Positions 1 to 64,000 of a stretch of DNA of 64,000 nt are shown here, piece after piece. This stretch comes from Alphaproteobacteria bacterium (GTDB lineage Bacteria > Pseudomonadota > Alphaproteobacteria > SP197). How positions within the stretch are numbered: the first letter of the stretch is position 1; the number at the start of each line of letters is the position of its first letter. The notes beneath the pieces are model-generated. The model was not told the DNA's origin. It worked only from the letters and a program-made list of their open reading frames with translations, and made no database searches. The stretch spans positions 154,983 to 218,982 of the forward strand of contig CBDCRU010000001.1 of NCBI GenBank assembly GCA_965221115.1, written 5' to 3'. The translations under genes were made by a program, and so were the position numbers.

Positions 1-5
1 CAGGG

Positions 6-185
6 TCAGGCAGGACTGTTCACGCCCGACATTCGTTCAATCTGCTCCTTGATCTGGAGTTTCCTGCGCTTGAGATCCGTGAGATGGGTCTGGTTCGGTA
101 GCGGGCGACGGGATTCATCGTGGATTTCCTGCTCGAGTGCCGCATGCCGCGCTTCCAGGACAGCCAAATCATCGGGATTTGTCAT
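6..185 (-). CDS. DUF465/YdcH-family small coiled-coil protein
   Basis: LEARHAALEQEIHDESRRPLPNQTHLTDLKRRKLQIKEQI matches the DUF465 pattern; likely start MTNPDD at 185 (ORF open to 230). Confidence 0.8.
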   Translation of the reverse strand: MTNPDDLAVLEARHAALEQEIHDESRRPLPNQTHLTDLKRRKLQIKEQIERMSGVNSPA

Positions 186-409
186 TGATTCCTCCGCCAG
201 GATTCTTGTTTCCGGCTCCATGCCGGACATTGCCGCAAGGCAAGGGCTCTGTCCGGTTCGAACCTGACGGACAGTATAGGAAGGAAGGGGCGTGGTGGCT
301 ATTGAGGAGCGGTGGATTACCGAGCGCTCGCATCCAGTGTCCGGCTGTTTCGCCGAATCGACCGAGTGTAGGATCGGGCATGGCTGCCTTCAGGGGGAGG
401 TGACGGATC

Positions 410-898
410 ATGGTCGAAGTGGGCATCATCATGGGAAGCCAGTCGGACTGGGATACCATGCGCCATGCCGCCGAAACACTGGGCGACATTGGCATCCCGC
501 ATGAGGTCAGGATCGTTTCGGCCCACCGCACGCCCGACCGGCTGTTCGCCTATGCGGAGGCCGCCCATGGCCGTGGACTGAAGGTCATCATCGCCGGTGC
601 CGGCGGCGCGGCGCATCTGCCGGGCATGACGGCCGCCAAGACCCCGCTTCCGGTGCTCGGCGTCCCTGTCGAAAGCCGGGCACTCAATGGCATGGACAGC
701 CTGCTTTCCATTGTGCAGATGCCGGCCGGAGTGCCGGTTGGCACGCTTGCCATCGGCAAGTCAGGCGCCATCAATGCCGCTCTCCTGGCCGCCGCCATCG
801 TCGGTCTTGTCAATCCGCACGTGGCCCGGGCCCTGGAGGACTGGCGGAGTGAGCAGACCGGTTCCGTGGCCGAACATCCCGACGCCGATGGACGATGA
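410..898 (+). CDS. purE: N5-carboxyaminoimidazole ribonucleotide mutase
   Basis: [30 protein letters not shown] and SLLSIVQMP motifs; SD GGAGG upstream. Confidence 0.98.
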
Positions 899-1964
899 CA
901 GGCGCGTGGTGCCGCCAGGTGGCGTCATCGGCATCGTCGGAGGCGGTCAGCTCGGTCGCATGGCAGCCCTTGCCGCCGCGGCACTGGGCTACCGTTGCCA
1001 CGTGTTCTGCCCAGAAGGGGAGAGCCCCGCCGTGGACGTGGCCCACGCCGCGACCATCGGAGCATACGATGATGCCGACAGTATCGAGACCTTTGCCTCG
1101 GCGGTGGATGTCATCACCTTCGAGTTCGAGAACCTGCCGGTGGCCTCCTTTCGGCGCATGGACCGGCATGCACCGGTGCGTCCCCACTGGCGTTGCCTGG
1201 AGATGACCCAGCACCGGGTGAGCGAGAAGGACTTCCTGACCAGCCAGGGGTGCGCCACCGCACCCTACGCCGCTCTTCCCGGGCCTGGTGAGAGGCTCGC
1301 GACAACCGGCAGCCCGGCGATCCTCAAGACAGCGCGCATGGGCTATGACGGCAAGGGTCAGGTTCGCGTCAGTTGCCAGCAGGAACTCGAGGATGCCTGG
1401 GGGGCCATGGGGCACCGGGACGCCATCCTGGAAGGCGTCGTCGACTTCACCATGGAGATCTCGTCCATCGTCGCCCGCGACAACCATGGCACCATCCGGG
1501 CATTCGATGTCGTCCGGAACACCCATCGCGACGGCATCCTCGCGGAGACCCGGGCGCCTGCACCCCTCCCCGGGGACGTGACTGATGCCGCCATTGCCAT
1601 GGCCGGCCGGCTGGCGGAGGCTCTCGGCCTCGTCGGCCTCCTGGCGGTGGAGATGTTCGTTGCTCCAGGCAATCGTCTTCTGGTGAACGAACTTGCCGCA
1701 AGGCCACACAATTCAGGGCACTGGACCATCGATGCCTGCCGCACCAGCCAGTTCGAACAGTTCATCCGCGCCGTGGCCGGATTGCCCTTGGGCGATCCGT
1801 CACGCCACAGCGACGCCGTGATGACCAATCTTCTGGGTGACGACGCATCCTCCTGGCGCGACATTCTCGACGAGGGCGATGCCAAGCTTCACCTCTACGG
1901 CAAGACCCGGGCGCTACCGGGCCGCAAGATGGGCCACGTCACGAGGCTGTTTCCACTGGAGTGA
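888..1964 (+). CDS. purK: N5-carboxyaminoimidazole ribonucleotide synthase
   Basis: [38 protein letters not shown] and GRKMGH motifs; ATG at 888 overlaps the end of purE. Confidence 0.97.
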
Positions 1965-2178
1965 GTCACTCGTCACCCCCCGAAAGAACGCAGGGCGGAG
2001 GCGGCATCAAGCCGGCATTGTCAGAAGCCCCACTCGCTTGCTCGGGCAGGGCGCGGCCTCGGCAAGCCGAAGAAAGCGCTCCGGAGAGGATCGCTGTCTG
2101 CTACGCTGATCGACGTCGCCCGGTCCTGATCGTGTTGATGGGACCGAGAAAAGGACATCCGTCGTTGGAGTTTCCCGA

Positions 2179-2691
2179 ATGAACGTGGAACTCATCAAGG
2201 CGATTCTCGTCCTTCCAGGGACGGCGCTCGTCTATGTTCCCGGAGTTCTGCTCTGGATTGCGGCCGGAACCTCGGCGGACATGGTGCCGGCAGAGGTCAG
2301 CGAGACGAGATTCTGGATCGGCATCATTGTGGCCTTGATCGGACTCGTCATCGCCGTTTGGACCGTCAGACTGTTCCTGACCGTGGGCAAGGGGACGCCA
2401 GCCCCATGGGCGCCGCCGCAGAGACTGGTCGTGCACGGTCCCTACCGCCACGTGCGAAACCCGATGATCACGGGCGTCCTCCTGATGCTCGGCGGCGAAT
2501 CGCTCGTCCTTGGCTCATGGCCTGTCGCGGGATGGATGCTTGGCTTCTTCCTCCTCAATTCTCTCTACTTCGTGCTGGTGGAGGAGCCGGGCCTCGAGCG
2601 ACAGCTCGGCAATGACTATCGGCACTACAAGGCAAACGTACCGCGCTGGATCCCCAGGCTGACACCATGGGAGCTAAACCAGGATCGATGA
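2179..2691 (+). CDS. isoprenylcysteine carboxyl methyltransferase / PEMT-family membrane methyltransferase
   Basis: GKGTPAPWAPPQRLVVHGPYRHVRNPM...EEPGL...Y..Y..NVPRWIP; several TM helices. Confidence 0.88.
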   Translation: MNVELIKAILVLPGTALVYVPGVLLWIAAGTSADMVPAEVSETRFWIGIIVALIGLVIAVWTVRLFLTVGKGTPAPWAPPQRLVVHGPYRHVRNPMITGVLLMLGGESLVLGSWPVAGWMLGFFLLNSLYFVLVEEPGLERQLGNDYRHYKANVPRWIPRLTPWELNQDR

Positions 2692-2814
2692 GCGAGCCGC
2701 CCGTGCGCGGGCGACCGGCACCGTTAAACGTCCGACCGGCTTCCGTATCGCGTGTGAAACCCGGCGCCGACGACGCGTCAGCAGGCTTGGCTGGTCATGG
2801 CAACGCCGGTTCCG

Positions 2815-3468
2815 TCATCGGTTGGGACGGCAGCCGGAAAAGGGCGACCGTGACATCGCGAAACGGGTTATCGGTCCCGGTCGCAGCCGGGGCAGGCGTG
2901 GTTTCAGCCTGCCGATGGACATGACATCGGAGATGCGGCGGTCGAGAAAGGCCCAGGTCCGTTCACGGTCCGGGCTGTCGTCGTTGAGCCAGCACAGCAG
3001 CGTGGCCGCATGGACGCCCGCCAGCAGAAGGCGCTTCGTGTAGTAATTGAAGTCGGTCGCCGAGTCTCCGGCGGCATGCCAGATGGTGTCGGCCGTACGC
3101 CACAGCGCCCTGGCGCCGGAGGGGCCGGTCTTCACCGCGGTGGCCCGCAGCACTGCTTCGCGATGTCCGTCATCGACCTCAAGGCGGATTCTCACAGCCG
3201 TGGCGATGCGGTCGCGCACCCTCATCTCGTCCAGGTTGATCCGGGAGAGTTCGTCGAGCATGGCGCGGTCGCCCTCGGCGAGGAAGAAGGACACCATCTC
3301 GTCGGCCCCTTTCGGAAACAGTCGCTTCTCCTCGCCGTCCGCCATGCCGGCATCGGCTGCACCGGCATCGATCGACGCGCGGGTCCATCCATCAAACGGC
3401 ACGTGGGGAAGGGTGGCGGCAAGGAGGCGGCGCCGGAGATCGTGCCTGGTGGCGGATTCCGTCGTCAT
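2815..3468 (-). CDS. COQ9-family protein (rpsU-divergently transcribed protein)
   Basis: HVPFDGW, ADTIWHAAGDSATDFNYYTKR and TWAFLDRRI motifs; near rpsU. Confidence 0.92.
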   Translation of the reverse strand: MTTESATRHDLRRRLLAATLPHVPFDGWTRASIDAGAADAGMADGEEKRLFPKGADEMVSFFLAEGDRAMLDELSRINLDEMRVRDRIATAVRIRLEVDDGHREAVLRATAVKTGPSGARALWRTADTIWHAAGDSATDFNYYTKRLLLAGVHAATLLCWLNDDSPDRERTWAFLDRRISDVMSIGRLKPRLPRLRPGPITRFAMSRSPFSGCRPNR

Positions 3469-3983
3469 GACTCGTCCTCATCGACACGCCAGTGCCGCTC
3501 CGAATTGAAGATGAGGTGTCGCATGTCCGTCATCCGCTGCGGGTAGAGGATGCCGTCGAGATGGTCGAATTCGTGCTGGATCACCACCGCATGGTAGTCG
3601 TCCACGGTCCTTGAGATCTCTCGACCGTCAGGCGTGGTGCCGGAATAGCTCACCTGAGGCGCCCGCGGAACGAGCCCCTGCAACCCGGGGAGCGAGAGGC
3701 ATCCCTCCCAGCCTTCCACACGCTCGTCCGTGAGGATCTCGTGGCGGGGATTGACAAGCGCCAGGACCGGTTCGTCCTCCGGGGCATCGGGAGGCATGAA
3801 GACGACGATGCGCAAGGGAACATGAACCTGAGGTGCGGCGAGACCCACGCCGCCCGCATCGCGCATGGTCTCGATCATGTCTGCGACGAGCAGGCGCACC
3901 TCGGGCGCCGTCGGGTCCGCCACCTCTTCGGCGCGCCCGGCCAGCACCGGATGTCCCATGCGCGCAATCTTCAGCAAGGCCAC
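3465..3983 (-). CDS. def: peptide deformylase
   Basis: GVGLAAPQ, EGCLS and QHEFDHLDG motifs; GTG start at 3983 preceded by SD GAGGAG. Confidence 0.97.
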   Translation of the reverse strand: MALLKIARMGHPVLAGRAEEVADPTAPEVRLLVADMIETMRDAGGVGLAAPQVHVPLRIVVFMPPDAPEDEPVLALVNPRHEILTDERVEGWEGCLSLPGLQGLVPRAPQVSYSGTTPDGREISRTVDDYHAVVIQHEFDHLDGILYPQRMTDMRHLIFNSERHWRVDEDES

Positions 3984-4303
3984 CGGATGCACTCCTCGCC
4001 CATTACCATGCCGCCTTCAAGGTAGCGGCAGCCGAATCCGGTGCGGGCGGTGAAGACATGCCCGGCCGAAGGCGCCGGAAAATGCTGTGTCAGCATGGCG
4101 ATATCGGTGTCGGCCGGTTGTTTGAGGACGCGGCGACGGGTCGCCGCCGCCATCACCGGATCGATGGCAGCCGGCAACAGCCACTCCAGGCAGGGTTCCT
4201 GCGCCTCGGGCGTGGCGTCGGGAAAGTCCAGATGGGGGACATTGCCGATGTCCGTAGACTCCTCGATCCGGTCGAGGCGGATATCTCCAAGCATCGCCAT
4301 CAT
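3971..4303 (-). pseudogene. internally deleted MBL-fold metallo-hydrolase remnant
   Basis: N-terminus LGDIRLDRIEE...FPDATPEA..LEWLLPAAIDP is joined directly to C-terminus DPVMAAATRRRVL..ADTDIAMLTQHFPAPSAGHV; no HxHxDH motif. Confidence 0.6.
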
Positions 4304-4418
4304 CGGCTCCCTCGCCCATGCACCCTTCACAAGCGCCGTGGTGCCATGGTAATAGCACACGGGTGAGCCTATCACGATGCCGGCCGTTCCGGGCGGCCGA
4401 ACCTTGAGGAGAAGACCC

Positions 4419-4628
4419 ATCGTTCACATCATTGTCCGCGACAACAATGTCGACCAGGCCCTGCGGGCGCTGAAGAAGAAGCTGCAGCGCGAGGGCGTCT
4501 ATCGTGAAATGAAACTGCGCCGCCACTTCGAGAAGCCGTCGGAGAAGAAGAAGCGCGAGCGCGCCGAAGGCGTGCGCCGGGCCCGCAAGATGGCCCGCAA
4601 GCGGGCTCTGAGAGAAGGCAACGCCTGA
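4419..4628 (+). CDS. rpsU: 30S ribosomal protein bS21
   Basis: [22 protein letters not shown]...[10 protein letters not shown]; start codon uncertain (ATC 4419 or GTT 4422 after SD GAGGAG, or TTG 4404). Confidence 0.97.
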
Positions 4629-4634
4629 CTCTCC

Positions 4635-6020
4635 CTACAGTCCCTTCACAATATCCTCGACCATCTTCCTCGCATCCGCGAACAGCATCATGGTGTTGTC
4701 GCGGTAGAACAGCGGATTGTCGATTCCGGCGTATCCCGGCGACAGCGATCGCTTGATCACCATGACGGCGGCCGCATTCTCCGCATTGAGCACCGGCATG
4801 CCGGCAATCGGACACGATGGATCGGTCTTGGCCAGGGGATTGCAGACATCGTTGGCGCCGATCACGAAGGCGACGTCGGCCGTGGCGAACTGTGAATTGA
4901 TTTCCTCGAGTTCGAAGACCTCGTCATAGGGAATGTTGGCTTCGGCGAGCAGGACGTTCATGTGCCCGGGCATGCGCCCGGCGACGGGATGGATGGCGTA
5001 GGCCACCTCGACGCCGTTGTCCTTGAGCTTGTCGGCCATGTCCCTCAGGGCGTGCTGCGCCTGGGCCACCGCCATGCCGTACCCGGGAACGATGATCGCC
5101 TTGCGGGCGTTCTGAAGGATAAAGGCCGCATCGTCGGCGCTGCCCTGGTTCACCTTGCGCTGGCCGGCGGCCGTATCCACCGATCCGGAACCACCGAATC
5201 CTCCCAGGATGACGTTGAAAAAGGAGCGGTTCATGCCCTTGCACATGATGTAGCTCAGGATGGCGCCGGAGGAACCGACGAGGGCGCCGGTGATGATGAG
5301 AAGCTCGTTTTCGAGGGTGAAGCCGATACCGGCTGCCGCCCAGCCGGAGTAGCTGTTCAGCATGGAAACAACCACTGGCATGTCCGCACCGCCGATCGGG
5401 ACGATGAGGGTGACACCGATCAGGAAGGCCAGCGCGGCGACAATCCAGAAAGCGCCCGCGTTGCCGTTGGCGGCAAACCACACGCCGCTGGCTGCCATGA
5501 CGAGGCCGATCAGCAGGTTGAGAAGATGCTGTCCCCGGAACACCATTGGCGTGCCGGACACCAGTCCCTGGAGCTTGGCGAAGGCGACCACGGAACCGGA
5601 AAAGGTCACGGCGCCGATCGCCATGCCGAGGATCATCTCGATCCTGCTGGCGAGCCGGATGGTGCCGTCGGCGCCGACAATGCCGTAGGCTTCCGGGGAA
5701 TAGAGCGCTGCTGCAGCGACGAGAACGGCAGCCAGGCCCACCAGGCTGTGAAAGGCCGCCACCAGTTGCGGCATCGCCGTCATCCGGATGTTGAAGGCGA
5801 TGGCCGTGCCGATGGCGCCGCCGATGACAAGACCGCCGATGATCCACCAGTAGGACATAACGGAGGGATCGGCAATCGTCACCGCCACGGCGATGACCAT
5901 GCCGATCATGCCGATGAGATTGCCCCGGCGCGATGATCCCGGTGCCGAGAGGCCCTTCAGCGCCAGGATGAAGCAGACCGCCGCAACCAGATAGGCAAGA
6001 GCAGCCAGGTCGGCGGTCAT
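4635..6020 (-). CDS. pntB: NAD(P) transhydrogenase subunit beta
   Basis: [43 protein letters not shown] and [18 protein letters not shown] motifs. Confidence 0.98.
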
Positions 6021-6331
6021 GGATCCTGCCCCCTGGCGCCGTCCTTCCTGCGGAACATCTCCAGCATGCGCTGGGTCACTGCAAAGCCGCCGAAGATGTT
6101 GATGGCCGCCAGGGTGACGGCGATGAAACCGAGGACTCCCGAAAGATCCATTCCTTCCGGGCCGGCGGCGATCAGCGCGCCGACGATGATGACGCTGGAA
6201 ATCGCGTTGGTGACCGACATCAGGGGCGTATGAAGTGCCGGAGTCACGGCCCAGACCACGTGGTACCCGACAAAGATGGCGAGCACGAAGATCGTCAGCC
6301 GGAAGAAAAGCGGATCGACAGCGGCTTCCAT
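6017..6331 (-). CDS. pntAb: NAD(P) transhydrogenase alpha subunit, part 2 (membrane)
   Basis: [18 protein letters not shown] and [16 protein letters not shown] motifs. Confidence 0.96.
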
Positions 6332-6335
6332 GGTC

Positions 6336-7484
6336 TCAGCTCTCCTTCGTGTCGCAGAGCAGGGGGTGGACAAGCACGCCGTCACGCATCACGCACATTC
6401 CGCTGATCACCTCGTCTGCGTGATCAAGCGCCAGGCACCCGGTTTCGGTATCGATGAAGGGCGTGATGAGGTTGAAGAGGTTGCGTGCATAGAAGGTCGA
6501 GGCATCGGCTGCCAGACGTCCCGCCACGTTGGAGAATCCGACAATGGTGACACCGTCGGCATCCACCACCTCGTCACGACTGCTGCCATCGCAGTTGCCG
6601 CCGTCCTCCACCGCGAGATCGACGATGACGGAACCGGGTTTCATGTTCCGGACCATGGCGTCGGTCACAAGCCTCGGCGCCGGGCGCCCGGGGATGCGCG
6701 CGGTTGTGATGCAGATGTCGGCCTTCTTCAGGGCGCCTGCGATCACCTCGGCCTGCCGGGCGAGATAGTCATCATCCATCTCCCGGGCATAACCTTCCTT
6801 GGTTTCGGCGTCACCGGTGCCGGGCACCTCCACGAAGCTGGCGCCAAGACTCTCCACCTCCTCCTTCACAGCTGCCCGTACATCGAAGGCCTCGACCACG
6901 GCGCCGAGTCGCCGTGCGGTTGCAATGGCCTGAAGCCCCGCCACGCCGGCGCCAAGAATCAGCACCCGCGCAGGCGCGATGGTGCCGGCGGCCGTCATCA
7001 TCATGGGCATGGCGCGGCCGAAGAACATGCAGGCGTCCAGCACCGCCTTGTAGCCGGCCAGGCTGGCCTGGGAGGTCAGGGCGTCCATGGCCTGGGCACG
7101 GCTGATTCTGGGGATCAGTTCCATGGCCAGCACGGTGAGCCGCCGGGCGGCGTAGCCGGCGTACTGTTCGCGGTCGACGAGGGGATTGATGAGACCGACG
7201 ACGACACATCCTTCGGGGATGTGGGCCACCTCGTCGATGTCATCCGTGGTGACCGGCCGGTTGACCTTGAAGACGACATCGGCACCGGCCAGTACATCGT
7301 CGGCATCGGCGGAGACGATGGCCCCGGCCTGGAGGAACGTGTCGTCGGTCCATCCGGCGGTCTCGCCCGCTCCCGCTTCAATGGCAACTGCGACACCCTG
7401 GTTCTTCAGCCTTCTGACCATGTCCGGGGAGGCGGCAACCCTGGTCTCGCCGGGATGACGCTCCCGCAATACTGCACACTTCAT
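6336..7484 (-). CDS. pntAa: NAD(P) transhydrogenase alpha subunit, part 1 (dI domain)
   Basis: [33 protein letters not shown] and [11 protein letters not shown] motifs. Confidence 0.96.
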
Positions 7485-7565
7485 CGGCTGTCCGGATGAC
7501 TGGGTGACGGGCGCCACATCTTGGCGAAGACACCGGACAATGTGAAGGGGAGGGTGGTGATACTG

Positions 7566-8255
7566 TCAGGTTCCATCGGACGGTCCCGCACCCTCGCTTC
7601 TCGACCGCTCGCTCGAAGGCACCAGTGTTTTGCCATAGTAGGCGAGAATGCCAGACCAGGCCGCACCGTCGACAGGAATCCCTTCATCCAGCACCGTCCC
7701 TCTTCCCTCCTCGATGGCATGCAGGGGGGCCGAGGAGGACATGGTGGCGCTCGGGGCATTCGCCACGACCGTCACTGCTGCCCGGCCACGAGTGCAATCC
7801 CCTTCCAGAGCCGCTATTCCTCCGGCGATGTCGATGACCGACGCAGTGCTTCCATGCCAGGAAAGGCGGGCGTGATCTCTATCGGCTGCGGCGACGGCTC
7901 CCGCAAGCAGAAGCGGCACATCCACCTCCTCGACATGGAGCGCCACGGGTTCGGCCGGCGTCATGGAGAGCCGGTCGGTGATGACAGGGCCGGCGAAGAG
8001 CGCTGACACCATCCTGCCGTCGCGACAAGCGAGGCGATTGTCCCGGATCCCCAAGTCACCGCTGCTCTCGCGCCTGGCCAGGGCATCGAGCGCCGGCAGT
8101 ACTGCCCTGGCCGGGTCAAATCGGATGAAGGCAAGCCACGCCGCATTGGCGGCAATCTCCTCACAGATGCCGGCGGGGGCGCCGGCACCGGCGGCGGCTC
8201 GGGAGAAATGGAAGAGAATCTCGTTGAGCGAGAGAAGGACAGGAGACGTTGCCAT
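7566..8255 (-). CDS. DUF3726-like protein of unknown function
   Basis: N-terminal LSLNEI...RAAAGAG.P.G..EE.A...AWL and C-terminal PSSERSRSEGAG resemble DUF3726 proteins. Confidence 0.7.
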   Translation of the reverse strand: MATSPVLLSLNEILFHFSRAAAGAGAPAGICEEIAANAAWLAFIRFDPARAVLPALDALARRESSGDLGIRDNRLACRDGRMVSALFAGPVITDRLSMTPAEPVALHVEEVDVPLLLAGAVAAADRDHARLSWHGSTASVIDIAGGIAALEGDCTRGRAAVTVVANAPSATMSSSAPLHAIEEGRGTVLDEGIPVDGAAWSGILAYYGKTLVPSSERSRSEGAGPSDGT

Positions 8256-8617
8256 GCCAGACTCTAGGCGGAACCCCATCGGCGCTCAACTTATCCAACT
8301 CACTGTATCAGCGAAGTAACTGTCGTGTTTCGGGTATGTAAACCGGCATGTTGTTCCCACAGTGGCTGCCCCATGGCTCTCAACATCGAACGCATTTCCA
8401 AGCAGGCCGACAAGCCCGCCGTGTTGCTCGGACAGGCCTGTCCGGAACCGAACCCGGTTGTCGAACTGCCGAGCCGACACACCGTACTTGCAAGGCAGAC
8501 CCGGCCTGCGATCCCGTGCCCTGGCTGAACCCATGATAGGCGGTCCCGATCGACCTGAAACGTTCGGGGCAATTTGTCCCATGCCGGGCGCCGTCCGTGT
8601 GGTCAACGGCCCGATTG

Positions 8618-9634
8618 TCAGGATGCGGGGGCGTACCTGACGTTGGCCTGACCTGCAAGCCGGTTGTCGGTCGATCTGATCAGCACCGTCTCGCCGTTCA
8701 GAAGTTCACGACACCGTTCAAGGGTCTCGCATTCGAGGCGCGCCATCGCCTGGCGTGTGTAGAAGGCAAGGTGCGGTGTGAGAATGACGTTCGGCACGCC
8801 GTAGAGATCGGACAGGGGGTGCCCCTTGCGTGCCAGGGGCTCGTTGTCGAAGACATCCAGTCCGGCGCCGGCGATCCGGTGCTCCAGGAGTGCCTCGACG
8901 AGTGCCGTCTCGTCAATGATGGCGCCGCGCGAGACATTGACGAGGACCGCCGTCGGCTTCATCAGGGCGAGTTCGCGGGCGCCGATCATGCCCCGGGTGG
9001 TGCTGTCGAGAACCGCCAGCACCGCCACCGCATCGGCCGCCGCCATGAGATCGTCGAGGGTATCGAGCTTCACGACGCCGAGTGCCTTCATGTCGGCGGC
9101 GGATACGAAAGGGTCATAGGCCACGACGCGGGCGCGAAAGCCGCATCCGGCCATGCGCGCCAGGCTGCGGCCGATCCTGCCAAGTCCGACAATGCCGATC
9201 GTCTGGCCGGCGATGTCCGATCCGATCCAGGCTGGTTCCGGCCAGGCCCAGCCGTGTTGTTGCATGTGACGATGGAGATCCGGCAGGCGCCTGGCGAGGG
9301 CGATGATGAGGGCGAAGGCAGCTTCGGCCACGGTTTGCTCGGCGTAGGTCGGGATGTTGACCACCGTGATGCCGCGACGCCTTGCCGCCGCAATGTCGAT
9401 CGCATCGATGCCGACACCATACTTGACGATTCCGCGCAGACGGGTGGCGGCGGCGATGGCCTTTTCCGTGACGGGGGTGTAGCACACGAGGAGGATGTCG
9501 GCGTCGACCAGGGCCTCGATCAGCCGCGCTTCGGGAATGGCGTGGGGCAACAGGAGAAGTTCGTGTCCGTCCCGGCGGATCTCTTCGTCGATACGCGGCG
9601 TGTCGATCTCGCAATCGGTCCGGACGATCCTCAT
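8618..9634 (-). CDS. D-2-hydroxyacid dehydrogenase-fold protein; probable PbfF-type 2-amino-1-hydroxyethylphosphonate racemase
   Basis: KYGVGIDAID, GIVGLGRIG, NVSRGAIIDE, AGLDVF and TPHLAF motifs; ATGA overlap with pbfA; last gene of the phosphonate operon. Confidence 0.8.
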   Translation of the reverse strand: MRIVRTDCEIDTPRIDEEIRRDGHELLLLPHAIPEARLIEALVDADILLVCYTPVTEKAIAAATRLRGIVKYGVGIDAIDIAAARRRGITVVNIPTYAEQTVAEAAFALIIALARRLPDLHRHMQQHGWAWPEPAWIGSDIAGQTIGIVGLGRIGRSLARMAGCGFRARVVAYDPFVSAADMKALGVVKLDTLDDLMAAADAVAVLAVLDSTTRGMIGARELALMKPTAVLVNVSRGAIIDETALVEALLEHRIAGAGLDVFDNEPLARKGHPLSDLYGVPNVILTPHLAFYTRQAMARLECETLERCRELLNGETVLIRSTDNRLAGQANVRYAPAS

Positions 9635-10986
9635 CGATGGCTGCCCTCGTGGTCGATCGCCTGTTCGACGACATCGAGGGCCCGGTCGAGATCCTCCCTG
9701 GAGATCACGAGCGGTGGCGACAGGGTGAGAACGCACCCCTGGCTGATCTTGAAGCTCACGCCGCCCTCGAGGCAGCGGTAGAAGATCCGCTCGGCGGCTT
9801 CGTGATTCTCCTGGCGTGTCGCCCGGTCCTTCACGATCTCGACCCCGAGCATCAGGCCGCGGCCGCGCACATCGCCGACGAGGGGCTGGCCGGCGGCGAA
9901 GGAGCGCAGCCTCGCCAAGGCATGGGCGCCGAGGTCCGCGGCCCTCTCGACGAGCCCCTCCTCCTCGATGACCTCGAGAGTGGCGAGGGCCGCCGCCGCC
10001 GTCACCGGGTTCTTCTCGTGAGTGTAGTGACCGATGGCGAAGTCGCCGCCGACATCGAGGCCGGGACGCGCCAGGCAGGCTGCGATCGGAAGAACGCCTC
10101 CGCCCAGGGCCTTGCCCAGGGTGACGATGTCGGGAACGACATCGTCGTGTTCACAGGCGAACATCCGGCCGGTCTTCCCGAGGCCGGTGGGAATCTCGTC
10201 GAGGATCAGCAGGGCGCCGTGGCGATCGCAGGCCTCCCGCACTGCTTTCCAGAATCCGGGCGGCGGAACATGGGGAACCGCCCGCATGGGTTCGCCGATG
10301 ACGGCGGCAACGTCGCCCTCGCGCTCGAGCACATAGTCGACCATCCGCGCGCAGGCCAGGCCGCAGACATGGGGCCCGGCATGGCTGTAGGGGCAACGGT
10401 AGCAGGCGAACGGCGCCACGTGTTCCGTGCCCGGCAGCAGCGGTCCGGCGATATGGCTGCGAAAGGTCGCCTCACCGCCGATCGCCGCCGCTCCCAGTCC
10501 GGCGCCGTGGAAAGAGTCCCAGAAAGAAACGGTCTTGAAGCGCCCCGTTGCTGCGCGGGCGATCTTGAGGGCCACCTCGTTGGCGTCGGAGCCTCCAGTG
10601 GTGAACAGCACCTTCGCGATCCCGCCTGGCGCGAGTTCGCCCAGCCGCTCGGCGAGACGGATGGCCGGCTCGTTGGTGAAGCGGCGTGGTGAAAACGGCA
10701 AGGCGTCGAGCTGGGCCTTGATCGCCGCGATGACCCTGGGGTGACCGTAGCCGATGTGATGGACGGAGTTGCCGTGAAAGTCCATGAAACGGCGCCCGTC
10801 GTGGTCCTCGATCCATATGCCTTCGGCACGCCGGATGGTCGTCAGGCAGGGCGTGGAGAGACTCTGGTGCAGGAAGGCGCCGGCATCGCGCTCGAGAAGA
10901 GGCGAGGAACGGTTGCCTGATGCCCAGGCGCGTCGTGCCGCCGAGAGATTGGACTCGCCTTCCCCGTGTACGGCCGGGCCGGTCAT
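9631..10986 (-). CDS. pbfA: (R)-1-hydroxy-2-aminoethylphosphonate ammonia-lyase (class III aminotransferase fold)
   Basis: [38 protein letters not shown] and GHYTHEKNP motifs; lies in the phnWAY operon. Confidence 0.88.
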
Positions 10987-12428
10987 CCGGGCCACGGAAG
11001 CGAGTAGGTCTTGACGTTGGTGAAGAACCTCATGGCCTCCACGACACCTTCCTTGACGCCGTTGCCGCTGTCCTTGATGCCGCCGAACGGCGACATCTCG
11101 ATACGATAGCCGGGCTGCTCCCAGATGTTGCAGGTGCCGACGTCGAGCCCGTTGATGAAGGCGATGGCGCGCCCGAGATCGTTGGTGCAGACGCCTGAGG
11201 AGAGGCCGAAGGGCGTACCGTTCGAAATGGCCATGACGGCGGCATCGTCATCGGGTACGCGAAGGATCGGAATGACCGGACCGAATGTCTCCTCCATCAC
11301 CAGTTCGCTGTCATGGGGCACATGGTCGACGACGATCGGCGGCAGGAGAGCTCCCTGCCGCTCCGGGTGATAGAGAATCCGGGCGCCGGCCCTGGCGGCG
11401 TCTAGGACCCGGCGCTCGAAAAGTTCTGCGGCCCCGGCATCGATGACGCAGCCGAGTTCCGTAGCCGGGTCCTCGGGATCGCCGAACCTGATGGCGCGGG
11501 CCAAAGCGAGAACGCGGGCCACGAACGTCTCCGCCACGCTCTCCTGCACGAGGATGCGCTTGACGGCGGTACAGCGCTGGCCGGAGTTGCCTGTGGCTCC
11601 GGCGACGGCGATACCGGCGGCCTTGTGGAGATCGTCGTCGCCGAGGTCGTTGAGGACGATCAGGGGGTCGTTGCCGCCGAGTTCCAGGGCGGTGCGCCTG
11701 AACCCAGCCTTCTCGGCGATCATCTTGCCTACAGGCACTCCGCCGGTGAAGGTGATGATGTCGATGTTCCGGTTGGTGATCATCTCGTCGCCGATGTCGG
11801 CGGGCCGGCCGGTGACAACCTGGAACATCTCGGGCGGAAGACCGGCCTCGTAGAGGATGTCGGCGAGGGCGATGGCCGTCAGGGGCGTGCGCTCCGTGGG
11901 CTTGCAGACCATGCAGTTGTTGGTGGCGACGGACGGCGCCACCTTGTGGCTGACCATGTTGAGAGGGTGATTGAACGGGGTGATGGCACTGATGGCGCGC
12001 ACCGGTTCGCGCCTCGTGTAGATCTTGCGTTCCTTGCCCTGCGGCGTGAGATCGCAGGAAAAGATCGTGCCGTCGTCGACCAGCGCCATCTGTCCGGCGA
12101 AGGTGAAGACGTCGCAGGCGCGCCCCGTCTCGTAGAGGGCGTGACGGTGGCAGATGCCGAGTTCCAGCGTGAGCCAGCGGGCGAGCCAGTCGCGCTTGCG
12201 CTCGATGAGTTCGGCCGTCCCAAGGAGGATCTTCTGCCGCTCGTAACGGCTGAGCGTCGCCCGGTAGCCGGCGGCAATCTCGAAGGCGCGGGCGGCGTGT
12301 TCGGCCGTGCCCGCCGGAACCGTGCCGACGACCTCTCCGGTATAGGGGTAGTGCACGGAAACAACGTCATCGGTGAAGACGGTCTCGCCGCCGATCCTCA
12401 TGCCTTCGTGACGAACCTCCCGGCCCAT
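10983..12428 (-). CDS. phnY: phosphonoacetaldehyde dehydrogenase
   Basis: [30 protein letters not shown] and [11 protein letters not shown] motifs; adjacent to phnA. Confidence 0.95.
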
Positions 12429-13672
12429 CAGGCGGCGGCCGCGGCGGTGGCGTGGAAGAAAGCATCGAAGTTGCGCAGGCGCGGCTCGTCGGGAATGTCG
12501 ATGACACGATTGACGATGAAGGGGACCACCTGCTCCGTCAGGCCGCCATGGCTGCGAAGGGGTTCCCGCAGAAGCTCGAGATCGTGACGGTCCCGCGAGG
12601 TGCCGATGCAGACATGGGCCCCTGAAATGATGACGATGTCGCCGATGCGGTCGGCCGGCAGCTCGAACCGCGACACAGCTTCGGCCCGGGTCAGCACGTG
12701 GGTGATGCCCTTCGTGTCCATGAACCTCCCGATGATGGCGTCCACATCGGCATCGGATGGCAGGTAGGCGGTGGCATATGAGCCCAGGGCGCCGTGATGC
12801 ACCACATAGGGATCGGTGATCGGCAGGATGACCCTGGCGGCATCCCGGCCGAGCCAGTCATCCAGCAGGTCCTGGGCGTAGACGACACATGGGGAGCCGT
12901 CGGCGAGATGCTTGGGCTTCATCCCGTGATCGGCCGTCAGCACGACCACCGCGCCGGCCGCGTCCATGGCGCCGAGGTATCGGTCAAACATGGCGTAGAA
13001 GGCCTTGGCTTCGGAGTCCTCGGGCGCGAACTTGTGCTGGATGTAGTCGCTCGTGGTGAGATAGAGCACATCCGGAGACCACTCCTGCAACAGCTTGACG
13101 CCGGCGGCGAAGACGAACTCGCTCAGAGCCCCCGAGTAGACCTCGGGCCTGGGCCGACCGAGCCACGCGCTGGCGTTCTCGATACCGTGTTCGGCGACGG
13201 TCGTGCTGTCGCAGCGTTCGGCCGAAAAACAGCGCCCCCGGTCTCCTGCCATGGTGAGCCCGGCGCCGAGCAGGGCCCGCAACTTGTCCTTGGCCGTGAC
13301 GATGCCGACCCGGGCGCCGGCATTCTGGAGGTCGCGGAAGATGGTGCCCGTCCTCAGGAACCGGACATCGTTCATCATCACTTCCTCGCCTGTCTCCGGA
13401 TCGTAGAGGAAGTTGCCGCAGATCCCGTGCACCGAAGGCGGCACACCGGTGGCGATCGACAGATTGTTGGGATTGGTGAAGGTCGGCACCACGGCGTCCG
13501 CAAGACGATCGGTTCCGATCTCGCGGATCCGCGCCAGGCACGGCATCAGGCCGTCTTCGATAGCCCTGTCGAGGTAGTCCGGTTCGCATCCGTCGAGACA
13601 GATGGCGATGACCGGCACCCTGGGAAGAGGATAGAGACGACCGTTGGTCTCGACCGCTGCCGTGGCGTTCAT
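12428..13672 (-). CDS. phnA: phosphonoacetate hydrolase
   Basis: [45 protein letters not shown] and LRSHGG motifs. Confidence 0.96.
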
Positions 13673-14832
13673 CGTTGCGATACCTCTGTGCTGGATTGTA
13701 CGAGCGACGGTGCCGCGTTCGCGACGCCCATGTCCTCAAGCGAGGCGCGTGCCGCGGCAACGACCTGCCGCATGACGTCCTCGTCGAGATCCCCGATGCA
13801 GCCGATACGAAAACTCTCGACCGCGGTCTGCTTGCCGGGATAGATCACGAATCCCCGTGCCTTCATCCGTTCATAGAACTGGTCGAAGTCGAACGCGGCG
13901 TCTGCCGGACACAGAAACGTCACGATGACAGGGCTTTGCCAGTGGTCGTCGAGCAGGGTGACGAAACCCTCGTCGCGCATGCCCTCCACCAGAACGTCGC
14001 GGTTGCGGGCGTAGCGGGCGCCCCGTCCGGCAACCCCGCCCTCCGCCTCGTGAAGACGCAGGGCTTCCACGAAGGCCGCGATGCATTGGGTGGGGGGTGT
14101 GAAACGCCACTGGCCTGTCCGGTTCATGTGCGACCACTGGTCGTGAACATCGAGACTGAGCGACCGGCTGTTCCCGCGGGCCGCCTCGAGGGCGTCCTTG
14201 CGGGCGACGATGAAGGCGAATCCGGGCACCCCTTCGATGCACTTGTTGGCCGACGACACCACGGCGTCGAACGGGACGTCGGCAGGGGAGAGCGGAAGAG
14301 CGCCGAAGGCCGACATGGAATCGATCAGGAACCGCCGCCCGGCCTGCCGGGTTGCGGATGCCATGGCGCTCAGCGGATTGAGCATGCCCGAACTCGTCTC
14401 GCAGTGGACTGCGACGACATGGGTGATCGCCGGATCGCGGGCCAGGGCCTCGGCGATGTCCGCGCCGCAGAGCGGCTGGCCATCCCCCTTCTCGAGAACT
14501 GTCGAGTCGCGGCCGAGGCAGGCCATCACCTTCGCGATCCGCCGGGCGTAGGCGCCGTTCGAGGGAATCAGGGCCTTGCCATGGGACGGAATGAAGGAGT
14601 TGAGCATGGCCTCGACCGAGAAGGTGCCGCTACCCTGCATTGGCACACAGTCGTAGTCCTCGTGAGCCCCTCCGAGCATGGTGACAAGCCGCGTGCGCAT
14701 CTCCTGAGTCAGGGCGATGAAGGCGTCATCGCGGCTACCCCAGTCGCGCAACATCGCCTGCCTGACCGACGGTGCGGTCGTCAGGGGACCGGGTGTCAAC
14801 AGGTAGGGTGCGGAAGGATCGGCTCGTGTCAT
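13669..14832 (-). CDS. phnW: 2-aminoethylphosphonate:pyruvate transaminase
   Basis: YLLTPGPLTT, QGSGTF, VHCETSSG, DSMSAFG, SSANKCIEG and QWRFTPP motifs; the upstream part of the long ORF is antisense to LysR and is not part of the gene. Confidence 0.96.
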   Translation of the reverse strand: MTRADPSAPYLLTPGPLTTAPSVRQAMLRDWGSRDDAFIALTQEMRTRLVTMLGGAHEDYDCVPMQGSGTFSVEAMLNSFIPSHGKALIPSNGAYARRIAKVMACLGRDSTVLEKGDGQPLCGADIAEALARDPAITHVVAVHCETSSGMLNPLSAMASATRQAGRRFLIDSMSAFGALPLSPADVPFDAVVSSANKCIEGVPGFAFIVARKDALEAARGNSRSLSLDVHDQWSHMNRTGQWRFTPPTQCIAAFVEALRLHEAEGGVAGRGARYARNRDVLVEGMRDEGFVTLLDDHWQSPVIVTFLCPADAAFDFDQFYERMKARGFVIYPGKQTAVESFRIGCIGDLDEDVMRQVVAAARASLEDMGVANAAPSLVQSSTEVSQR

Positions 14833-14891
14833 GGCACCATCCGATAGCATCCGGACTGGTCGGGGACAAAATCTTACCTTACGATGAATCG

Positions 14892-14906
14892 ATAAACTCA
14901 ATTTAT
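14892..14906. promoter_or_regulatory. putative LysR-binding site (T-N11-A dyad ATAAA-CTCAA-TTTAT)
   Basis: AT-rich inverted repeat in the divergent phnW/LysR intergenic region. Confidence 0.6.
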
Positions 14907-14922
14907 GGATAGCCTGTCGGTC

Positions 14923-15858
14923 ATGAACTACACGCAGATCCGCGCCTTCCACGCGGTGGCGAGACTCGGGGGATTTTCGCGGGCCGCCGAAGCGTTGCAT
15001 CTCACCCAGCCGGCGGTCTCCGAACAGGTCCGTCGCCTGGAACAGGCCCATGACCTGCGGCTGTTCCACCGGCACCGCAAGCGTGTCCGGCTCACCGAGG
15101 CCGGTTCCAGGCTCCGGGTCCTTACCAGGCGGTACTTCGAAGTCGAGGACGAGATCGACGCTTTCCTCGTGGAGCGGGCCGCCAAGGTGTCCGGGCGCCT
15201 TCGCATTCACGCCGACTCGGCGCGTCACATCACGGATATTCTCACCCGCTTCCGCCGTCGCCATCCGGACGTGAAGATCCAGCTCCGACCCGGCAACACG
15301 GGCACCATTCTCGAGGCCTTGCGCAACTGGGACGCGGATATCGGCGTTGTCGGCCAGATGCCGGGCGCCGCCGACCTCGATTCGCTCGATCTCGGATCGA
15401 CACCCATCATCGCCTTTGCCGCGCGGGGTGTCGTCCCGCCCGGCATCGCGGCCATGACGATGCGGGATCTTGCCGGCTATCCCCTGGTTCTGCGCGAACC
15501 GGGCTCGGCGACACGCCGCCAGGTTCTCGACCGGGCGCAGGCGCTTGGCATCGCCCTCGACGTGGCGATCGAGGCCGAGGGGCGCGATGCCGTGCGCGAT
15601 CTCGTCCTCTCCGGAGGCGGGGTGGGGTTCGTGTCGCGTGCCGAACACACTTCCGACCCGGACGCCGTTGCCATTGAGGTGACCGACCTCGGCGCCTACA
15701 TGGCCGAGTCGATCGTCCACCTGTCGCAGCGGCGAAACGTGCGTCTGATCCGGCGGTTCATGGAGTTCGCCCGCGGCGCCACCTTCATGAATCCGGTCAG
15801 CGAAAGCGCCAGGCCTGCGTCCGCTTCATCACGCCGCGCGAAAGCGCCAGATGAATGA
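14923..15858 (+). CDS. LysR-family regulator associated with aminoethylphosphonate catabolism
   Basis: MNYTQIRAFHAVA..GGFSRAAEALHLTQPAVSEQVRRLE HTH; divergent from phnW. Confidence 0.93.
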   Translation: MNYTQIRAFHAVARLGGFSRAAEALHLTQPAVSEQVRRLEQAHDLRLFHRHRKRVRLTEAGSRLRVLTRRYFEVEDEIDAFLVERAAKVSGRLRIHADSARHITDILTRFRRRHPDVKIQLRPGNTGTILEALRNWDADIGVVGQMPGAADLDSLDLGSTPIIAFAARGVVPPGIAAMTMRDLAGYPLVLREPGSATRRQVLDRAQALGIALDVAIEAEGRDAVRDLVLSGGGVGFVSRAEHTSDPDAVAIEVTDLGAYMAESIVHLSQRRNVRLIRRFMEFARGATFMNPVSESARPASASSRRAKAPDE

Positions 15859-17809
15859 TGCGCGCAGCGGCATTGGTATAGAAGATCATCATGCCCATGG
15901 CCGCGGCGGGAGCGATGTCCCCGGCGTCGTCCATGTTGAGGACCGCAATCGAGGCCAGCGACGTCTTCGGCGAATAGAGGAAGACCACGGCGGAGACCGT
16001 CGTCATCGCGTTGACGAAGAGATAGATCGAAATGTCGAGGATGGCGGGCAGGCAGACCGGAACGGTCACCCGGGAGAACAGCTTCATGGCCGGCTGCTTC
16101 AATGACGCCGAGACCGCCTCGAACTCGCGGTCCATCTGTTTCAGTGCCGTGACGGCTGTCAGGTGGGACACCGTGTAGAAGTGGGTGATCGTGCAGATGA
16201 CCAGGATGGCCATGGTTCCGTAGAGGACGTTCAGCGGGTTGGCCGGGTCATTGAAGAAGAATATGTAGGCCAGTCCCAGCACCATGCCCGGGATGGCCAT
16301 CGGCAGCATCGCGAACATCTGAAAGATGTTGCGGCCCGTCGTGAAGCCATTCGTTTTCTCGACCAGGAAGGCGCCGAAGAAGATGATCACGGTTCCGACG
16401 GCGGCGGTGATGAGGCCCATCTTGATAGAGTTGTAGTAGCTCGCCCAGCCGCCGCCATCCATGAGATCGAAGCGGTAGTTGTTGAGACTGAGACTGAGGT
16501 CGTAGGGCCAGAACTTGACCAGGGCCGCGAACTGGCAGACCCCGAGAATGCCGAGAATGAAGACGGCGATGACGGCGCAGCACGCGAACCAGGCGCGGTC
16601 CCGTGCGCGATCGGGTTTGGGCTGGAAGGGCACCGAGCGGGCAGTGAGCTGGGCCACCTGGCGGCGCTGCACGAAACGGTCGACGGCGAATGCCAGGAGC
16701 GCCGGAATGACCAGCACCACCGATACCACCGCACCCATTTCGAAGTTCTGCTGGCCGATGACCTGCTTGTAGATGTCCACGGCCAGAACGTTGTACTGGC
16801 CGCCGATGACCTTCGGGAGACCGAAGTCCGTGATCACCAGGTTGAAGACGACGAAGGCCGCCGAGATCAGACCGTACCGGGCCCCGGGAATGGTGACGGT
16901 CCAGAAGGTCTTCCACGGCGACGCGCGAAGCGCGGCGGCTGCTTCGTAGAGCCGGGCGTCGGAGATCGCAAGCGCCGTCGACAGGATGAGGAAGGCGTGC
17001 GGGAAGGTGAAGAAGACCGCCCCGATCACGATGCCGATGGGGCCGTAGATGCTCTCTCCCATGAGCAGGGACTTCAGCATCCCCTGGTTGCCGAAGAGGT
17101 AGACGAGGGCGATCCCGGGAAGCAGGGAGGGCACCAGTATCGGCGCCATGGCCACGAGACGGAAGAATCCCTTGAAACGCGCGCAGGATCGATTGAGGGC
17201 GTAGGCATAGGCGAACGCCAGAACGATGGTGACGATCGTGCTCAAGGTGGCGATCACGAGGGAGTTCGTGATCGAGTTGGAGAGCGCCGGCGTGGCGAAG
17301 TAGGTGCGGAAGTTGTCGAGTCCCGTGGAGGTGGCGGGACGCAATTGCACGCGGCGGAAAGTGTTGGAATCGAGTTCCACCCACTCCTGGCCTTGATGGC
17401 GCGTCGAGCCGACGAGGAACGTCGCGTCGTCGACCGTGCCGCGGATCCGGTACATCACGGGACTGCGGAAACTGAACTCGGGAAAGAACTCCGTCGCCGG
17501 CAGGCGCCCGTCGCTGCCCGTCACAAGATCGGTCTCGACATAGCGGTCCAGATTGGCGTTCAGCGCACTGGCGAGGACCGGCGCGGCGTCGAAACGCCCC
17601 TCCTCGTCCGAGACCTGGAACTCGAACCAGGTGAGATCGAAACGGAACGTGGACACCGACTTCGACAGCATCGCGTAGAGGGGAAACGCGAGCGTCACGA
17701 CAAGATAGAGGGCGATGACGACCATCCACAGCCGCATCATCACATCGTCGCGGCCCAGTTTCGGTCTGACGCGGCCCCCCTTCGGGAGGGTCGCGACGCT
17801 CTCAGACAT
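15797..17809 (-). CDS. 2-aminoethylphosphonate ABC transporter permease (double permease; AepXVW/PhnS2-type system)
   Basis: Two EAA loops (DARLYEAA, DREFEAVS), TDFGLPKVIGG and VLNMDDAGD; carries an extra periplasmic segment of about 110 aa. Confidence 0.9.
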   Translation of the reverse strand: MSESVATLPKGGRVRPKLGRDDVMMRLWMVVIALYLVVTLAFPLYAMLSKSVSTFRFDLTWFEFQVSDEEGRFDAAPVLASALNANLDRYVETDLVTGSDGRLPATEFFPEFSFRSPVMYRIRGTVDDATFLVGSTRHQGQEWVELDSNTFRRVQLRPATSTGLDNFRTYFATPALSNSITNSLVIATLSTIVTIVLAFAYAYALNRSCARFKGFFRLVAMAPILVPSLLPGIALVYLFGNQGMLKSLLMGESIYGPIGIVIGAVFFTFPHAFLILSTALAISDARLYEAAAALRASPWKTFWTVTIPGARYGLISAAFVVFNLVITDFGLPKVIGGQYNVLAVDIYKQVIGQQNFEMGAVVSVVLVIPALLAFAVDRFVQRRQVAQLTARSVPFQPKPDRARDRAWFACCAVIAVFILGILGVCQFAALVKFWPYDLSLSLNNYRFDLMDGGGWASYYNSIKMGLITAAVGTVIIFFGAFLVEKTNGFTTGRNIFQMFAMLPMAIPGMVLGLAYIFFFNDPANPLNVLYGTMAILVICTITHFYTVSHLTAVTALKQMDREFEAVSASLKQPAMKLFSRVTVPVCLPAILDISIYLFVNAMTTVSAVVFLYSPKTSLASIAVLNMDDAGDIAPAAAMGMMIFYTNAAARIIHLALSRGVMKRTQAWRFR

Positions 17810-18905
17810 CCCGGGCAAAGGCCATGAGGCCGGATTCCTGGAGAGAAACGTGGATGTCCTGACCGGCCTCGAGCGACAGGCGGCGCACGGCGTTCGTCGG
17901 AAAGTCGGCCATCAGCGCATCGCTGCCGAAATCCTCGCTGTGGAGGAGGCAACGCCAGAAGGACCCCAGGAACGCCATGTCGGCCAGGGTGACCTTCTCG
18001 CAGTTGACCTCATCGGGAGAGGGCCGGTATCCGGCACCGAGCGGCACGATCTCGTCGGGCCGGATGGCCGCGACGACTGCCGCGCCGGACTCGTGGTGGT
18101 GCGTCCGGCAAGAGAACTCGCTCTGGCCGACCCGCACCGTGGCGCTGTCGACGACGCGGGCGTCGAACTGGTTCATTTCGCCGATGAAGCCGGCGACGAA
18201 CAGCGATGCGGGATCGCGGTAGACCGCAGTCGGCGAGCCGATCTGCTCGATGACGCCGTGGTTCATGACGACGATCCGGTCAGCCATCGAGAGCGCCTCT
18301 TCCTGATCGTGGGTCACCATGATCGTGGTCACGCCAAGCCTGCGCTGCAGGTCCTTGATCTCGTGTCGCAGACGCACTCGTACCTTGGCATCCAGCGCCG
18401 ACAGGGGCTCGTCGAGCAGCAGCAGACCGGGCGAGGTGGCGATCGCCCGGGCCAGCGCCACCCGTTGTTGCTGTCCGCCGGAGAGCTGGGCCGGATACTT
18501 GTCGCTCTGGTCGGGAAGTCCCACGGTCTCCAGCAGTTCCGTCACCCGTGCCCGGATCTCGCTCCTGGCGCGCCCCTGGTTCTCGAGCCCGTAGGCGATG
18601 TTGCGGTGGACGGTGAGGTTCGGGAAGAGGGCGTAGGACTGGAAGACAATCCCGAAATCCCGCTGCGAGGGCGGCAGGGCAGACACGTCCCTGCCGTTCT
18701 GGATAACGGTGCCCTGTGTCTGCAGGTCGAGCCCGGCGATGGCTCTGAGCAACGTGGTCTTGCCACAGCCCGACGGCCCCAAAAAACAGACGAACTCGCC
18801 ATCCATCACCTCAAGCGAGATGTCCTTCAGAGCCACGAAATCCCCGAAGGACTTCCACAGTCCGGAGATCCGGAGGCTGACGTCCGGGGTGAGGGTGGCG
18901 GTCAT
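17802..18905 (-). CDS. 2-aminoethylphosphonate ABC transporter ATP-binding protein
   Basis: GPSGCGKTT, LSGGQQQR, LLLDEP and TOBE-like tail. Confidence 0.92.
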   Translation of the reverse strand: MTATLTPDVSLRISGLWKSFGDFVALKDISLEVMDGEFVCFLGPSGCGKTTLLRAIAGLDLQTQGTVIQNGRDVSALPPSQRDFGIVFQSYALFPNLTVHRNIAYGLENQGRARSEIRARVTELLETVGLPDQSDKYPAQLSGGQQQRVALARAIATSPGLLLLDEPLSALDAKVRVRLRHEIKDLQRRLGVTTIMVTHDQEEALSMADRIVVMNHGVIEQIGSPTAVYRDPASLFVAGFIGEMNQFDARVVDSATVRVGQSEFSCRTHHHESGAAVVAAIRPDEIVPLGAGYRPSPDEVNCEKVTLADMAFLGSFWRCLLHSEDFGSDALMADFPTNAVRRLSLEAGQDIHVSLQESGLMAFARDV

Positions 18906-18929
18906 GGGGTCGGTCCCCTGCCGGAGGGG

Positions 18930-18953
18930 ACGGGGCGGCTTGCGCCGCCCCGT
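18930..18953 (-). terminator. intergenic GC stem-loop after the SBP gene (mRNA stabiliser or partial terminator)
   Basis: ACGGGGCGGC-GCAA-GCCGCCCCGT on the minus strand: 10-bp stem with GNRA loop; no U-tract. Confidence 0.55.
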
Positions 18954-18970
18954 GAAACCCGGATCAAGCC

Positions 18971-19993
18971 TTAGCTCTTGGGCTCCGACTTGCCGTCGTA
19001 CCGCGACTGCCATTCGGCGAGGATCGCAGCGCGATTGTTGGCGGCCCACTCGAAATCATTGTCGATCATGGCGTCAAGCAGACCTTCGGGGAAATGCTCG
19101 ACCGGCTTGGCGACGCCGGGCATGGCGATCACCGCATAGCCGACGTTGTACATCTCCATCGCCTTCCGGGTGACGGCCCAGTCCAGCAGGGTCTGCGCCG
19201 CCTCGAGATTGGCGGTTCCGGCGATGATGCCACCGGCTTCCATGTCCCAGCCCACGCCTTCGCTCGGCACGATGATCTCGAGCGGTGCGCCGGCGGCCTT
19301 CGACTTGGCGCCACGGAAGGCGAAAGACACGCCGATCGGGATCTCGCCGGCGGCAGCCAGCTTGCAGGGTTTCGAGCCCGAATGGGTGTAGCGGGCGATG
19401 TTCTCGTGGAGTCCGTCCATGAAGGCCCAGCCCTCCTCCTCGCCGAACATCTGCAGCCAGCTCGAGACGTCGAGAAACCCGGTGCCGGAGGAGTTCGGGT
19501 TCGGCATGATCACGTGGCCGGCGTACATCGGGTCCAGCAGGTCCTTCCAGGATCCTGGTGCGGTCAGGCCGTACTTCTCTCCCTCGACGGTGTTGAAGCA
19601 GATCGACGCGACCCAGGCATCCTGGCCGACCCAGGCCGGCGGATCGTCATTGTCGACAAACTTGGGATCAAGCGCCTCCACGCCGACCGGAGCATAGGGC
19701 TCGAGCATGCCCTCGCTCTTGAGCAGCAGCAGCGACGTGGCGGCCAGCCCCCACACGACATCGGCCTGGGGATTGTTCTTCTCCGCCAGCAGTTTCGCCG
19801 TGACGATGCCCGTGGAATCCCGCACCCAGTTGATGGTGATGTCGGGATGGTCCTCGTTGAAGGTATCGGCGTAGCGCTTGAGGTCCTCGGCCTCGAAGGC
19901 GGTATAGACGGTCAGTTCGGTCTGCGCGTTCGCCGCCGTCCAGAACAGCGCCGCCGCGGCGACCGAGATCGCCAGTGGTACTTTGCCTAACAT
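18971..19993 (-). CDS. 2-aminoethylphosphonate ABC transporter substrate-binding protein (AepX/PhnS2-like)
   Basis: Signal peptide; WVRDSTG, MPNPNSSGTG and YTHSGSKPC motifs; SD GAGGAG. Confidence 0.9.
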   Translation of the reverse strand: MLGKVPLAISVAAAALFWTAANAQTELTVYTAFEAEDLKRYADTFNEDHPDITINWVRDSTGIVTAKLLAEKNNPQADVVWGLAATSLLLLKSEGMLEPYAPVGVEALDPKFVDNDDPPAWVGQDAWVASICFNTVEGEKYGLTAPGSWKDLLDPMYAGHVIMPNPNSSGTGFLDVSSWLQMFGEEEGWAFMDGLHENIARYTHSGSKPCKLAAAGEIPIGVSFAFRGAKSKAAGAPLEIIVPSEGVGWDMEAGGIIAGTANLEAAQTLLDWAVTRKAMEMYNVGYAVIAMPGVAKPVEHFPEGLLDAMIDNDFEWAANNRAAILAEWQSRYDGKSEPKS

Positions 19994-20288
19994 GGTTGGA
20001 TCTCCTCGGTGTGACGTGAACCAGAATAGGGTGACGGACAAAAAAAGATAGTACGGGCGCGCTTCGACTCCACCACCGGCGCGACCCGCAGACCGGGAAC
20101 CTGACGGCCCGATGACGCAACGCACAAACCCCGGGCCATCTGCGTCAACCGGGGTGATCGCACGAACAGGCGGCACCGGCGTCATCAACAATGCCCGCCG
20201 GTTGTCCGGGGCGCCGGACGGCAGGGCCACCCCGCAACGCGACAACCTCGTCAGGATGCGCCTTCTTGTCCCGACCTCCGATGCCGTC

Positions 20289-21959
20289 TCAAGAATGAGG
20301 AAAGAGCCACTGCGGCTCCGTGCCACCGGAGATGTCTCCGGGAAGCGGCGCCCCCTGGAAGAGGGTCACGCGGGTCCAAAGGTCCGACTTGGGATCGAAT
20401 CCGTTGGCGCCGAAGAAGGCCAGCTTGAATCGCAGGATATCGAGCGGACGCCGGTCAGCCGCCAGAAGATTGTCGCGAATCTCGGCATAGGGAAGGTGGG
20501 CAAGGTGCTGGACGCGGCGCACCGTGCTTCGCCACTCCGGCGCCGCGAGGAGAAAGTCGGCGACGCTTTCCAGGCGATCGTGATCCATGAGCCGTGCTCT
20601 CAGCATGGCGACATCGCGGCCGATGGCCACGGCCATTTCCATGTCGGCGCCGGGCTCGGCGTATCGATCCCCCACCCGCGGTTCCAGCTTCTCTTCGGAG
20701 TAGTACCAGAACCGCTGGCGGGATTCCCGCGCGGCATGGTCGATGGAGAGAGCCCAGCCGTAGTGGTCGTCGATGAGGCCGATGAGGTCTCCGAGCGGCA
20801 TGGCCGGCTTTACGGCCGGCAGACCGCCGGAACTCATGGCCTCGCACAACCCGTCGACCAGCGCTCCCTGGTGCTCGAGCAACAGGGCCACCACAATCTC
20901 CTGGCCTTCCAGTGAAAAGTGCCGCGACGCAAGGCGCCAGAGAGCGTCCCAGGGCCGTTCGCAGTCGAGTCCGTCATCGCACCAGGTGTCGAGGTGTGCG
21001 AGATCGTCGCCAAGTCTCGAAATGCGCGCCGACTGCTCCGGATCGTCGACCGTCCAGGCAGCGACGTGGCGCCGTGCATCGTCCAGAAGGTCGCGGAACT
21101 CCCGGATGACTTGAGGGCTGGCCCGTTCCACCTTCCGCACGCGCAGGAGAGCGCTTTCCCGCGCCATGACCCAGTTGTTGATCAGCAGCGGATGCTTGAC
21201 GAGAAAGGGCGCCATGCCCAGGCCCGTGGCGTTGCCGATACCGAGCGCCCTCGAAAGATCCTCGGAGAGTTCTTCCGCTTCATGTCCCGACCGTTGCCGG
21301 GCCATGTGATTGACGAGGTCGACGCTCATCCAGCGGATGAGATAGACGGCGAGAAGCTCCGCCTGGAATGGGGCGCGCAACTCGTCGCGTCCGGCGATCC
21401 GGCCGCGGTCGGCGCAGCCGAACTTGCCGCTTCCGTAGACCGCTGTGGTACGCATCAGGTAGCCCACGTCGTCCATGAGATCGCGACAGGGCTGCCGGCC
21501 GGCCGCCAGGCTCTCCACCACGTGATCGAAGATCCTGCCGCTCCTGTTGGCCCGCGCCAGGACCAGTTCGCTGGGCCTGAATCGCCCTGCCTCCTGGCGG
21601 GGCGTATTCGCCTCGAGGCGTTCGATGTCTGCGGCGCCGGGGACACCGTCAAATAGCGAGAACGTGGTGTCCCAGACGTTGGCGATGACGCGGTCCGTTC
21701 TCTCCCGGGGATCGATGGACCCTGAAAACCCCACAAGGCTGTAGGTCCGGTGGGGACCGTGAACAGCGTGGAGGGTGCGACCAATCCCGTTGTGATCAAG
21801 ATCGAGGCGTATTCTCTCGAAACGCCAGCGTTCCCGGATCATGCGGCGGACCAGCTGGCGCATGAAACTCAGCCGCGTGGGGAAGGATGCTCCCATGCGT
21901 TCGAGGCGCATGACCTCGCCAGGAGGACGCAGTTGCGGCGCGCCTTCGGCTGCTGTCAT
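20289..21959 (-). CDS. conserved hypothetical protein (about 556 aa)
   Basis: Conserved-looking motifs TRLSFMR, ERTDRVIA..WD, GYLMRTTAVYGSGKFG, GNATGLGMAPFL and FWYYSEEKLEPR; ATGA-coupled to the BVMO gene. Confidence 0.85.
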   Translation of the reverse strand: MTAAEGAPQLRPPGEVMRLERMGASFPTRLSFMRQLVRRMIRERWRFERIRLDLDHNGIGRTLHAVHGPHRTYSLVGFSGSIDPRERTDRVIANVWDTTFSLFDGVPGAADIERLEANTPRQEAGRFRPSELVLARANRSGRIFDHVVESLAAGRQPCRDLMDDVGYLMRTTAVYGSGKFGCADRGRIAGRDELRAPFQAELLAVYLIRWMSVDLVNHMARQRSGHEAEELSEDLSRALGIGNATGLGMAPFLVKHPLLINNWVMARESALLRVRKVERASPQVIREFRDLLDDARRHVAAWTVDDPEQSARISRLGDDLAHLDTWCDDGLDCERPWDALWRLASRHFSLEGQEIVVALLLEHQGALVDGLCEAMSSGGLPAVKPAMPLGDLIGLIDDHYGWALSIDHAARESRQRFWYYSEEKLEPRVGDRYAEPGADMEMAVAIGRDVAMLRARLMDHDRLESVADFLLAAPEWRSTVRRVQHLAHLPYAEIRDNLLAADRRPLDILRFKLAFFGANGFDPKSDLWTRVTLFQGAPLPGDISGGTEPQWLFPHS

Positions 21960-23440
21960 CGCGTGCCGGTGAGTTCGAGTGCTCCGTCCTCGATCGGCGA
22001 GTGCTTCACCAGGCGGACATCGAGGGCGTAGTCCTGGGTGTTGCGCCACGGATCGTGGTCCCCCTGCCGGGGAAGGTAGTCAAGGGCGCGCAGGACGTAG
22101 CCCGCCGGAAAGTCGTCGATCCAGGGCCGCGGTGTCATGTCCCGGTGTGCGTCGCCGAGCCGGGGAGTCGCCTGCCGCTTGCCCTTCCTGTCCATCGTGT
22201 TGATCAGGCGGCAGGCCCAGGCGGCCGTCAAATCGGCGCGCAGGGTCCAGCTGGCATTGATGTAACCGAACGTCTGGATGAGATTGGGCACATCCGAGAG
22301 CATCATGCCCTTGTAGGACCAGTGCTCGGGCGGATGCACGGCGGAACCGTCAACGGAAAGCCTGATGCCGTTGAGGACCTTCATCCTCAGGCCCGTGGCG
22401 ACGACGATGATGTCGGCCTCGACGGTCTCGCCGCTTGCAAGTTCCAGACCGTCTCGGGTGAACCGTTCGATGGTGTCGGTCCGAACGGTCGCCTGACCGC
22501 TGTTGAGGGCGTGGTAGAGATCGTCGTCCGGAATGAGACACAGGCGCTGGTCCCAGGGGCCGTAGCTTGGAGTGAAGTGCTGCGCGACATCGATTTCCGG
22601 CTTGAGCGCCTGTCGCACGAGACCGATGAATTCGGCCTTCACTTTCTCCGGTTCGGTCCGGGTCCTGCGGTAGAGATCCACGTCCCGCCTGACGTTCCGC
22701 CACCGCGTGATGGCATAGGCCAGGCGGTTCGGCAGGAATCGGGCGAGGAGGTTGGCGATCCTGTCCTCGCTCGGCCATGACACGACGTATGTCGGGGAGC
22801 GCTGGACCATGACGACGTGCGCGGCTCCGGCCATCGCCAGTGCCGGCACCAGGGTCATGGCCGTGGCACCGGAACCGATGACGGCAAAGCGCTTCTCCCG
22901 GCAATCCAGGTTCTCGGGCCAGAATTGTGGATGCACGATGGTGCCGGAAAACAGGTCCTCCCCTTCCCAGGTCGGCCGGTAAGGGTCTTCGTAGTCGTAG
23001 TATCCGCCGCACAGCAGCAGCATGTTGCAGGCCAGACGAACGGTCTCACCCTCGTGTTCCGCCTCGACGGCCCAGAGAGCTTCGCTGCTCGACCACGATG
23101 CCGCCGTGACGCGATGGCCGAAGCGGACATGGCGCCGGATGTCGTACTCGTCCGCTGTCTCGTTGATGTAGCCCAGGATCGACGGGCCATCGGCGATGGC
23201 GCGGGCCTCCAGCCACGGCTTGAAGGTATAGCCCAGCGTGTGCATGTCGCTGTCGGAGCGCACGCCCGGATAGCGGAAGAGATCCCAGGTGCCGCCGATG
23301 GTCCGGCGGCTCTCGAGAATGGTGAAACTCTTCGAAGGGCAGTGACGCATGAGGTGCCATGCACTGCCGATTCCGGACAGTCCGGCGCCGATGATGACGA
23401 CGTCGAAACGGTTGCTGGCTGGGTCCACAGTCCGGCTCAT
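21956..23440 (-). CDS. EthA-like flavin-containing / Baeyer-Villiger monooxygenase
   Basis: GAGLSG, GGTWDLFRYPGVRSDSD, FSGTIVHPQFW, GSGATA, WDQRLC and GYINASWTLRADL motifs. Confidence 0.92.
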   Translation of the reverse strand: MSRTVDPASNRFDVVIIGAGLSGIGSAWHLMRHCPSKSFTILESRRTIGGTWDLFRYPGVRSDSDMHTLGYTFKPWLEARAIADGPSILGYINETADEYDIRRHVRFGHRVTAASWSSSEALWAVEAEHEGETVRLACNMLLLCGGYYDYEDPYRPTWEGEDLFSGTIVHPQFWPENLDCREKRFAVIGSGATAMTLVPALAMAGAAHVVMVQRSPTYVVSWPSEDRIANLLARFLPNRLAYAITRWRNVRRDVDLYRRTRTEPEKVKAEFIGLVRQALKPEIDVAQHFTPSYGPWDQRLCLIPDDDLYHALNSGQATVRTDTIERFTRDGLELASGETVEADIIVVATGLRMKVLNGIRLSVDGSAVHPPEHWSYKGMMLSDVPNLIQTFGYINASWTLRADLTAAWACRLINTMDRKGKRQATPRLGDAHRDMTPRPWIDDFPAGYVLRALDYLPRQGDHDPWRNTQDYALDVRLVKHSPIEDGALELTGTR

Positions 23441-24381
23441 CGAGGCTTCGCCGTCAGGGCCCTGGCAAGGGTCCGCCCGCAGTCTGCGAGGGCCTGCTCC
23501 ACCTCGGTGCCGATGAGCCGGCGCATCAGGAGAAATCCGTGAAGCATGTCCGCGTGCTCGATGAGTTCGACGGTGACGCCGGCGTCCTCGAGTTTCCGGG
23601 CATAGGCCCGACCCTCGTCACGCAGCGGGTCGAAACCGCACACGATGACGGTGGCCGGGGGCTGGCCGGCAAGGTCATCGGCCCGCAGCGGCGAGCACAG
23701 CGGGTTGTCGAAATCCGTCTCGTCACGGGTGTAGCAGGCGACATAGAACTCCATGAGATCGAGGAAGAAGCCCTTCGAATAGAGGCGCATGGACTGCGTG
23801 TCGGCTCTCATGTCGACATGGGGATAGATGAGGAGCTGATGGCGGAATCCCGGTCCACCCCGCGCGTTCGCGAGTCTGATGACCCCCACGGCCAGGTTGC
23901 CGCCGGCACTGTCGCCTCCCACGGCCATGCGCTCGGGATCGATTCCGAATTCCTCGGCCCGGGCATGGATGGAAACAGCGGCGCCATGGCAGTCCTCGAG
24001 GGGTTCCGGGAACTTCGCCTCGGGCGCCAGGCGATAGTCGACTGAGAACACCACCACGCCGGCTTTCAGGGAAAGAATGCGGCACATCGAGTCGTGGGTG
24101 TCGATCGAGCACCTGACGTAACCGCCGCCATGGAAGAAGACGAGGGCCGGGCGTCCGGTGCCCGGCTCCGGTTCGTAGACGCGGACACGCCGGCCGGTGT
24201 CGAGCTGGGTGTCCGAAACCCGCCAAATCTGCGGAGCCTCGATGTCGAGTTCCGCCAGTTCGCGCTCCAGGACCTGGCGTGATGGGCCAGGGTCACACGG
24301 GTCGATCAGTTGATCGGCGTCGCTGGAGACCTGTGCCAGGAAGGACCTGAGGCGTGGGTGGAGGCCGGCTTCGATGTCCAA
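23437..24381 (-). CDS. HSL-family esterase/lipase (alpha/beta hydrolase)
   Basis: HGGG, DYRLAPE, GDSAGG, DPLRDEG and HGF motifs. Confidence 0.92.
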   Translation of the reverse strand: MDIEAGLHPRLRSFLAQVSSDADQLIDPCDPGPSRQVLERELAELDIEAPQIWRVSDTQLDTGRRVRVYEPEPGTGRPALVFFHGGGYVRCSIDTHDSMCRILSLKAGVVVFSVDYRLAPEAKFPEPLEDCHGAAVSIHARAEEFGIDPERMAVGGDSAGGNLAVGVIRLANARGGPGFRHQLLIYPHVDMRADTQSMRLYSKGFFLDLMEFYVACYTRDETDFDNPLCSPLRADDLAGQPPATVIVCGFDPLRDEGRAYARKLEDAGVTVELIEHADMLHGFLLMRRLIGTEVEQALADCGRTLARALTAKPR

Positions 24382-24396
24382 GGAGCCGTTCCCGGA

Positions 24397-25698
24397 TCAG
24401 AAATTCCCGAGATAACGATCGATCTCGACCGCGGTGATGTCGTCGGCCACCAGATCCCGTTCCCGTTCCGCCTGGCTGACCAGGATGGCAAGCCGGTCAT
24501 CGCCCAGGAGGTCGGCCAGAAACGTCGATGCCTGCGCCCTTGCGATGGCATCGTCGATGGTGGTGGGCAACGGTTCGTAGCCCGGTGATTCGTAGGCGTT
24601 GCCCATGCAGGGCGGAGTCGGTTCCAGCTCCCGCTCGATGCCGTCGAGACCGGCGGCGATCTGGGCGGCGAGAAGGTAATAGGGGTTGCAGTCGGCCGCT
24701 CCGTCGCGCACCTCGATCCGCATGGCCCGGGGCGAATGTCCGATGACCCGCAGGGCCGTGGACCTGTTGTCGTATCCCCAGGCGGTGTTGATCGGGCAGA
24801 AGCTGTCGGGACGCCGCCGCCGGTAGGCGTTGGGCGTCGTCGAGCCGGCGAGGGACATTTCGGTCATCCTGCCCTGGATTCCGGCGAGGTAGTGGCGCCC
24901 CAGCGGGGAAAGCGCGCCATCCTCGCCATGGAACACCGATTCGCCGTCCCGCCACAGGGAGTGGTGAAGGTGGAGTCCGTTGCCCGCTTCCCCTTTGAGG
25001 GGTTTGGCCATGAACGTCGCCAGATATCCGTGCGCGTGGGCAATCTGCTTCACCATGCTTCTGAAGACGACGGTCCTGTCGGCTGTCACCAGGGCCTCGT
25101 CATAGGCGATGTTCACCTCGACCTGTCCGGCCGCGTACTCCGGATTGGACTGCTCGATGGGAATGCCGATGGCATCGAGGTGGCGGCGAATCGGGCCGAC
25201 GACATGATCAAGTTCGGCGGCGCGGGTCAGGCTGTAGACCTGGATGCCGGTGTCCCGCGGCCGCCTGGTCTCTGGATCGAGGAGATGGAACTCGAGCTCG
25301 CTGCCGATGGTGATCCCGAATCCCATGGCCGATGCCCGTTCGAGAACCTCGATGAGGACACCGCGCGGGTCGATGGGAACGGGTGCGCCATTGTTCTCCT
25401 CGACCCTGCCGAAGCAGAAACCGACACCGTCTTCCCAGGGCAGCGGCACGACATCACCAGCCGGAAACATGTGGCAGTCGTGATAGCCCGTTTCCATGTT
25501 GCAGTAGGGCGTGTCCCAGATGTCGCAGGTCATGTCGATGGCGAAAATGGCGGCCGACAGCGCGATGCCGTGATCGCTCGCCTGCTGCCAGCGGGTGGCG
25601 GGGATCCTCTTGCCTCGGAGGATTCCGTTGAGGTCGCCGGCTCCCAGGGCGACGCTGTGCATCCCGTCCGGCAACCGTTGGGATCCATTCTTCGTCAT
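24397..25698 (-). CDS. glutamine synthetase-like protein (probable gamma-glutamyl-amine ligase)
   Basis: DLNGILRGK, ELEF, EYAAGQVE, ATFMAKP, GNGLHLHHS and WGYDNRS motifs; lacks the GSI adenylylation region. Confidence 0.88.
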   Translation of the reverse strand: MTKNGSQRLPDGMHSVALGAGDLNGILRGKRIPATRWQQASDHGIALSAAIFAIDMTCDIWDTPYCNMETGYHDCHMFPAGDVVPLPWEDGVGFCFGRVEENNGAPVPIDPRGVLIEVLERASAMGFGITIGSELEFHLLDPETRRPRDTGIQVYSLTRAAELDHVVGPIRRHLDAIGIPIEQSNPEYAAGQVEVNIAYDEALVTADRTVVFRSMVKQIAHAHGYLATFMAKPLKGEAGNGLHLHHSLWRDGESVFHGEDGALSPLGRHYLAGIQGRMTEMSLAGSTTPNAYRRRRPDSFCPINTAWGYDNRSTALRVIGHSPRAMRIEVRDGAADCNPYYLLAAQIAAGLDGIERELEPTPPCMGNAYESPGYEPLPTTIDDAIARAQASTFLADLLGDDRLAILVSQAERERDLVADDITAVEIDRYLGNF

Positions 25699-25730
25699 GT
25701 CGGGAACCGTAGTGGAGGGCCCGCAGCCAA

Positions 25731-26945
25731 TCAACCGCGGGGCCTCGCATGCCGCCGCATCCATGCCACAAGCGGCAGGGGAAGGAGCAGGAGATGAAAC
25801 AGCAGCACGGCGCCGGCCAGGCCGTGCGGGTCCCAGAGATCCATGGCCAGGCCGCTGATTGCCGGTCCCATGATGGATCCCGTGCAGAACATCATGCCGA
25901 ACACCGTGGTGGCGGAAGGAAGGTCGGCGCCACGGAAACGGTCGCCCACCAGCATGATCGCGATGCCGTAGTGCGCTGACCGCAGCCCGCCGAAGATCAT
26001 GAGATAGCCGATCAGGAGGAGCCCCCCGATGTCGTCGATCCATGGCAGGGCGGGTGTCGTGATGTCGCGCATCCATGGAATGAAGGGGAGAGCCAGGGAC
26101 GCCAGTATGCCGGCGACAGTGAAGGCGACGAGCAGCAGGGTGCGATCGAACCTCGATGCCAGCCAGGCAAGAAGGAAGGTCATCATGGCGCCACCCCAGC
26201 CCTGCCATCCGAGCATGCGCGCCGAGAGTGCCTCGTCGAGACCGAGACGCAGACCGTAGATCGCCAGCAGCGCCATGAAGGCGCTGCCGGTCATGCCGAA
26301 CATGAGGTTGGCCATCATGGGAACAGGCGCCAGGCGAATGTACTGGTGGAGGCGCGCCGACGGCTGGTCGTCGCGTGCGATCCGCACCTGCGGACTGACT
26401 GTGAGCGGGATCATGATGGCGATGACCATCACGCCGGCCGTGATGAAGGGTCCGGCGCCCGCCGAACCGGTTTCGGCGAGGATGAAGGGTCCCGCGGCAA
26501 ACCCGATGGCGACGGCGAACATGAAGAGACTGATGGTCCGGCCGCGGTTTCGATCATCCGACTGGTGATTGAGCCAGGTCTCTCCCGTGGTCCACATCAT
26601 GGACTGCGATGCACCCAGCGCCAGGCGCAGCGGGAACCAGGCCCAGACGTCGACCAGAAGCGCCATGGCGATGATGGAGGCAAGCGAAAGGCCGGCGCCT
26701 GCCATCATGAGCCGTGCCGGTCCCAGGCGTCGCATGAGACGTGGCAGCACCGGCATGATGACGAAGATGCCGGCCATCTGCACGGCGCCCGAGAGACCGA
26801 TCAGGGATCCGCTTTCTCCCTCGTTCTCGAGCACGAACGACAGCAGCTGGCCCGAATATCCAAAGAAGGTGGCGATCGCCGCCATGCTGGCGATGACCGC
26901 GACCAGCCCGGCTCGGCCTCCCCCGGTTCCGGACCTGTCCGCCAT
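25731..26945 (-). CDS. MFS transporter
   Basis: About 12 hydrophobic segments; ETWLN...RGR motif of YcaD-like MFS proteins. Confidence 0.85.
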   Translation of the reverse strand: MADRSGTGGGRAGLVAVIASMAAIATFFGYSGQLLSFVLENEGESGSLIGLSGAVQMAGIFVIMPVLPRLMRRLGPARLMMAGAGLSLASIIAMALLVDVWAWFPLRLALGASQSMMWTTGETWLNHQSDDRNRGRTISLFMFAVAIGFAAGPFILAETGSAGAGPFITAGVMVIAIMIPLTVSPQVRIARDDQPSARLHQYIRLAPVPMMANLMFGMTGSAFMALLAIYGLRLGLDEALSARMLGWQGWGGAMMTFLLAWLASRFDRTLLLVAFTVAGILASLALPFIPWMRDITTPALPWIDDIGGLLLIGYLMIFGGLRSAHYGIAIMLVGDRFRGADLPSATTVFGMMFCTGSIMGPAISGLAMDLWDPHGLAGAVLLFHLLLLPLPLVAWMRRHARPRG

Positions 26946-27074
26946 CACCGTTCAGAAGGCCTGATGGTGACAGGGGGACCGGGTTTCAGGAACCGGACCC
27001 TTCGTCATCGGCAAGGCGGGCAGGGACGGGCTGCTCCTTCTCATGCCCCATCGCGAGACCCCGAAGGCCTGTCG

Positions 27075-27923
27075 TCATCTGGTTCGACGAACAGGGCCCG
27101 CCCTGTCGTTCTCGCGGTGCATCAGGAAAACCGAGATCAGGATGAGCGTGATCGAGATGATGACGATGATCGTGCCGACCGCATTGATTTCCGGCGTGAT
27201 GCCGCGGCGGATGACCGACCAGATGTACATCGGCAGCGTGTTGTCACGGCCGGTCAGGAAGAACGTGACCGGAATCTCGTCGAACGAGAGCGTGAACGAG
27301 ATCAGCGAGGAACCGATGATGGCCGACCGGATGTTGGGCAGCGTGACATGCCGGAAGGTCTGCCATGGCCGGGCGCCGAGATCGGCTGAGGCCTCCTCGA
27401 TGCGCCTGTCGAACCGCTGGAGCCGGGCAAAGACATTGGTGACGACGATCGCCGTCAAGGCCGTCCCGTGGCCGATGATGACGGTCAGGATGCTGAGATC
27501 CATCCCCACCGAGCGGAAGAACGTCAGCATCGACACGCCAGTGATCAGACCTGGCAGGGTGATGGGAAGGATGACGAGTCGGCGAAACACCGTCTTTCCG
27601 GGAAAGTCGTGACGATCCAGGGCAAGTGCCGTCGGTATGCCGATGGCAAGGCAGATCATCACGGCCGACACGCCGACAAACACCGAGTTCCAGACAGCCG
27701 TCATGAGGTCGGGATTGCCCAGCGCCCGGGTGTACCAGTCGAAGGTGAAGTCCTCGAGCGGCAGGCGCGTGATGGGGTTCGAGTTGAAACTGAACACGAT
27801 CAGGGTGGCAATCGGAGTGTAGAGGAATGCAAGAACGCATAGCGCCGCGACACCCAGTCCCGTCGTGCCGGCATCGATCGGCTTCTTGCGTGCCCCGGCG
27901 TCATGCAGGGTGACGGTCGCCAT
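27075..27923 (-). CDS. polyamine-type ABC permease (PotC-like)
   Basis: FLYTPIATLIVFSFN, EEASADLGA and SFDE..VTFFL motifs. Confidence 0.9.
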   Translation of the reverse strand: MATVTLHDAGARKKPIDAGTTGLGVAALCVLAFLYTPIATLIVFSFNSNPITRLPLEDFTFDWYTRALGNPDLMTAVWNSVFVGVSAVMICLAIGIPTALALDRHDFPGKTVFRRLVILPITLPGLITGVSMLTFFRSVGMDLSILTVIIGHGTALTAIVVTNVFARLQRFDRRIEEASADLGARPWQTFRHVTLPNIRSAIIGSSLISFTLSFDEIPVTFFLTGRDNTLPMYIWSVIRRGITPEINAVGTIIVIISITLILISVFLMHRENDRAGPVRRTR

Positions 27924-27933
27924 CGGAGGTCTC

Positions 27934-28803
27934 CTAGCCGAGGTTGATCCGGCCGACCCGCTCCAGCTTGTCGGACGCCGTGATGATGCCGAGAACGATG
28001 ATGAGGAGGACGACACCCAGCGCCGACCCCAGGGGCCAGTTCATCGCCATGCCGAACTGCGTCGCGACGACATTGGCGATCATGTTGGAATAGGGACCGC
28101 CGACGAGGATGGGCGAGATGAAGTCACCGATCGAAAGCCCGAACGTGAAGGTGAATCCGGCCAGGACGCCAGGCATCGAGAGTGGCAGCGTGATCTTGCG
28201 GAATGTCGTGAAACGCGGAGCGCCGAGGTCCTTCGAGGCCTCGATGAGACTCACCGGGATCTTCTCGAGGGAGGCGTAGATCGGCATCACCATGAAGGGC
28301 GTGAAGATGTAGGCCATGGTCACCACCATCGCGCCCTGATTGTAGAGGAAGATGGTGGAGGGCTCGTTGATGACCCCGATCCACATGAGAAAGGAGTTGA
28401 GGATGCCCTCGCTGCCGAGGATCGTCTTCCAGGTATAGGCCCGAAGCAGGTAGCTCACCCACAGCGGCACGATGGCCGCCGTGTAGAGGAAGAGGCGCAG
28501 CCGGTTGGAGCGCACCTTGAAGGCCAGGAAATAGGCGAGGGGGTAGCTCAGGAAGAACGCGGTGACGGACACCGCCAGCGCGATCCACAGGCTGCGCAGG
28601 AGCACTGTGAAGTACTGGGAATCCGCGATCAGCGTGATGTAGTTGCCGAACTGGAAGTCCGGCACGTGGAAGGGGAACTGGCGGGTATAGAAGCTGATCG
28701 CCAGCATCATGAGGTAGGGAACCAGCAGAACCGTGCCCCACCAGAGCGCCGGTCCGGTGAAGAGGGACCAGAAGTTCAGGATCTGTCTGGTGCGGGGCTT
28801 CAT
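27934..28803 (-). CDS. polyamine-type ABC permease (PotB-like)
   Basis: PLWVSYLLRAYTW, EASKDLGA and NWPLGSA motifs. Confidence 0.9.
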   Translation of the reverse strand: MKPRTRQILNFWSLFTGPALWWGTVLLVPYLMMLAISFYTRQFPFHVPDFQFGNYITLIADSQYFTVLLRSLWIALAVSVTAFFLSYPLAYFLAFKVRSNRLRLFLYTAAIVPLWVSYLLRAYTWKTILGSEGILNSFLMWIGVINEPSTIFLYNQGAMVVTMAYIFTPFMVMPIYASLEKIPVSLIEASKDLGAPRFTTFRKITLPLSMPGVLAGFTFTFGLSIGDFISPILVGGPYSNMIANVVATQFGMAMNWPLGSALGVVLLIIVLGIITASDKLERVGRINLG

Positions 28804-29924
28804 GCCGCGGCCTCTTCGGCCTTCATGGCGGCGACCTCTGCGGTGTCGAACAGTTTCAGTGCCTCGGGACTGACCGCGCAGATGACGGTGTCACCGACAC
28901 CCGGCAGGCCCGCCGCAGCGAGTTCGGTATCGAGCTGCCGGTGGACGATCACCGGCCTTTCGGCACCAACGTCGAGGTCGATGCGGACCATGTTGCCGCT
29001 GAAGAAGAGCTCCTTCACGGTTCCAGAAAACGTGCTGGAGTCCTCGCCGGCTGCGCTCTCCCGGGGTACCAGTCGGATCTTCTCCGGGCGCATGAACAGT
29101 GATCGCGTGCCGCTGTCACCGGTGTTGCGGTCGAGCCTGAGGGTCATGGAGCCCGCGCATGCCACGACATCGCCCCCGTCACGCCTGATGGTGGCAGGGA
29201 TCATGTTGGAGGCGCCGAGGAACTCGGCCACGTAGGCGGTCCGGGGATGATCGTAGAGATCTGTGGGGGTCCCGATCTGCTCGATGCGGCCCGCATGCAT
29301 CACCATGATGCGGTCCGACATGATCATCGCCTCGGTCTGGTCGTGGGTCACCATCACGAAGGTGATTCCCACCCGGTCGTGGATGTGACGCAGTTCCACC
29401 TGCATCGATTCCTTCAGCTTCGCGTCGAGTGCCGACATCGGTTCGTCAAGCAGCAGGATTCGTGGATTGTTGACGAGTGCGCGGGCGAGCGCCACCCGCT
29501 GCTGTTGGCCCACCGAGAGTTCCGACGGAAACCGTGCCCCCATGCCCGGGAGCTCGATCATGTCGAGCATGGCGCGAACCCTCTCGGTGGTCTGTGCCTT
29601 GCCGACGCCGGCAATCTTCAGCCCGTAGCCTATGTTCTCCTCGGCCGTCATGTGAGGGAACAGGGCAAAATCCTGGAACATCATGTTCACCGGACGGCTG
29701 TACGGCGGATCGTTCGTGACGTCCCGACCGTCGAGCATGACCGATCCGGCGTCGGGATACTCGAATCCGCCGATCATGCGCAGTGTCGTCGTCTTGCCGC
29801 AGCCCGAGGGACCGAGCATGGTCAGGTACTCACCCTCACGGATATCGAGCGAGAGATTGTCGACCGCCACAATGCCGCCCCGGAAGGTCTTGGAGAGGCG
29901 ATGGAGCTCCAGGATGCTGGTCAT
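28800..29924 (-). CDS. polyamine-type ABC ATPase (PotA-like)
   Basis: GPSGCGKTT, LSVGQQQR and LLLDEP motifs. Confidence 0.92.
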   Translation of the reverse strand: MTSILELHRLSKTFRGGIVAVDNLSLDIREGEYLTMLGPSGCGKTTTLRMIGGFEYPDAGSVMLDGRDVTNDPPYSRPVNMMFQDFALFPHMTAEENIGYGLKIAGVGKAQTTERVRAMLDMIELPGMGARFPSELSVGQQQRVALARALVNNPRILLLDEPMSALDAKLKESMQVELRHIHDRVGITFVMVTHDQTEAMIMSDRIMVMHAGRIEQIGTPTDLYDHPRTAYVAEFLGASNMIPATIRRDGGDVVACAGSMTLRLDRNTGDSGTRSLFMRPEKIRLVPRESAAGEDSSTFSGTVKELFFSGNMVRIDLDVGAERPVIVHRQLDTELAAAGLPGVGDTVICAVSPEALKLFDTAEVAAMKAEEAAA

Positions 29925-29946
29925 GTCACATGTTTCGCGTCATCGC

Positions 29947-29979
29947 GCGGCCGGCCCCCTCGACTAGGAGGCCGGCCGC
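29947..29979 (-). terminator. intergenic stem-loop after the SBP gene
   Basis: Inverted repeat GCGGCCGGCC...GGCCGGCCGC between SBP and ATPase genes. Confidence 0.45.
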
Positions 29980-29998
29980 CGCTGCCACGGACTGTCGG

Positions 29999-31054
29999 TT
30001 ACTGGGCCGCCTTGATGGCGTTCCAGGTGTTGATGTAGGCGTCGACCCGTGCCGGCTCCTCCCACAGGACAAGCCCGTCGATGTACTTGAAGTCTGCCTG
30101 GTTGAGCGCCTCGAAGGTCGCTTCATCGAGGCATTCGCGAAGCACGACGGGATTTGATCCGGAATAGCCGGTCACGCCGACAACGCCGCACTGGCCACCG
30201 GACGACGTCGCGTAGTCGAGCCATGCGTAAGCGCATTCAGCATTCGGCGAACCCTTGACGATCTGCCATGCATCGGCCCAGCCATCGGCCTTCTCGACCG
30301 GAATGAACTCGACCATCTCGATACCCTGTCCGGCCAGCAACGAAGACTGGTATCCGCCCCAGGTGTTGGAAATCGCGACCTCGCCGTTGGCATAGAGGTT
30401 CACGAGTTCGCCCGCAGTCGACCAGAACTTGCGGATGTGGGGCTTCAGGGCGATGAGCTTGTCGCGCACCGCGGCCAGCTGATCATCGGAGAGGTCGTAG
30501 ACATTGACGTCAGTGCCGAACAGCAGGCGGGCGACGATGTAGATGTTGGTCTTGTCGTCCCAGAGGCTGATTGCGCCTGACAGGGACTCATCCTCCCAGA
30601 AGGAGGCGATGCTGTCGGGCGCCTGGTCGAACCGGTCCGTCCGATACATGAACGGGATCGACCCCCACGTGAAGGGAACGCCGTAGACCCCGCCCTCGTA
30701 GTTGACGCCGACATGGTTGCGGAACTGTTCGTAGATGTTGTCCCACTGCCCGATGCGGCTGACATCGATTTCCTCGACGAGCCCCGCCTTCATCAGGATC
30801 GTGGTGGTGTCAACCGATGGCGAGACAAGGTCGTAGACTCCGCCGCCCCCGGCGAGCTTGGCCGGGAACTCGTCGTTGGAGCCGACATAGGTCGGCGTCA
30901 CCGCGCATCCCGTGGCCTCGGTGAACGGTTCGACAAAGCTGGGATCGGTGTAACCTTCCCAGGTCAGGACATTGAGTTCGCCTTCCGCATGGGCCGATGC
31001 CGTCAAGCCGATGACAAGGGCCGCGGCCGCGCGCTTGATGTTGATCACTTTCAT
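29999..31054 (-). CDS. polyamine-type ABC substrate-binding protein (PotD-like)
   Basis: Signal peptide; LNVLTWEGY, YDLVSPS and YGVPFTWG motifs. Confidence 0.9.
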   Translation of the reverse strand: MKVINIKRAAAALVIGLTASAHAEGELNVLTWEGYTDPSFVEPFTEATGCAVTPTYVGSNDEFPAKLAGGGGVYDLVSPSVDTTTILMKAGLVEEIDVSRIGQWDNIYEQFRNHVGVNYEGGVYGVPFTWGSIPFMYRTDRFDQAPDSIASFWEDESLSGAISLWDDKTNIYIVARLLFGTDVNVYDLSDDQLAAVRDKLIALKPHIRKFWSTAGELVNLYANGEVAISNTWGGYQSSLLAGQGIEMVEFIPVEKADGWADAWQIVKGSPNAECAYAWLDYATSSGGQCGVVGVTGYSGSNPVVLRECLDEATFEALNQADFKYIDGLVLWEEPARVDAYINTWNAIKAAQ

Positions 31055-31371
31055 GGGTCTTGAGTCTCCTCCACTTTCTGAAGTGTCCGGGCTGCCGTAG
31101 CGGCAGCCGCAGGACCCGCCCTTGTTGCAGGGCAGGGTGTTGTACCACCAAAGTGGGCGGAACGATACGTCGCCGCGCGTGCGGCGTCTTGAGAAATGCC
31201 GGCAGACCTTCCGGAGTCTCCTGGTTCGGACAAGGTGACTGACCGCCCCCGACGCGCGGCTTGCCGGATGCTCCTTCAGGCCTTATGGATCGGCGGCGTC
31301 AAGTGCCGCCTCGTGTTCCGTCACCCGGGCTTTGGCGCTAGACTCGAAACCGGCGTGTGCGGATGGATTCG

Positions 31372-31704
31372 ATGCCGAAAATGACCTTCATCGTGCAAAG
31401 CGGGGAGCGCATCGAGATCGATGCGCCCGAAGGACTCTCTCTTCTCGAGATCGCACGGCAGTACGATATCGACATCGAGGGCGCCTGCGAGGGATCGCTG
31501 GCCTGTTCCACGTGCCATGTCATCGTCGATGCGGAGGACTTCGAGCGTCTCGAGGATCCCAGTGAGGACGAGGAGGACATGCTCGATCTTGCCTTCGGCC
31601 TGACCCGCACCTCCCGTCTGGGATGCCAGATCCTGCTGACAGAGGAACTCGACGGACTGACCGTGACGTTGCCCCATGAAACCCGCAACATGCTCTTCGA
31701 GTGA
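31372..31704 (+). CDS. fdx: adrenodoxin-type [2Fe-2S] ferredoxin
   Basis: [14 protein letters not shown]...[20 protein letters not shown]. Confidence 0.95.
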
Positions 31705-31714
31705 TGTGCCGGCC

Positions 31715-32854
31715 ATGATTCCGGACCGCTCCACGGGCGGCCGTGCCATTGTCGCCATGTCCGGAGGGGTCGACAGTTCGGTGGTCGCTGCCCTCCTCAA
31801 GGATGAGGGTCACGAGACCATCGGCGTGACGCTGCAACTCTACGATCAAGGCAGGACGGCCTCCCGTCCCGGCGCCTGCTGTGCCGGAGCCGACATCCGC
31901 GACGCCCGCCGCGTGGCGGCGATGCTCGACATCCCGCACTATGTTCTCGACTACCAGGCGCGGTTCCGCGCATCCGTGATGGAGGCGTTCGCCGACAGCT
32001 ACCTTGCCGGTGAAACGCCGGTCCCGTGTGTGCTCTGCAACCAGGGAGTCAAGTTCTCCGACCTGCTGACGACGGCGCGGGATCTCGGTGGAGACTGCCT
32101 GGCTACCGGGCACTACGTTCGGCGCATCGAGGGGCGCGACGGACCGGAACTTCACTGCGGTGCCGAAACCGGCCGCGACCAGAGCTACTTTCTCTTCCGA
32201 ACAACCCGGCACCAGTTGCAGGGCCTGAGGTTTCCTCTGGGCGGCATGACCAAGGACGAGGTGCGGGCCTGCGCCAGGCGGTTCGGACTGCCGGTGTCTG
32301 CCAAGCCGGACAGTCAGGACATCTGCTTCGTGCCGCAGGGCCGATACACGGATGTCGTCGACCGTCTGCGCCCCGGCGCCATGGAGGCGGGCACGATCGT
32401 CGATCTTTCCGGCCGCATTCTGGGTCACCATGACGGAATCGCCCACTACACTGTCGGACAGAGACGGCGGCTCGGCATCGCGACGGGAGAACCCCTCTTT
32501 GTCGTTCGCCTGGACCCGGAACGCCGCCAGGTGGTCGTAGGTCCCCGCGAGGCCCTTCATTCGACGGCCCTTACCATGCGCGACGTCAACTGGCTCGGTC
32601 GGGGAGCGTTGCCGCCGGACGGTGTGGAATGCCGTGTCCAGTTGCGCTCGCGCCAGGAACACCTGCCGGCGCGCGTGCTGCCCCTCGGAGACGATCGCGC
32701 CAGGGTCGAGCTCGCCCGGCCCGCCGAGGCCATCGCTCCGGGCCAAGCCTGTGTCATGTATGACGGCAGCCGCCTTCTCGGCGGCGGCTGGATCGAAAGA
32801 GAGACAGATCAGGGTTCCATGCCACGGCGCGTGAGCGCCGATTTCTGCTCCTGA
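31715..32854 (+). CDS. mnmA: tRNA 2-thiouridylase
   Basis: [37 protein letters not shown] and YTVGQRR motifs. Confidence 0.97.
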
Positions 32855-32869
32855 CGGGAGGACCCGGAC

Positions 32870-33724
32870 ATGGTGGTCACGGGCAACATCCGGCCTCTGG
32901 CCGGTCATATCGGTGCGGAGATCTCCGGGATCGATCTCAGGCATCTTGATGACGGCAAGGTCGCCGCCCTGCGCGAGGCATGGCTCGAACACAAGGTCCT
33001 GTTCTTTCCACGCCAGGAGTTGTCGGCCGATGAACTGGTGCGTGTGGCGTCCTGCTTTGGCGAGATTGACCCGCCGCACCCAGGGCTTGAACGCCACCCC
33101 GACAATCCCGCCGTCATGATCGCGGCGAGCCGCAAGGGTGATGGTGGCGGCAAGTTCAACGCCATCTGGCACAGCGACGTCACATTTGACGAGACGCCGC
33201 CGGCGGCCTCGATGCTGCGGGCCGAAACCCTGCCCCCTGTCGGCGGCGACACGCTCTTCACGTCGATGGAGGCGGCCTTCGACGCGCTGTCAGAGCGCCT
33301 GAAGACGGCAATCGAGGGTCTGGAGGCATTCCACGACGGCATTCCCAACTTCACTCCCTACCTTCTCGATCCGGGTACGCCGGACGGACCCCGACGTCTG
33401 GAGAATCTCAAGCGCGAACACACGGGATGCGTGCATCCGGTGGTGGTGCGCCACCCCGAGACGGGCCGCCGGTCGCTCTTCGTCAATCGGGCCTTCACCC
33501 AGCGGATTCTTGGATTGCCGGACATCGAGAGTCGCGGATTGCTGAACCTCCTGATCGAGCACTGCGAACAGGCTTCGTTCCAGATGCGCTGGTCCTGGTC
33601 GAAAGGCGATGTCGCGCTCTGGGACAACCGCTGCACCCTGCACTACGCCGCTTTCGACTATGGTCGCCACGACCGGATCATGCATCGCGTGACGCTGAGA
33701 GGGTCACGCCCTCTCGCTGCCTGA
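32870..33724 (+). CDS. TauD/TfdA-family Fe(II)/2-oxoglutarate dioxygenase
   Basis: WHSDVTF, GGDTLF, HPVVVRHPETGR and WDNRCTLH motifs. Confidence 0.93.
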   Translation: MVVTGNIRPLAGHIGAEISGIDLRHLDDGKVAALREAWLEHKVLFFPRQELSADELVRVASCFGEIDPPHPGLERHPDNPAVMIAASRKGDGGGKFNAIWHSDVTFDETPPAASMLRAETLPPVGGDTLFTSMEAAFDALSERLKTAIEGLEAFHDGIPNFTPYLLDPGTPDGPRRLENLKREHTGCVHPVVVRHPETGRRSLFVNRAFTQRILGLPDIESRGLLNLLIEHCEQASFQMRWSWSKGDVALWDNRCTLHYAAFDYGRHDRIMHRVTLRGSRPLAA

Positions 33725-33729
33725 CACTG

Positions 33730-34554
33730 TCAGCCCGGGCCGGGAGGCAGCGGATCGCCGCTGGCGGCCAGGGTGCCCTCGTCATCGTGCCTTTCATCTC
33801 CCGTCAGCGCCGGGCAGAAGACGGACAGCAGGTGAAGATCGCTCAGGGCATGCATGCTGTGGCGGTCTTCGGGACCGACGCAGTACATCATTCCCGGTTC
33901 CATGCTCCAGGTCTCTCCGGAGCCAAGGTCCGTTACTTCTCCCGTGCCATCGAGAACGTAGTTCGCCTCCCAGTGGTGCTTGTACCACAGGACGTTGCGA
34001 TTGCCGGCCGCGAGGCGGACGTCACTGAGCGAGAACCCGACACAATCCTCTCGCAACAGCATGCGCACCGTCGTTGCGCTGCCACCGGCGACCACGAACC
34101 GGCGCCCCTGGCCAACGAGTTCGTCGACGGTCCTCACGAACATGCATTCCCTGCCTTCGGGAACGGGACCCGTCGGCGGGTAGGCGCCGTCGCTGTCGTG
34201 TGCCTCGTCTCCAACAAGGGGCGGATTGAAGACACTGACGACGTGGAGCGAATCATCGGGATCGACCAGGTGCCGGTCGGTCGGTCCGACCGTGTAGAGG
34301 GTGCCTGGCGCCAGGGTCCAGGTACGGTCCCGTTCAAGGTCTCGCAACGAGCCTGTGCCGGCGACAATGTAGTTCGCTTCCCAGTGGTGCCTGTACCACA
34401 GGACGCTGGACATGCCGCCTGCGACCCGCACGTCCGACATGGTGAAGCCCAGGCCGTCGGGGATGGTGAGAAAGCGCGTCGAACGGGCCCTGCCTTCGCT
34501 CAGGACCTTTTCGGCGCCGGCACGGCGGCGCTCGTCAAGGGTGCGGATGAACAT
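33730..34554 (-). CDS. tandem double ectoine synthase (EctC)-like cupin protein
   Basis: Two 137-aa repeats, each MFxRT...LWYxHHWEANY...PG..Y.VG..DRH...SVF.P.L.G.E.HD..G. Confidence 0.85.
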   Translation of the reverse strand: MFIRTLDERRRAGAEKVLSEGRARSTRFLTIPDGLGFTMSDVRVAGGMSSVLWYRHHWEANYIVAGTGSLRDLERDRTWTLAPGTLYTVGPTDRHLVDPDDSLHVVSVFNPPLVGDEAHDSDGAYPPTGPVPEGRECMFVRTVDELVGQGRRFVVAGGSATTVRMLLREDCVGFSLSDVRLAAGNRNVLWYKHHWEANYVLDGTGEVTDLGSGETWSMEPGMMYCVGPEDRHSMHALSDLHLLSVFCPALTGDERHDDEGTLAASGDPLPPGPG

Positions 34555-34555
34555 G

Positions 34556-35728
34556 TCAGCTTCCTTTTCGGGGATCGGGTTTGTCGGGCATGGCGGTGCT
34601 GCCGGCGATGCGTCGCGCGAGATACTGGCAGAACTCGAAGTTGGGACGTTCCAGGTAACTCAGGTGCCCGGGACGCGCCAGACCGGACCTGGTGCCGTTG
34701 AACACGGCTTCGGTCCCCACCCGGTCCTCCTCGTTGACGGCATCGAGAATCCTCTTGGCCTCGGCGACGTGTTCGGCCCCTCGCGGATCGTTGATGAAAT
34801 CGGGCGCCATGCCGCCGCCGTAGAGAATCCTTACCCTGCCCGCGCCTTCCGGCTGCAGTGACAGATACCAGAAGTATCCCGGAGTCAGGGTGATCATGTG
34901 GCTGGGATAGATGGTGATCAGCGCCGTGGTCCGACGCCACTCGCCTTCAAGATAGGTGCAGTCTGGGTGGGCGTTGGCAAGGGGAAAGTCGGATTCCTTG
35001 GTGATCCAGTGATAGTTGAACACCGCGCCTCCCGCCGGCATTTCCATCTCCCCGATCTTCGACTGGTTGCCGATGGTTCCGCGGTGGAGCTGGAAGAGGT
35101 GGTAGCTTTCCATGAAATTCTCGGCGAGAATCTTCCAGTTCGTCTCCCAGACATGCTCTTCGCGGAAGGTCTCGGTGTAGTCGGCGAAGCGATAGCGGCC
35201 CGTGACGATCTCCCCCACCGGCCGAAACAGGACTTCCGGCGGCGGAATGTCGGGATCGAGCGTGACGTAGATCCAACCGTCCCAGACATCGCAGCGTACG
35301 CGGGTGAGGCAGTAGTCACCCTTGTCGAAGGCCGGGCTTTCGTCCATCCACGGGGCATGGCGCAAGCGGCCGTCGAGGCCGTAGGACCACGCATGGTAGG
35401 GGCAGGTGATGACCTTGCGGTTGCCGCGTCCGGAAAGGAGCAGGCTCATCCGGTGCAGGCAGACGTTGGCGAAGGCCCTGACCTCTCCGGCATGGTCGCG
35501 GACGATGAAGATCGGCTCATCGACGAGCCTGAAGGTGAGATAGTCGCCCCCTTCCGGAATGGCATCGGCCCGACCGGCACAGATCCACTCCCTGGAGAAG
35601 ACCCGTTCCTTTTCCAGGGCCAGGAACGCTTCGCTGGAATAGATGCCGGGAGGCGCCGCCCGCGCTTCAGCGAAGGGACGTTCCGCGTTCGCCTTCAGTT
35701 CGCCAAGGAGTGTCTCGATTGCTGCCAT
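34556..35728 (-). CDS. Rieske non-heme iron oxygenase alpha subunit (resembles choline monooxygenase / betaine demethylase group)
   Basis: Rieske motif NVCLHR...CPYHAW; mononuclear Fe site NWKILAENFMESYH...LH; EED. Confidence 0.9.
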   Translation of the reverse strand: MAAIETLLGELKANAERPFAEARAAPPGIYSSEAFLALEKERVFSREWICAGRADAIPEGGDYLTFRLVDEPIFIVRDHAGEVRAFANVCLHRMSLLLSGRGNRKVITCPYHAWSYGLDGRLRHAPWMDESPAFDKGDYCLTRVRCDVWDGWIYVTLDPDIPPPEVLFRPVGEIVTGRYRFADYTETFREEHVWETNWKILAENFMESYHLFQLHRGTIGNQSKIGEMEMPAGGAVFNYHWITKESDFPLANAHPDCTYLEGEWRRTTALITIYPSHMITLTPGYFWYLSLQPEGAGRVRILYGGGMAPDFINDPRGAEHVAEAKRILDAVNEEDRVGTEAVFNGTRSGLARPGHLSYLERPNFEFCQYLARRIAGSTAMPDKPDPRKGS

Positions 35729-36030
35729 CTGACTGAGAACAGTGCCACTGCCAACTGGCATCATTGCCAAATCGCGGCGACCGGACAACCACGCGCCACG
35801 CAATGGGCCTGTGCGCTCAGCTCTCAAGGCTCCGGACGACCAGCCTGATGAAGAGGCTTCGGCATTGAGGACAAGGCCTCTCGCAGCTGCGCCTGGTGTT
35901 TCCGAGTCCGCGGGGATTCCCGCGGGCCGGGAGATCACGTGTGAGCCGATCGAAAAGTTGTGCGAGAGCAGCGCAGGCTCCATGATCGAAGGCGTCCGGT
36001 GCCGTACGACCGGAACGTCCGGGGAGAGCT

Positions 36031-36858
36031 TTGGTGAATGTTCGTCCGTTGACCGATGACGAGTGCCGGGCATTCTGTGAGCAAGGTGTCGCGCACCTGC
36101 CCGGTTTCGCTGATTCGGAGGCGGTCGAGAGACTTCTCGAAGCGGCGTTGCGCCGGGCGGAGGCGCCAGGCGAGGCAAGTTACGAAATGAGCGAGAGCGG
36201 ACGCTTTCTCTCCGATCAGAACCTCTACGAAAGCGAAAGCGTGTTTCGCACCTTTGCCTTCGATACGTCGATCGCAGAACAGGCCGGGAAAGCCCTCGGC
36301 GTCGACCGGGTCCGCCTCTACTTCGATCAGATCTTCGTCTGTGCGCCCATGACGATGGTCGACCACTATTGGCATCAGGACATCACGTACTGGCCGGTGG
36401 ATGGCGACGAGATCTGCTCGATCTGGCTCTGCCTGACCGACTGCACGCCCGGCAGCAGTGCGCTCAAGTTCGTCAAGGGAACCGATCGCGGTCCGCTATA
36501 CTCCCAGTCCGCGTTCGGCGAAGGCGATGACGTGACCAAGGCCGTGGCCGATGAAACGGAGCGGGCCGAGGCGCCGCCCTACCACCTCATGACCGACGAG
36601 TACGAAATTCTCGAATGGGACTATGCGGCGGGCGATGCGGCGTTGTTCAATTCACGCATCATGCACAGTTCCGGCGGCAACGCTTCGCCCGATGTCAACC
36701 GGGTTGCCTACTCGACACGCTGGATCGGCGACAGCATGCGCCTGAAGTTCCGACCCGGATGGACCGATCCGTACCTCCTGCCTCACGACGACGAGGGTCT
36801 CGAGGACGGCGAGCTCCTTCTCAGTCGCAAGTTCGAGGTCGCCTGGTCGGCAGATTGA
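36031..36858 (+). CDS. PhyH-family Fe(II)/2-oxoglutarate dioxygenase
   Basis: WHQDITYW, GDAALFNSRIMHSSGGN and RVAYSTRW motifs. Confidence 0.88.
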   Translation: MVNVRPLTDDECRAFCEQGVAHLPGFADSEAVERLLEAALRRAEAPGEASYEMSESGRFLSDQNLYESESVFRTFAFDTSIAEQAGKALGVDRVRLYFDQIFVCAPMTMVDHYWHQDITYWPVDGDEICSIWLCLTDCTPGSSALKFVKGTDRGPLYSQSAFGEGDDVTKAVADETERAEAPPYHLMTDEYEILEWDYAAGDAALFNSRIMHSSGGNASPDVNRVAYSTRWIGDSMRLKFRPGWTDPYLLPHDDEGLEDGELLLSRKFEVAWSAD

Positions 36859-36902
36859 CGCAGGCGTTCGGTGCAGAAACAGGACAATCGAAAGGACCCG
36901 GG

Positions 36903-37598
36903 ATGCTGAGTGACGACCTCAAGGCCCGGCTGTCGGCGGTATCGACGGCCACCATCACGAGCCAGCTGCAACAGCGCGGCCTGCAGAACTGCTTTCTCAA
37001 CGGCCTCAGGCCGCTTCATGAGAACCAGCGCATGGTGGGCGCCGCGCGGACCCTGCGCTACCTGCCGGTCCGTCCTGATCTCTACGACCTGCTGGATGGC
37101 GATCCGCAACCGGACGCGGTCGAGGCGATCGAGCCGGGCGAGGTTCTGGTGATCGATGCCCGCGGCGAGCCCGACGCCGGAACGATCGGCGACATCTACG
37201 CCTCCCGCGTGCAGCAGCGCGGCGGGGCCGGGGTGGTCACGGACGGTGCGCTGCGCGACACCCCGGCCATCGAGGCGCTGGGTTTCGCCGTCTACCACCG
37301 CTCGTCCAATGCGGCGCTGCTCAGCCGCCGGCATGTCGCCGTCGACTCCCAGCTTCCCATCGCCTGCGCCGGCGCGACGGTGATGCCCGGCGACGTGATG
37401 GTGGGAGATGGCGAGGGTGCCGTGGTGATCCCGCGGGCCATGGCCGACGAGATTGCCGATGCCTCCATGACCATGGAAATCGAGGAGGAGTTCGCGCTCA
37501 AGCGCATTGCCGAGGGTGCGGCGGTCGACCGCTACTTTCCGCTTGCCGACGAGGCCCGGGCCGAGTTCGAGGCCTGGCTTGCCGAACGGAAGGCGTGA
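36903..37598 (+). CDS. RraA-family protein / HMG-CHA aldolase-like
   Basis: PGEVLVIDARG, GDI, GVVTDGALRD and PGDVMVGDGEGAVVIP motifs. Confidence 0.88.
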   Translation: MLSDDLKARLSAVSTATITSQLQQRGLQNCFLNGLRPLHENQRMVGAARTLRYLPVRPDLYDLLDGDPQPDAVEAIEPGEVLVIDARGEPDAGTIGDIYASRVQQRGGAGVVTDGALRDTPAIEALGFAVYHRSSNAALLSRRHVAVDSQLPIACAGATVMPGDVMVGDGEGAVVIPRAMADEIADASMTMEIEEEFALKRIAEGAAVDRYFPLADEARAEFEAWLAERKA

Positions 37599-37993
37599 CG
37601 ATCATGCCGCGTCGTTCGATTCACATCGAGTCCCTGAGCCATTTCACGCCGATCCCCGTGGCAACGCGTATCGGTCCGCTGGTGACCTGCAGCATCACCG
37701 CGCCCTTCAATCCGGGCACGCGCGAGCTTCCGCCGGACATCGGCGGTCAGATCGCCAATCTCTTCCATCATGTCGGCGCCATGCTCGCCGAGGCGGGAGG
37801 CGCCTGGGACAACGTCGCGAAGATGACCTTCTATGCCCCCGATCCCTCGGAGATCTTCGGGGCGCTCAACGCGGCGTGGGAGGAGCATTTCCCGGAACCG
37901 GCCTCTCGCCCGTCGCGCCATACCATGGTGGTGCCCGATGACAGGAGCGGCATCCGGGTCTGCTGCGACTTCATCGCCTTGATCGAGGGCTGA
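37595..37993 (+). CDS. RidA/YjgF-family protein
   Basis: PIPVATRIG, AGGAWDNVAKMTFY and WEEHFP...RPSRHT; GTGA-coupled to the RraA gene. Confidence 0.85.
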   Translation: MTIMPRRSIHIESLSHFTPIPVATRIGPLVTCSITAPFNPGTRELPPDIGGQIANLFHHVGAMLAEAGGAWDNVAKMTFYAPDPSEIFGALNAAWEEHFPEPASRPSRHTMVVPDDRSGIRVCCDFIALIEG

Positions 37994-37999
37994 TCGCCG

Positions 38000-38797
38000 T
38001 CAATCGGTGAAACTCACCTGGATCTGTCCCAGCAGGCCGAAGTCCGCCGTCACCGCGTTGCCGGCCGCGACGGGTCTGGCGGCGATGAAGGAGCCTGAGA
38101 GAACCACATGTCCCGGCTCCATGACGACGCCGAAGCTGGCCAGCTTGCGTACAAGCCAGGCGACGGCGTTGACCGGGTTGTCCATCACGGCCGCGCCCGT
38201 ACCGGACGCCACTGCCTCGCCGTCGATGAAGAGCGTGCCTTTGATTTGACTCGGATCGACCTCGTTCAACGCCGCCCGTCCTTCGCCGACCATCACGAAG
38301 CCACACGATGCGGCATCGGCGATGCTGTCGATCACGGCGCCTTCGGGGCTGTCATAGGTAAAGCGACTGTCCACGAGTTCGATGGCGGGTGCGATGAAGT
38401 CCGTGGCAGCCAACACGTCTGCGGCACCGACGGCAGGACCTGCCAGTCGTTGCTTCAGCACGAAGGCGATCTCGATTTCGATCCAGGGTCGGTTGAGCGT
38501 GGCCATGGAGACTCGTGCGCCGTCATCGAGGAACCAGTCGTCAAACAGCGTTCCGTAGTCTGGTTCCGTCGCGCCGAAGGCCTCGCGCATGGCGGCTGAG
38601 GTGTAGCCGATCTTGTGGCCCATGATCGCCCGACCGTCCGCGACCTTCATGTCGGTGACAAGCTGACCGATCGCATAGGCGTCCTCGATCGAGGCGCCGG
38701 GCCATGTCGCCGTGACCGGCTCGATCCACTGGCGCGTGCGCTCGGCCCGGTAGAGCGCTGCGGCGGCGGCGTGCCGCTGATCGTCGTTCATGGCCAT
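38000..38797 (-). CDS. 2-keto-4-pentenoate / 2-oxo-hept-enedioate hydratase (MhpD/HpaH family)
   Basis: GHKIGYTS, EPDYG, IEIEIAF, IELVDSR, IADAAS and VLSGSF motifs. Confidence 0.88.
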   Translation of the reverse strand: MAMNDDQRHAAAAALYRAERTRQWIEPVTATWPGASIEDAYAIGQLVTDMKVADGRAIMGHKIGYTSAAMREAFGATEPDYGTLFDDWFLDDGARVSMATLNRPWIEIEIAFVLKQRLAGPAVGAADVLAATDFIAPAIELVDSRFTYDSPEGAVIDSIADAASCGFVMVGEGRAALNEVDPSQIKGTLFIDGEAVASGTGAAVMDNPVNAVAWLVRKLASFGVVMEPGHVVLSGSFIAARPVAAGNAVTADFGLLGQIQVSFTD

Positions 38798-38800
38798 GGC

Positions 38801-40288
38801 TCAATGCCGGCGTCGCGGTGTGAGCGGAAACGAGGCAAAGCGCGTCTCGGTGTAGAACTCGCGGCTGTAGCCGCCCCCCTCGCGTCCGTGGCCGCTGCCC
38901 TTCATGCCGCCGAACGGTTGGCGCAGGTCGCGCGAGAAGCCTGAATTGATCCAGATCATCGCCGTTTCCAGGCGGTGAGCCACGTCGTGCGCAGTCTGCT
39001 GGCTCCCGGTCCAGATGTAGCCCGCCAGGCCGTAGACCGAGTCGTTGGCAAGCCGGAGCGCGTGGTCCGCATCGTCGAAGGGCATCACGGCCGCAACGGG
39101 TCCGAAGATCTCCTCCCGGCAGATGCGCGCGTCGTTCCCGACGTCCACGACCGCCGTGGGCGCAATGAAGTACCCGGTGTCGAGACCGTCCGGGCGGCCT
39201 CCGCCGAACAGGATCCGGCCTTCCTCGCGCGCGAGATCGAGATAGCCCATGACCCGGTCATACTGGCCCTTCGAGACGAGAGGCCCGAGGCGCGTTGCGG
39301 GGTCGAACGGGTCGCCGGCCTTCCATGTCGCCGCCTCCGCCTCGAAGCGTTCGAGGAATTCATCGTAGATCGGCCGCTCTGCCAGGATGCGCGAGCCCGC
39401 GACGCAGGACTGGCCCGACGTGCCGAAGATGGCGGCGGCGGCCTCGGGAACCGCGCGCTCGAGGTCGGCGTCGGCGAAGATGATGTTGGCCGACTTGCCG
39501 CCGAGTTCGAAGGACGTGCGCTTGAGAGACGACGCCACGCGTTGCGAGATGTCACGCGCGGTGGCGGGGGAGCCCGTGAACGAGACTCCGCAGACGTCCG
39601 GATGTTCCACCAGGGGAGCGCCCGCTTCGGCGCCGAAGCCGTGCACGACGTTGTAGACGCCTGCGGGAAGACCGGCCTCCTCGAAGATCTCGCACAGGAT
39701 GGGCATCGAGAGCGGCGCCAGTTCGGAGGGCTTGTGGACCGCCGAGTTGCCGTAGGCGAGGCACGGCGCCATCTTCCAGGTCGAGAGCATGAAGGGCCCG
39801 TTCCACGGCGTGATGAGCGCGTAGACGCCAACCGGGTCGAGCATGGTGTAGGTCACCAGCGTGTCGTCCCGATTGAACGACTGGTTGCCGACGAGTTCCT
39901 GCTCTTGTGCGAAGAAACGGAAGTTCTGGGCGGACCGTGCCACGTGGAAGTCGGGACCCTCCGAGGGCGGCCCCACCGGTTCGCCCATCTCGGCCGTCTG
40001 GACTGTCACGATCTCGTCGGAGCGTCTCTCGATCAGATCGGCCACCCGGAACAGTACTTCGCGCCGGAACGACGGCCTGCCTCGGGACCACGCTCCGTCC
40101 TCGAAGGACTCTCGCGCTGCGCGCACGGCACGTTCGACATCCCTGGCATCGCCACGGGCCGCCCGGGCCGTGACCGCTTCCGTGGCCGGATTGACGACAT
40201 CGAGCGTCGCGCCTGACTCGGAATCCTCGAAACGGCCACCGACGTAATGGCGCGCTGGCCGAATGGACGTGGGCGCGACTATGGGCAT
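38801..40288 (-). CDS. aldehyde dehydrogenase (hydroxymuconic semialdehyde dehydrogenase-like)
   Basis: NFRFFA, ITPWN, FELGGKS, GQSCVAGSR, EEIFGP and RDLRQPFGGMK motifs. Confidence 0.88.
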   Translation of the reverse strand: MPIVAPTSIRPARHYVGGRFEDSESGATLDVVNPATEAVTARAARGDARDVERAVRAARESFEDGAWSRGRPSFRREVLFRVADLIERRSDEIVTVQTAEMGEPVGPPSEGPDFHVARSAQNFRFFAQEQELVGNQSFNRDDTLVTYTMLDPVGVYALITPWNGPFMLSTWKMAPCLAYGNSAVHKPSELAPLSMPILCEIFEEAGLPAGVYNVVHGFGAEAGAPLVEHPDVCGVSFTGSPATARDISQRVASSLKRTSFELGGKSANIIFADADLERAVPEAAAAIFGTSGQSCVAGSRILAERPIYDEFLERFEAEAATWKAGDPFDPATRLGPLVSKGQYDRVMGYLDLAREEGRILFGGGRPDGLDTGYFIAPTAVVDVGNDARICREEIFGPVAAVMPFDDADHALRLANDSVYGLAGYIWTGSQQTAHDVAHRLETAMIWINSGFSRDLRQPFGGMKGSGHGREGGGYSREFYTETRFASFPLTPRRRH

Positions 40289-40427
40289 GATGGGAGACTC
40301 CGTGGCGGCGCGTTCGCGACAGGGATGGACACTGACTTATCAGGGATGAAGCAACGGCGTCCATGACAAACAGGCCCCGGGCCGTCATGGCCGGTGTCAG
40401 ACGCGGCGGCGTGGCGTGGAGGTACAC

Positions 40428-41303
40428 ATGGTTCAGGTGACGGAACTCGGTTATCTCGGTCTGGGCGTCAGCGACCTCGATGCCTGGACACACATGGCGA
40501 CAGAGGTTGTGGGCCTGGAGCTGGTCGAGGGCGAAACTGCCGGGACCTGCTACCTGCGCATGGACTACTGGCACCACCGCATCCGCCTGATCGCCGACGG
40601 CAGCGACGACCTCGCCTATCTCGGGCTGCGCGTTGCGGGCCGTGCCGAGTTCGAGGCCATGGGCGCAAGGCTCGAGGAAGCAGGCCTTGCCGTCCGTGTC
40701 GGTTCGTCCGAGGAAGCGGCCGAACGCCGCGTTCAGGCCGTCATGAAGCTCGAGGATCCCTCGGGCGTGCCGGTCGAGATCTTCCACGGCCCCGAGGTCC
40801 ACCGTCACCGGCCGTTCCATCCGGGCAGGCCCATGCACGGCCGTTTCAGGACCGGCGCGGCAGGCCTGGGCCACTGCGTGCTGCACCAGGGCGATGTCGA
40901 GGCCGCGTGGCGGTTCTACACGTTGCTCGGCATGCGTGGCGGGGCGGAGTATCCCTCGAAAACCGGCTTCTTCGATGGTGCGCCCACCTTCATGCACTGC
41001 AACGAGCGCGATCACAGCATCGCCTTCGGCATGGGCAGCCGGGACAAGCGCGTCAATCACATCATGGTGGAGTCCGACAACATGGACGATGTCGGCCTGA
41101 CCTACGAGCTGGTGCGCGCAAACGGCATCCCGGTCGAGCTGCAGCCCGGCCGTCACGCCAACGACGAGATGTACTCCTTCTACTTCCGCAATCCTTCAGG
41201 CTGGATGATCGAATACGGTTGGGGCGCCCGGCCGGCGTCGCATCAGTCCGAGTACTATCCCCGGGACATTCCCGATCATGCTCCTGAAGCAGGAGGCTTC
41301 TGA
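40428..41303 (+). CDS. extradiol ring-cleavage dioxygenase (NahC/BphC type, VOC fold)
   Basis: ELGYLG, RMDYWHHRI, PFHPGRPMHG.F.TG..GLGHC, FMHCNERDHSIAFG, NHIMVE, HAND and PSGWMIEYGW motifs. Confidence 0.92.
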   Translation: MVQVTELGYLGLGVSDLDAWTHMATEVVGLELVEGETAGTCYLRMDYWHHRIRLIADGSDDLAYLGLRVAGRAEFEAMGARLEEAGLAVRVGSSEEAAERRVQAVMKLEDPSGVPVEIFHGPEVHRHRPFHPGRPMHGRFRTGAAGLGHCVLHQGDVEAAWRFYTLLGMRGGAEYPSKTGFFDGAPTFMHCNERDHSIAFGMGSRDKRVNHIMVESDNMDDVGLTYELVRANGIPVELQPGRHANDEMYSFYFRNPSGWMIEYGWGARPASHQSEYYPRDIPDHAPEAGGF

Positions 41304-41968
41304 CACCGGGCGGCCACGACGCGGTCCGCATCCTGGTTCGCCGGTCCTTCGACCACACGTGGCCGCGTCGGCCTTCAAGCGCGCCAGACCCGGGGCGAAT
41401 CAGAGTTTGCAAGCCTGAGGAGGGACCGCAGAGACGGTCGTCGCCTACATCGACGTTACGCCAACCGCCTTCGGCGCCTCAAGGTGCCGAGCCAGGCTGG
41501 CGTCGATCATCCGGACCTGGTTGGCGAACGAGAATCCCGATTGGCAGGGTGGTCCTTCTGCGGGTCTCCTGCAAGGTTGAGATGTGATCGCAAGCGAGGC
41601 GCTGTCTCGCTGCTCATCCACGGTTCTTCGGCGCGAGCATCAGCGAGCCTGTGCACGTCGACGGAGATCCAGGCAGCAGATGCGGGCAATGAGAGGACGA
41701 TGCGTTTGACACGCTACGACTGCGTCACGATCGGCACGGTGTTGATCGAGCGGCGCTCATCGTCGCGATCATCGAGTTCGCCGACGTCAACGAGCGTTTG
41801 CAGAGCTAATGACAGAGACCTGGTCGATTCCGCTCAATGTCCTTGATGTTCGGGGTGTGTGTGCCCCCAATTGACTTGCAGGAAGTCGCCTGGGGGCCTG
41901 TCTCGGTAATGGCGAGATCACCAGAGACCGGACAATGTCACACACCCCCTTTCCCGGTTCCATTCTCC

Positions 41969-42006
41969 GTAAGAGGCGCAAGGGTAGGTAAGAGGCGCAA
42001 GGGTAG
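41969..42006. repeat. perfect 19-bp tandem duplication (GTAAGAGGCGCAAGGGTAG x2)
   Basis: Copies at 41969-41987 and 41988-42006. Confidence 0.9.
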
Positions 42007-42122
42007 GGTCCTGTGGGAGATCGACCTGGCGGAGGCCGGTCGCTGTGCCGTGCGGCGGGGTGCAGGCATTGAGGTCTTCGCCTTCACAGTGCGACCGTCA
42101 GGCCCCTGAGCGCCTGGTTGTG

Positions 42123-43259
42123 CTATTCGGACTCATGCTCCTCCATCTGCTCGTCGTAGGACTTCTGCAGACGGAGCGCGGCGACGTAGAGCACCGACGG
42201 AACAGTGACACGATAGGCAGGGCCTGCCAGGTCGTACGCCGTCCACGCCGCCGTCAACGCCCAGCCGACCGGCCCGATGGCGACCGACAACGTGCGGGTC
42301 AGGACTATGTTGGCGCCGAAAGACAGACCTCGGCCGACGCTTTGTTTGAGGATTCCGTTCACGATGATCAGAGCCCACTTGTAGGCCGCGAAACCACTGG
42401 CTCGCAGCAGCACCTGTGCCGCGGCTACCGCCGCATTGGACGTCAGGTTCATTGCGTTCTTTCCGCCCAGGGCCTTGAGAACGTCAGCCCTCTGGTCTGC
42501 ATCGAGCTTTTCGAACGAATCCTCCAGTGCCTTCTGCAGGAGGTTCATTTCGATGCCCTGGATGCTCGATCCCTTGTTGTAGTTGACCTTCAGCCGGTCG
42601 CATACGTCGTGGAGGATCTCCCTGTAGATCGTACCCTCACCCCTGTATATGTTCGAGAACGTATTGCCTCCGAAAGTCTGGATTTCAGTGGCGATTTCCT
42701 TCCAGTACCTGTTGTGGTCGGGATGGTGGCGTTCGTAGCCTTCCGTCTTCGTGAGTCCTTCGTTCCTGTCCGCGGTCAGTAGCGCGACGAGGCCCTCCAG
42801 TTGTTCGCTCGGAACATCCTCGAGAAAATCCAGGCCCTCGTCCGGTCTGTACTTGTAGGTCATCTTGATTGGTCCTTTCGGTTTGGTGCGAATCATTGCC
42901 GCGACCGTCGCGGTCAACGTTTCGCCTCTGAGAAACACGCCTCGTGGCGCGTCAACATTGCCTGCCGTGGAATTCGCCCGATCACGACTGCTGTGAACCT
43001 CGACGTCCTCCTGTCGAAGCAGTGCTCGAACAAGGTCGTCCGCTTCCGACGTCAGTTCGCCCACGGGCGTTCCGAGCTTCTCCGCGGCCTTGGCCAGCTG
43101 GTCGATGCTGAGTGCCGACAGGCCCGCCTCGATGCGCGACCAGGTGGAGTTGCTCACCCCCACATGCCGCGCCAGTTCCTCCTGGTCCATCCGTCTTTGC
43201 CGCCGCTTCATGGCGATCAGCCGCCCGAGCACTGTCTGGTAGGTGGTCTCTGGTTTCAT
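42123..43259 (-). CDS. XRE-HTH domain fused in frame to a YaaW/DUF3944-family domain
   Basis: N-terminal QEELARHVGVSNSTWSRIEAG HTH; from ATG 42863, MTYKYRPDEGLDFLE..., EIQTFGGNT, YREILHDVC and GPAYRVTVPSVLYVAALR (YaaW-like). Confidence 0.82.
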   Translation of the reverse strand: MKPETTYQTVLGRLIAMKRRQRRMDQEELARHVGVSNSTWSRIEAGLSALSIDQLAKAAEKLGTPVGELTSEADDLVRALLRQEDVEVHSSRDRANSTAGNVDAPRGVFLRGETLTATVAAMIRTKPKGPIKMTYKYRPDEGLDFLEDVPSEQLEGLVALLTADRNEGLTKTEGYERHHPDHNRYWKEIATEIQTFGGNTFSNIYRGEGTIYREILHDVCDRLKVNYNKGSSIQGIEMNLLQKALEDSFEKLDADQRADVLKALGGKNAMNLTSNAAVAAAQVLLRASGFAAYKWALIIVNGILKQSVGRGLSFGANIVLTRTLSVAIGPVGWALTAAWTAYDLAGPAYRVTVPSVLYVAALRLQKSYDEQMEEHESE

Positions 43260-43301
43260 GAGTGAACCCTCGACAGAAGAGGTCGTAGCTGATATGGGCA
43301 A

Positions 43302-43344
43302 TTGCACATGATGCAAATATAGTGATTGTGTTGGGGCGTTGCAA
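43302..43344 (-). promoter_or_regulatory. sigma70-like promoter (TTGCAA-N17-TATATT) with adjoining dyad TTGCA-N5-TGCAA
   Basis: -35 at 43344-43339, -10 at 43321-43316, dyad at 43302-43316. Confidence 0.6.
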
Positions 43345-43426
43345 GTGCTTTCGCTTCGAGGTCACCCACATCTGGAGGAAGTAGCTCTCAACACCGCCGC
43401 CAACCGGGCCGGATGAACTGGGAGTG

Positions 43427-43964
43427 CGACAGTTGATCGGCGAGACTCCAGCCGGTCGCCATGGCACCGGGCCGGCAGACACGTGAAGACTACGAGTATC
43501 GGCGCTGCGGCACCTGCAATGTCTTCATGGCTACGGAACCCCTGGCCGGCAAGCGCATGACCGAGCGCAAGACCAGGATCGACCCGGCGCGGTTCCTGGC
43601 CGACATCGCCGGGCGCTACCAGGACGCCACCACCATCACCTTGGTGATGGACAATCTCAACACCCATCGACCCGGCTCCCTCTACGAGGCCTGCCCGCCG
43701 AACGAGGCCAAGGCCTTGTGGGACCGCTTCGAGTTCGTCTACATCCCCATGCACGGCAGTTGGCTGAACGTCGCCGAGGTCGAACTCAACGTCATGATCC
43801 GCCAGTGCCTGAACCGCCGCATCGACTGCATCGAGGTGCTACGCCGGGAGGTCGCCGCCTGGCAGGCCTCCCGCGACCGCATCCAGGCCAGGGTGTACTG
43901 GCAGTTCACCACCGACGATGCTCGCGTGAAACTCAAACGTCTCTATCCGACATTTGACGAATGA
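43427..43964 (+). mobile_element. IS630-family transposase remnant (C-terminal part, degenerate)
   Basis: DYEYRRCGT, LVMDNLNTH, HGSWLNVAEVE and WQFTTDDARVKLKRLYP; upstream RQLIGET is out of frame; HTH and first catalytic Asp are missing. Confidence 0.88.
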
Positions 43965-44023
43965 CAGGACAGTGGTGGCGTAGAGGAGCCAGGCTGCTCG
44001 ACGCAGCGGTATCAGGCAGACTA

Positions 44024-45640
44024 TCACTCCGCTGCTTCGGCCAACTGTTGCAGTATCCGTCCGGTCTGCCTCACCGTGTCTTCGCTTGAGGGAAGCGATA
44101 TGCGCTTCCTCACTCCGGCCTGTTCCTCCACAAGCGGTTTCAGAATGCGGCGGGCGTAGGCGTTCCGATCATCGGATGCATACAGATTCCTCAGAACGAC
44201 GGGCAAGTCCAAGCTCTGCAAGCCTTCAAGGACAGCGCGTGCCTCCTCCTCGTTCAACAAGTAATCGACGCATTGCTTCCCGAAGACAGTTTCCATGATC
44301 TCCAGCATCTGCTTGGCGTCGTCTTCGATAAACTCGTCCAGAACGATTGTCGTGGCCTTCGATGCTGCGGCGCCGCCCGCAAACGCGCCCGACAGACCAC
44401 CAATCAAGGCTCCAACTTTAGCTCCAATAACCGTTCCAACACCGGGAACAAACAATGTTCCAATGGCGGCACCTGCGGCCGCGCCACCGGCCGTGCCTGC
44501 CATCCATCCGCCGGTGCCGCCAGCGACACCCGAAGCAGTGGTGGCAACATTCTTGAAGAGTTGGGCGCCCGACATTCTCCCCTGGAACATGCGGACGAAA
44601 TCAACTGAGGATAGAACGGTTGTTGTAGCAATTCCCGTGACGATGTTTCCCCGAAGAAGCTTGCTGACATGGTTCATCGCCGCGGCTCCATAGATCGAAC
44701 TCGAACCGCTCGATCGCAGGGCATTCGCCAGCAACGAAGCCGCTTTCGGCCCCATCTGTCTGACGACCCAATCGGTGGAACTTCTCAGCGCCTGTTCAAT
44801 CCCGGTTCTGCCGAACTGAGCCGCTACGATACTGCCAATCCAGGCGACCCCTCCTACCTTGATCCCGGTCTCGCATGCCTGCGTCAACGCCGCTTCAGGA
44901 TCCTCACCATTCCAGATCGAAATCGCAAAGGACAGCGCAGCGGAGATACCCATTGCATGCGCAGAAAGCCTTACGCCGTTGGCCGCATCGTATGTCAGGC
45001 TCTCAACAGTACCGAAGCGTGCGATGTTCTTTGCCTGAGTATAGGTGAAATGTCCCTTGCGAACGATCTCCCTGGCCTGCGCCGGATCTGAAACGCCCTT
45101 CACCTGGCCCTTCCGGATGCGACTTTCCATCGCCTTGACGGCCCCCTCGTACATGTCGCTGGGGACCTCGATCTGCATGAGGGAACCATCGCGACCCAAG
45201 TATCTAAACTTGCCGCGCTCGAAGCACTCCTCCACACATTTCGCGCCGCTACGACAGTACTTGCTCTGAATCTTTACGCCATCTACAAGACGGTCCGGAC
45301 CGGCCCTTGCGTTGTCGCCTCCCACAATCCGGGCTTCCTTGCCGGAGAATGTGTCGAAGAGGTGATTTGCCTTCTCAGCGGCGAATCCATGCCCGCGTTG
45401 GGCTCCGAACATGACGTTATCGGCATAACTGGTTGCGCTGCTAGCCACGCCCGCACCGATTCCCGCGGCTTCCTCGCCCGACAAAGGAGAATCGCTCCGA
45501 AGCGACGTGCGGGAGCTTCGCTGCGTATTTTTTTGATTTTGCGGTTTAGCGTCGTCATCATCGCTGCCGTCGGCAACGGCCACAGGCCCCACTGCAGCCG
45601 CTGCAATCGCCGCGCCTACCAGCAATAGGGGCAGGGGCAT
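44024..45640 (-). CDS. YeeR-like membrane protein with glycine-zipper C-terminal region
   Basis: RGHGFAAEKANHL, DRLVDG..IQSKYC, QIEVPSD, FTYTQAKNIARFGTVESLTYD and GxxxG repeats; resembles E. coli CP4-44 YeeR from memory. Confidence 0.72.
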   Translation of the reverse strand: MPLPLLLVGAAIAAAAVGPVAVADGSDDDDAKPQNQKNTQRSSRTSLRSDSPLSGEEAAGIGAGVASSATSYADNVMFGAQRGHGFAAEKANHLFDTFSGKEARIVGGDNARAGPDRLVDGVKIQSKYCRSGAKCVEECFERGKFRYLGRDGSLMQIEVPSDMYEGAVKAMESRIRKGQVKGVSDPAQAREIVRKGHFTYTQAKNIARFGTVESLTYDAANGVRLSAHAMGISAALSFAISIWNGEDPEAALTQACETGIKVGGVAWIGSIVAAQFGRTGIEQALRSSTDWVVRQMGPKAASLLANALRSSGSSSIYGAAAMNHVSKLLRGNIVTGIATTTVLSSVDFVRMFQGRMSGAQLFKNVATTASGVAGGTGGWMAGTAGGAAAGAAIGTLFVPGVGTVIGAKVGALIGGLSGAFAGGAAASKATTIVLDEFIEDDAKQMLEIMETVFGKQCVDYLLNEEEARAVLEGLQSLDLPVVLRNLYASDDRNAYARRILKPLVEEQAGVRKRISLPSSEDTVRQTGRILQQLAEAAE

Positions 45641-45643
45641 CCC

Positions 45644-46036
45644 TCAGCCCTCCATCAACTGTTGCGCTTGTTTCATCAGGGCGAGTTCGTCCTGTACCCA
45701 TTGTTCAATGGCTTCCACCGTGCCGTTCTCATGGAAGGCGAAAACGCGGGCGATCTGGTTGACAAACTCCGATTGCGTCGCGTCGAAACTCTCGTTGGCG
45801 TAGCCCATGCCGACCAGTTCCAGCAGGAAGGAGACGCGGCTCAGCCGGTCCTTGAATAGGCCCGGGAGCGCCTCTATCGGTACGTCCTCGGCCTTCACTC
45901 CGGGCTCCGTCTGATTGCGGAGCATGTCCATCGCCAACAGTTCCTCGGCGTCGATCCTCCTGTCGGTTCGCATCACCTCGTCGGCGTAATGCAACAGCAC
46001 GCCCTGTTGTCGTTCGTTCAGGTTCTGGACGAACAT
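45644..46036 (-). CDS. TerB-like small protein
   Basis: MF...L...QQ..LL..A..VM..D..ID..E and FLLEL..MGYAN..F...Q..FV..IA pattern; SD AAGGAG; 3 nt from the YeeR-like gene. Confidence 0.68.
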   Translation of the reverse strand: MFVQNLNERQQGVLLHYADEVMRTDRRIDAEELLAMDMLRNQTEPGVKAEDVPIEALPGLFKDRLSRVSFLLELVGMGYANESFDATQSEFVNQIARVFAFHENGTVEAIEQWVQDELALMKQAQQLMEG

Positions 46037-46062
46037 CGATCACTCTCCTTCGCTTTGAAACC

Positions 46063-46086
46063 GGGCGTGCAACTTGTTGCACGCCC
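46063..46086. promoter_or_regulatory. perfect 11-bp inverted repeat GGGCGTGCAAC-TT-GTTGCACGCCC (operator-like)
   Basis: Directly visible upstream of the TerB-like gene; a possible -35 TTGACT lies at 46173-46168. Confidence 0.55.
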
Positions 46087-46590
46087 TCAGGTTCGACACC
46101 ACGTGTTCCGGCCATTTCAGCCAGTATGCCCGCGGCGCGCGCAACTATTGGTAAACGCTCTTTCGCAAGTCAAGGTTGAACCTTATCCGGATCGTAACGA
46201 ACTCGAAGAAATGCCGGAAGATAGGGGCGAATGTAGGGATATATATGACTTTCTTGGTTGTTTCGTGTTTTGAACGTGTCCCCCCACAAAACCTGTGTGT
46301 CTCCAAAGCTGTTCATGAAAGGCAAATCCAACAGCGGTCACAGGGACATCGAGATCGGGGTTCGGGTTCGCGAACGTCCGGGACCGCCTTCGCCGAACGC
46401 GGACATCTTGTCGTCAGGCCCAACATCTGCAGCTTCAAGGCCCGACCCTTGTTGGTCTGCAACTCTGCTTGCGGACCGATCGGCAATCTGCCGCGCTTCG
46501 CGGCGCCTCAGACTGAAGGTTCCGGCTGGCCCTCGCGAGGCTCTGTGTCACCCTTGCGTATCGCTGTCGGCGGACGATCGAGGCATCCCG

Positions 46591-47430
46591 TCAGTCCCAG
46601 ACCCAGACGTCGAGACCGTTATCGAGTTCGCCCTCAGGCTCGCTCATGATGCGCGATGCGCCGATGCGGTGACCGTAGCCGAGAATGTCGCCGTGCTTGG
46701 CGTAGCCCAGAAGCCGGCGGATGGTCTTGTCGTAGCGCGCCGCGACCTCCGGCGGCACGGCGAGGTACTGGTTTACCTCCTGTCGGAGCCAGCCCAGCGC
46801 ATAGGTGTTGATGAGACCCATGCGCGGTCCGTTCGATCGGTTGGCCCCTCCACCGTGCCACAGGGAACCCATGTAGAAGAGGGCGGATCCACTGGGCATC
46901 GATGCCTGCACGACACACGAGAGGGCAGGGCCGTCGTGGTCCGTGAGGCGGTGGCTTCCAAGGGCAACACGCGTCGCGCCGTTCTCCTCGGTGAAATCGT
47001 CGATTGCCCACATCACGCCGATCTGGAATTCCATGCCCGGAATGCTGATCGGATAGATCGTGTCGTCGCGGTGGAGAACCTGGTCGCCTTCGCCGGGGAG
47101 AATCTCGATTCCTGTGGCGCTGCCGATTCGGTAGGCAAAGCAATGCGGAAGAAGGACAGCATCAGCTACTTCCAGCACAAGTGGATGGCCTACCATCCTG
47201 GCCGCCGCAGGCGCGTAGCCCAGCACGCTTGAGATGCGCAAGGTGCGATAGCCGTTGAAATCGCTCTCCTGCTGGCGCCCGCGTTGGTCGAATTCGGAAC
47301 GCATTTCCGCCGCGCAAAGGTCCACGGCATCTTCGTCGAGAAGGTCGGTCACGACCGCCGCACCGGCGGTGCGCAGGGCGGCCACGACAGCAGACGCCGG
47401 CGTCGCCGCGTCAAAGACTGGAAGCTCCAT
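46591..47430 (-). CDS. PhyH-family Fe(II)/2-oxoglutarate dioxygenase
   Basis: QVLHRDD, DFTEENGAT...GSH, WHGGGAN and GWLRQE motifs. Confidence 0.9.
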   Translation of the reverse strand: MELPVFDAATPASAVVAALRTAGAAVVTDLLDEDAVDLCAAEMRSEFDQRGRQQESDFNGYRTLRISSVLGYAPAAARMVGHPLVLEVADAVLLPHCFAYRIGSATGIEILPGEGDQVLHRDDTIYPISIPGMEFQIGVMWAIDDFTEENGATRVALGSHRLTDHDGPALSCVVQASMPSGSALFYMGSLWHGGGANRSNGPRMGLINTYALGWLRQEVNQYLAVPPEVAARYDKTIRRLLGYAKHGDILGYGHRIGASRIMSEPEGELDNGLDVWVWD

Positions 47431-47606
47431 CACCATCAAGGGGTCCTCCGGCAGTCACATTCCGGTCGCGGCGCGATCCTCGGATCATGCGAATGATAGG
47501 GCAGATCGAAGCTCTTGAACCAGCAGGAAGTGCCTCTCGAACAAAGGACGGAGTGGTCCCGTCTCCGGTATGTCATGCCGCCACCGCCTGTGCCATGATC
47601 GAGATC

Positions 47607-48332
47607 ATGAGCGACCGTCCAGTCTGTGCCATTGTTGGAGCCGGTGAGGGCCTTGGCCGCTCGCTTGCGGCGCGGTTCGCCGCCGGCGGCTGTGACATCG
47701 CTCTGGTGTCGCGGACACGCTCAGGCAGCGCGGTGGCCCTCGAGCATGCACGGGCCGCCAACGGTACCATGGACGTGCGGTTCTTTGCCGCAGACGCCAC
47801 CCGTCCGGTCACCGTTGAGGAGGCCATGGCGCAGGTGGCAGAGGAGATGGGCGCCATCGAGGTCCTCATCTACAACGCCCGGGGAGACTTCACGCGTTGC
47901 GATCCGCTGGACATGACCTACGCCCAGCTCGAGGAGGTTTTCCATGTGGAGGTGATGGGCGCCTTCGCGGCAGCCCGCTCGGTGTTGCCCGCCATGCGCA
48001 CCAGGGGGAGCGGCACCATCATGTTTTCCAGTGCCACCGCCGCCTTTCGTGGTTCCGCCACCCATCCACTCTATGCCATCGGCAAGTTCGCTCTTAGGGG
48101 CCTGGCGCAGTGCCTTGCGAAGGCCCATGCACGGGACGGCGTCCATGTCGTCCACATGAGACTCGACTGCGACCTCGACGTGCCGGTCATGCGGAACGTT
48201 TATGATGACCCGACAGGTCTGGCCGATCCCGATGGCGTGGCCGACACCTACTGGTGGGTGCATCGCCAGCCGCCTTCGGCATGGAGCAACGAAGTGGAAC
48301 TGAGGCCATTCAGCGAAACATGGACCATCTGA
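47607..48332 (+). CDS. short-chain dehydrogenase/reductase
   Basis: IVGAGEGLG, YNA, SSATA and YAIGK motifs. Confidence 0.9.
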   Translation: MSDRPVCAIVGAGEGLGRSLAARFAAGGCDIALVSRTRSGSAVALEHARAANGTMDVRFFAADATRPVTVEEAMAQVAEEMGAIEVLIYNARGDFTRCDPLDMTYAQLEEVFHVEVMGAFAAARSVLPAMRTRGSGTIMFSSATAAFRGSATHPLYAIGKFALRGLAQCLAKAHARDGVHVVHMRLDCDLDVPVMRNVYDDPTGLADPDGVADTYWWVHRQPPSAWSNEVELRPFSETWTI

Positions 48333-48348
48333 CCCGGAGGAAGACGAC

Positions 48349-49194
48349 ATGAATGCCGGACGGTGCCTGTGCGGCGGCGTCACCTGGGAACTGGCGGCTG
48401 AACCGTTCCAGGCCTTCAACTGCCACTGCAAGCTGTGCCGCAAGGCCCATGGAACGGCCTTCGGAACATACTGGTTCATGCGTCAGGCGGAAATCCGCGT
48501 GACCGGGGGCGAGGACATGACGGTCAACTACCGTTCATCCCACATGCTGGTCCGGAAGTTCTGCGGAGAGTGCGGCTCGGTGGTTCCCTATGCCGGCGAG
48601 GCGGACGACCAGCCGGCCATCGCGCCCGGTGGTTGCCATGACGACGGCAGGCCGTCGGACTGCAACATCTTCGTTCCCCATGGCGCGCCCTGGCACCAGG
48701 TGACGGGAGATCTGCCCCGTCACGACGACTATCCCCCGGAGACGGGCTATCCGAGGGTCGAGGAAGACCCGGTACCGCCAGCGCCACCGGACATAGTGCG
48801 CGGCTGGTGCATGTGCGGCAGTATCGCCTTCCGGACGACCGGTCCCTACACGTCGGCCTGGAACTGCCATTGCGGACGCTGTCGCCGGGGACGTGCTGCC
48901 GCCCATTCCTCGAATGCCCAGATCGACCTCCGGTACCTGGAGTTCACGCAAGGTGTCGATCACCTCAAGAGCTTCCGCGTGCCAGGTGCGAGATACCACA
49001 CCCAGGTCTTTTGCGACCTGTGCGGATCAAAGATGCCTCATGTCGACACCGAGCGCGCCGTCGCCATCGTACCCCTCGGCATCCTCGAGGATGATCCCAA
49101 CATCAGGCCTGACGTTCATATCCATGTCGGGTCCAGGGCAAGGTGGCACGAGATCACCGACGACCTGGAGCAGCATGACGGGGCGGGAATCTGA
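48349..49194 (+). CDS. tandem double GFA (Mss4-like, zinc-binding) protein
   Basis: Two repeats of GxCxCG...CHCxxCR...FCxxCGS. Confidence 0.88.
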   Translation: MNAGRCLCGGVTWELAAEPFQAFNCHCKLCRKAHGTAFGTYWFMRQAEIRVTGGEDMTVNYRSSHMLVRKFCGECGSVVPYAGEADDQPAIAPGGCHDDGRPSDCNIFVPHGAPWHQVTGDLPRHDDYPPETGYPRVEEDPVPPAPPDIVRGWCMCGSIAFRTTGPYTSAWNCHCGRCRRGRAAAHSSNAQIDLRYLEFTQGVDHLKSFRVPGARYHTQVFCDLCGSKMPHVDTERAVAIVPLGILEDDPNIRPDVHIHVGSRARWHEITDDLEQHDGAGI

Positions 49195-49202
49195 CCGGGC
49201 CT

Positions 49203-50204
49203 TCAGGTTGGGGCGGCGATGGGTGTGAGCCGCTTGTAGTGCAGGTGCTGGTAGATCGAGACCTCGATTGACATGACGCCTTTCAGGGGCCGGATATCAT
49301 GGTCGATGATGGCCAGGAGTTCCGCCTCGTCGCGGCAGGCGATCTCCGAGAAGATATCGAAACGTCCGGCACATATCGCGACATAGGTGACGTGCGAGAG
49401 GCCTGATAGCCCGTCGGCCACGTCGCGTGCCGGAACGCCGCCGCCGACACGTACGGCGACCCAGGCGACGGTTCCGTAGCCCAGACTCATCGGGTTGACG
49501 ATGGCAATGACGCTGACGACGCCGTCCGCTGCCATGGCGTTGAACCTGTTGCGGACCTGGGATTCCGAGATGCCGAGCCTGTCGGCCACGGCCTGCAGTG
49601 GCATGCGCCCGTCTTCCGAGAGTGCCTTGACGATGTCGCGGTCCGTTCTGGTGAGGATGCGCGGAACCACGCCTGCTTCCTTCAGGGATTTGCGCCGCGC
49701 CGCTCCGAAGTTTGCCAGCTGATAGTGGAGTGACAGGTAGGGGAAGCTCTCGATGATCCGGATGCCTCCGATCTCGCCGATGCGGTTCTCGATCACGTCC
49801 TGCAGTTCACGGCGGTCGTGACAGATGACTTCGGCGAAAAGGCCGTATCGACCCGTGGCCACCACGACATAGTCGATGACGGCGACCGACAGCAGTTTCC
49901 TGGCTGTCTCGGAGGCCGGTGCGGCAGGGTCGAGGACAAGACCGAGAAGGGCGGAACTGTGGTATCCAAGGGCGCGCGGGTCGGTCACGGCGGCAATCTG
50001 GATGATTTCGGCGTCGAGAAGGTGCCTCATCCGGCTGCGCACGGTCTTCTCGGCAAGGCCCGTTGCCCTGGCGATCCGCGCGAAGGACCGCCGGCCGTCC
50101 TCCTGGAGGTGTTCGACGATTGCGCGATCAGCGGGATCGAGGGCCGGCGCCTGTCTGAGAAAGACGCCCGGAAGCGAGGACCTCTCCACCCTAGCGATCG
50201 ACAA
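49203..50204 (-). CDS. tandem double Lrp/AsnC-family regulator
   Basis: Two HTH+RAM units (LDPADRAIVEHLQEDGRRS and LTRTDRDIVKALSEDGRMP); start uncertain. Confidence 0.85.
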   Translation of the reverse strand: MSIARVERSSLPGVFLRQAPALDPADRAIVEHLQEDGRRSFARIARATGLAEKTVRSRMRHLLDAEIIQIAAVTDPRALGYHSSALLGLVLDPAAPASETARKLLSVAVIDYVVVATGRYGLFAEVICHDRRELQDVIENRIGEIGGIRIIESFPYLSLHYQLANFGAARRKSLKEAGVVPRILTRTDRDIVKALSEDGRMPLQAVADRLGISESQVRNRFNAMAADGVVSVIAIVNPMSLGYGTVAWVAVRVGGGVPARDVADGLSGLSHVTYVAICAGRFDIFSEIACRDEAELLAIIDHDIRPLKGVMSIEVSIYQHLHYKRLTPIAAPT

Positions 50205-51048
50205 GTTTCAGTGAACGGGAGAACACTTCGCTCGTCGATTCTGCCAGGCGTTCGAGTTCGCCAAAGTGGTTTTCGCCAGGAACGTCGTAGCGTTCCATTG
50301 TTCGCCGCTCGGTGCGAAACCTGTCGCAGTAGGCATCCGACTGGCGGGTGAACTCCGGGGTTTCGGCGCCGCCGGCAATGACGAGATGGGGCGCGTTGCC
50401 GCAGATCTCCATGAACAGGGGACTCTCGCGCCTTGCCTCGGCGACATCCATCCCTGGTCCGGCATTGATCGACGTGTGAACCAAGGGTTCGAGTTCGAAA
50501 ATTCCCGAAATCGGCAGGGCGGCCCGGATGAGGTCATGCGGCAGGGCGGAGTCAAGGGCCGGCCAGTCTGTCGCCATCATCATCGCCGTCAGGTGGCCGC
50601 CGGCGGAATGTCCCATGACCGACAGACGCTCGCGATCAAATCCAAGATCGTCGGCATTGCGCCACAACCAGGCGATGCACCGCCGCACCTGGGGCGCGAT
50701 GTCGCCGATGCGGCATGCCGGCGTGAGCGTGTAGTTGATCATTGCGACATTGACTCCGGCGTCCAGGAACGACTCGGCGACGAAGCTGTACATGTCCTTG
50801 TCGCCGCGTTGCCAGTAGCCGCCGTGGATGTAGACGAGGAGCGGGCCGCCTGCGGCGGCGCGAAAGAGATCGAGCCGGTCGCGGTCCCCGCTGCCATAGG
50901 CGAGATCGATCGCCACATCGCGTGAGGCACGGAGCGCCGCGCTGCGCCTGAGCCAGCGCGCCACCACGGCATCGAAGTCGGGCTCCTTGCTGCGCAGTTC
51001 GTACTGGTATTCCAGTTCGTCGGCATTCATGCCGCGATAGAGGCCCAT
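50191..51048 (-). CDS. arylformamidase/kynurenine formamidase-like alpha/beta hydrolase
   Basis: LEYQY, YIHGGYWQ, GHSAGGHL, SGIFEL and ENHF motifs. Confidence 0.82.
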   Translation of the reverse strand: MGLYRGMNADELEYQYELRSKEPDFDAVVARWLRRSAALRASRDVAIDLAYGSGDRDRLDLFRAAAGGPLLVYIHGGYWQRGDKDMYSFVAESFLDAGVNVAMINYTLTPACRIGDIAPQVRRCIAWLWRNADDLGFDRERLSVMGHSAGGHLTAMMMATDWPALDSALPHDLIRAALPISGIFELEPLVHTSINAGPGMDVAEARRESPLFMEICGNAPHLVIAGGAETPEFTRQSDAYCDRFRTERRTMERYDVPGENHFGELERLAESTSEVFSRSLKLVDR

Positions 51049-51164
51049 CGTCGTTGCCCTGTCGGTATGGAGAGAGGACCGTATGACGAAAATAGACATT
51101 GACGCAAGGCATTTTGGCGAATTAAGGTAGTGTTTCCAGAATTTTTTGTGAAATGGGGAAATCC

Positions 51165-52223
51165 ATGCTGGTCGGCCTCTTGCAGGAAGCGGAATTGATG
51201 GAGGGTGTCGACGTCGCCCAGCGCTATTGGGAGATGATCGAGGAGGCGGCACTCGCCGACAGGCTCGGATTTTCCTGCTGGGGAACATCCGAACAGCATT
51301 TCTCTCCGCCGCGATTTGCCGTGGCGGCGCCCGAGGTTCTCTATGCCGCCGTGGCCCAGCACACGGAGAACATCAAGCTGCGTGTCATGTGCGCGGTTCT
51401 GCTGGCGTGGAATCACCCGATCCTGGTGGCCGAAAGGCTGGCCACTCTCGACATCGTATCGAAGGGGAGGGCAGAGCTGGCGACGGCGCGGTCGAACAAT
51501 GTCCATACCCTTGAGGCCTTCGGCGTCGACCCCGCCACCACCCGCCAGCAGTGGGCGGACTCCATTGAGGTCATCGTCAAGGCGTTCTGTGACGACATGC
51601 TGGAACACGATGGTCCGGTGTGGAAGATTCCGCCACGGGAAATCGTGCCCAAGCCGGTGCAGAAGCCCCACCCCCCATTGTCGGTGGCGGCCTCCAGTGT
51701 CCAGTCCCACGTGGCAGCCGGCGAGCGCGGCATCGGTGCCCTGTGCTTCGAGAGCTACTTCGGATTCTCCTACCTGCAGGACTGCATCGACGGATATCGC
51801 GCCGGTCTGGCGAAAGGGACTTCCATGGCGCCGCGGCGAACGGAGCACATGGGTCTTTACGTCGCGACGGCGTTTTGCGCCGAGACACGCGAGGAAGCCT
51901 GCCGCATCGCCCATGACGTCGCCATGGGCTACTACCAGTTCCTCGTCGACATCTACGTGCCTCTCGGCAAGCAGCAGTCCTACGAGTACCTCGATGACAA
52001 GCTGAAGCTCCTCATCGACCACCGGGACGACTTCGACTATCTCCTCACCGAGACGCCGTCGATCATGATCGGCACGCCGGATGACTTCATCCAGCGCATC
52101 GAACGGCTCGAAGCCATGGGGATCGACGAAATCCTCATGAGAATCGACGGCGTCGCTCACGAGGACATCATGCGGAGTTTCCGTCTGATCGGCGAAGAGG
52201 TCATCCCGCGCGTCTCGCATTAG
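51165..52223 (+). CDS. luciferase-like (LLM) flavin-dependent monooxygenase
   Basis: ADRLGF..W..EQHF, HPILVAERLATLD, PKPVQKPHPPL and IGTPDD motifs. Confidence 0.9.
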   Translation: MLVGLLQEAELMEGVDVAQRYWEMIEEAALADRLGFSCWGTSEQHFSPPRFAVAAPEVLYAAVAQHTENIKLRVMCAVLLAWNHPILVAERLATLDIVSKGRAELATARSNNVHTLEAFGVDPATTRQQWADSIEVIVKAFCDDMLEHDGPVWKIPPREIVPKPVQKPHPPLSVAASSVQSHVAAGERGIGALCFESYFGFSYLQDCIDGYRAGLAKGTSMAPRRTEHMGLYVATAFCAETREEACRIAHDVAMGYYQFLVDIYVPLGKQQSYEYLDDKLKLLIDHRDDFDYLLTETPSIMIGTPDDFIQRIERLEAMGIDEILMRIDGVAHEDIMRSFRLIGEEVIPRVSH

Positions 52224-52532
52224 CGTTCACCGGGGTCCGGCGCTCGTCCCTTGATGACGGATGGGGCCAAATGGACTCTCTTCCTGTCATTCTTGTAGCA
52301 GGACCGTGGAATGTCGCATGCCGTCTCGGCAGCTCAATCGGCTTTCCCTGCGGCCATTTCGCCGTGTTCCGTTGCGGCACTTTCCGATCACATTGCGCCG
52401 CCGGGACCCTGTCGTCCGGGGTCCGGCCGGCAACGCACTGCTTGAAACCCGACCCAAGTGCACGGCACCATGGTGACCAAAACCATCTGGCCCGTGTGGA
52501 CAGATCGGTCAACATAAGCCCGGGAGGAATGC

Positions 52533-53654
52533 ATGAAACTCGTTCGCACCATCGACCGCATCGCGCAGGGCAAGGCAACCCGTCGCGAGATCGGAGAGAT
52601 CGCTGCCCTTGCCGGCGTTGTGCCCCTGGCATTCCCGGTGGTCGCGCGCCCCGCCGCGGCGCAATCCGGCGAAGACCTGTTGTACTTCACGTGGGGAGGC
52701 TTCGAGGCGCCGGAACTGTTCCCGGCCTTTGCCGAAAAGTGGGGTGAACCCTCCACCTCCTTCTACGGCGACGAGTACGAGGCCATCGAGAAGCTGCGTG
52801 CCGGCTTCGAAGCCGATGTTGTATGCCCCTGCATCGACGTCATGCCCAACTGGATGCGCGTGGGTCTGCAGCCACTCGACGAATCGCGTCTGATCTATCT
52901 CGAAGACACCTTCGAATCGATCCGCAGCCCGGCGGCGGCCTTCGACAAGGGCGAGCGCTACTACACGCCGACCTACTACGGCTTCACGTCCTTCGTGTAC
53001 CGCACGGACCTGACCGACATCACTCCGGAGACCGAGTCCTGGGGGCTGTTCTTTGACGAGACCTATGCCGGTCGCATGGCCATCTGGGATTCCACCGATG
53101 CCGTGGTGCCGGTCGCCGCGCTTGCTGCCGGCATCACTGACAATCCCTACACGCCTGATGGTGACGACCTCAAGAAGGTCGAAGACCTGATGCGCAAGCA
53201 GCGCGATCTCGTGCGGTTCTACTGGAACGAGCAGACGACAGCGCTTCAGGGCATCACGTCCGGCGAGGTCGTGCTCTCCTACGCGTGGTCAGCCGCCATT
53301 CCGCAGCTCATCGAATCGGGCATTGCGTTCAAGTGGGCCCAGCCCAGGGAAGGCCTCATCTCGTATGTCTGCGGCCTTTCGCGCGCCAACCGCCAGGGCA
53401 CGGATGATGAACTGGTGTACGACTTCATCAACGCCAACAGTTCACCGGAAGCCGGTGCCTTCATGATTGATGCCTATGCCCTGGGTGCGGCCAACAGGAA
53501 CAGCTACGATCTCGTCGACCCGGGGACCCTTGTTCGCAATGGCCTCGAAACACCCGAGGAATCGCTCGCCGGATCGCACACCTACCAGTTCGTGCCGGTT
53601 GATCTGAAGCAGCGCCACATCGCTCTCTTCGACGAGATTCGCGCGGGGTTCTAG
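52533..53654 (+). CDS. orphan PotD/PotF-like substrate-binding protein with Tat-like signal
   Basis: TRREI twin-arginine leader; FTWGG, DVVCPC, GRMAIWD and SGEVVLSYAW motifs. Confidence 0.85.
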   Translation: MKLVRTIDRIAQGKATRREIGEIAALAGVVPLAFPVVARPAAAQSGEDLLYFTWGGFEAPELFPAFAEKWGEPSTSFYGDEYEAIEKLRAGFEADVVCPCIDVMPNWMRVGLQPLDESRLIYLEDTFESIRSPAAAFDKGERYYTPTYYGFTSFVYRTDLTDITPETESWGLFFDETYAGRMAIWDSTDAVVPVAALAAGITDNPYTPDGDDLKKVEDLMRKQRDLVRFYWNEQTTALQGITSGEVVLSYAWSAAIPQLIESGIAFKWAQPREGLISYVCGLSRANRQGTDDELVYDFINANSSPEAGAFMIDAYALGAANRNSYDLVDPGTLVRNGLETPEESLAGSHTYQFVPVDLKQRHIALFDEIRAGF

Positions 53655-54124
53655 CGCTGCGCTCCGCGGTTGCGTGCGGACAGGCGTTCGGGGTTGTTGA
53701 ACGTTAGCGACGGCGCTGTAATCCAGCGCCACCGCCCGGCGATGCTGAACGCCTGCTTACACAGGGTGTTGATGGAGGCGCGGCGTTCAAGGCCAGGGTC
53801 AGGCTGCTTGCGACGCGGCCCTCCATCGCCGTCGCTCTTGACGACTCGGTTCGTCAGCAGATCGTCAATTGTCGCCATCGTCCGCTTTTCTGGCGGTGGT
53901 TGACTCAACTCGGCGCGCCTTCAGGCGGCGGCGGTTGCCTGATATTGCCATCAAGCCTTTGACCACCGGGATCACGTCGACGGTCTTCTCGCCGACACCG
54001 CCCGTCATGATCGGCACTCCAACTGATGTCGTCCGGTGCATAAGGCGCCTTTAGGCAATGGGAGGGAAAATCGACAGAGGTGGTCCTTGCCAGCTTCGAA
54101 ACAACGGGGTCATCATCGGCGGTC

Positions 54125-55347
54125 ATGACGGAAGACCTCGACACGATCCGCCTTGCGGACTCCGCATTCTGGAGGCGAAAGGACAGGATGGCGGTGTTCG
54201 CCCGGTTCCGCCTCGAACGGCCGGTCGCCCGTCAGACCATGCCGGATGGCAGCGCCACCTTCTGGTCACTCACGCGCCATGCCGAATGCCGCGACGTCTC
54301 ACGCCGGGCGTCGCTCTTCCAGTCGCGGCATGGCACCGGAATGGTGGCGGAGGGCCCGGAACTGGCCTACGAGATCGGCGGCATGCTGAATCGCGATGCG
54401 CCGATCCATCCGGCGCTCAGGCGTATTCTGGCGAAGGTGTTCACGCGCGGTTCCTGGAGGAGATGGAGCAGGACCTGGACGCTGCGGCCCGCGCGGTGAT
54501 TGGCGCCGTCAGCGAGCGTGGTTGCTGCGATTTCGCCGTGGACATCGCCAACCGCATGCCCCTGACGGTGATCTGCGACATGCTGTCGGTTCCCGACGGT
54601 CACGAACGCGATGAACTCGCACGACTCACCTTGACGGCGCTCGATCCCGCGGAAGCCGCAGAGGCGCTGAAGGCCTTCCGCGCCCTCAATCTCTACGGTG
54701 AGAATCTTGCCCGGACGCGCCGCCAGGCGCCTGGTGACGATCTCATGAGCCGCCTGGTCGCTGCCGAAGTCGATGGCGCCAGGCTCACTGACCGCGACAT
54801 CGGCATCTACTTTCAGCTTCTCATCACCGCGGGCATCGAAACCACGTCGAGTTCACTGGCTCAAGGCATGCACTTTCTCGCCACTCATCCGGCACAGTGG
54901 CGCGACTGGCGCGAACACTACGAGGAGCTGGCGGGAACGGCGATCGAGGAGATCGTGCGCTATGCCAGCCCGGTCGTTCATTTCGGTCGCCGGGTGGAAC
55001 GCGATGTCGTCATCGGCGGCCAGCCGATCGCCGCCGGTGACCAGGTCGTCCTCTGGTACGTATCGGCCAACCGGGACGAGACGGTCTTCGCGCAGCCGGA
55101 GTGTTTCGATATCCGCCGCTTCCCCAATGATCATGTCGGCTTTGGCGGCGGCGGCCCGCACCACTGTCTCGGCATTCACCTTGCCCGTCGGGAAATGCAC
55201 CACCTCTTCAGGGTTCTCTTCGAGACCCTGCCCGATCTCGACGTCGATCTCGATGGCGCGCGCGCTCATCACGGTCTGTTCATCAACGGCATGCAGCGGT
55301 TGCCATGCCGGTTCACGCCGCGGCGCGTGGCATCGCCGGTGCCTTGA
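54125..55347 (+). pseudogene. cytochrome P450 with a 1-nt frameshift near 54446
   Basis: N-terminal frame MTEDL...LNRDAPIHPALRRILAKVFT; C-terminal frame RFLEEME...AGIETT, EEIVR, ANRDE and GFGGGGPHHCLG. Confidence 0.85.
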
Positions 55348-55387
55348 CTTTGCCGGATGCCGACCGTATATGCACCGGGCCTTCTCG

Positions 55388-55463
55388 GGCGGAGTAGCTC
55401 AGTTGGTAGAGCAGGGGAATCATAATCCCTGGGTCGGGGGTTCAAGTCCCTCCTCCGCTACCA
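55388..55463 (+). tRNA. tRNA-Met (CAT), elongator type
   Basis: 76-nt cloverleaf: GGCGGAG/CTCCGCT acceptor, GGGGA-ATCATAA-TCCCT anticodon arm, TTCAA T-loop, encoded CCA; paired 1:72 argues against initiator. Confidence 0.93.
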
Positions 55464-55963
55464 CCTCCCCGTGTGCGAACGTTGTCCGATGCGATGACGG
55501 CGCGTCCCAGATCGAGAAGAGCCTTTCTCAGCGCAGGATCCCGGACGGGTGCGACAAGACTTTCGAGGTGGGCCGTCTCCGCGGCATCCAGGGTCCGTTG
55601 CGACTGCCGCTGCGGCGGCTGGGGAGCATCGATGTAGCCCTGCTTCAGCCTGATGCGGTCGATGACGGGATCATGTCCGGTGCCGAGGTACGTGTTGATG
55701 CGATCCAGAATGACCGGCTCCTGGACCTGCATCGTGGGGGCGTGGGATGGTGTGACGACGACGGTGAGGGTACTGCCGGAGATCCTTGTCGGACGGCTGT
55801 TCTCGGCGGTGTCGCGATCGACCATGTCGGCCCAGTCGGTGAAGACGCGGGCGCGGGCGAAACCCTTGCGCCGGAAAGCGCGTCCCGCGGCCTGCGGCAG
55901 GATCCGTCCCAGATGGACGAACCGTCCCTGCGTGCTGCGCGCCCGGTTCTTCCTGTCAGGCAT
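55442..55963 (-). CDS. DUF721/DciA-family protein
   Basis: AFRRKGFA...W..MV...A..SRP.RI...TL.V...ILDRINTYLG...RIRLKQG; divergent from mutY. Confidence 0.82.
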   Translation of the reverse strand: MPDRKNRARSTQGRFVHLGRILPQAAGRAFRRKGFARARVFTDWADMVDRDTAENSRPTRISGSTLTVVVTPSHAPTMQVQEPVILDRINTYLGTGHDPVIDRIRLKQGYIDAPQPPQRQSQRTLDAAETAHLESLVAPVRDPALRKALLDLGRAVIASDNVRTRGGGSGGGT

Positions 55964-56000
55964 GCCGTGATGACCGTGTGCAGAATGGGGGATGCTCGCG

Positions 56001-57059
56001 ATGAACCCCTGTGACCGCCTGCTCGCGTGGTACGACCGTCACGGCAGGTCCCTGCCGTGGCGCACCAGGGGCGCTGGCGATCCCTACCGCGTCTGGCTTG
56101 CCGAGGTCATGCTGCAACAGACCACGGTGCCGGTCGTCATTCCCTACTATCGCCGATTCCTCGAACGTTGGCCGACGCTCGCTGCCCTGGCCGCCGCGGA
56201 CCGTGACGATGTTCTCGCCCTGTGGGCGGGTCTCGGCTACTACGCCCGTGCCGCGCGGCTTCACGAGTGTGCCCGCACGATCGTGCGTGACCACGCGGGT
56301 CGGTTTCCAGGGACCGTGGCGGAACTGAAGGGTCTGCCAGGCATAGGCGCCTACACCGCCGGGGCGATCGCGGCGATTGCCTTCGATCAGCCGGAAGCCG
56401 CGGTCGATGGCAATGTCGAACGCGTGATGGCCCGCTACCTTGCGGTTGACGAACCTGCTCACCGCCTGCGGAGAACCGTGGCGGAAGCCGTCTCGGACAT
56501 GGTGCCGCGTCATCGGCCCGGCGACTTTGCCCAGGCCCTCATGGATCTCGGTTCCATGGTGTGCACGCCCCGCGCACCCCGCTGCGGCGCGTGTCCCCTC
56601 GCCGGGGAATGCAGCGCGCGACAGCGCGGTCTGGTCGACAGCCTGCCTCGCCGGAGTCCCCGCAAGCGGCGCCCCCGGCGCCAGGCCATCGCCTTCTGGC
56701 TTGAGAGCGCCGATGGCCGGGTGATGCTGAACAGGCGCAGCGGACAGTCCCTCCTGGGAGACATGCTCGAGGTTCCGTCGACTCCCTGGCGCGACGATGC
56801 CTGGACTCTGGATGATGCGCTCGTCCATGCACCCCGGGCAGGCGACTGGTCGCTCCTTGCCGGGTCCGTGGAGCACGCCTTCACCCACGTCGCCGTCATC
56901 TTCCGCATTGCCTGCCATCAGGGTTCCGTGCCGGCCTCCGGTGACAACTGGCATGCTCGGGAGGCGTTCCCGGCTCTGGCGTTGCCCGCCATGACCTGGA
57001 AGATCATCGATCACGTCGATGCCACCAGGCGGGAGACGGGAGAAAACGAGCGGCGGTGA
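56001..57059 (+). CDS. mutY: A/G-specific adenine glycosylase
   Basis: WLAEVMLQQT, WAGLGYYARA, LPGIGAYTA, VDGNVERV and CTPRAPRCGACPLAGEC motifs. Confidence 0.96.
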   Translation: MNPCDRLLAWYDRHGRSLPWRTRGAGDPYRVWLAEVMLQQTTVPVVIPYYRRFLERWPTLAALAAADRDDVLALWAGLGYYARAARLHECARTIVRDHAGRFPGTVAELKGLPGIGAYTAGAIAAIAFDQPEAAVDGNVERVMARYLAVDEPAHRLRRTVAEAVSDMVPRHRPGDFAQALMDLGSMVCTPRAPRCGACPLAGECSARQRGLVDSLPRRSPRKRRPRRQAIAFWLESADGRVMLNRRSGQSLLGDMLEVPSTPWRDDAWTLDDALVHAPRAGDWSLLAGSVEHAFTHVAVIFRIACHQGSVPASGDNWHAREAFPALALPAMTWKIIDHVDATRRETGENERR

Positions 57060-57616
57060 TGAGGTGTGGGCCCGTGGTGCTCAAGCGCGCGCGCGTGCTC
57101 ACGCGTTCCGTATCCGGCGTTGCGCTGCCAGCCGTAGTCCGGGAACGAGCGGGCGAGATCGGCCATGATCCGGTCCCGTGTCACCTTTGCGACGATGGAA
57201 GCCGCCGCGATGGAAAGAGACGCGCCGTCGCCCCTGACGACAGCTGTTGCGGGGCAGGCCAGAGCCGGGACCCGGTTGCCGTCGATCAGGGCGTGTGCCG
57301 GCGCCACCGGCAGTGCGTCCACGGCCCGCGCCATGGCGAGCATGGTGGCTTCGAGGATGTTGAGGCCATCGATGTCTCCGACATCCGCAGAGCCGACCCC
57401 CGTCAATGCCGCATCCATCAATCGCGCCATCAAGTCCGTCCGGCGCGCAGGCGAGAGCTTCTTCGAATCATCGAGGCCGTCCGGAATTCTCCCCGGATCG
57501 AGGATCACCGCCGCTGCGATCACCGGCCCGGCCCAGCTCCCGCGGCCGGCTTCGTCGACGCCGGCGACAGGCTGCGGCAGGCGTCCTTCCCGGTCAAAGT
57601 CAGGAACCTGGCCCAT
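57011..57616 (-). CDS. rnhB: ribonuclease HII
   Basis: AGVDEAGRG, DSKKL, LIDGN, SIAAASIVAKVTRD and HRRSF motifs. Confidence 0.96.
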   Translation of the reverse strand: MGQVPDFDREGRLPQPVAGVDEAGRGSWAGPVIAAAVILDPGRIPDGLDDSKKLSPARRTDLMARLMDAALTGVGSADVGDIDGLNILEATMLAMARAVDALPVAPAHALIDGNRVPALACPATAVVRGDGASLSIAAASIVAKVTRDRIMADLARSFPDYGWQRNAGYGTREHARALEHHGPTPHHRRSFSPVSRLVAST

Positions 57617-58919
57617 CGGTCCTCTTGTCCTGGAGTGCCGGGGAACGCCTGCGGCGACGCACGGCGGCTTGCGTCCGGCGCACCCATGCCATGCCGCGGT
57701 CCGCGCTGACGGCGGCAAAGGGATAGAGCCGCTCCATGAGCTCACGCAGCGTTTCGGCGTTGGAGGCGAGAGACTGGATCCTGCGGGCACTGTTGAGCCA
57801 CACCGGCGAGATGATGAGGCTGAGCGCGATGACGGCGATGAACAGGCGATATCCTTCCTGATCGACGGCCCCCGTCGACAGGCCAAGGGCCACCAGGACG
57901 AAGGAGAACTCCCCGACCTGCCCCAGGGCGACACCGCCCAGCCACGCGCGTGGCCAGGGCTCCTTCAGGAGCCTCAGGATGCCGACGTTCATCGCGGTCT
58001 TGCCCAGGGTCACGAGAAGCAGCATGAGGAAGATGGCCTCAAGGTTCTCGAGAATGAACGTGACGTCGATCAGGAGGCCGATGGAGAGGAAGAACACCAT
58101 GAGCAGCACGCCCTGCAGGGGCAGGGTGACACGCAGAAGGGTGGCTCGGTCCGTACTGGCGCCGAGCACCAGACCGGCAAGGAAGGCGCCGTAGGCCGTC
58201 GAAATGCCGAAGAGACCGCTGATCGCGGCCGCCCCGAAGCACAGGGCCATTACGCCGACGGCGATCAGGTCCGCCTGCCCGCGGGCCAGGGCCTCGACGG
58301 GAAAATTGATGCCGCGTCTGCGGGCGAGGAACCACAGCAGGACAAGAAGGATCAGGATGGACCCGATCACCGGCATGACGGAGTTGAACGTAATGTCCTC
58401 CTCCGTGCCCATGGCCGATACGAACAGCATCATCGGGATGAACGCCAGATCCTGGGCGATGAGAATCCCGATGGCCCGGCGACCGGTCTCGCTGTCGATT
58501 TCACCGACGTCCTCGAGGAGCTTGATGGTGACGGCAGTGGACGACAGCGCCACGCCAAACCCCACCAGAACGCTCAGTTCCCACGGCCATCCAAGTGGCC
58601 ATGAGCAGAGCAGGATGACCGTTGTTGCAATGGCGATCTGCAGGCCGGTGACGATGAAGGAGAACCTGATGACGGAGCGGAAATTCGAGACATCGAGTTC
58701 CATGCCGATGCTGAACAGGAGGAGCAGCACGCCCAGCTCGGCAAGGAAGTTGATCTGTTCCCGGTCCTCGACGAAACCCATCACCGAAGGGCCGAGAACG
58801 ACACCGGCGAGGATGTAGCCAACGATGGCCGGTTGGCGGAACCGTCCCAGCAGCAGACCACAGGCGAGTGCGGCGGTCACGACGATCGTGATGTCGGTCA
58901 GCTGGTCACCGTGATCCAT
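57600..58919 (-). CDS. CPA2 cation:proton antiporter (no KTN domain)
   Basis: GYILAGVVLGP, AELGVLLLLFSIGME, LSSTAV, QDL and QVGEFSF motifs. Confidence 0.9.
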   Translation of the reverse strand: MDHGDQLTDITIVVTAALACGLLLGRFRQPAIVGYILAGVVLGPSVMGFVEDREQINFLAELGVLLLLFSIGMELDVSNFRSVIRFSFIVTGLQIAIATTVILLCSWPLGWPWELSVLVGFGVALSSTAVTIKLLEDVGEIDSETGRRAIGILIAQDLAFIPMMLFVSAMGTEEDITFNSVMPVIGSILILLVLLWFLARRRGINFPVEALARGQADLIAVGVMALCFGAAAISGLFGISTAYGAFLAGLVLGASTDRATLLRVTLPLQGVLLMVFFLSIGLLIDVTFILENLEAIFLMLLLVTLGKTAMNVGILRLLKEPWPRAWLGGVALGQVGEFSFVLVALGLSTGAVDQEGYRLFIAVIALSLIISPVWLNSARRIQSLASNAETLRELMERLYPFAAVSADRGMAWVRRTQAAVRRRRRSPALQDKRTDGPGS

Positions 58920-58980
58920 GGTTCGAGTCTACCACGTAACGGGCGGGCGATAAGGCTGGACCGCCACGCTTCAACCGGTT

Positions 58981-60051
58981 TCACAGGAGTGATTGCTGCC
59001 GCGGATCGGCGGACGGGTGGATGAACTGTGTCGTGTCGAGGGACCAGGAACGGCGATCGAGACCGTATCGCTTGCACGCCGTGGAGATCCTGCGTGACAC
59101 GAGGTCCGCGACCGGACCGGTTCCCGTCATTCTCCGGCCCCATCCGGAGTCGTAGTCCCTGCCGCCGCGGCACTGCCTGATGAGCGTCATGACCCGCCTT
59201 GCCCGGCCCGGTTCGTGGGTAGCCAGCCATTCCTGGAACAGGTCCCTGATCTCCAGCGGCAGGCGCAACAGGACATGGCTGGCGCTCGCCGCGCCGGCGG
59301 CGGCAGCGTCCCTGATGATGGCCTCGATCTCGTGGTCATTCAGTCCCGGGATGACCGGCGCCACCATGACGCCTGTGGGAATCCCCGCACCGCTCAGGCG
59401 TTCGATGGCCCTGAGGCGCAACAGGGGCGTCGGCGCGCGGGGTTCCATGCGTCTTGCAAGGTCGCGGTCGAGCGTTGTGATGGAGATGAAGGCGCGGACG
59501 AGGTTCATTCCTGCCATGGGAGCCAGGATATCGAGATCCCGCTCGATGAGGGACGACTTGGTGACGATGCCGCACGGGTGACGGCATTCGCTCAAGACCT
59601 CGAGGATCTGGCGCGTGATGCGGTAGCGGCGCTCGATCGGCTGGTAAGGGTCCGTGTTGCTGCCGAGGGAAATGACCTTCGGCCGGTAGGAGGGGCGTGC
59701 GAGGTGTCGGCGCAGCAGGAGGGCGGCATCCGGTTTCATCACGAGTTTCGTTTCGAAATCAAGGCCGGGAGAAAGACCGAGCCAGGCATGTGACGGTCTC
59801 GCGTAGCAGTAGATGCACCCGTGTTCGCATCCGCGATAGGGATTGATCGAATGCTCGAAGGGGATATCCGGTGACGAGTTGCGGGTGATGATGCTGCGGC
59901 TGGAATCGACAGCCACTTCGGTCCGCAAGGGGGGAAGATCCTCCTCGACGGTGTTCCAGCCGTCATCGAAAGCTTCGCGCTGCAGGGTTTCAAAGCGACC
60001 GGTCCGATTGGTCACGGCGGCACGACCCTTGTGTTGGCGGGTGTCGGGCAT
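58981..60051 (-). CDS. PA0069-family radical SAM protein
   Basis: SINPYRGCEHGCIYCYARPSH and NTDPYQP motifs. Confidence 0.92.
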   Translation of the reverse strand: MPDTRQHKGRAAVTNRTGRFETLQREAFDDGWNTVEEDLPPLRTEVAVDSSRSIITRNSSPDIPFEHSINPYRGCEHGCIYCYARPSHAWLGLSPGLDFETKLVMKPDAALLLRRHLARPSYRPKVISLGSNTDPYQPIERRYRITRQILEVLSECRHPCGIVTKSSLIERDLDILAPMAGMNLVRAFISITTLDRDLARRMEPRAPTPLLRLRAIERLSGAGIPTGVMVAPVIPGLNDHEIEAIIRDAAAAGAASASHVLLRLPLEIRDLFQEWLATHEPGRARRVMTLIRQCRGGRDYDSGWGRRMTGTGPVADLVSRRISTACKRYGLDRRSWSLDTTQFIHPSADPRQQSLL

Positions 60052-60114
60052 GATGGAACAATACCAGAACATTGATGGCTCCGGCAAGAGTCCGATTGCG
60101 TTATGATGGCGCGG

Positions 60115-60795
60115 ATGGAGAGGCTTTCGGTCATCATTCCCGCGCTCGACGCCGCAGCCGGTCTGGGGGACGTCATCGACCGGCTGAACCGGGGTGGTGC
60201 TGCTCCGGATGAGATCATCGTCGTCGACGGGGGATCGGTTGACGGTACGACCGATGTGGCGCACTCGAGGGGCGCGACGGTGATGTCGGCACGGCGCGGC
60301 CGCGGCATCCAGATGGCGGCCGGCGCCGCCGTGGCGAAGGGCGACTGGTTGTTGTTTCTTCATGCCGACACGGTTCCCGGGCTGGTCTGGCGAGAGGCTG
60401 TTGTGGATCTGATGGCCGGCCCTGACGGTGACCGGCGCGCCGGTGTGTTTCGCCTGCGCCTCGACGATCCGGCGCCGTGGGCCCGGTGGGTCGAGTGGTG
60501 TGCCCGGTTGAGAAGCCGTCTCCTGGGATTGCCCTATGGAGACCAGGGATTGCTGATCTCCGCCGAGTTCTACAAGTCGCTGGGCGGATTCAGGCCCATG
60601 GTGATCATGGAAGACGTCGACATGGTGCGGCGCATTGGCCGCCGGCGGCTGGTCACCCTGGAGTGCGCCGCGCATACCAGCACCGTCCGCTACCGTCGGG
60701 CCGGATACGGTATCCGCGTGATGAGGAACGCTTTCTGTCTTGCCTGCTACTTCTGTGGCGTGCCGCCGTCGCTGATCGCAAGGATGTATGGATGA
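60115..60795 (+). CDS. GT2 glycosyltransferase (TIGR04283-like)
   Basis: SVIIPAL, VVDGGSVDGT, LLFLHAD, LPYGDQG and MEDV motifs. Confidence 0.88.
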   Translation: MERLSVIIPALDAAAGLGDVIDRLNRGGAAPDEIIVVDGGSVDGTTDVAHSRGATVMSARRGRGIQMAAGAAVAKGDWLLFLHADTVPGLVWREAVVDLMAGPDGDRRAGVFRLRLDDPAPWARWVEWCARLRSRLLGLPYGDQGLLISAEFYKSLGGFRPMVIMEDVDMVRRIGRRRLVTLECAAHTSTVRYRRAGYGIRVMRNAFCLACYFCGVPPSLIARMYG

Positions 60796-61394
60796 AGGCG
60801 ACGCGCAGCGTTGTCGTGATGGCCCGCCCGGCGATCGCCGGCGAGGTCAAGACCCGCCTGGCCGAAGCCTGTGGCGACCGCTTCGCCCTTGCGGTCTACA
60901 GGCTCATGCTCCGGCGAACGCTCCGGCGCGTGGCCAGGGGACCGTGGATGACCGTGGTCGCGGTCGCGCCCTCGGCAGAGGAACGGCGCCGGCGCCGGTT
61001 TGGTGGACTCGCGACAATGGCCCAGTCCGGTCGTGACCTTGGCGAGCGGATGCACAACGCCTTTGCGGCCTTGCCGCCGGGGCCTGTCGTGATGGTTGGC
61101 ACGGACATACCCGGGTTGCATCGCCATCACATCAGTCGCGCCTTCAGGGTCCTTCGACGTCATGAAGCGGTCTTCGGGCCGGCACACGATGGCGGGTACT
61201 GGCTTGTCGGACTGGCTCCGGGTCTGCGCAATTCCGACATTTTCTCACGGGTCCGCTGGTCCACGCGCCACGCCTTGGCCGACACGCTGGAGAACATCCC
61301 GGCGGCGTGCTCAACGGCCTTGATCGCGACTCTGGGGGATGTCGACACGGTTGAGGATGTCGAACGGTGGTTTGGCGGATTTCTTCAACGGTGA
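60792..61394 (+). CDS. DUF2064/TIGR04282-like glycosyltransferase-fold protein
   Basis: VKTRLA, QSGRDLGERM, VGTDIP, FGPAHDGGYWLVG and DVDTVED motifs; ATGA-coupled. Confidence 0.88.
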   Translation: MKATRSVVVMARPAIAGEVKTRLAEACGDRFALAVYRLMLRRTLRRVARGPWMTVVAVAPSAEERRRRRFGGLATMAQSGRDLGERMHNAFAALPPGPVVMVGTDIPGLHRHHISRAFRVLRRHEAVFGPAHDGGYWLVGLAPGLRNSDIFSRVRWSTRHALADTLENIPAACSTALIATLGDVDTVEDVERWFGGFLQR

Positions 61395-61515
61395 ATCCGT
61401 TGTTGAGGACCGGTGCCCTGTTTGCGTAGAGTGATGGAGTGCCCCCGGTCACTTGTTGCGAGAAGGGGCTGTTGCACCAATACGCTCCGTTTGCGGGCAG
61501 ACAAGGAGGATTCTC

Positions 61516-62499
61516 ATGATTCCAGCCAGAGTGACAGGTGCCATTGCCGGCGCCGCCATGGCCCTTACCTTCGCCGCCCCGGCTTTCGCCGATCACGGTG
61601 ATACGGTGACAGTGGCCTATTTCCTTGAGTGGCCCACCGCCAACCAGGTGGCCCAGATTGAAAAGACCTATGACGAGGCAATGGGCGTCGATGTCGAATG
61701 GCGCGCCTTCGGCAACGGCAACGAGATGACCCAGGCCATGGTTTCCGGTGACGTGCAGATCGCCTACAGCCAGGGTTTCGTGCCGTTCGTGGTCGGCGTC
61801 TCCAATGGCGCTCCGCTGAAGCTGGTGGGGATTGCCGTGACCTATGCCGAGAACGACCTGTGCATCATCCGTGAGGATGCCGGCATCACCCAGGACAACG
61901 CTTCCGAACTCGAGGGCATGAAGGTGGCGACGCCCATCGGCAATGTCACCCACTACAAGCTGTTGCGCACCCTTGAACATCTCGGTGTGGACGCGTCGAA
62001 GGTCGATCTGGTGCAGATGAATCCGGCGGATGCCGCCATCGCCCTGATCCGTGGCGACGTCGTCATGGGTTGTGCCTTCGGCGGCGCCATCGACCGCATG
62101 AAGGAAGTCGGCTTCCCGTTGATGACCGGGGCCGAACAGGAAGCGGTTGGCATCAACACCTTCGATATCATCACGGTGACCGAGGACTTTGCCAGCCAGC
62201 ATCCGGACCTGGTACAGGCCTTCATGGATGTCACCGAGGAGGCCAACGCCGCCTACAAGGCCGATCCGGGCGCTGCCCTGGGGACCATCGCCAGCGCCGC
62301 GGGCATGGACGAGGATGCGGCCGGGGCGATGCTCGCCAACTTCGGTTTCCCGAGCGCTGCCGACCAGAAGAGCGCCAACTGGCTTGGTGGTGGCGTGCAG
62401 GCCATGACCAAGGGCGTCGCCGACGTCATGGTCGAGGCAGGCAACATGGAAACCGGTCTCGACGACTATTCAGGGTTCGTCGACGACAGTTTCCTTTGA
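61516..62499 (+). CDS. tauA: taurine ABC transporter substrate-binding protein
   Basis: Signal peptide; VAYFLEWP, AYSQGFVPF and GNVTHYK motifs; SD AAGGAGG. Confidence 0.8.
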   Translation: MIPARVTGAIAGAAMALTFAAPAFADHGDTVTVAYFLEWPTANQVAQIEKTYDEAMGVDVEWRAFGNGNEMTQAMVSGDVQIAYSQGFVPFVVGVSNGAPLKLVGIAVTYAENDLCIIREDAGITQDNASELEGMKVATPIGNVTHYKLLRTLEHLGVDASKVDLVQMNPADAAIALIRGDVVMGCAFGGAIDRMKEVGFPLMTGAEQEAVGINTFDIITVTEDFASQHPDLVQAFMDVTEEANAAYKADPGAALGTIASAAGMDEDAAGAMLANFGFPSAADQKSANWLGGGVQAMTKGVADVMVEAGNMETGLDDYSGFVDDSFL

Positions 62500-62505
62500 G
62501 TAATC

Positions 62506-62540
62506 CGGGAACCGGGCAGCATGGCGTTGCCCGGTTCCCG
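62506..62540 (+). terminator. intergenic stem-loop after the SBP gene
   Basis: 13-bp perfect stem CGGGAACCGGGCA/TGCCCGGTTCCCG; no U-tract. Confidence 0.55.
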
Positions 62541-62592
62541 CTCCGCTGCAGGCGGTTCGACCGTTTGCGGTGGACCTGAGGGGGAGGTCCGG

Positions 62593-63396
62593 ATGACAGA
62601 GACGGCAGAGATTGCGATCGACCGGATCTCCATGGTCTACACTCTTCCCGATTCAGAGGTCGACGCGCTCAATGACGTGTCGCTCGATATCGGCAAGGGC
62701 GAGATCATGAGCGTTCTCGGACCTTCGGGATGTGGCAAGACCACCCTTCTCAACATCATCGCCGGCTTCCTTTCCCCGACCAGGGGCGAGGTTCGTGTTG
62801 CCGGCAAACCGGTGAAGGGTCCAGGCGCCGAGCGTGGCATGGTGTTCCAGCAGGGAGCGCTGTTCGAATGGCTTTCCGTGACCCAGAACATCTCCTTCGG
62901 ACCGAGAATGTGCGGCAGGGACCGTGCGGAGACGGCCGACACCGTGCAGCGCCTGCTGGGTATCGTCGGTCTGACGGAGTTTGCCGACAAGCCGGTCTAC
63001 CAGCTCTCGGGCGGCATGCAGCAACGCGTGGCCCTGGCTCGATGCCTTGCCAACGATCCCGACGTCATTCTCATGGACGAACCTCTGGGCGCACTTGATG
63101 CCCTGACCCGCGAGAAGATGCAGGGTCTGGTGCTCAGGCTGTGGAAGGAGACCGGAAAGACCATTCTTCTCATCACCCACTCGGTGGAAGAAGCCCTCTT
63201 TCTCGGCGAGCGCCTGATCGTCATGGCGCCCCGGCCGGGGCGTATCGAAAAGGAGTTTCGCCTGCCGTTCGCCGATGAGGCTCTCGAGAAGCCGGCGCGG
63301 GACGTCAAGGCCGGCAGCGAGTTCGTGGCGGCCCGCGAGGAGATCCTTTCCATGATCTGGGACATGGAAGAAGAGATCATGGGCGACACCGGATAG
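62593..63396 (+). CDS. tauB: taurine ABC transporter ATP-binding protein
   Basis: GPSGCGKTT, ERGMVFQQGAL, LSGGMQQR and DEPLGALDALTREKMQ motifs. Confidence 0.85.
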   Translation: MTETAEIAIDRISMVYTLPDSEVDALNDVSLDIGKGEIMSVLGPSGCGKTTLLNIIAGFLSPTRGEVRVAGKPVKGPGAERGMVFQQGALFEWLSVTQNISFGPRMCGRDRAETADTVQRLLGIVGLTEFADKPVYQLSGGMQQRVALARCLANDPDVILMDEPLGALDALTREKMQGLVLRLWKETGKTILLITHSVEEALFLGERLIVMAPRPGRIEKEFRLPFADEALEKPARDVKAGSEFVAAREEILSMIWDMEEEIMGDTG

Positions 63397-63419
63397 GTCC
63401 GTCGGAGGGGAGGAGATCC

Positions 63420-64000
63420 ATGTCATCACGGCAAAAGCCTTCCGGCCTGGCGATCTGGCTTGGCCTGTCGGACAATTCGTTCACCCGCCAGAAGACCGTC
63501 AAGTTCGGAGATGCCACGGCCGTCAATTCGGGACGGTTCTATTCGATGCTGACCCTGGCGGTTCTCATCGTGGCGTGGGTGGTCGCGTCCGCCTTCGAGC
63601 TCATCGAACCCTTCTATTGGCCGTCGATTTCCGGGACCTGGGAACGCCTGATCAAGATCATTGGCGAGGGATTTCGCAATACGGCGCTTCACGACCATGT
63701 GGGGATAAGCGTCTACCGGGTGCTGTCGGGCGTGTTCTACGGAGCGTTGGTCGGCATACCACTCGGGTTTGCCATGGGGCTTTCCTCCATCGGCAGGGGT
63801 CTCTTCGATCCCGTGGTCGAGTTCATGCGGCCGATTCCGCCCCTGGCGCTGATCCCGCTCATCATCCTGTGGTTCGGCATCGACGAGTTCGCAAAGATCT
63901 TCCTGCTGTTCCTCGCCTCGCTCTTCATCATGACCATCGCCGCGCGCTCAGGCGTGTCGAGCGTGCGCATCACCAAGGTCCACGCGGCCTATTCTCTGGG
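63420..64000 (+). CDS. tauC: taurine ABC transporter permease (runs off the window)
   Basis: ATG 63420 after AGGAG; KTVKFGD, EFMRPIPPLALIPLIILWFGIDE and HAAYSLG; not in the ORF track because there is no stop in the window. Confidence 0.82.
   Translation, partial: MSSRQKPSGLAIWLGLSDNSFTRQKTVKFGDATAVNSGRFYSMLTLAVLIVAWVVASAFELIEPFYWPSISGTWERLIKIIGEGFRNTALHDHVGISVYRVLSGVFYGALVGIPLGFAMGLSSIGRGLFDPVVEFMRPIPPLALIPLIILWFGIDEFAKIFLLFLASLFIMTIAARSGVSSVRITKVHAAYSL

Follow-up and report, generated by a model that had tools for sequence, protein, structure and literature searches.

What would a bacterium without ectA or ectB do with a protein that looks like two ectoine synthases (EctC) in one chain? The question is raised by a gene at 33730..34554 (minus strand) of the window, by which we mean the whole 64,000-nucleotide stretch of alphaproteobacterial DNA that we analysed. 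Our main proposal, which we give about an even chance, is that the gene encodes a single-chain, heterodimer-like iron cupin that would open or close a C=N ring in the catabolism of nitrogen compounds, and that it has no part in ectoine synthesis.

A bicupin made of two EctC-type units

The initial annotation described a 274-amino-acid reading frame with two EctC-like units, and this description holds: the protein (274 amino acids plus a stop) begins with MFIRT, and MFVRT follows at residue 138 (nucleotide 34143), exactly 411 nucleotides further on. A search with the Pfam model for ectoine synthase (PF06339, Ectoine_synth), which had been suggested as a check, gives two stretches in this frame (228.1 bits, E = 3.5e-68, cut-off 27), and the NCBIfam model for EctC (NF009806) also matches in two stretches, one per half (235.2 bits, cut-off 128). 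Both halves are far above the curated cut-offs, so the concern that neither half would score as EctC does not apply. The N-terminal barrel (residues 1-137; 34144..34554, minus strand) matches EctC from P. lautus (5ONM) with E = 6.7e-23, and the C-terminal barrel (residues 138-274; 33733..34143, minus strand) matches it with E = 1.7e-25. We call the first, more variable unit N-type and the second, more conserved unit C-type. A Pfam search of the double protein found no DNA-binding or signal domains.

The two 137-residue halves are identical at 65 of 135 positions (48%, E = 2e-46). At the nucleotide level they are only 53% identical overall and 40% identical at third codon positions, so the two units were duplicated long ago. 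A 37-nucleotide stretch was said to be nearly the same in both units; it is indeed identical at 35 of 37 positions, and the best-conserved motif, VLWY(R/K)HHWEANY, is encoded there. The reported changes in the EctC signature (WY-HHWEANY versus WYKNHVEAVY, and FCP...HDDEGTL in unit 2) are real, and they are traits of the whole family.

The fusion is neither an oddity nor an artefact of assembly. An independent sponge-metagenome contig (X7, record 31) runs unbroken across 33787-35825, including the junction between the domains, which excludes an assembly error. The fusion is also kept in all 80 related loci.

Two sponge metatranscriptome libraries from a single study contain contigs over 33778-33943 (0 differences) and over the junction with the upstream Rieske oxygenase gene (34541-34775 and 34456-34862). 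We view this cover as a weak hint of expression, because such libraries can hold DNA and because a contig across two genes is not the same as one transcript. Stretches with no RNA cover, such as 34084-34297, are uninformative about expression.

The initial annotation also proposed a single-chain pseudo-dimer, and the predicted structure supports this. The AlphaFold2 model of the whole protein is confident (pLDDT 95.2, pTM 0.93), and both of its barrels can be overlaid together on classic bicupins (8HFB chain A, Z = 22.6, rmsd 2.8 Å over 240 residues; 1SFN, Z = 22.4; 4E2Q, Z = 21.8). In the predicted model, then, two barrels in one chain are packed as in known bicupins. A single barrel superimposes on EctC 5BXX with a TM-score of 0.94 and an rmsd of 1.5 Å, at 36% identity.

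Double-EctC proteins of about 275 amino acids form a large, widespread and previously unstudied family. Of 122 examined, 121 contain two units and the remaining one contains three. At least 109 species genomes encode such proteins, and identity between the window protein and 82 aligned members ranges from 45 to 95%. In its own GTDB family, the gene is present in 31 of 33 genomes and in 5 of 5 genera, with 1-7 matches per genome, so it is a core gene of this sponge-associated alphaproteobacterial family. Some genomes carry arrays of 4-5 double-EctC genes. The carriers include the cultured bacteria Dongia deserti and Taklimakanibacter lacteus.

In a tree of the domains, the N- and C-halves fall mostly into clades of their own, and single-domain proteins are interspersed in each. 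Several deep nodes are poorly supported (0.13-0.6), so the tree supports only the broad separation of N from C. Single-domain proteins of 128-131 amino acids were intended as a canonical EctC outgroup and proved to be orphan-like themselves (Ser at position 38 and no Trp21), so the root was placed on an orphan group further away. Within the same GTDB family, one genus (G030-G032) encodes the N-like unit and the C-like unit in two genes that lie on different contigs.

The only longer relative is P0121 (505 amino acids). Its extra 229 N-terminal residues have no match to a second Pfam family, and we read it as a putative over-extended gene call in GC-rich DNA rather than a fusion to another domain. 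Among 30 look-alikes found with a protein language model, 25 are clusters of proteins of about 275 amino acids; all 30 are "putative ectoine synthase" clusters, and they give no functional lead. The source databases label the double proteins as "ectoine synthase" or "L-ectoine synthase". We found no paper that describes a fused EctC; supplementary alignments, which lay outside our search, might contain fused members.

Active-site residues and ectoine genes

Residue numbers for EctC are from alignment to 5ONM. As the initial annotation claimed, both units retain the metal ligands: Glu57, Tyr84 and His92 correspond to E59, Y87 and H95 in unit 1 and to E196, Y224 and H232 in unit 2. Across 120 double proteins, the Glu and the His are present in all 120 of each half, and the Tyr is present in 114 N-halves and 116 C-halves. 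Arg25, Tyr52, Ser23 and Phe106 have equivalents as well (R27/R164, Y54/Y191, S25/T162 and F109/F246); the equivalent of Tyr52 is found in 119/120 N-halves and 120/120 C-halves. The family keeps the C-terminal lid motif of EctC, and its motif columns (of the type LWYKHHWEANY) are 95-100% conserved in both units. Given that the triad and pocket residues are near-invariant in both halves, both sites are under selection.

Other residues of the EctC pocket are gone. There is no Trp in the N-terminal segment of either half of the window protein, where EctC has Trp21, and across the 120 double proteins there is a Trp within the first 30 columns in only 4 N-halves and 2 C-halves. Both halves of the window protein have Ser at the Asn38 position and Val at the Thr40 position. 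Over the 120 proteins, Asn at position 38 is found in 33 N-halves and in no C-half, and Thr at position 40 is found in neither half of any of them; Val takes its place in 118 of the C-halves. In EctC, all three are substrate-binding residues, and Trp21 is completely conserved in 437 cluster-encoded EctC proteins (available sections of PMC6344544). Two further changes beside the metal Glu are invariant in the family: Val56 to Trp and Val59 to Asn (Asn in 119/120 and 120/120 of the two halves). The Cys104 position has Ser in both halves (S107/S244).

The idea that the two sites have differentiated is also borne out. Mean entropy across the 120 double proteins is 1.08 bits for the C-barrel and 1.43 bits for the N-barrel, the carboxylate-anchoring Arg is present in 120/120 C-barrels versus 100/120 N-barrels, and variation at the positions equivalent to Asn38 and Thr40 is confined to the N-barrel.

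The genome (4.44 Mb in 2 contigs, 100% complete by markers) lacks ectAB, as had been expected: across the whole genome, EctA (TIGR02406) has no match, and the best match to EctB (TIGR02407) scores 172 bits, versus a cut-off of 552. There are no other PF06339 units in the genome beyond these two. As for the orphan EctC proteins, then, this is an EctC-type sequence outside an ect cluster in a genome without ectAB. We found no aspartokinase, ectR, ectD or osmolyte-synthesis genes near the double EctC gene. A PhyH-family neighbour is not an ectoine hydroxylase by the EctD model, as it scores 24 bits with a cut-off of 336.

The double protein could still be a working ectoine synthase, if the cell could salvage N-gamma-acetyl-DABA supplied by the sponge host or its neighbours, or had non-orthologous enzymes to make it, and then converted it to ectoine as an osmoprotectant. 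The high scores to the EctC models and the retained residues (the iron triad and the equivalents of Arg25, Tyr52, Glu57, Ser23 and Phe106) are consistent with this. Also, according to the available text of PMC5924519, the solitary EctC of P. syringae complemented an ectC mutant of Halomonas, so orphan EctC types can retain ectoine-synthase activity, which counts against our main proposal. We nevertheless consider salvage quite improbable: both halves have lost Trp21, Asn38 and Thr40, nothing in the genome matches EctA or reaches the EctB cut-off, the neighbours are oxygenases and amine dehydrogenases, and a single salvage step would hardly call for arrays of 4-7 paralogues. Judging from its sequence, the double EctC protein most likely does not make ectoine. 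These changes in both halves, together with the catabolic genes nearby, make it plausible that the substrate is not N-gamma-acetyl-DABA.

Alternatively, the EctC fold might run backwards and open the ring of ectoine or hydroxyectoine, in place of the M24-type EutD/DoeA, and feed a deacylase and a transaminase. EctC from H. elongata hydrolyses the ectoine analogues homoectoine and DHMICA, and the ADPC/glutamine reaction lies on the hydrolytic side, but its hydrolysis of ectoine itself is negligible (PMC5924519, as far as the accessible part of that paper goes). Ectoines are common solutes in marine and soil habitats. In this genome, the best match to EutD (TIGR02993) scores 414 bits, below the cut-off of 613, so canonical ectoine catabolism via EutD is not established, which is consistent with such a role. 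Deacylases of the AstE/AspA family, which we take to be the family of the ectoine-pathway deacetylase, are among the genes that flank related loci, but they are rare (4 of 258). The changed residues Trp21 and Asn38 are the ones that contact the ring and the methyl side of ectoine, and at this locus there is no ectoine transporter or EnuR-type regulator beside the gene. We think this role is unlikely.

The resemblance to EctC might also reflect descent only, in which case the protein would be a metal cupin with some other chemistry, acting on a compound that the neighbouring oxidases make or consume; it could be an isomerase or epimerase, a lyase (by beta-elimination, as in the cupin DMSP lyases), or a dioxygenase. 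The structural neighbours of the model are diverse (quercetin dioxygenase, ureidoglycine aminohydrolase, oxalate decarboxylase and the isomerase BacB), the family has its invariant Trp and Asn beside the metal Glu, and the flanking genes are variable, all of which fit this explanation. It is rather doubtful, as the C-terminal lid motif and the carboxylate-anchoring Arg are kept, which argues for EctC-like handling of the substrate, and bicupins with other functions are only 10-17% identical to the protein. The Glu/Tyr/His triad is, moreover, described as special to EctC in the sections of PMC6344544 that were available.

Neighbouring genes and a possible catabolic role

Directly upstream of the double EctC gene is the alpha subunit of a Rieske non-haem-iron oxygenase (34556..35728, minus strand; PF00355 and PF00848; the start is approximate, with an open frame up to 36178). 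Its stop codon lies 1 nucleotide before the ATG of the double EctC gene, so the two genes are probably translationally coupled and in one operon. Among proteins of known structure, the closest to the Rieske protein are the carnitine monooxygenase CntA (6Y8J, 114 bits) and a stachydrine demethylase-type enzyme (3VCA, 98 bits), although the CntA/Stc2 match is confined to the N-terminal 220 residues and the scores of biphenyl-type dioxygenases are almost as high. Its best NCBIfam match is GbcA (NF058607), at 126 bits with a cut-off of 670. We treat "betaine-type" as a lead for this enzyme and not as membership. In 12 of 80 related loci (L011-L021 and L025), down to 65% identity, the Rieske gene likewise immediately precedes the double EctC gene on its strand. 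In three more distant lineages (L075, L076 and L086) a Rieske gene is nearby; in L086, from Entotheonella, it is GbcA-like and directly downstream. Genes of this kind abound in this genome, whose 4.4 Mb contain 43 Rieske-domain matches and 78 DAO matches, so a Rieske neighbour by chance would not be rare.

On the other side, a convergent gene for a 2-oxoglutarate dioxygenase of the TauD/TfdA family (32870..33724, plus strand; PF02668, 223 bits) ends 5 nucleotides from the stop of the double EctC gene. It scores 273 bits with the taurine dioxygenase model (NF007104), below the cut-off of 313, and 210 bits with TauD 3PVJ, and it is present in 12 of 80 related loci. A small 2Fe-2S ferredoxin-like reading frame (31357..31704, plus strand) is syntenic with the Rieske-EctC pair in the close clade (9 of 80 loci by tblastn, all in that clade) and could possibly be the electron donor for the Rieske enzyme. 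The genes to the right (a hydratase, an aldehyde dehydrogenase and an extradiol dioxygenase) are syntenic only in the two closest loci, and their predicted functions point to aromatic meta-cleavage rather than to amine catabolism.

Across the family, we scanned 258 flanking genes at positions +/-1 and +/-2, after dropping 8 near-duplicate loci and L065; the genes in related loci are crude GC3-based calls. Amine-oxidising enzymes recur among the otherwise variable neighbours in other lineages. The 258 include 14 DAO-type FAD amine oxidoreductases, 8 Rieske proteins, 5 TauD proteins, and 4 GCV_T proteins of the dimethylglycine/sarcosine-dehydrogenase type. In Dongia deserti, the double EctC gene lies between two dimethylglycine-dehydrogenase-like genes (805 and 812 amino acids), and in Taklimakanibacter it lies between an Opp-type transporter and an OYE/Fe-S flavoenzyme. 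Arrays are flanked by a gene of the DHDPS family and by DAO and opine/sarcosine-oxidase-alpha-like genes. All-against-all clustering of 3,882 flanking reading frames found no conserved operon partner beyond the close clade. The largest non-EctC clusters are ABC ATPases (18 loci), Rieske proteins (15) and TauD proteins (12); clusters 1, 2 and 4 are out-of-frame or antisense reading frames over the EctC gene itself. By these raw tallies, the enrichment for amine-oxidising genes is modest. It counts against our main proposal that even the commonest neighbour family, DAO, accounts for only 14 of 258 and that no single neighbour is conserved outside the close clade.

Because residues required by EctC are missing and amine-oxidising genes adjoin, the double EctC protein probably processes another small nitrogen compound. 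Two EctC-type barrels that diverged anciently form a genuine bicupin, with a fold that imitates the head-to-tail dimer of EctC as a fused heterodimer. Each barrel keeps the Fe(II) triad, the Tyr52/Glu57 pair and the equivalent of Phe106, and both lack Trp21 and the Asn38/Thr40 proton relay with which bona fide ectoine synthase acts on N-gamma-acetyl-diaminobutyrate. From the architecture, the residue pattern, the distribution, the absence of ectAB and the gene adjacency, which are observed, we infer the chemistry, the substrate class and the direction of the proposed C=N ring reaction as follows. The metal may act as a Lewis acid, so that water is added or removed across the C=N or amide carbon of a nitrogen compound that bears a carboxylate. 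The reaction might open the ring of a cyclic amidine or imine, or close it in the reverse direction. It could belong to a catabolic route shared with C-N-oxidising enzymes, represented here by the coupled carnitine/stachydrine-type Rieske oxygenase. Catalysis would take place at a constant site in the C-barrel, and the variable N-barrel would hold a diversified second site.

The protein may not be an enzyme at all, and might instead bind small molecules or metals, or serve in storage or regulation. Seed storage proteins, pirin-like factors and many other bicupins have no enzymatic role; such proteins are present among the structural matches, and the high copy number in arrays would suit a role of this kind. 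Near-invariance of the triad and pocket in both barrels over deep divergence is typical of catalysis, however, and together with the operon position behind an oxygenase and the lack of DNA-binding or signal domains it makes this explanation very improbable.

Returning to the C=N ring chemistry, we tentatively suggest a broader possibility, which may well not hold: that the family is a new catabolic class derived from ectoine synthase. These fused heterodimeric Fe(II) cupins would open or close cyclic amidine or imine carboxylates that arise from oxidases of the Rieske, DAO and dimethylglycine-dehydrogenase types, with an invariant catalytic C-barrel and a fast-evolving N-barrel (in arrays of up to 5-7 genes) that tunes the substrate range. 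If so, finding ectC in sponge, marine and soil metagenomes would not reliably identify ectoine producers. EctC is used as a diagnostic gene for such producers (PMC5924519, available text). Here an "ectoine synthase" label is given to a protein in which three residues that handle the substrate are missing, and the genome has no ectAB, which suggests that ectoine potential is over-called in these metagenomes. As the gene is near-universal in a sponge-associated family, its substrate may be a metabolite of importance in sponge symbiosis.

Comparison with known systems

The Rieske partner resembles CntA, Stc2-type enzymes and GbcA in its length (about 390 amino acids) and in that no beta-subunit gene adjoins it; the Rieske domain and the start of the catalytic domain match best. 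Its C-terminal substrate region is unmatched, and it is far below the GbcA cut-off.

Each half of the double protein is a full-length EctC-type cupin by comparison with EctC (EC 4.2.1.108; 5ONM, 5ONN, 5ONO, and 5BXX from S. alaskensis), with E of 1e-21 to 1e-25. The two share the Glu/Tyr/His iron triad, the equivalents of Tyr52, Arg25, Ser23 and Phe106, and the C-terminal lid motif. Where EctC pairs two identical subunits of about 130 amino acids, the double protein has two units in one chain of 274. The double protein also differs in having no Trp21, with Asn38 to Ser, Thr40 to Val, Val56 to Trp and Val59 to Asn, and in its setting, among catabolic oxidases in a genome without ectA or ectB.

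Like the double protein, orphan EctC proteins lie outside ect clusters in genomes without ectAB and often have Ser at the Cys104 position (PMC5924519 and PMC6344544, consulted in part). The 145 orphans in the available sections of PMC6344544 keep Trp21, sometimes shifted by two residues, whereas the double-EctC family lacks it. The orphans described there and in the available text of PMC5924519 are single-domain proteins; these portions do not mention fused or tandem forms (the word "tandem" appears 0 times in that of PMC5924519), and they state the function of orphan EctC types as an open question (Czech et al. 2018, 2019). The double-EctC family offers several handles on that question: its two sites are fused in one chain and can be told apart, paralogues are found in arrays, some carriers are cultured, and the Rieske partner is tightly coupled.

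In classic bicupins, the metal ligands differ from those of the double protein and are typically His/His/Glu/His. The B. subtilis quercetin dioxygenase YxaG (1Y3T/8HFB), ureidoglycine aminohydrolase (4E2Q), YlbA/DR1152 (1RC6/1SFN) and oxalate decarboxylase have the same mutual arrangement of barrels as the predicted model of the double EctC protein (Z of 21-22.6, rmsd 2.5-3.1 Å over 213-241 residues), but only 12-17% sequence identity to it. They belong to a different cupin lineage, whereas the double EctC protein is a duplication within the EctC family.

Two EctC-type units in one chain

The double-EctC gene, a minus-strand ORF at 33730-34554, encodes 274 amino acids starting with MFIRT. A second such start (MFVRT; residue 138, nt 34143) lies exactly 411 nt downstream of the first. 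Both Ectoine_synth from Pfam (228 bits, E = 3.5e-68) and NF009806 from NCBIfam (235 bits, versus a cut-off of 128) match the protein in two stretches. The initial annotation had described this ORF, its two MFxRT starts and its two EctC units, and had expected two Pfam matches; its observation was borne out in every detail. When aligned to each other, the 137-aa halves have 65 of 135 residues in common. The 37-nt near-repeat that had been noticed between them is 35/37 identical on recomputation, and it codes for the best-conserved motif of the family. At the DNA level the halves are 53% identical overall and 40% identical at third codon positions, so the duplication is ancient.

These two halves are the only EctC units in the genome of the window organism (4.44 Mb in 2 contigs, 100% complete by markers). 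Genome-wide, there was no match to EctA, and the best match to the EctB model (172 bits, versus a cut-off of 552) is an ordinary class-III aminotransferase, so the claim that the gene occurs without ectAB holds. An assembly error at the fusion can be set aside: in X7, an independent sponge-metagenome sequencing run, a contig (record 31) spans 33787-35825 with no break, covering both the junction of the two domains and the boundary to the gene upstream.

An AlphaFold2 model, built from an alignment of 83 family sequences, was confident (mean pLDDT 95.2, pTM 0.93). The entire predicted two-barrel chain superimposes on classic bicupins (Foldseek and VIA-align): quercetin dioxygenase 8HFB (Z = 22.6, rmsd 2.8 Å over 240 residues), DR1152 (1SFN, Z = 22.4) and ureidoglycine aminohydrolase 4E2Q (Z = 21.8). 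One barrel of the model fits EctC from S. alaskensis (5BXX) with an rmsd of 1.5 Å and 36% identity. Together, the model and these matches support the earlier suggestion of a single-chain pseudo-dimer.

In a tree of 331 domain units, N-halves and C-halves were mostly apart, and single-domain proteins of 130-145 aa were interleaved with both; this tree was rooted on a distant orphan group rather than on canonical EctC, and several of its deep nodes are weakly supported. In one genus (g5) of the same GTDB family, represented by genomes G030-G032, separate single-domain genes on different contigs encode the C-like and N-like units (for example, C46:23411-23818 and C1:200576-200947 in G030), which suggests an unfused heterodimer state. 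Given these split genes and the separation in the tree, the fused protein is best understood as a heterodimer, formed by two old paralogues, that has become covalent.

Distribution and habitat of the family

A protein search found 571 relatives, and the best 120 of these are nearly all about 275 aa long. In a second scan, an HMM from 89 single-domain relatives was run on 121 database proteins plus the window protein; 121 of these 122 have two EctC units. The remaining one, P0002 (414 aa), is the sole triple: three EctC-type units follow one another in this protein, which comes from a 1438-nt contig. We conclude that the window gene is a real feature, a fused and differentiated double EctC-type bicupin, and that it belongs to a large family that is mislabelled as ectoine synthase in the databases.

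From contigs representing one genome per species, we confirmed 109 related loci and kept 80. The carriers are uncultured Alphaproteobacteria, Stellaceae, Dongiaceae, Rokubacteria/Methylomirabilota, Binatia, Gammaproteobacteria and Entotheonella; two are cultured isolates (Dongia deserti and Taklimakanibacter lacteus). All 5 genera of the window organism's own GTDB family carry the gene, as do 31 of its 33 genomes, each with between 1 and 7 matches. At some loci, several double-EctC genes follow one another head to tail: five in L021 (1187-5189), four each in L026 (26-3379) and L041 (10001-13390), and two each in L019, L020 and L037. Another genome of the family (G002) has an array with 7 matches (contig C95, 26679-32803). 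Arrays of 4-5 or more genes occur in Saanich-Inlet-type Rhodospirillaceae MAGs, in a Caspian MAG and in relatives within the window's own family.

All or part of the window was found in twenty public runs from seven studies, most of them labelled as sponge metagenomes, which shows that this group of organisms lives in sponges. Four of these runs were aligned to the window. Run X1 has near-identical pieces of the window and may be the source sample, while X7, from another study, has a relative that is ~97% identical across the whole EctC/Rieske pair. Two metatranscriptome libraries from one study contain contigs that cover both genes in part, as well as the junction between them, a weak hint that the pair is transcribed.

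Gene neighbourhood

Directly upstream of the double-EctC gene is a Rieske gene (34556-35728, minus strand, ~390 aa), whose stop codon is 1 nt before the double-EctC ATG. Its nearest relatives of solved structure are carnitine monooxygenase CntA (114 bits) and the stachydrine-demethylase-type protein 3VCA (98 bits); these matches are confined to the N-terminal ~220 residues, and aromatic dioxygenases reach nearly the same scores. The best NCBIfam match is GbcA, far below the cut-off. Of the 80 related loci, 12 (L011-L021 and L025) have this Rieske gene immediately upstream in the same orientation, with identities as low as 65%. A Rieske gene is also close by in three distant lineages, among them Entotheonella (L086), where it is GbcA-like and directly downstream. 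The double-EctC gene is a core gene of a sponge-associated lineage, and in the window's clade it is tightly coupled to the Rieske oxygenase.

A TauD-family dioxygenase (32870-33724, plus strand) converges on the 3' end of the double-EctC gene; 12 of the 80 related loci have this dioxygenase. Farther right are a PhyH-family dioxygenase, an RraA-like aldolase, a RidA homologue, an HpcG/MhpD-type hydratase, an aldehyde dehydrogenase and an extradiol dioxygenase. Their synteny is limited to the two closest loci, and we did not count them as partners. The last three, the extradiol dioxygenase being BphC-like, form a meta-cleavage-type module (38000-41303) that adjoins the aldolase and the RidA homologue (36909-37993); the hydratase has no Pfam match at E = 0.01, yet scores 178 bits against 2EB4. 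On the other side is a putative four-gene ABC importer (27075-31054, minus strand), comprising a substrate-binding protein, an ATPase and two permeases whose ORFs are ordered as in a spermidine/putrescine-like system. This importer and the EctC/Rieske pair are syntenic in 9-10 close loci. Next to the importer, at 31357-32854, are a small ferredoxin-like ORF and an MnmA-like tRNA thiouridylase ORF, the start of which the former overlaps by 29 nt. These two ORFs, labelled by reading their translations, share synteny with the EctC/Rieske pair within the close clade.

To describe the neighbours across loci, we scanned the 258 genes at positions ±1 and ±2 against Pfam, using crude GC3-based gene calls and dropping 8 near-duplicate loci as well as L065, in which the gene caller found no EctC gene. 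No family dominates these 258 genes. The recurring ones are DAO-type FAD oxidoreductases (14), Rieske (8), TauD (5), GCV_T of the dimethylglycine/sarcosine dehydrogenase type (4), AstE/AspA deacylases (4), amidases (2), the DHDPS family (2), RidA (2) and MttB (1). They act on small-amine C-N bonds or the products thereof. The background for amine-oxidising neighbours is high, as the 4.4 Mb window genome (G000) alone has 43 Rieske-domain and 78 DAO matches. It also has 21 M24 creatinase/EutD-like matches, and about a dozen of the DAO matches are ~800-aa dimethylglycine-dehydrogenase-like frames. This extraordinary load of amine/betaine-type oxidation fits a sponge-symbiont lifestyle on host-derived methylated amines.

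Individual loci are in keeping with this amine theme. In Dongia deserti, two dimethylglycine-dehydrogenase-like genes (805 and 812 aa) flank the double-EctC gene, and in Taklimakanibacter its neighbours are an Opp-type ABC importer on one side and an OYE/Fe-S flavoenzyme on the other. The L041 and L037 arrays have a DHDPS-family gene on one side and DAO and opine/sarcosine-oxidase-alpha-like genes on the other. The L026 contig begins inside its array, so just the downstream DAO and oxidase-alpha-like genes are visible. We take these surroundings to resemble clusters for D-hydroxyproline dehydrogenase and pyrroline-hydroxy-carboxylate deaminase.

Active sites and proposed function

We aligned each half to P. 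lautus EctC (5ONM), with residue roles from the accessible part of PMC6344544. As the initial annotation had stated, both halves keep the iron ligands (E59/Y87/H95 and E196/Y224/H232). Equivalents of Tyr52, Arg25 and Phe106 and the C-terminal lid motif are also kept in both, and the Ser23 position is Ser in unit 1 and Thr in unit 2. Asn38 is replaced by Ser and Thr40 by Val in both halves, and neither half has a Trp at or near position 21.

Across 120 double proteins of the family, the metal Glu and His are present in all N-halves and all C-halves (120/120 each), the metal Tyr in 114 and 116, and the Arg anchor in 100 and 120. Asn at position 38 is in 33 N-halves and 0 C-halves, Thr at position 40 is in 0 of either, and Trp within the first 30 columns is in 4 and 2. 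Beside the metal Glu are new family invariants: Trp stands in for Val56, and Asn, present in 119/120 N-halves and 120/120 C-halves, stands in for Val59. Conservation is stronger in the C-half, with a mean column entropy of 1.08 versus 1.43 bits and 40 versus 31 columns conserved at 95% or more. A single bicupin chain holds two intact EctC-type metal sites and has lost the residues specific for N-gamma-acetyl-diaminobutyrate (ADABA), the substrate of ectoine synthase. Given the invariant metal sites, a non-enzymatic binder is hardly plausible at all.

According to the part of PMC6344544 available to us, Trp21 is completely conserved in 437 cluster-encoded EctCs and is conserved in 145 orphan EctCs too, sometimes shifted by two residues, and the proton relay is assigned to Asn38 and Thr40. 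By these assignments, a defining part of the ectoine-synthase site is absent here. The support for a true ectoine synthase that salvages N-gamma-ADABA consists of the model scores and the P. syringae precedent; the missing residues, the gene context and the arrays contradict it, and we consider it highly improbable.

We propose instead that the protein is a double-EctC bicupin that acts as a C=N hydrolase or cyclase in amine catabolism. We give this explanation as a whole even chances. Its first part, the bicupin architecture together with the protein not being a bona fide ectoine synthase, is very probable; the assignment to C=N hydrolysis or cyclisation in amine catabolism is tentative, and we would put it somewhat below even. 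We infer a mechanism in which the Lewis-acid chemistry of EctC would be retained: Fe(II) would polarise a C=O or C=N carbon beside an amino-acid carboxylate, which the conserved Arg would hold. The substrate would differ from that of EctC, and the reaction would probably be a hydrolytic ring opening that forms part of a catabolic route. Judging from the strand register, the invariant Asn at the Val59 position might, speculatively, take over the role of the lost Asn38. Other cupin chemistry (an isomerase, lyase or oxygenase) is unlikely. A special case of our proposal, a hydrolase that opens the ring of ectoine or hydroxyectoine, is quite unlikely, as the association with deacylases is weak and the changed residues are the ones that contact ectoine.

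Our search of the literature on EctC-type proteins, orphan EctCs and ectoine synthase, as far as its accessible text goes, turned up neither fused or tandem EctC proteins nor EctC bicupins; the supplementary alignments of PMC5924519 and PMC6344544 could contain fused members. In their available parts, both papers describe what orphan EctC-type proteins do as an unresolved question, and the double-EctC protein offers a concrete route into it. The family also has consequences for ectC as a marker gene.

The EctC fold is capable of hydrolysis: in the accessible part of PMC5924519, EctC from H. elongata hydrolyses homoectoine and DHMICA, and the ADPC/glutamine equilibrium lies on the hydrolytic side, with negligible hydrolysis of ectoine. 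Whereas bona fide EctC has Trp21, Asn38 and Thr40, which the double-EctC protein is without, the metal centre and the carboxylate-binding side are common to both.
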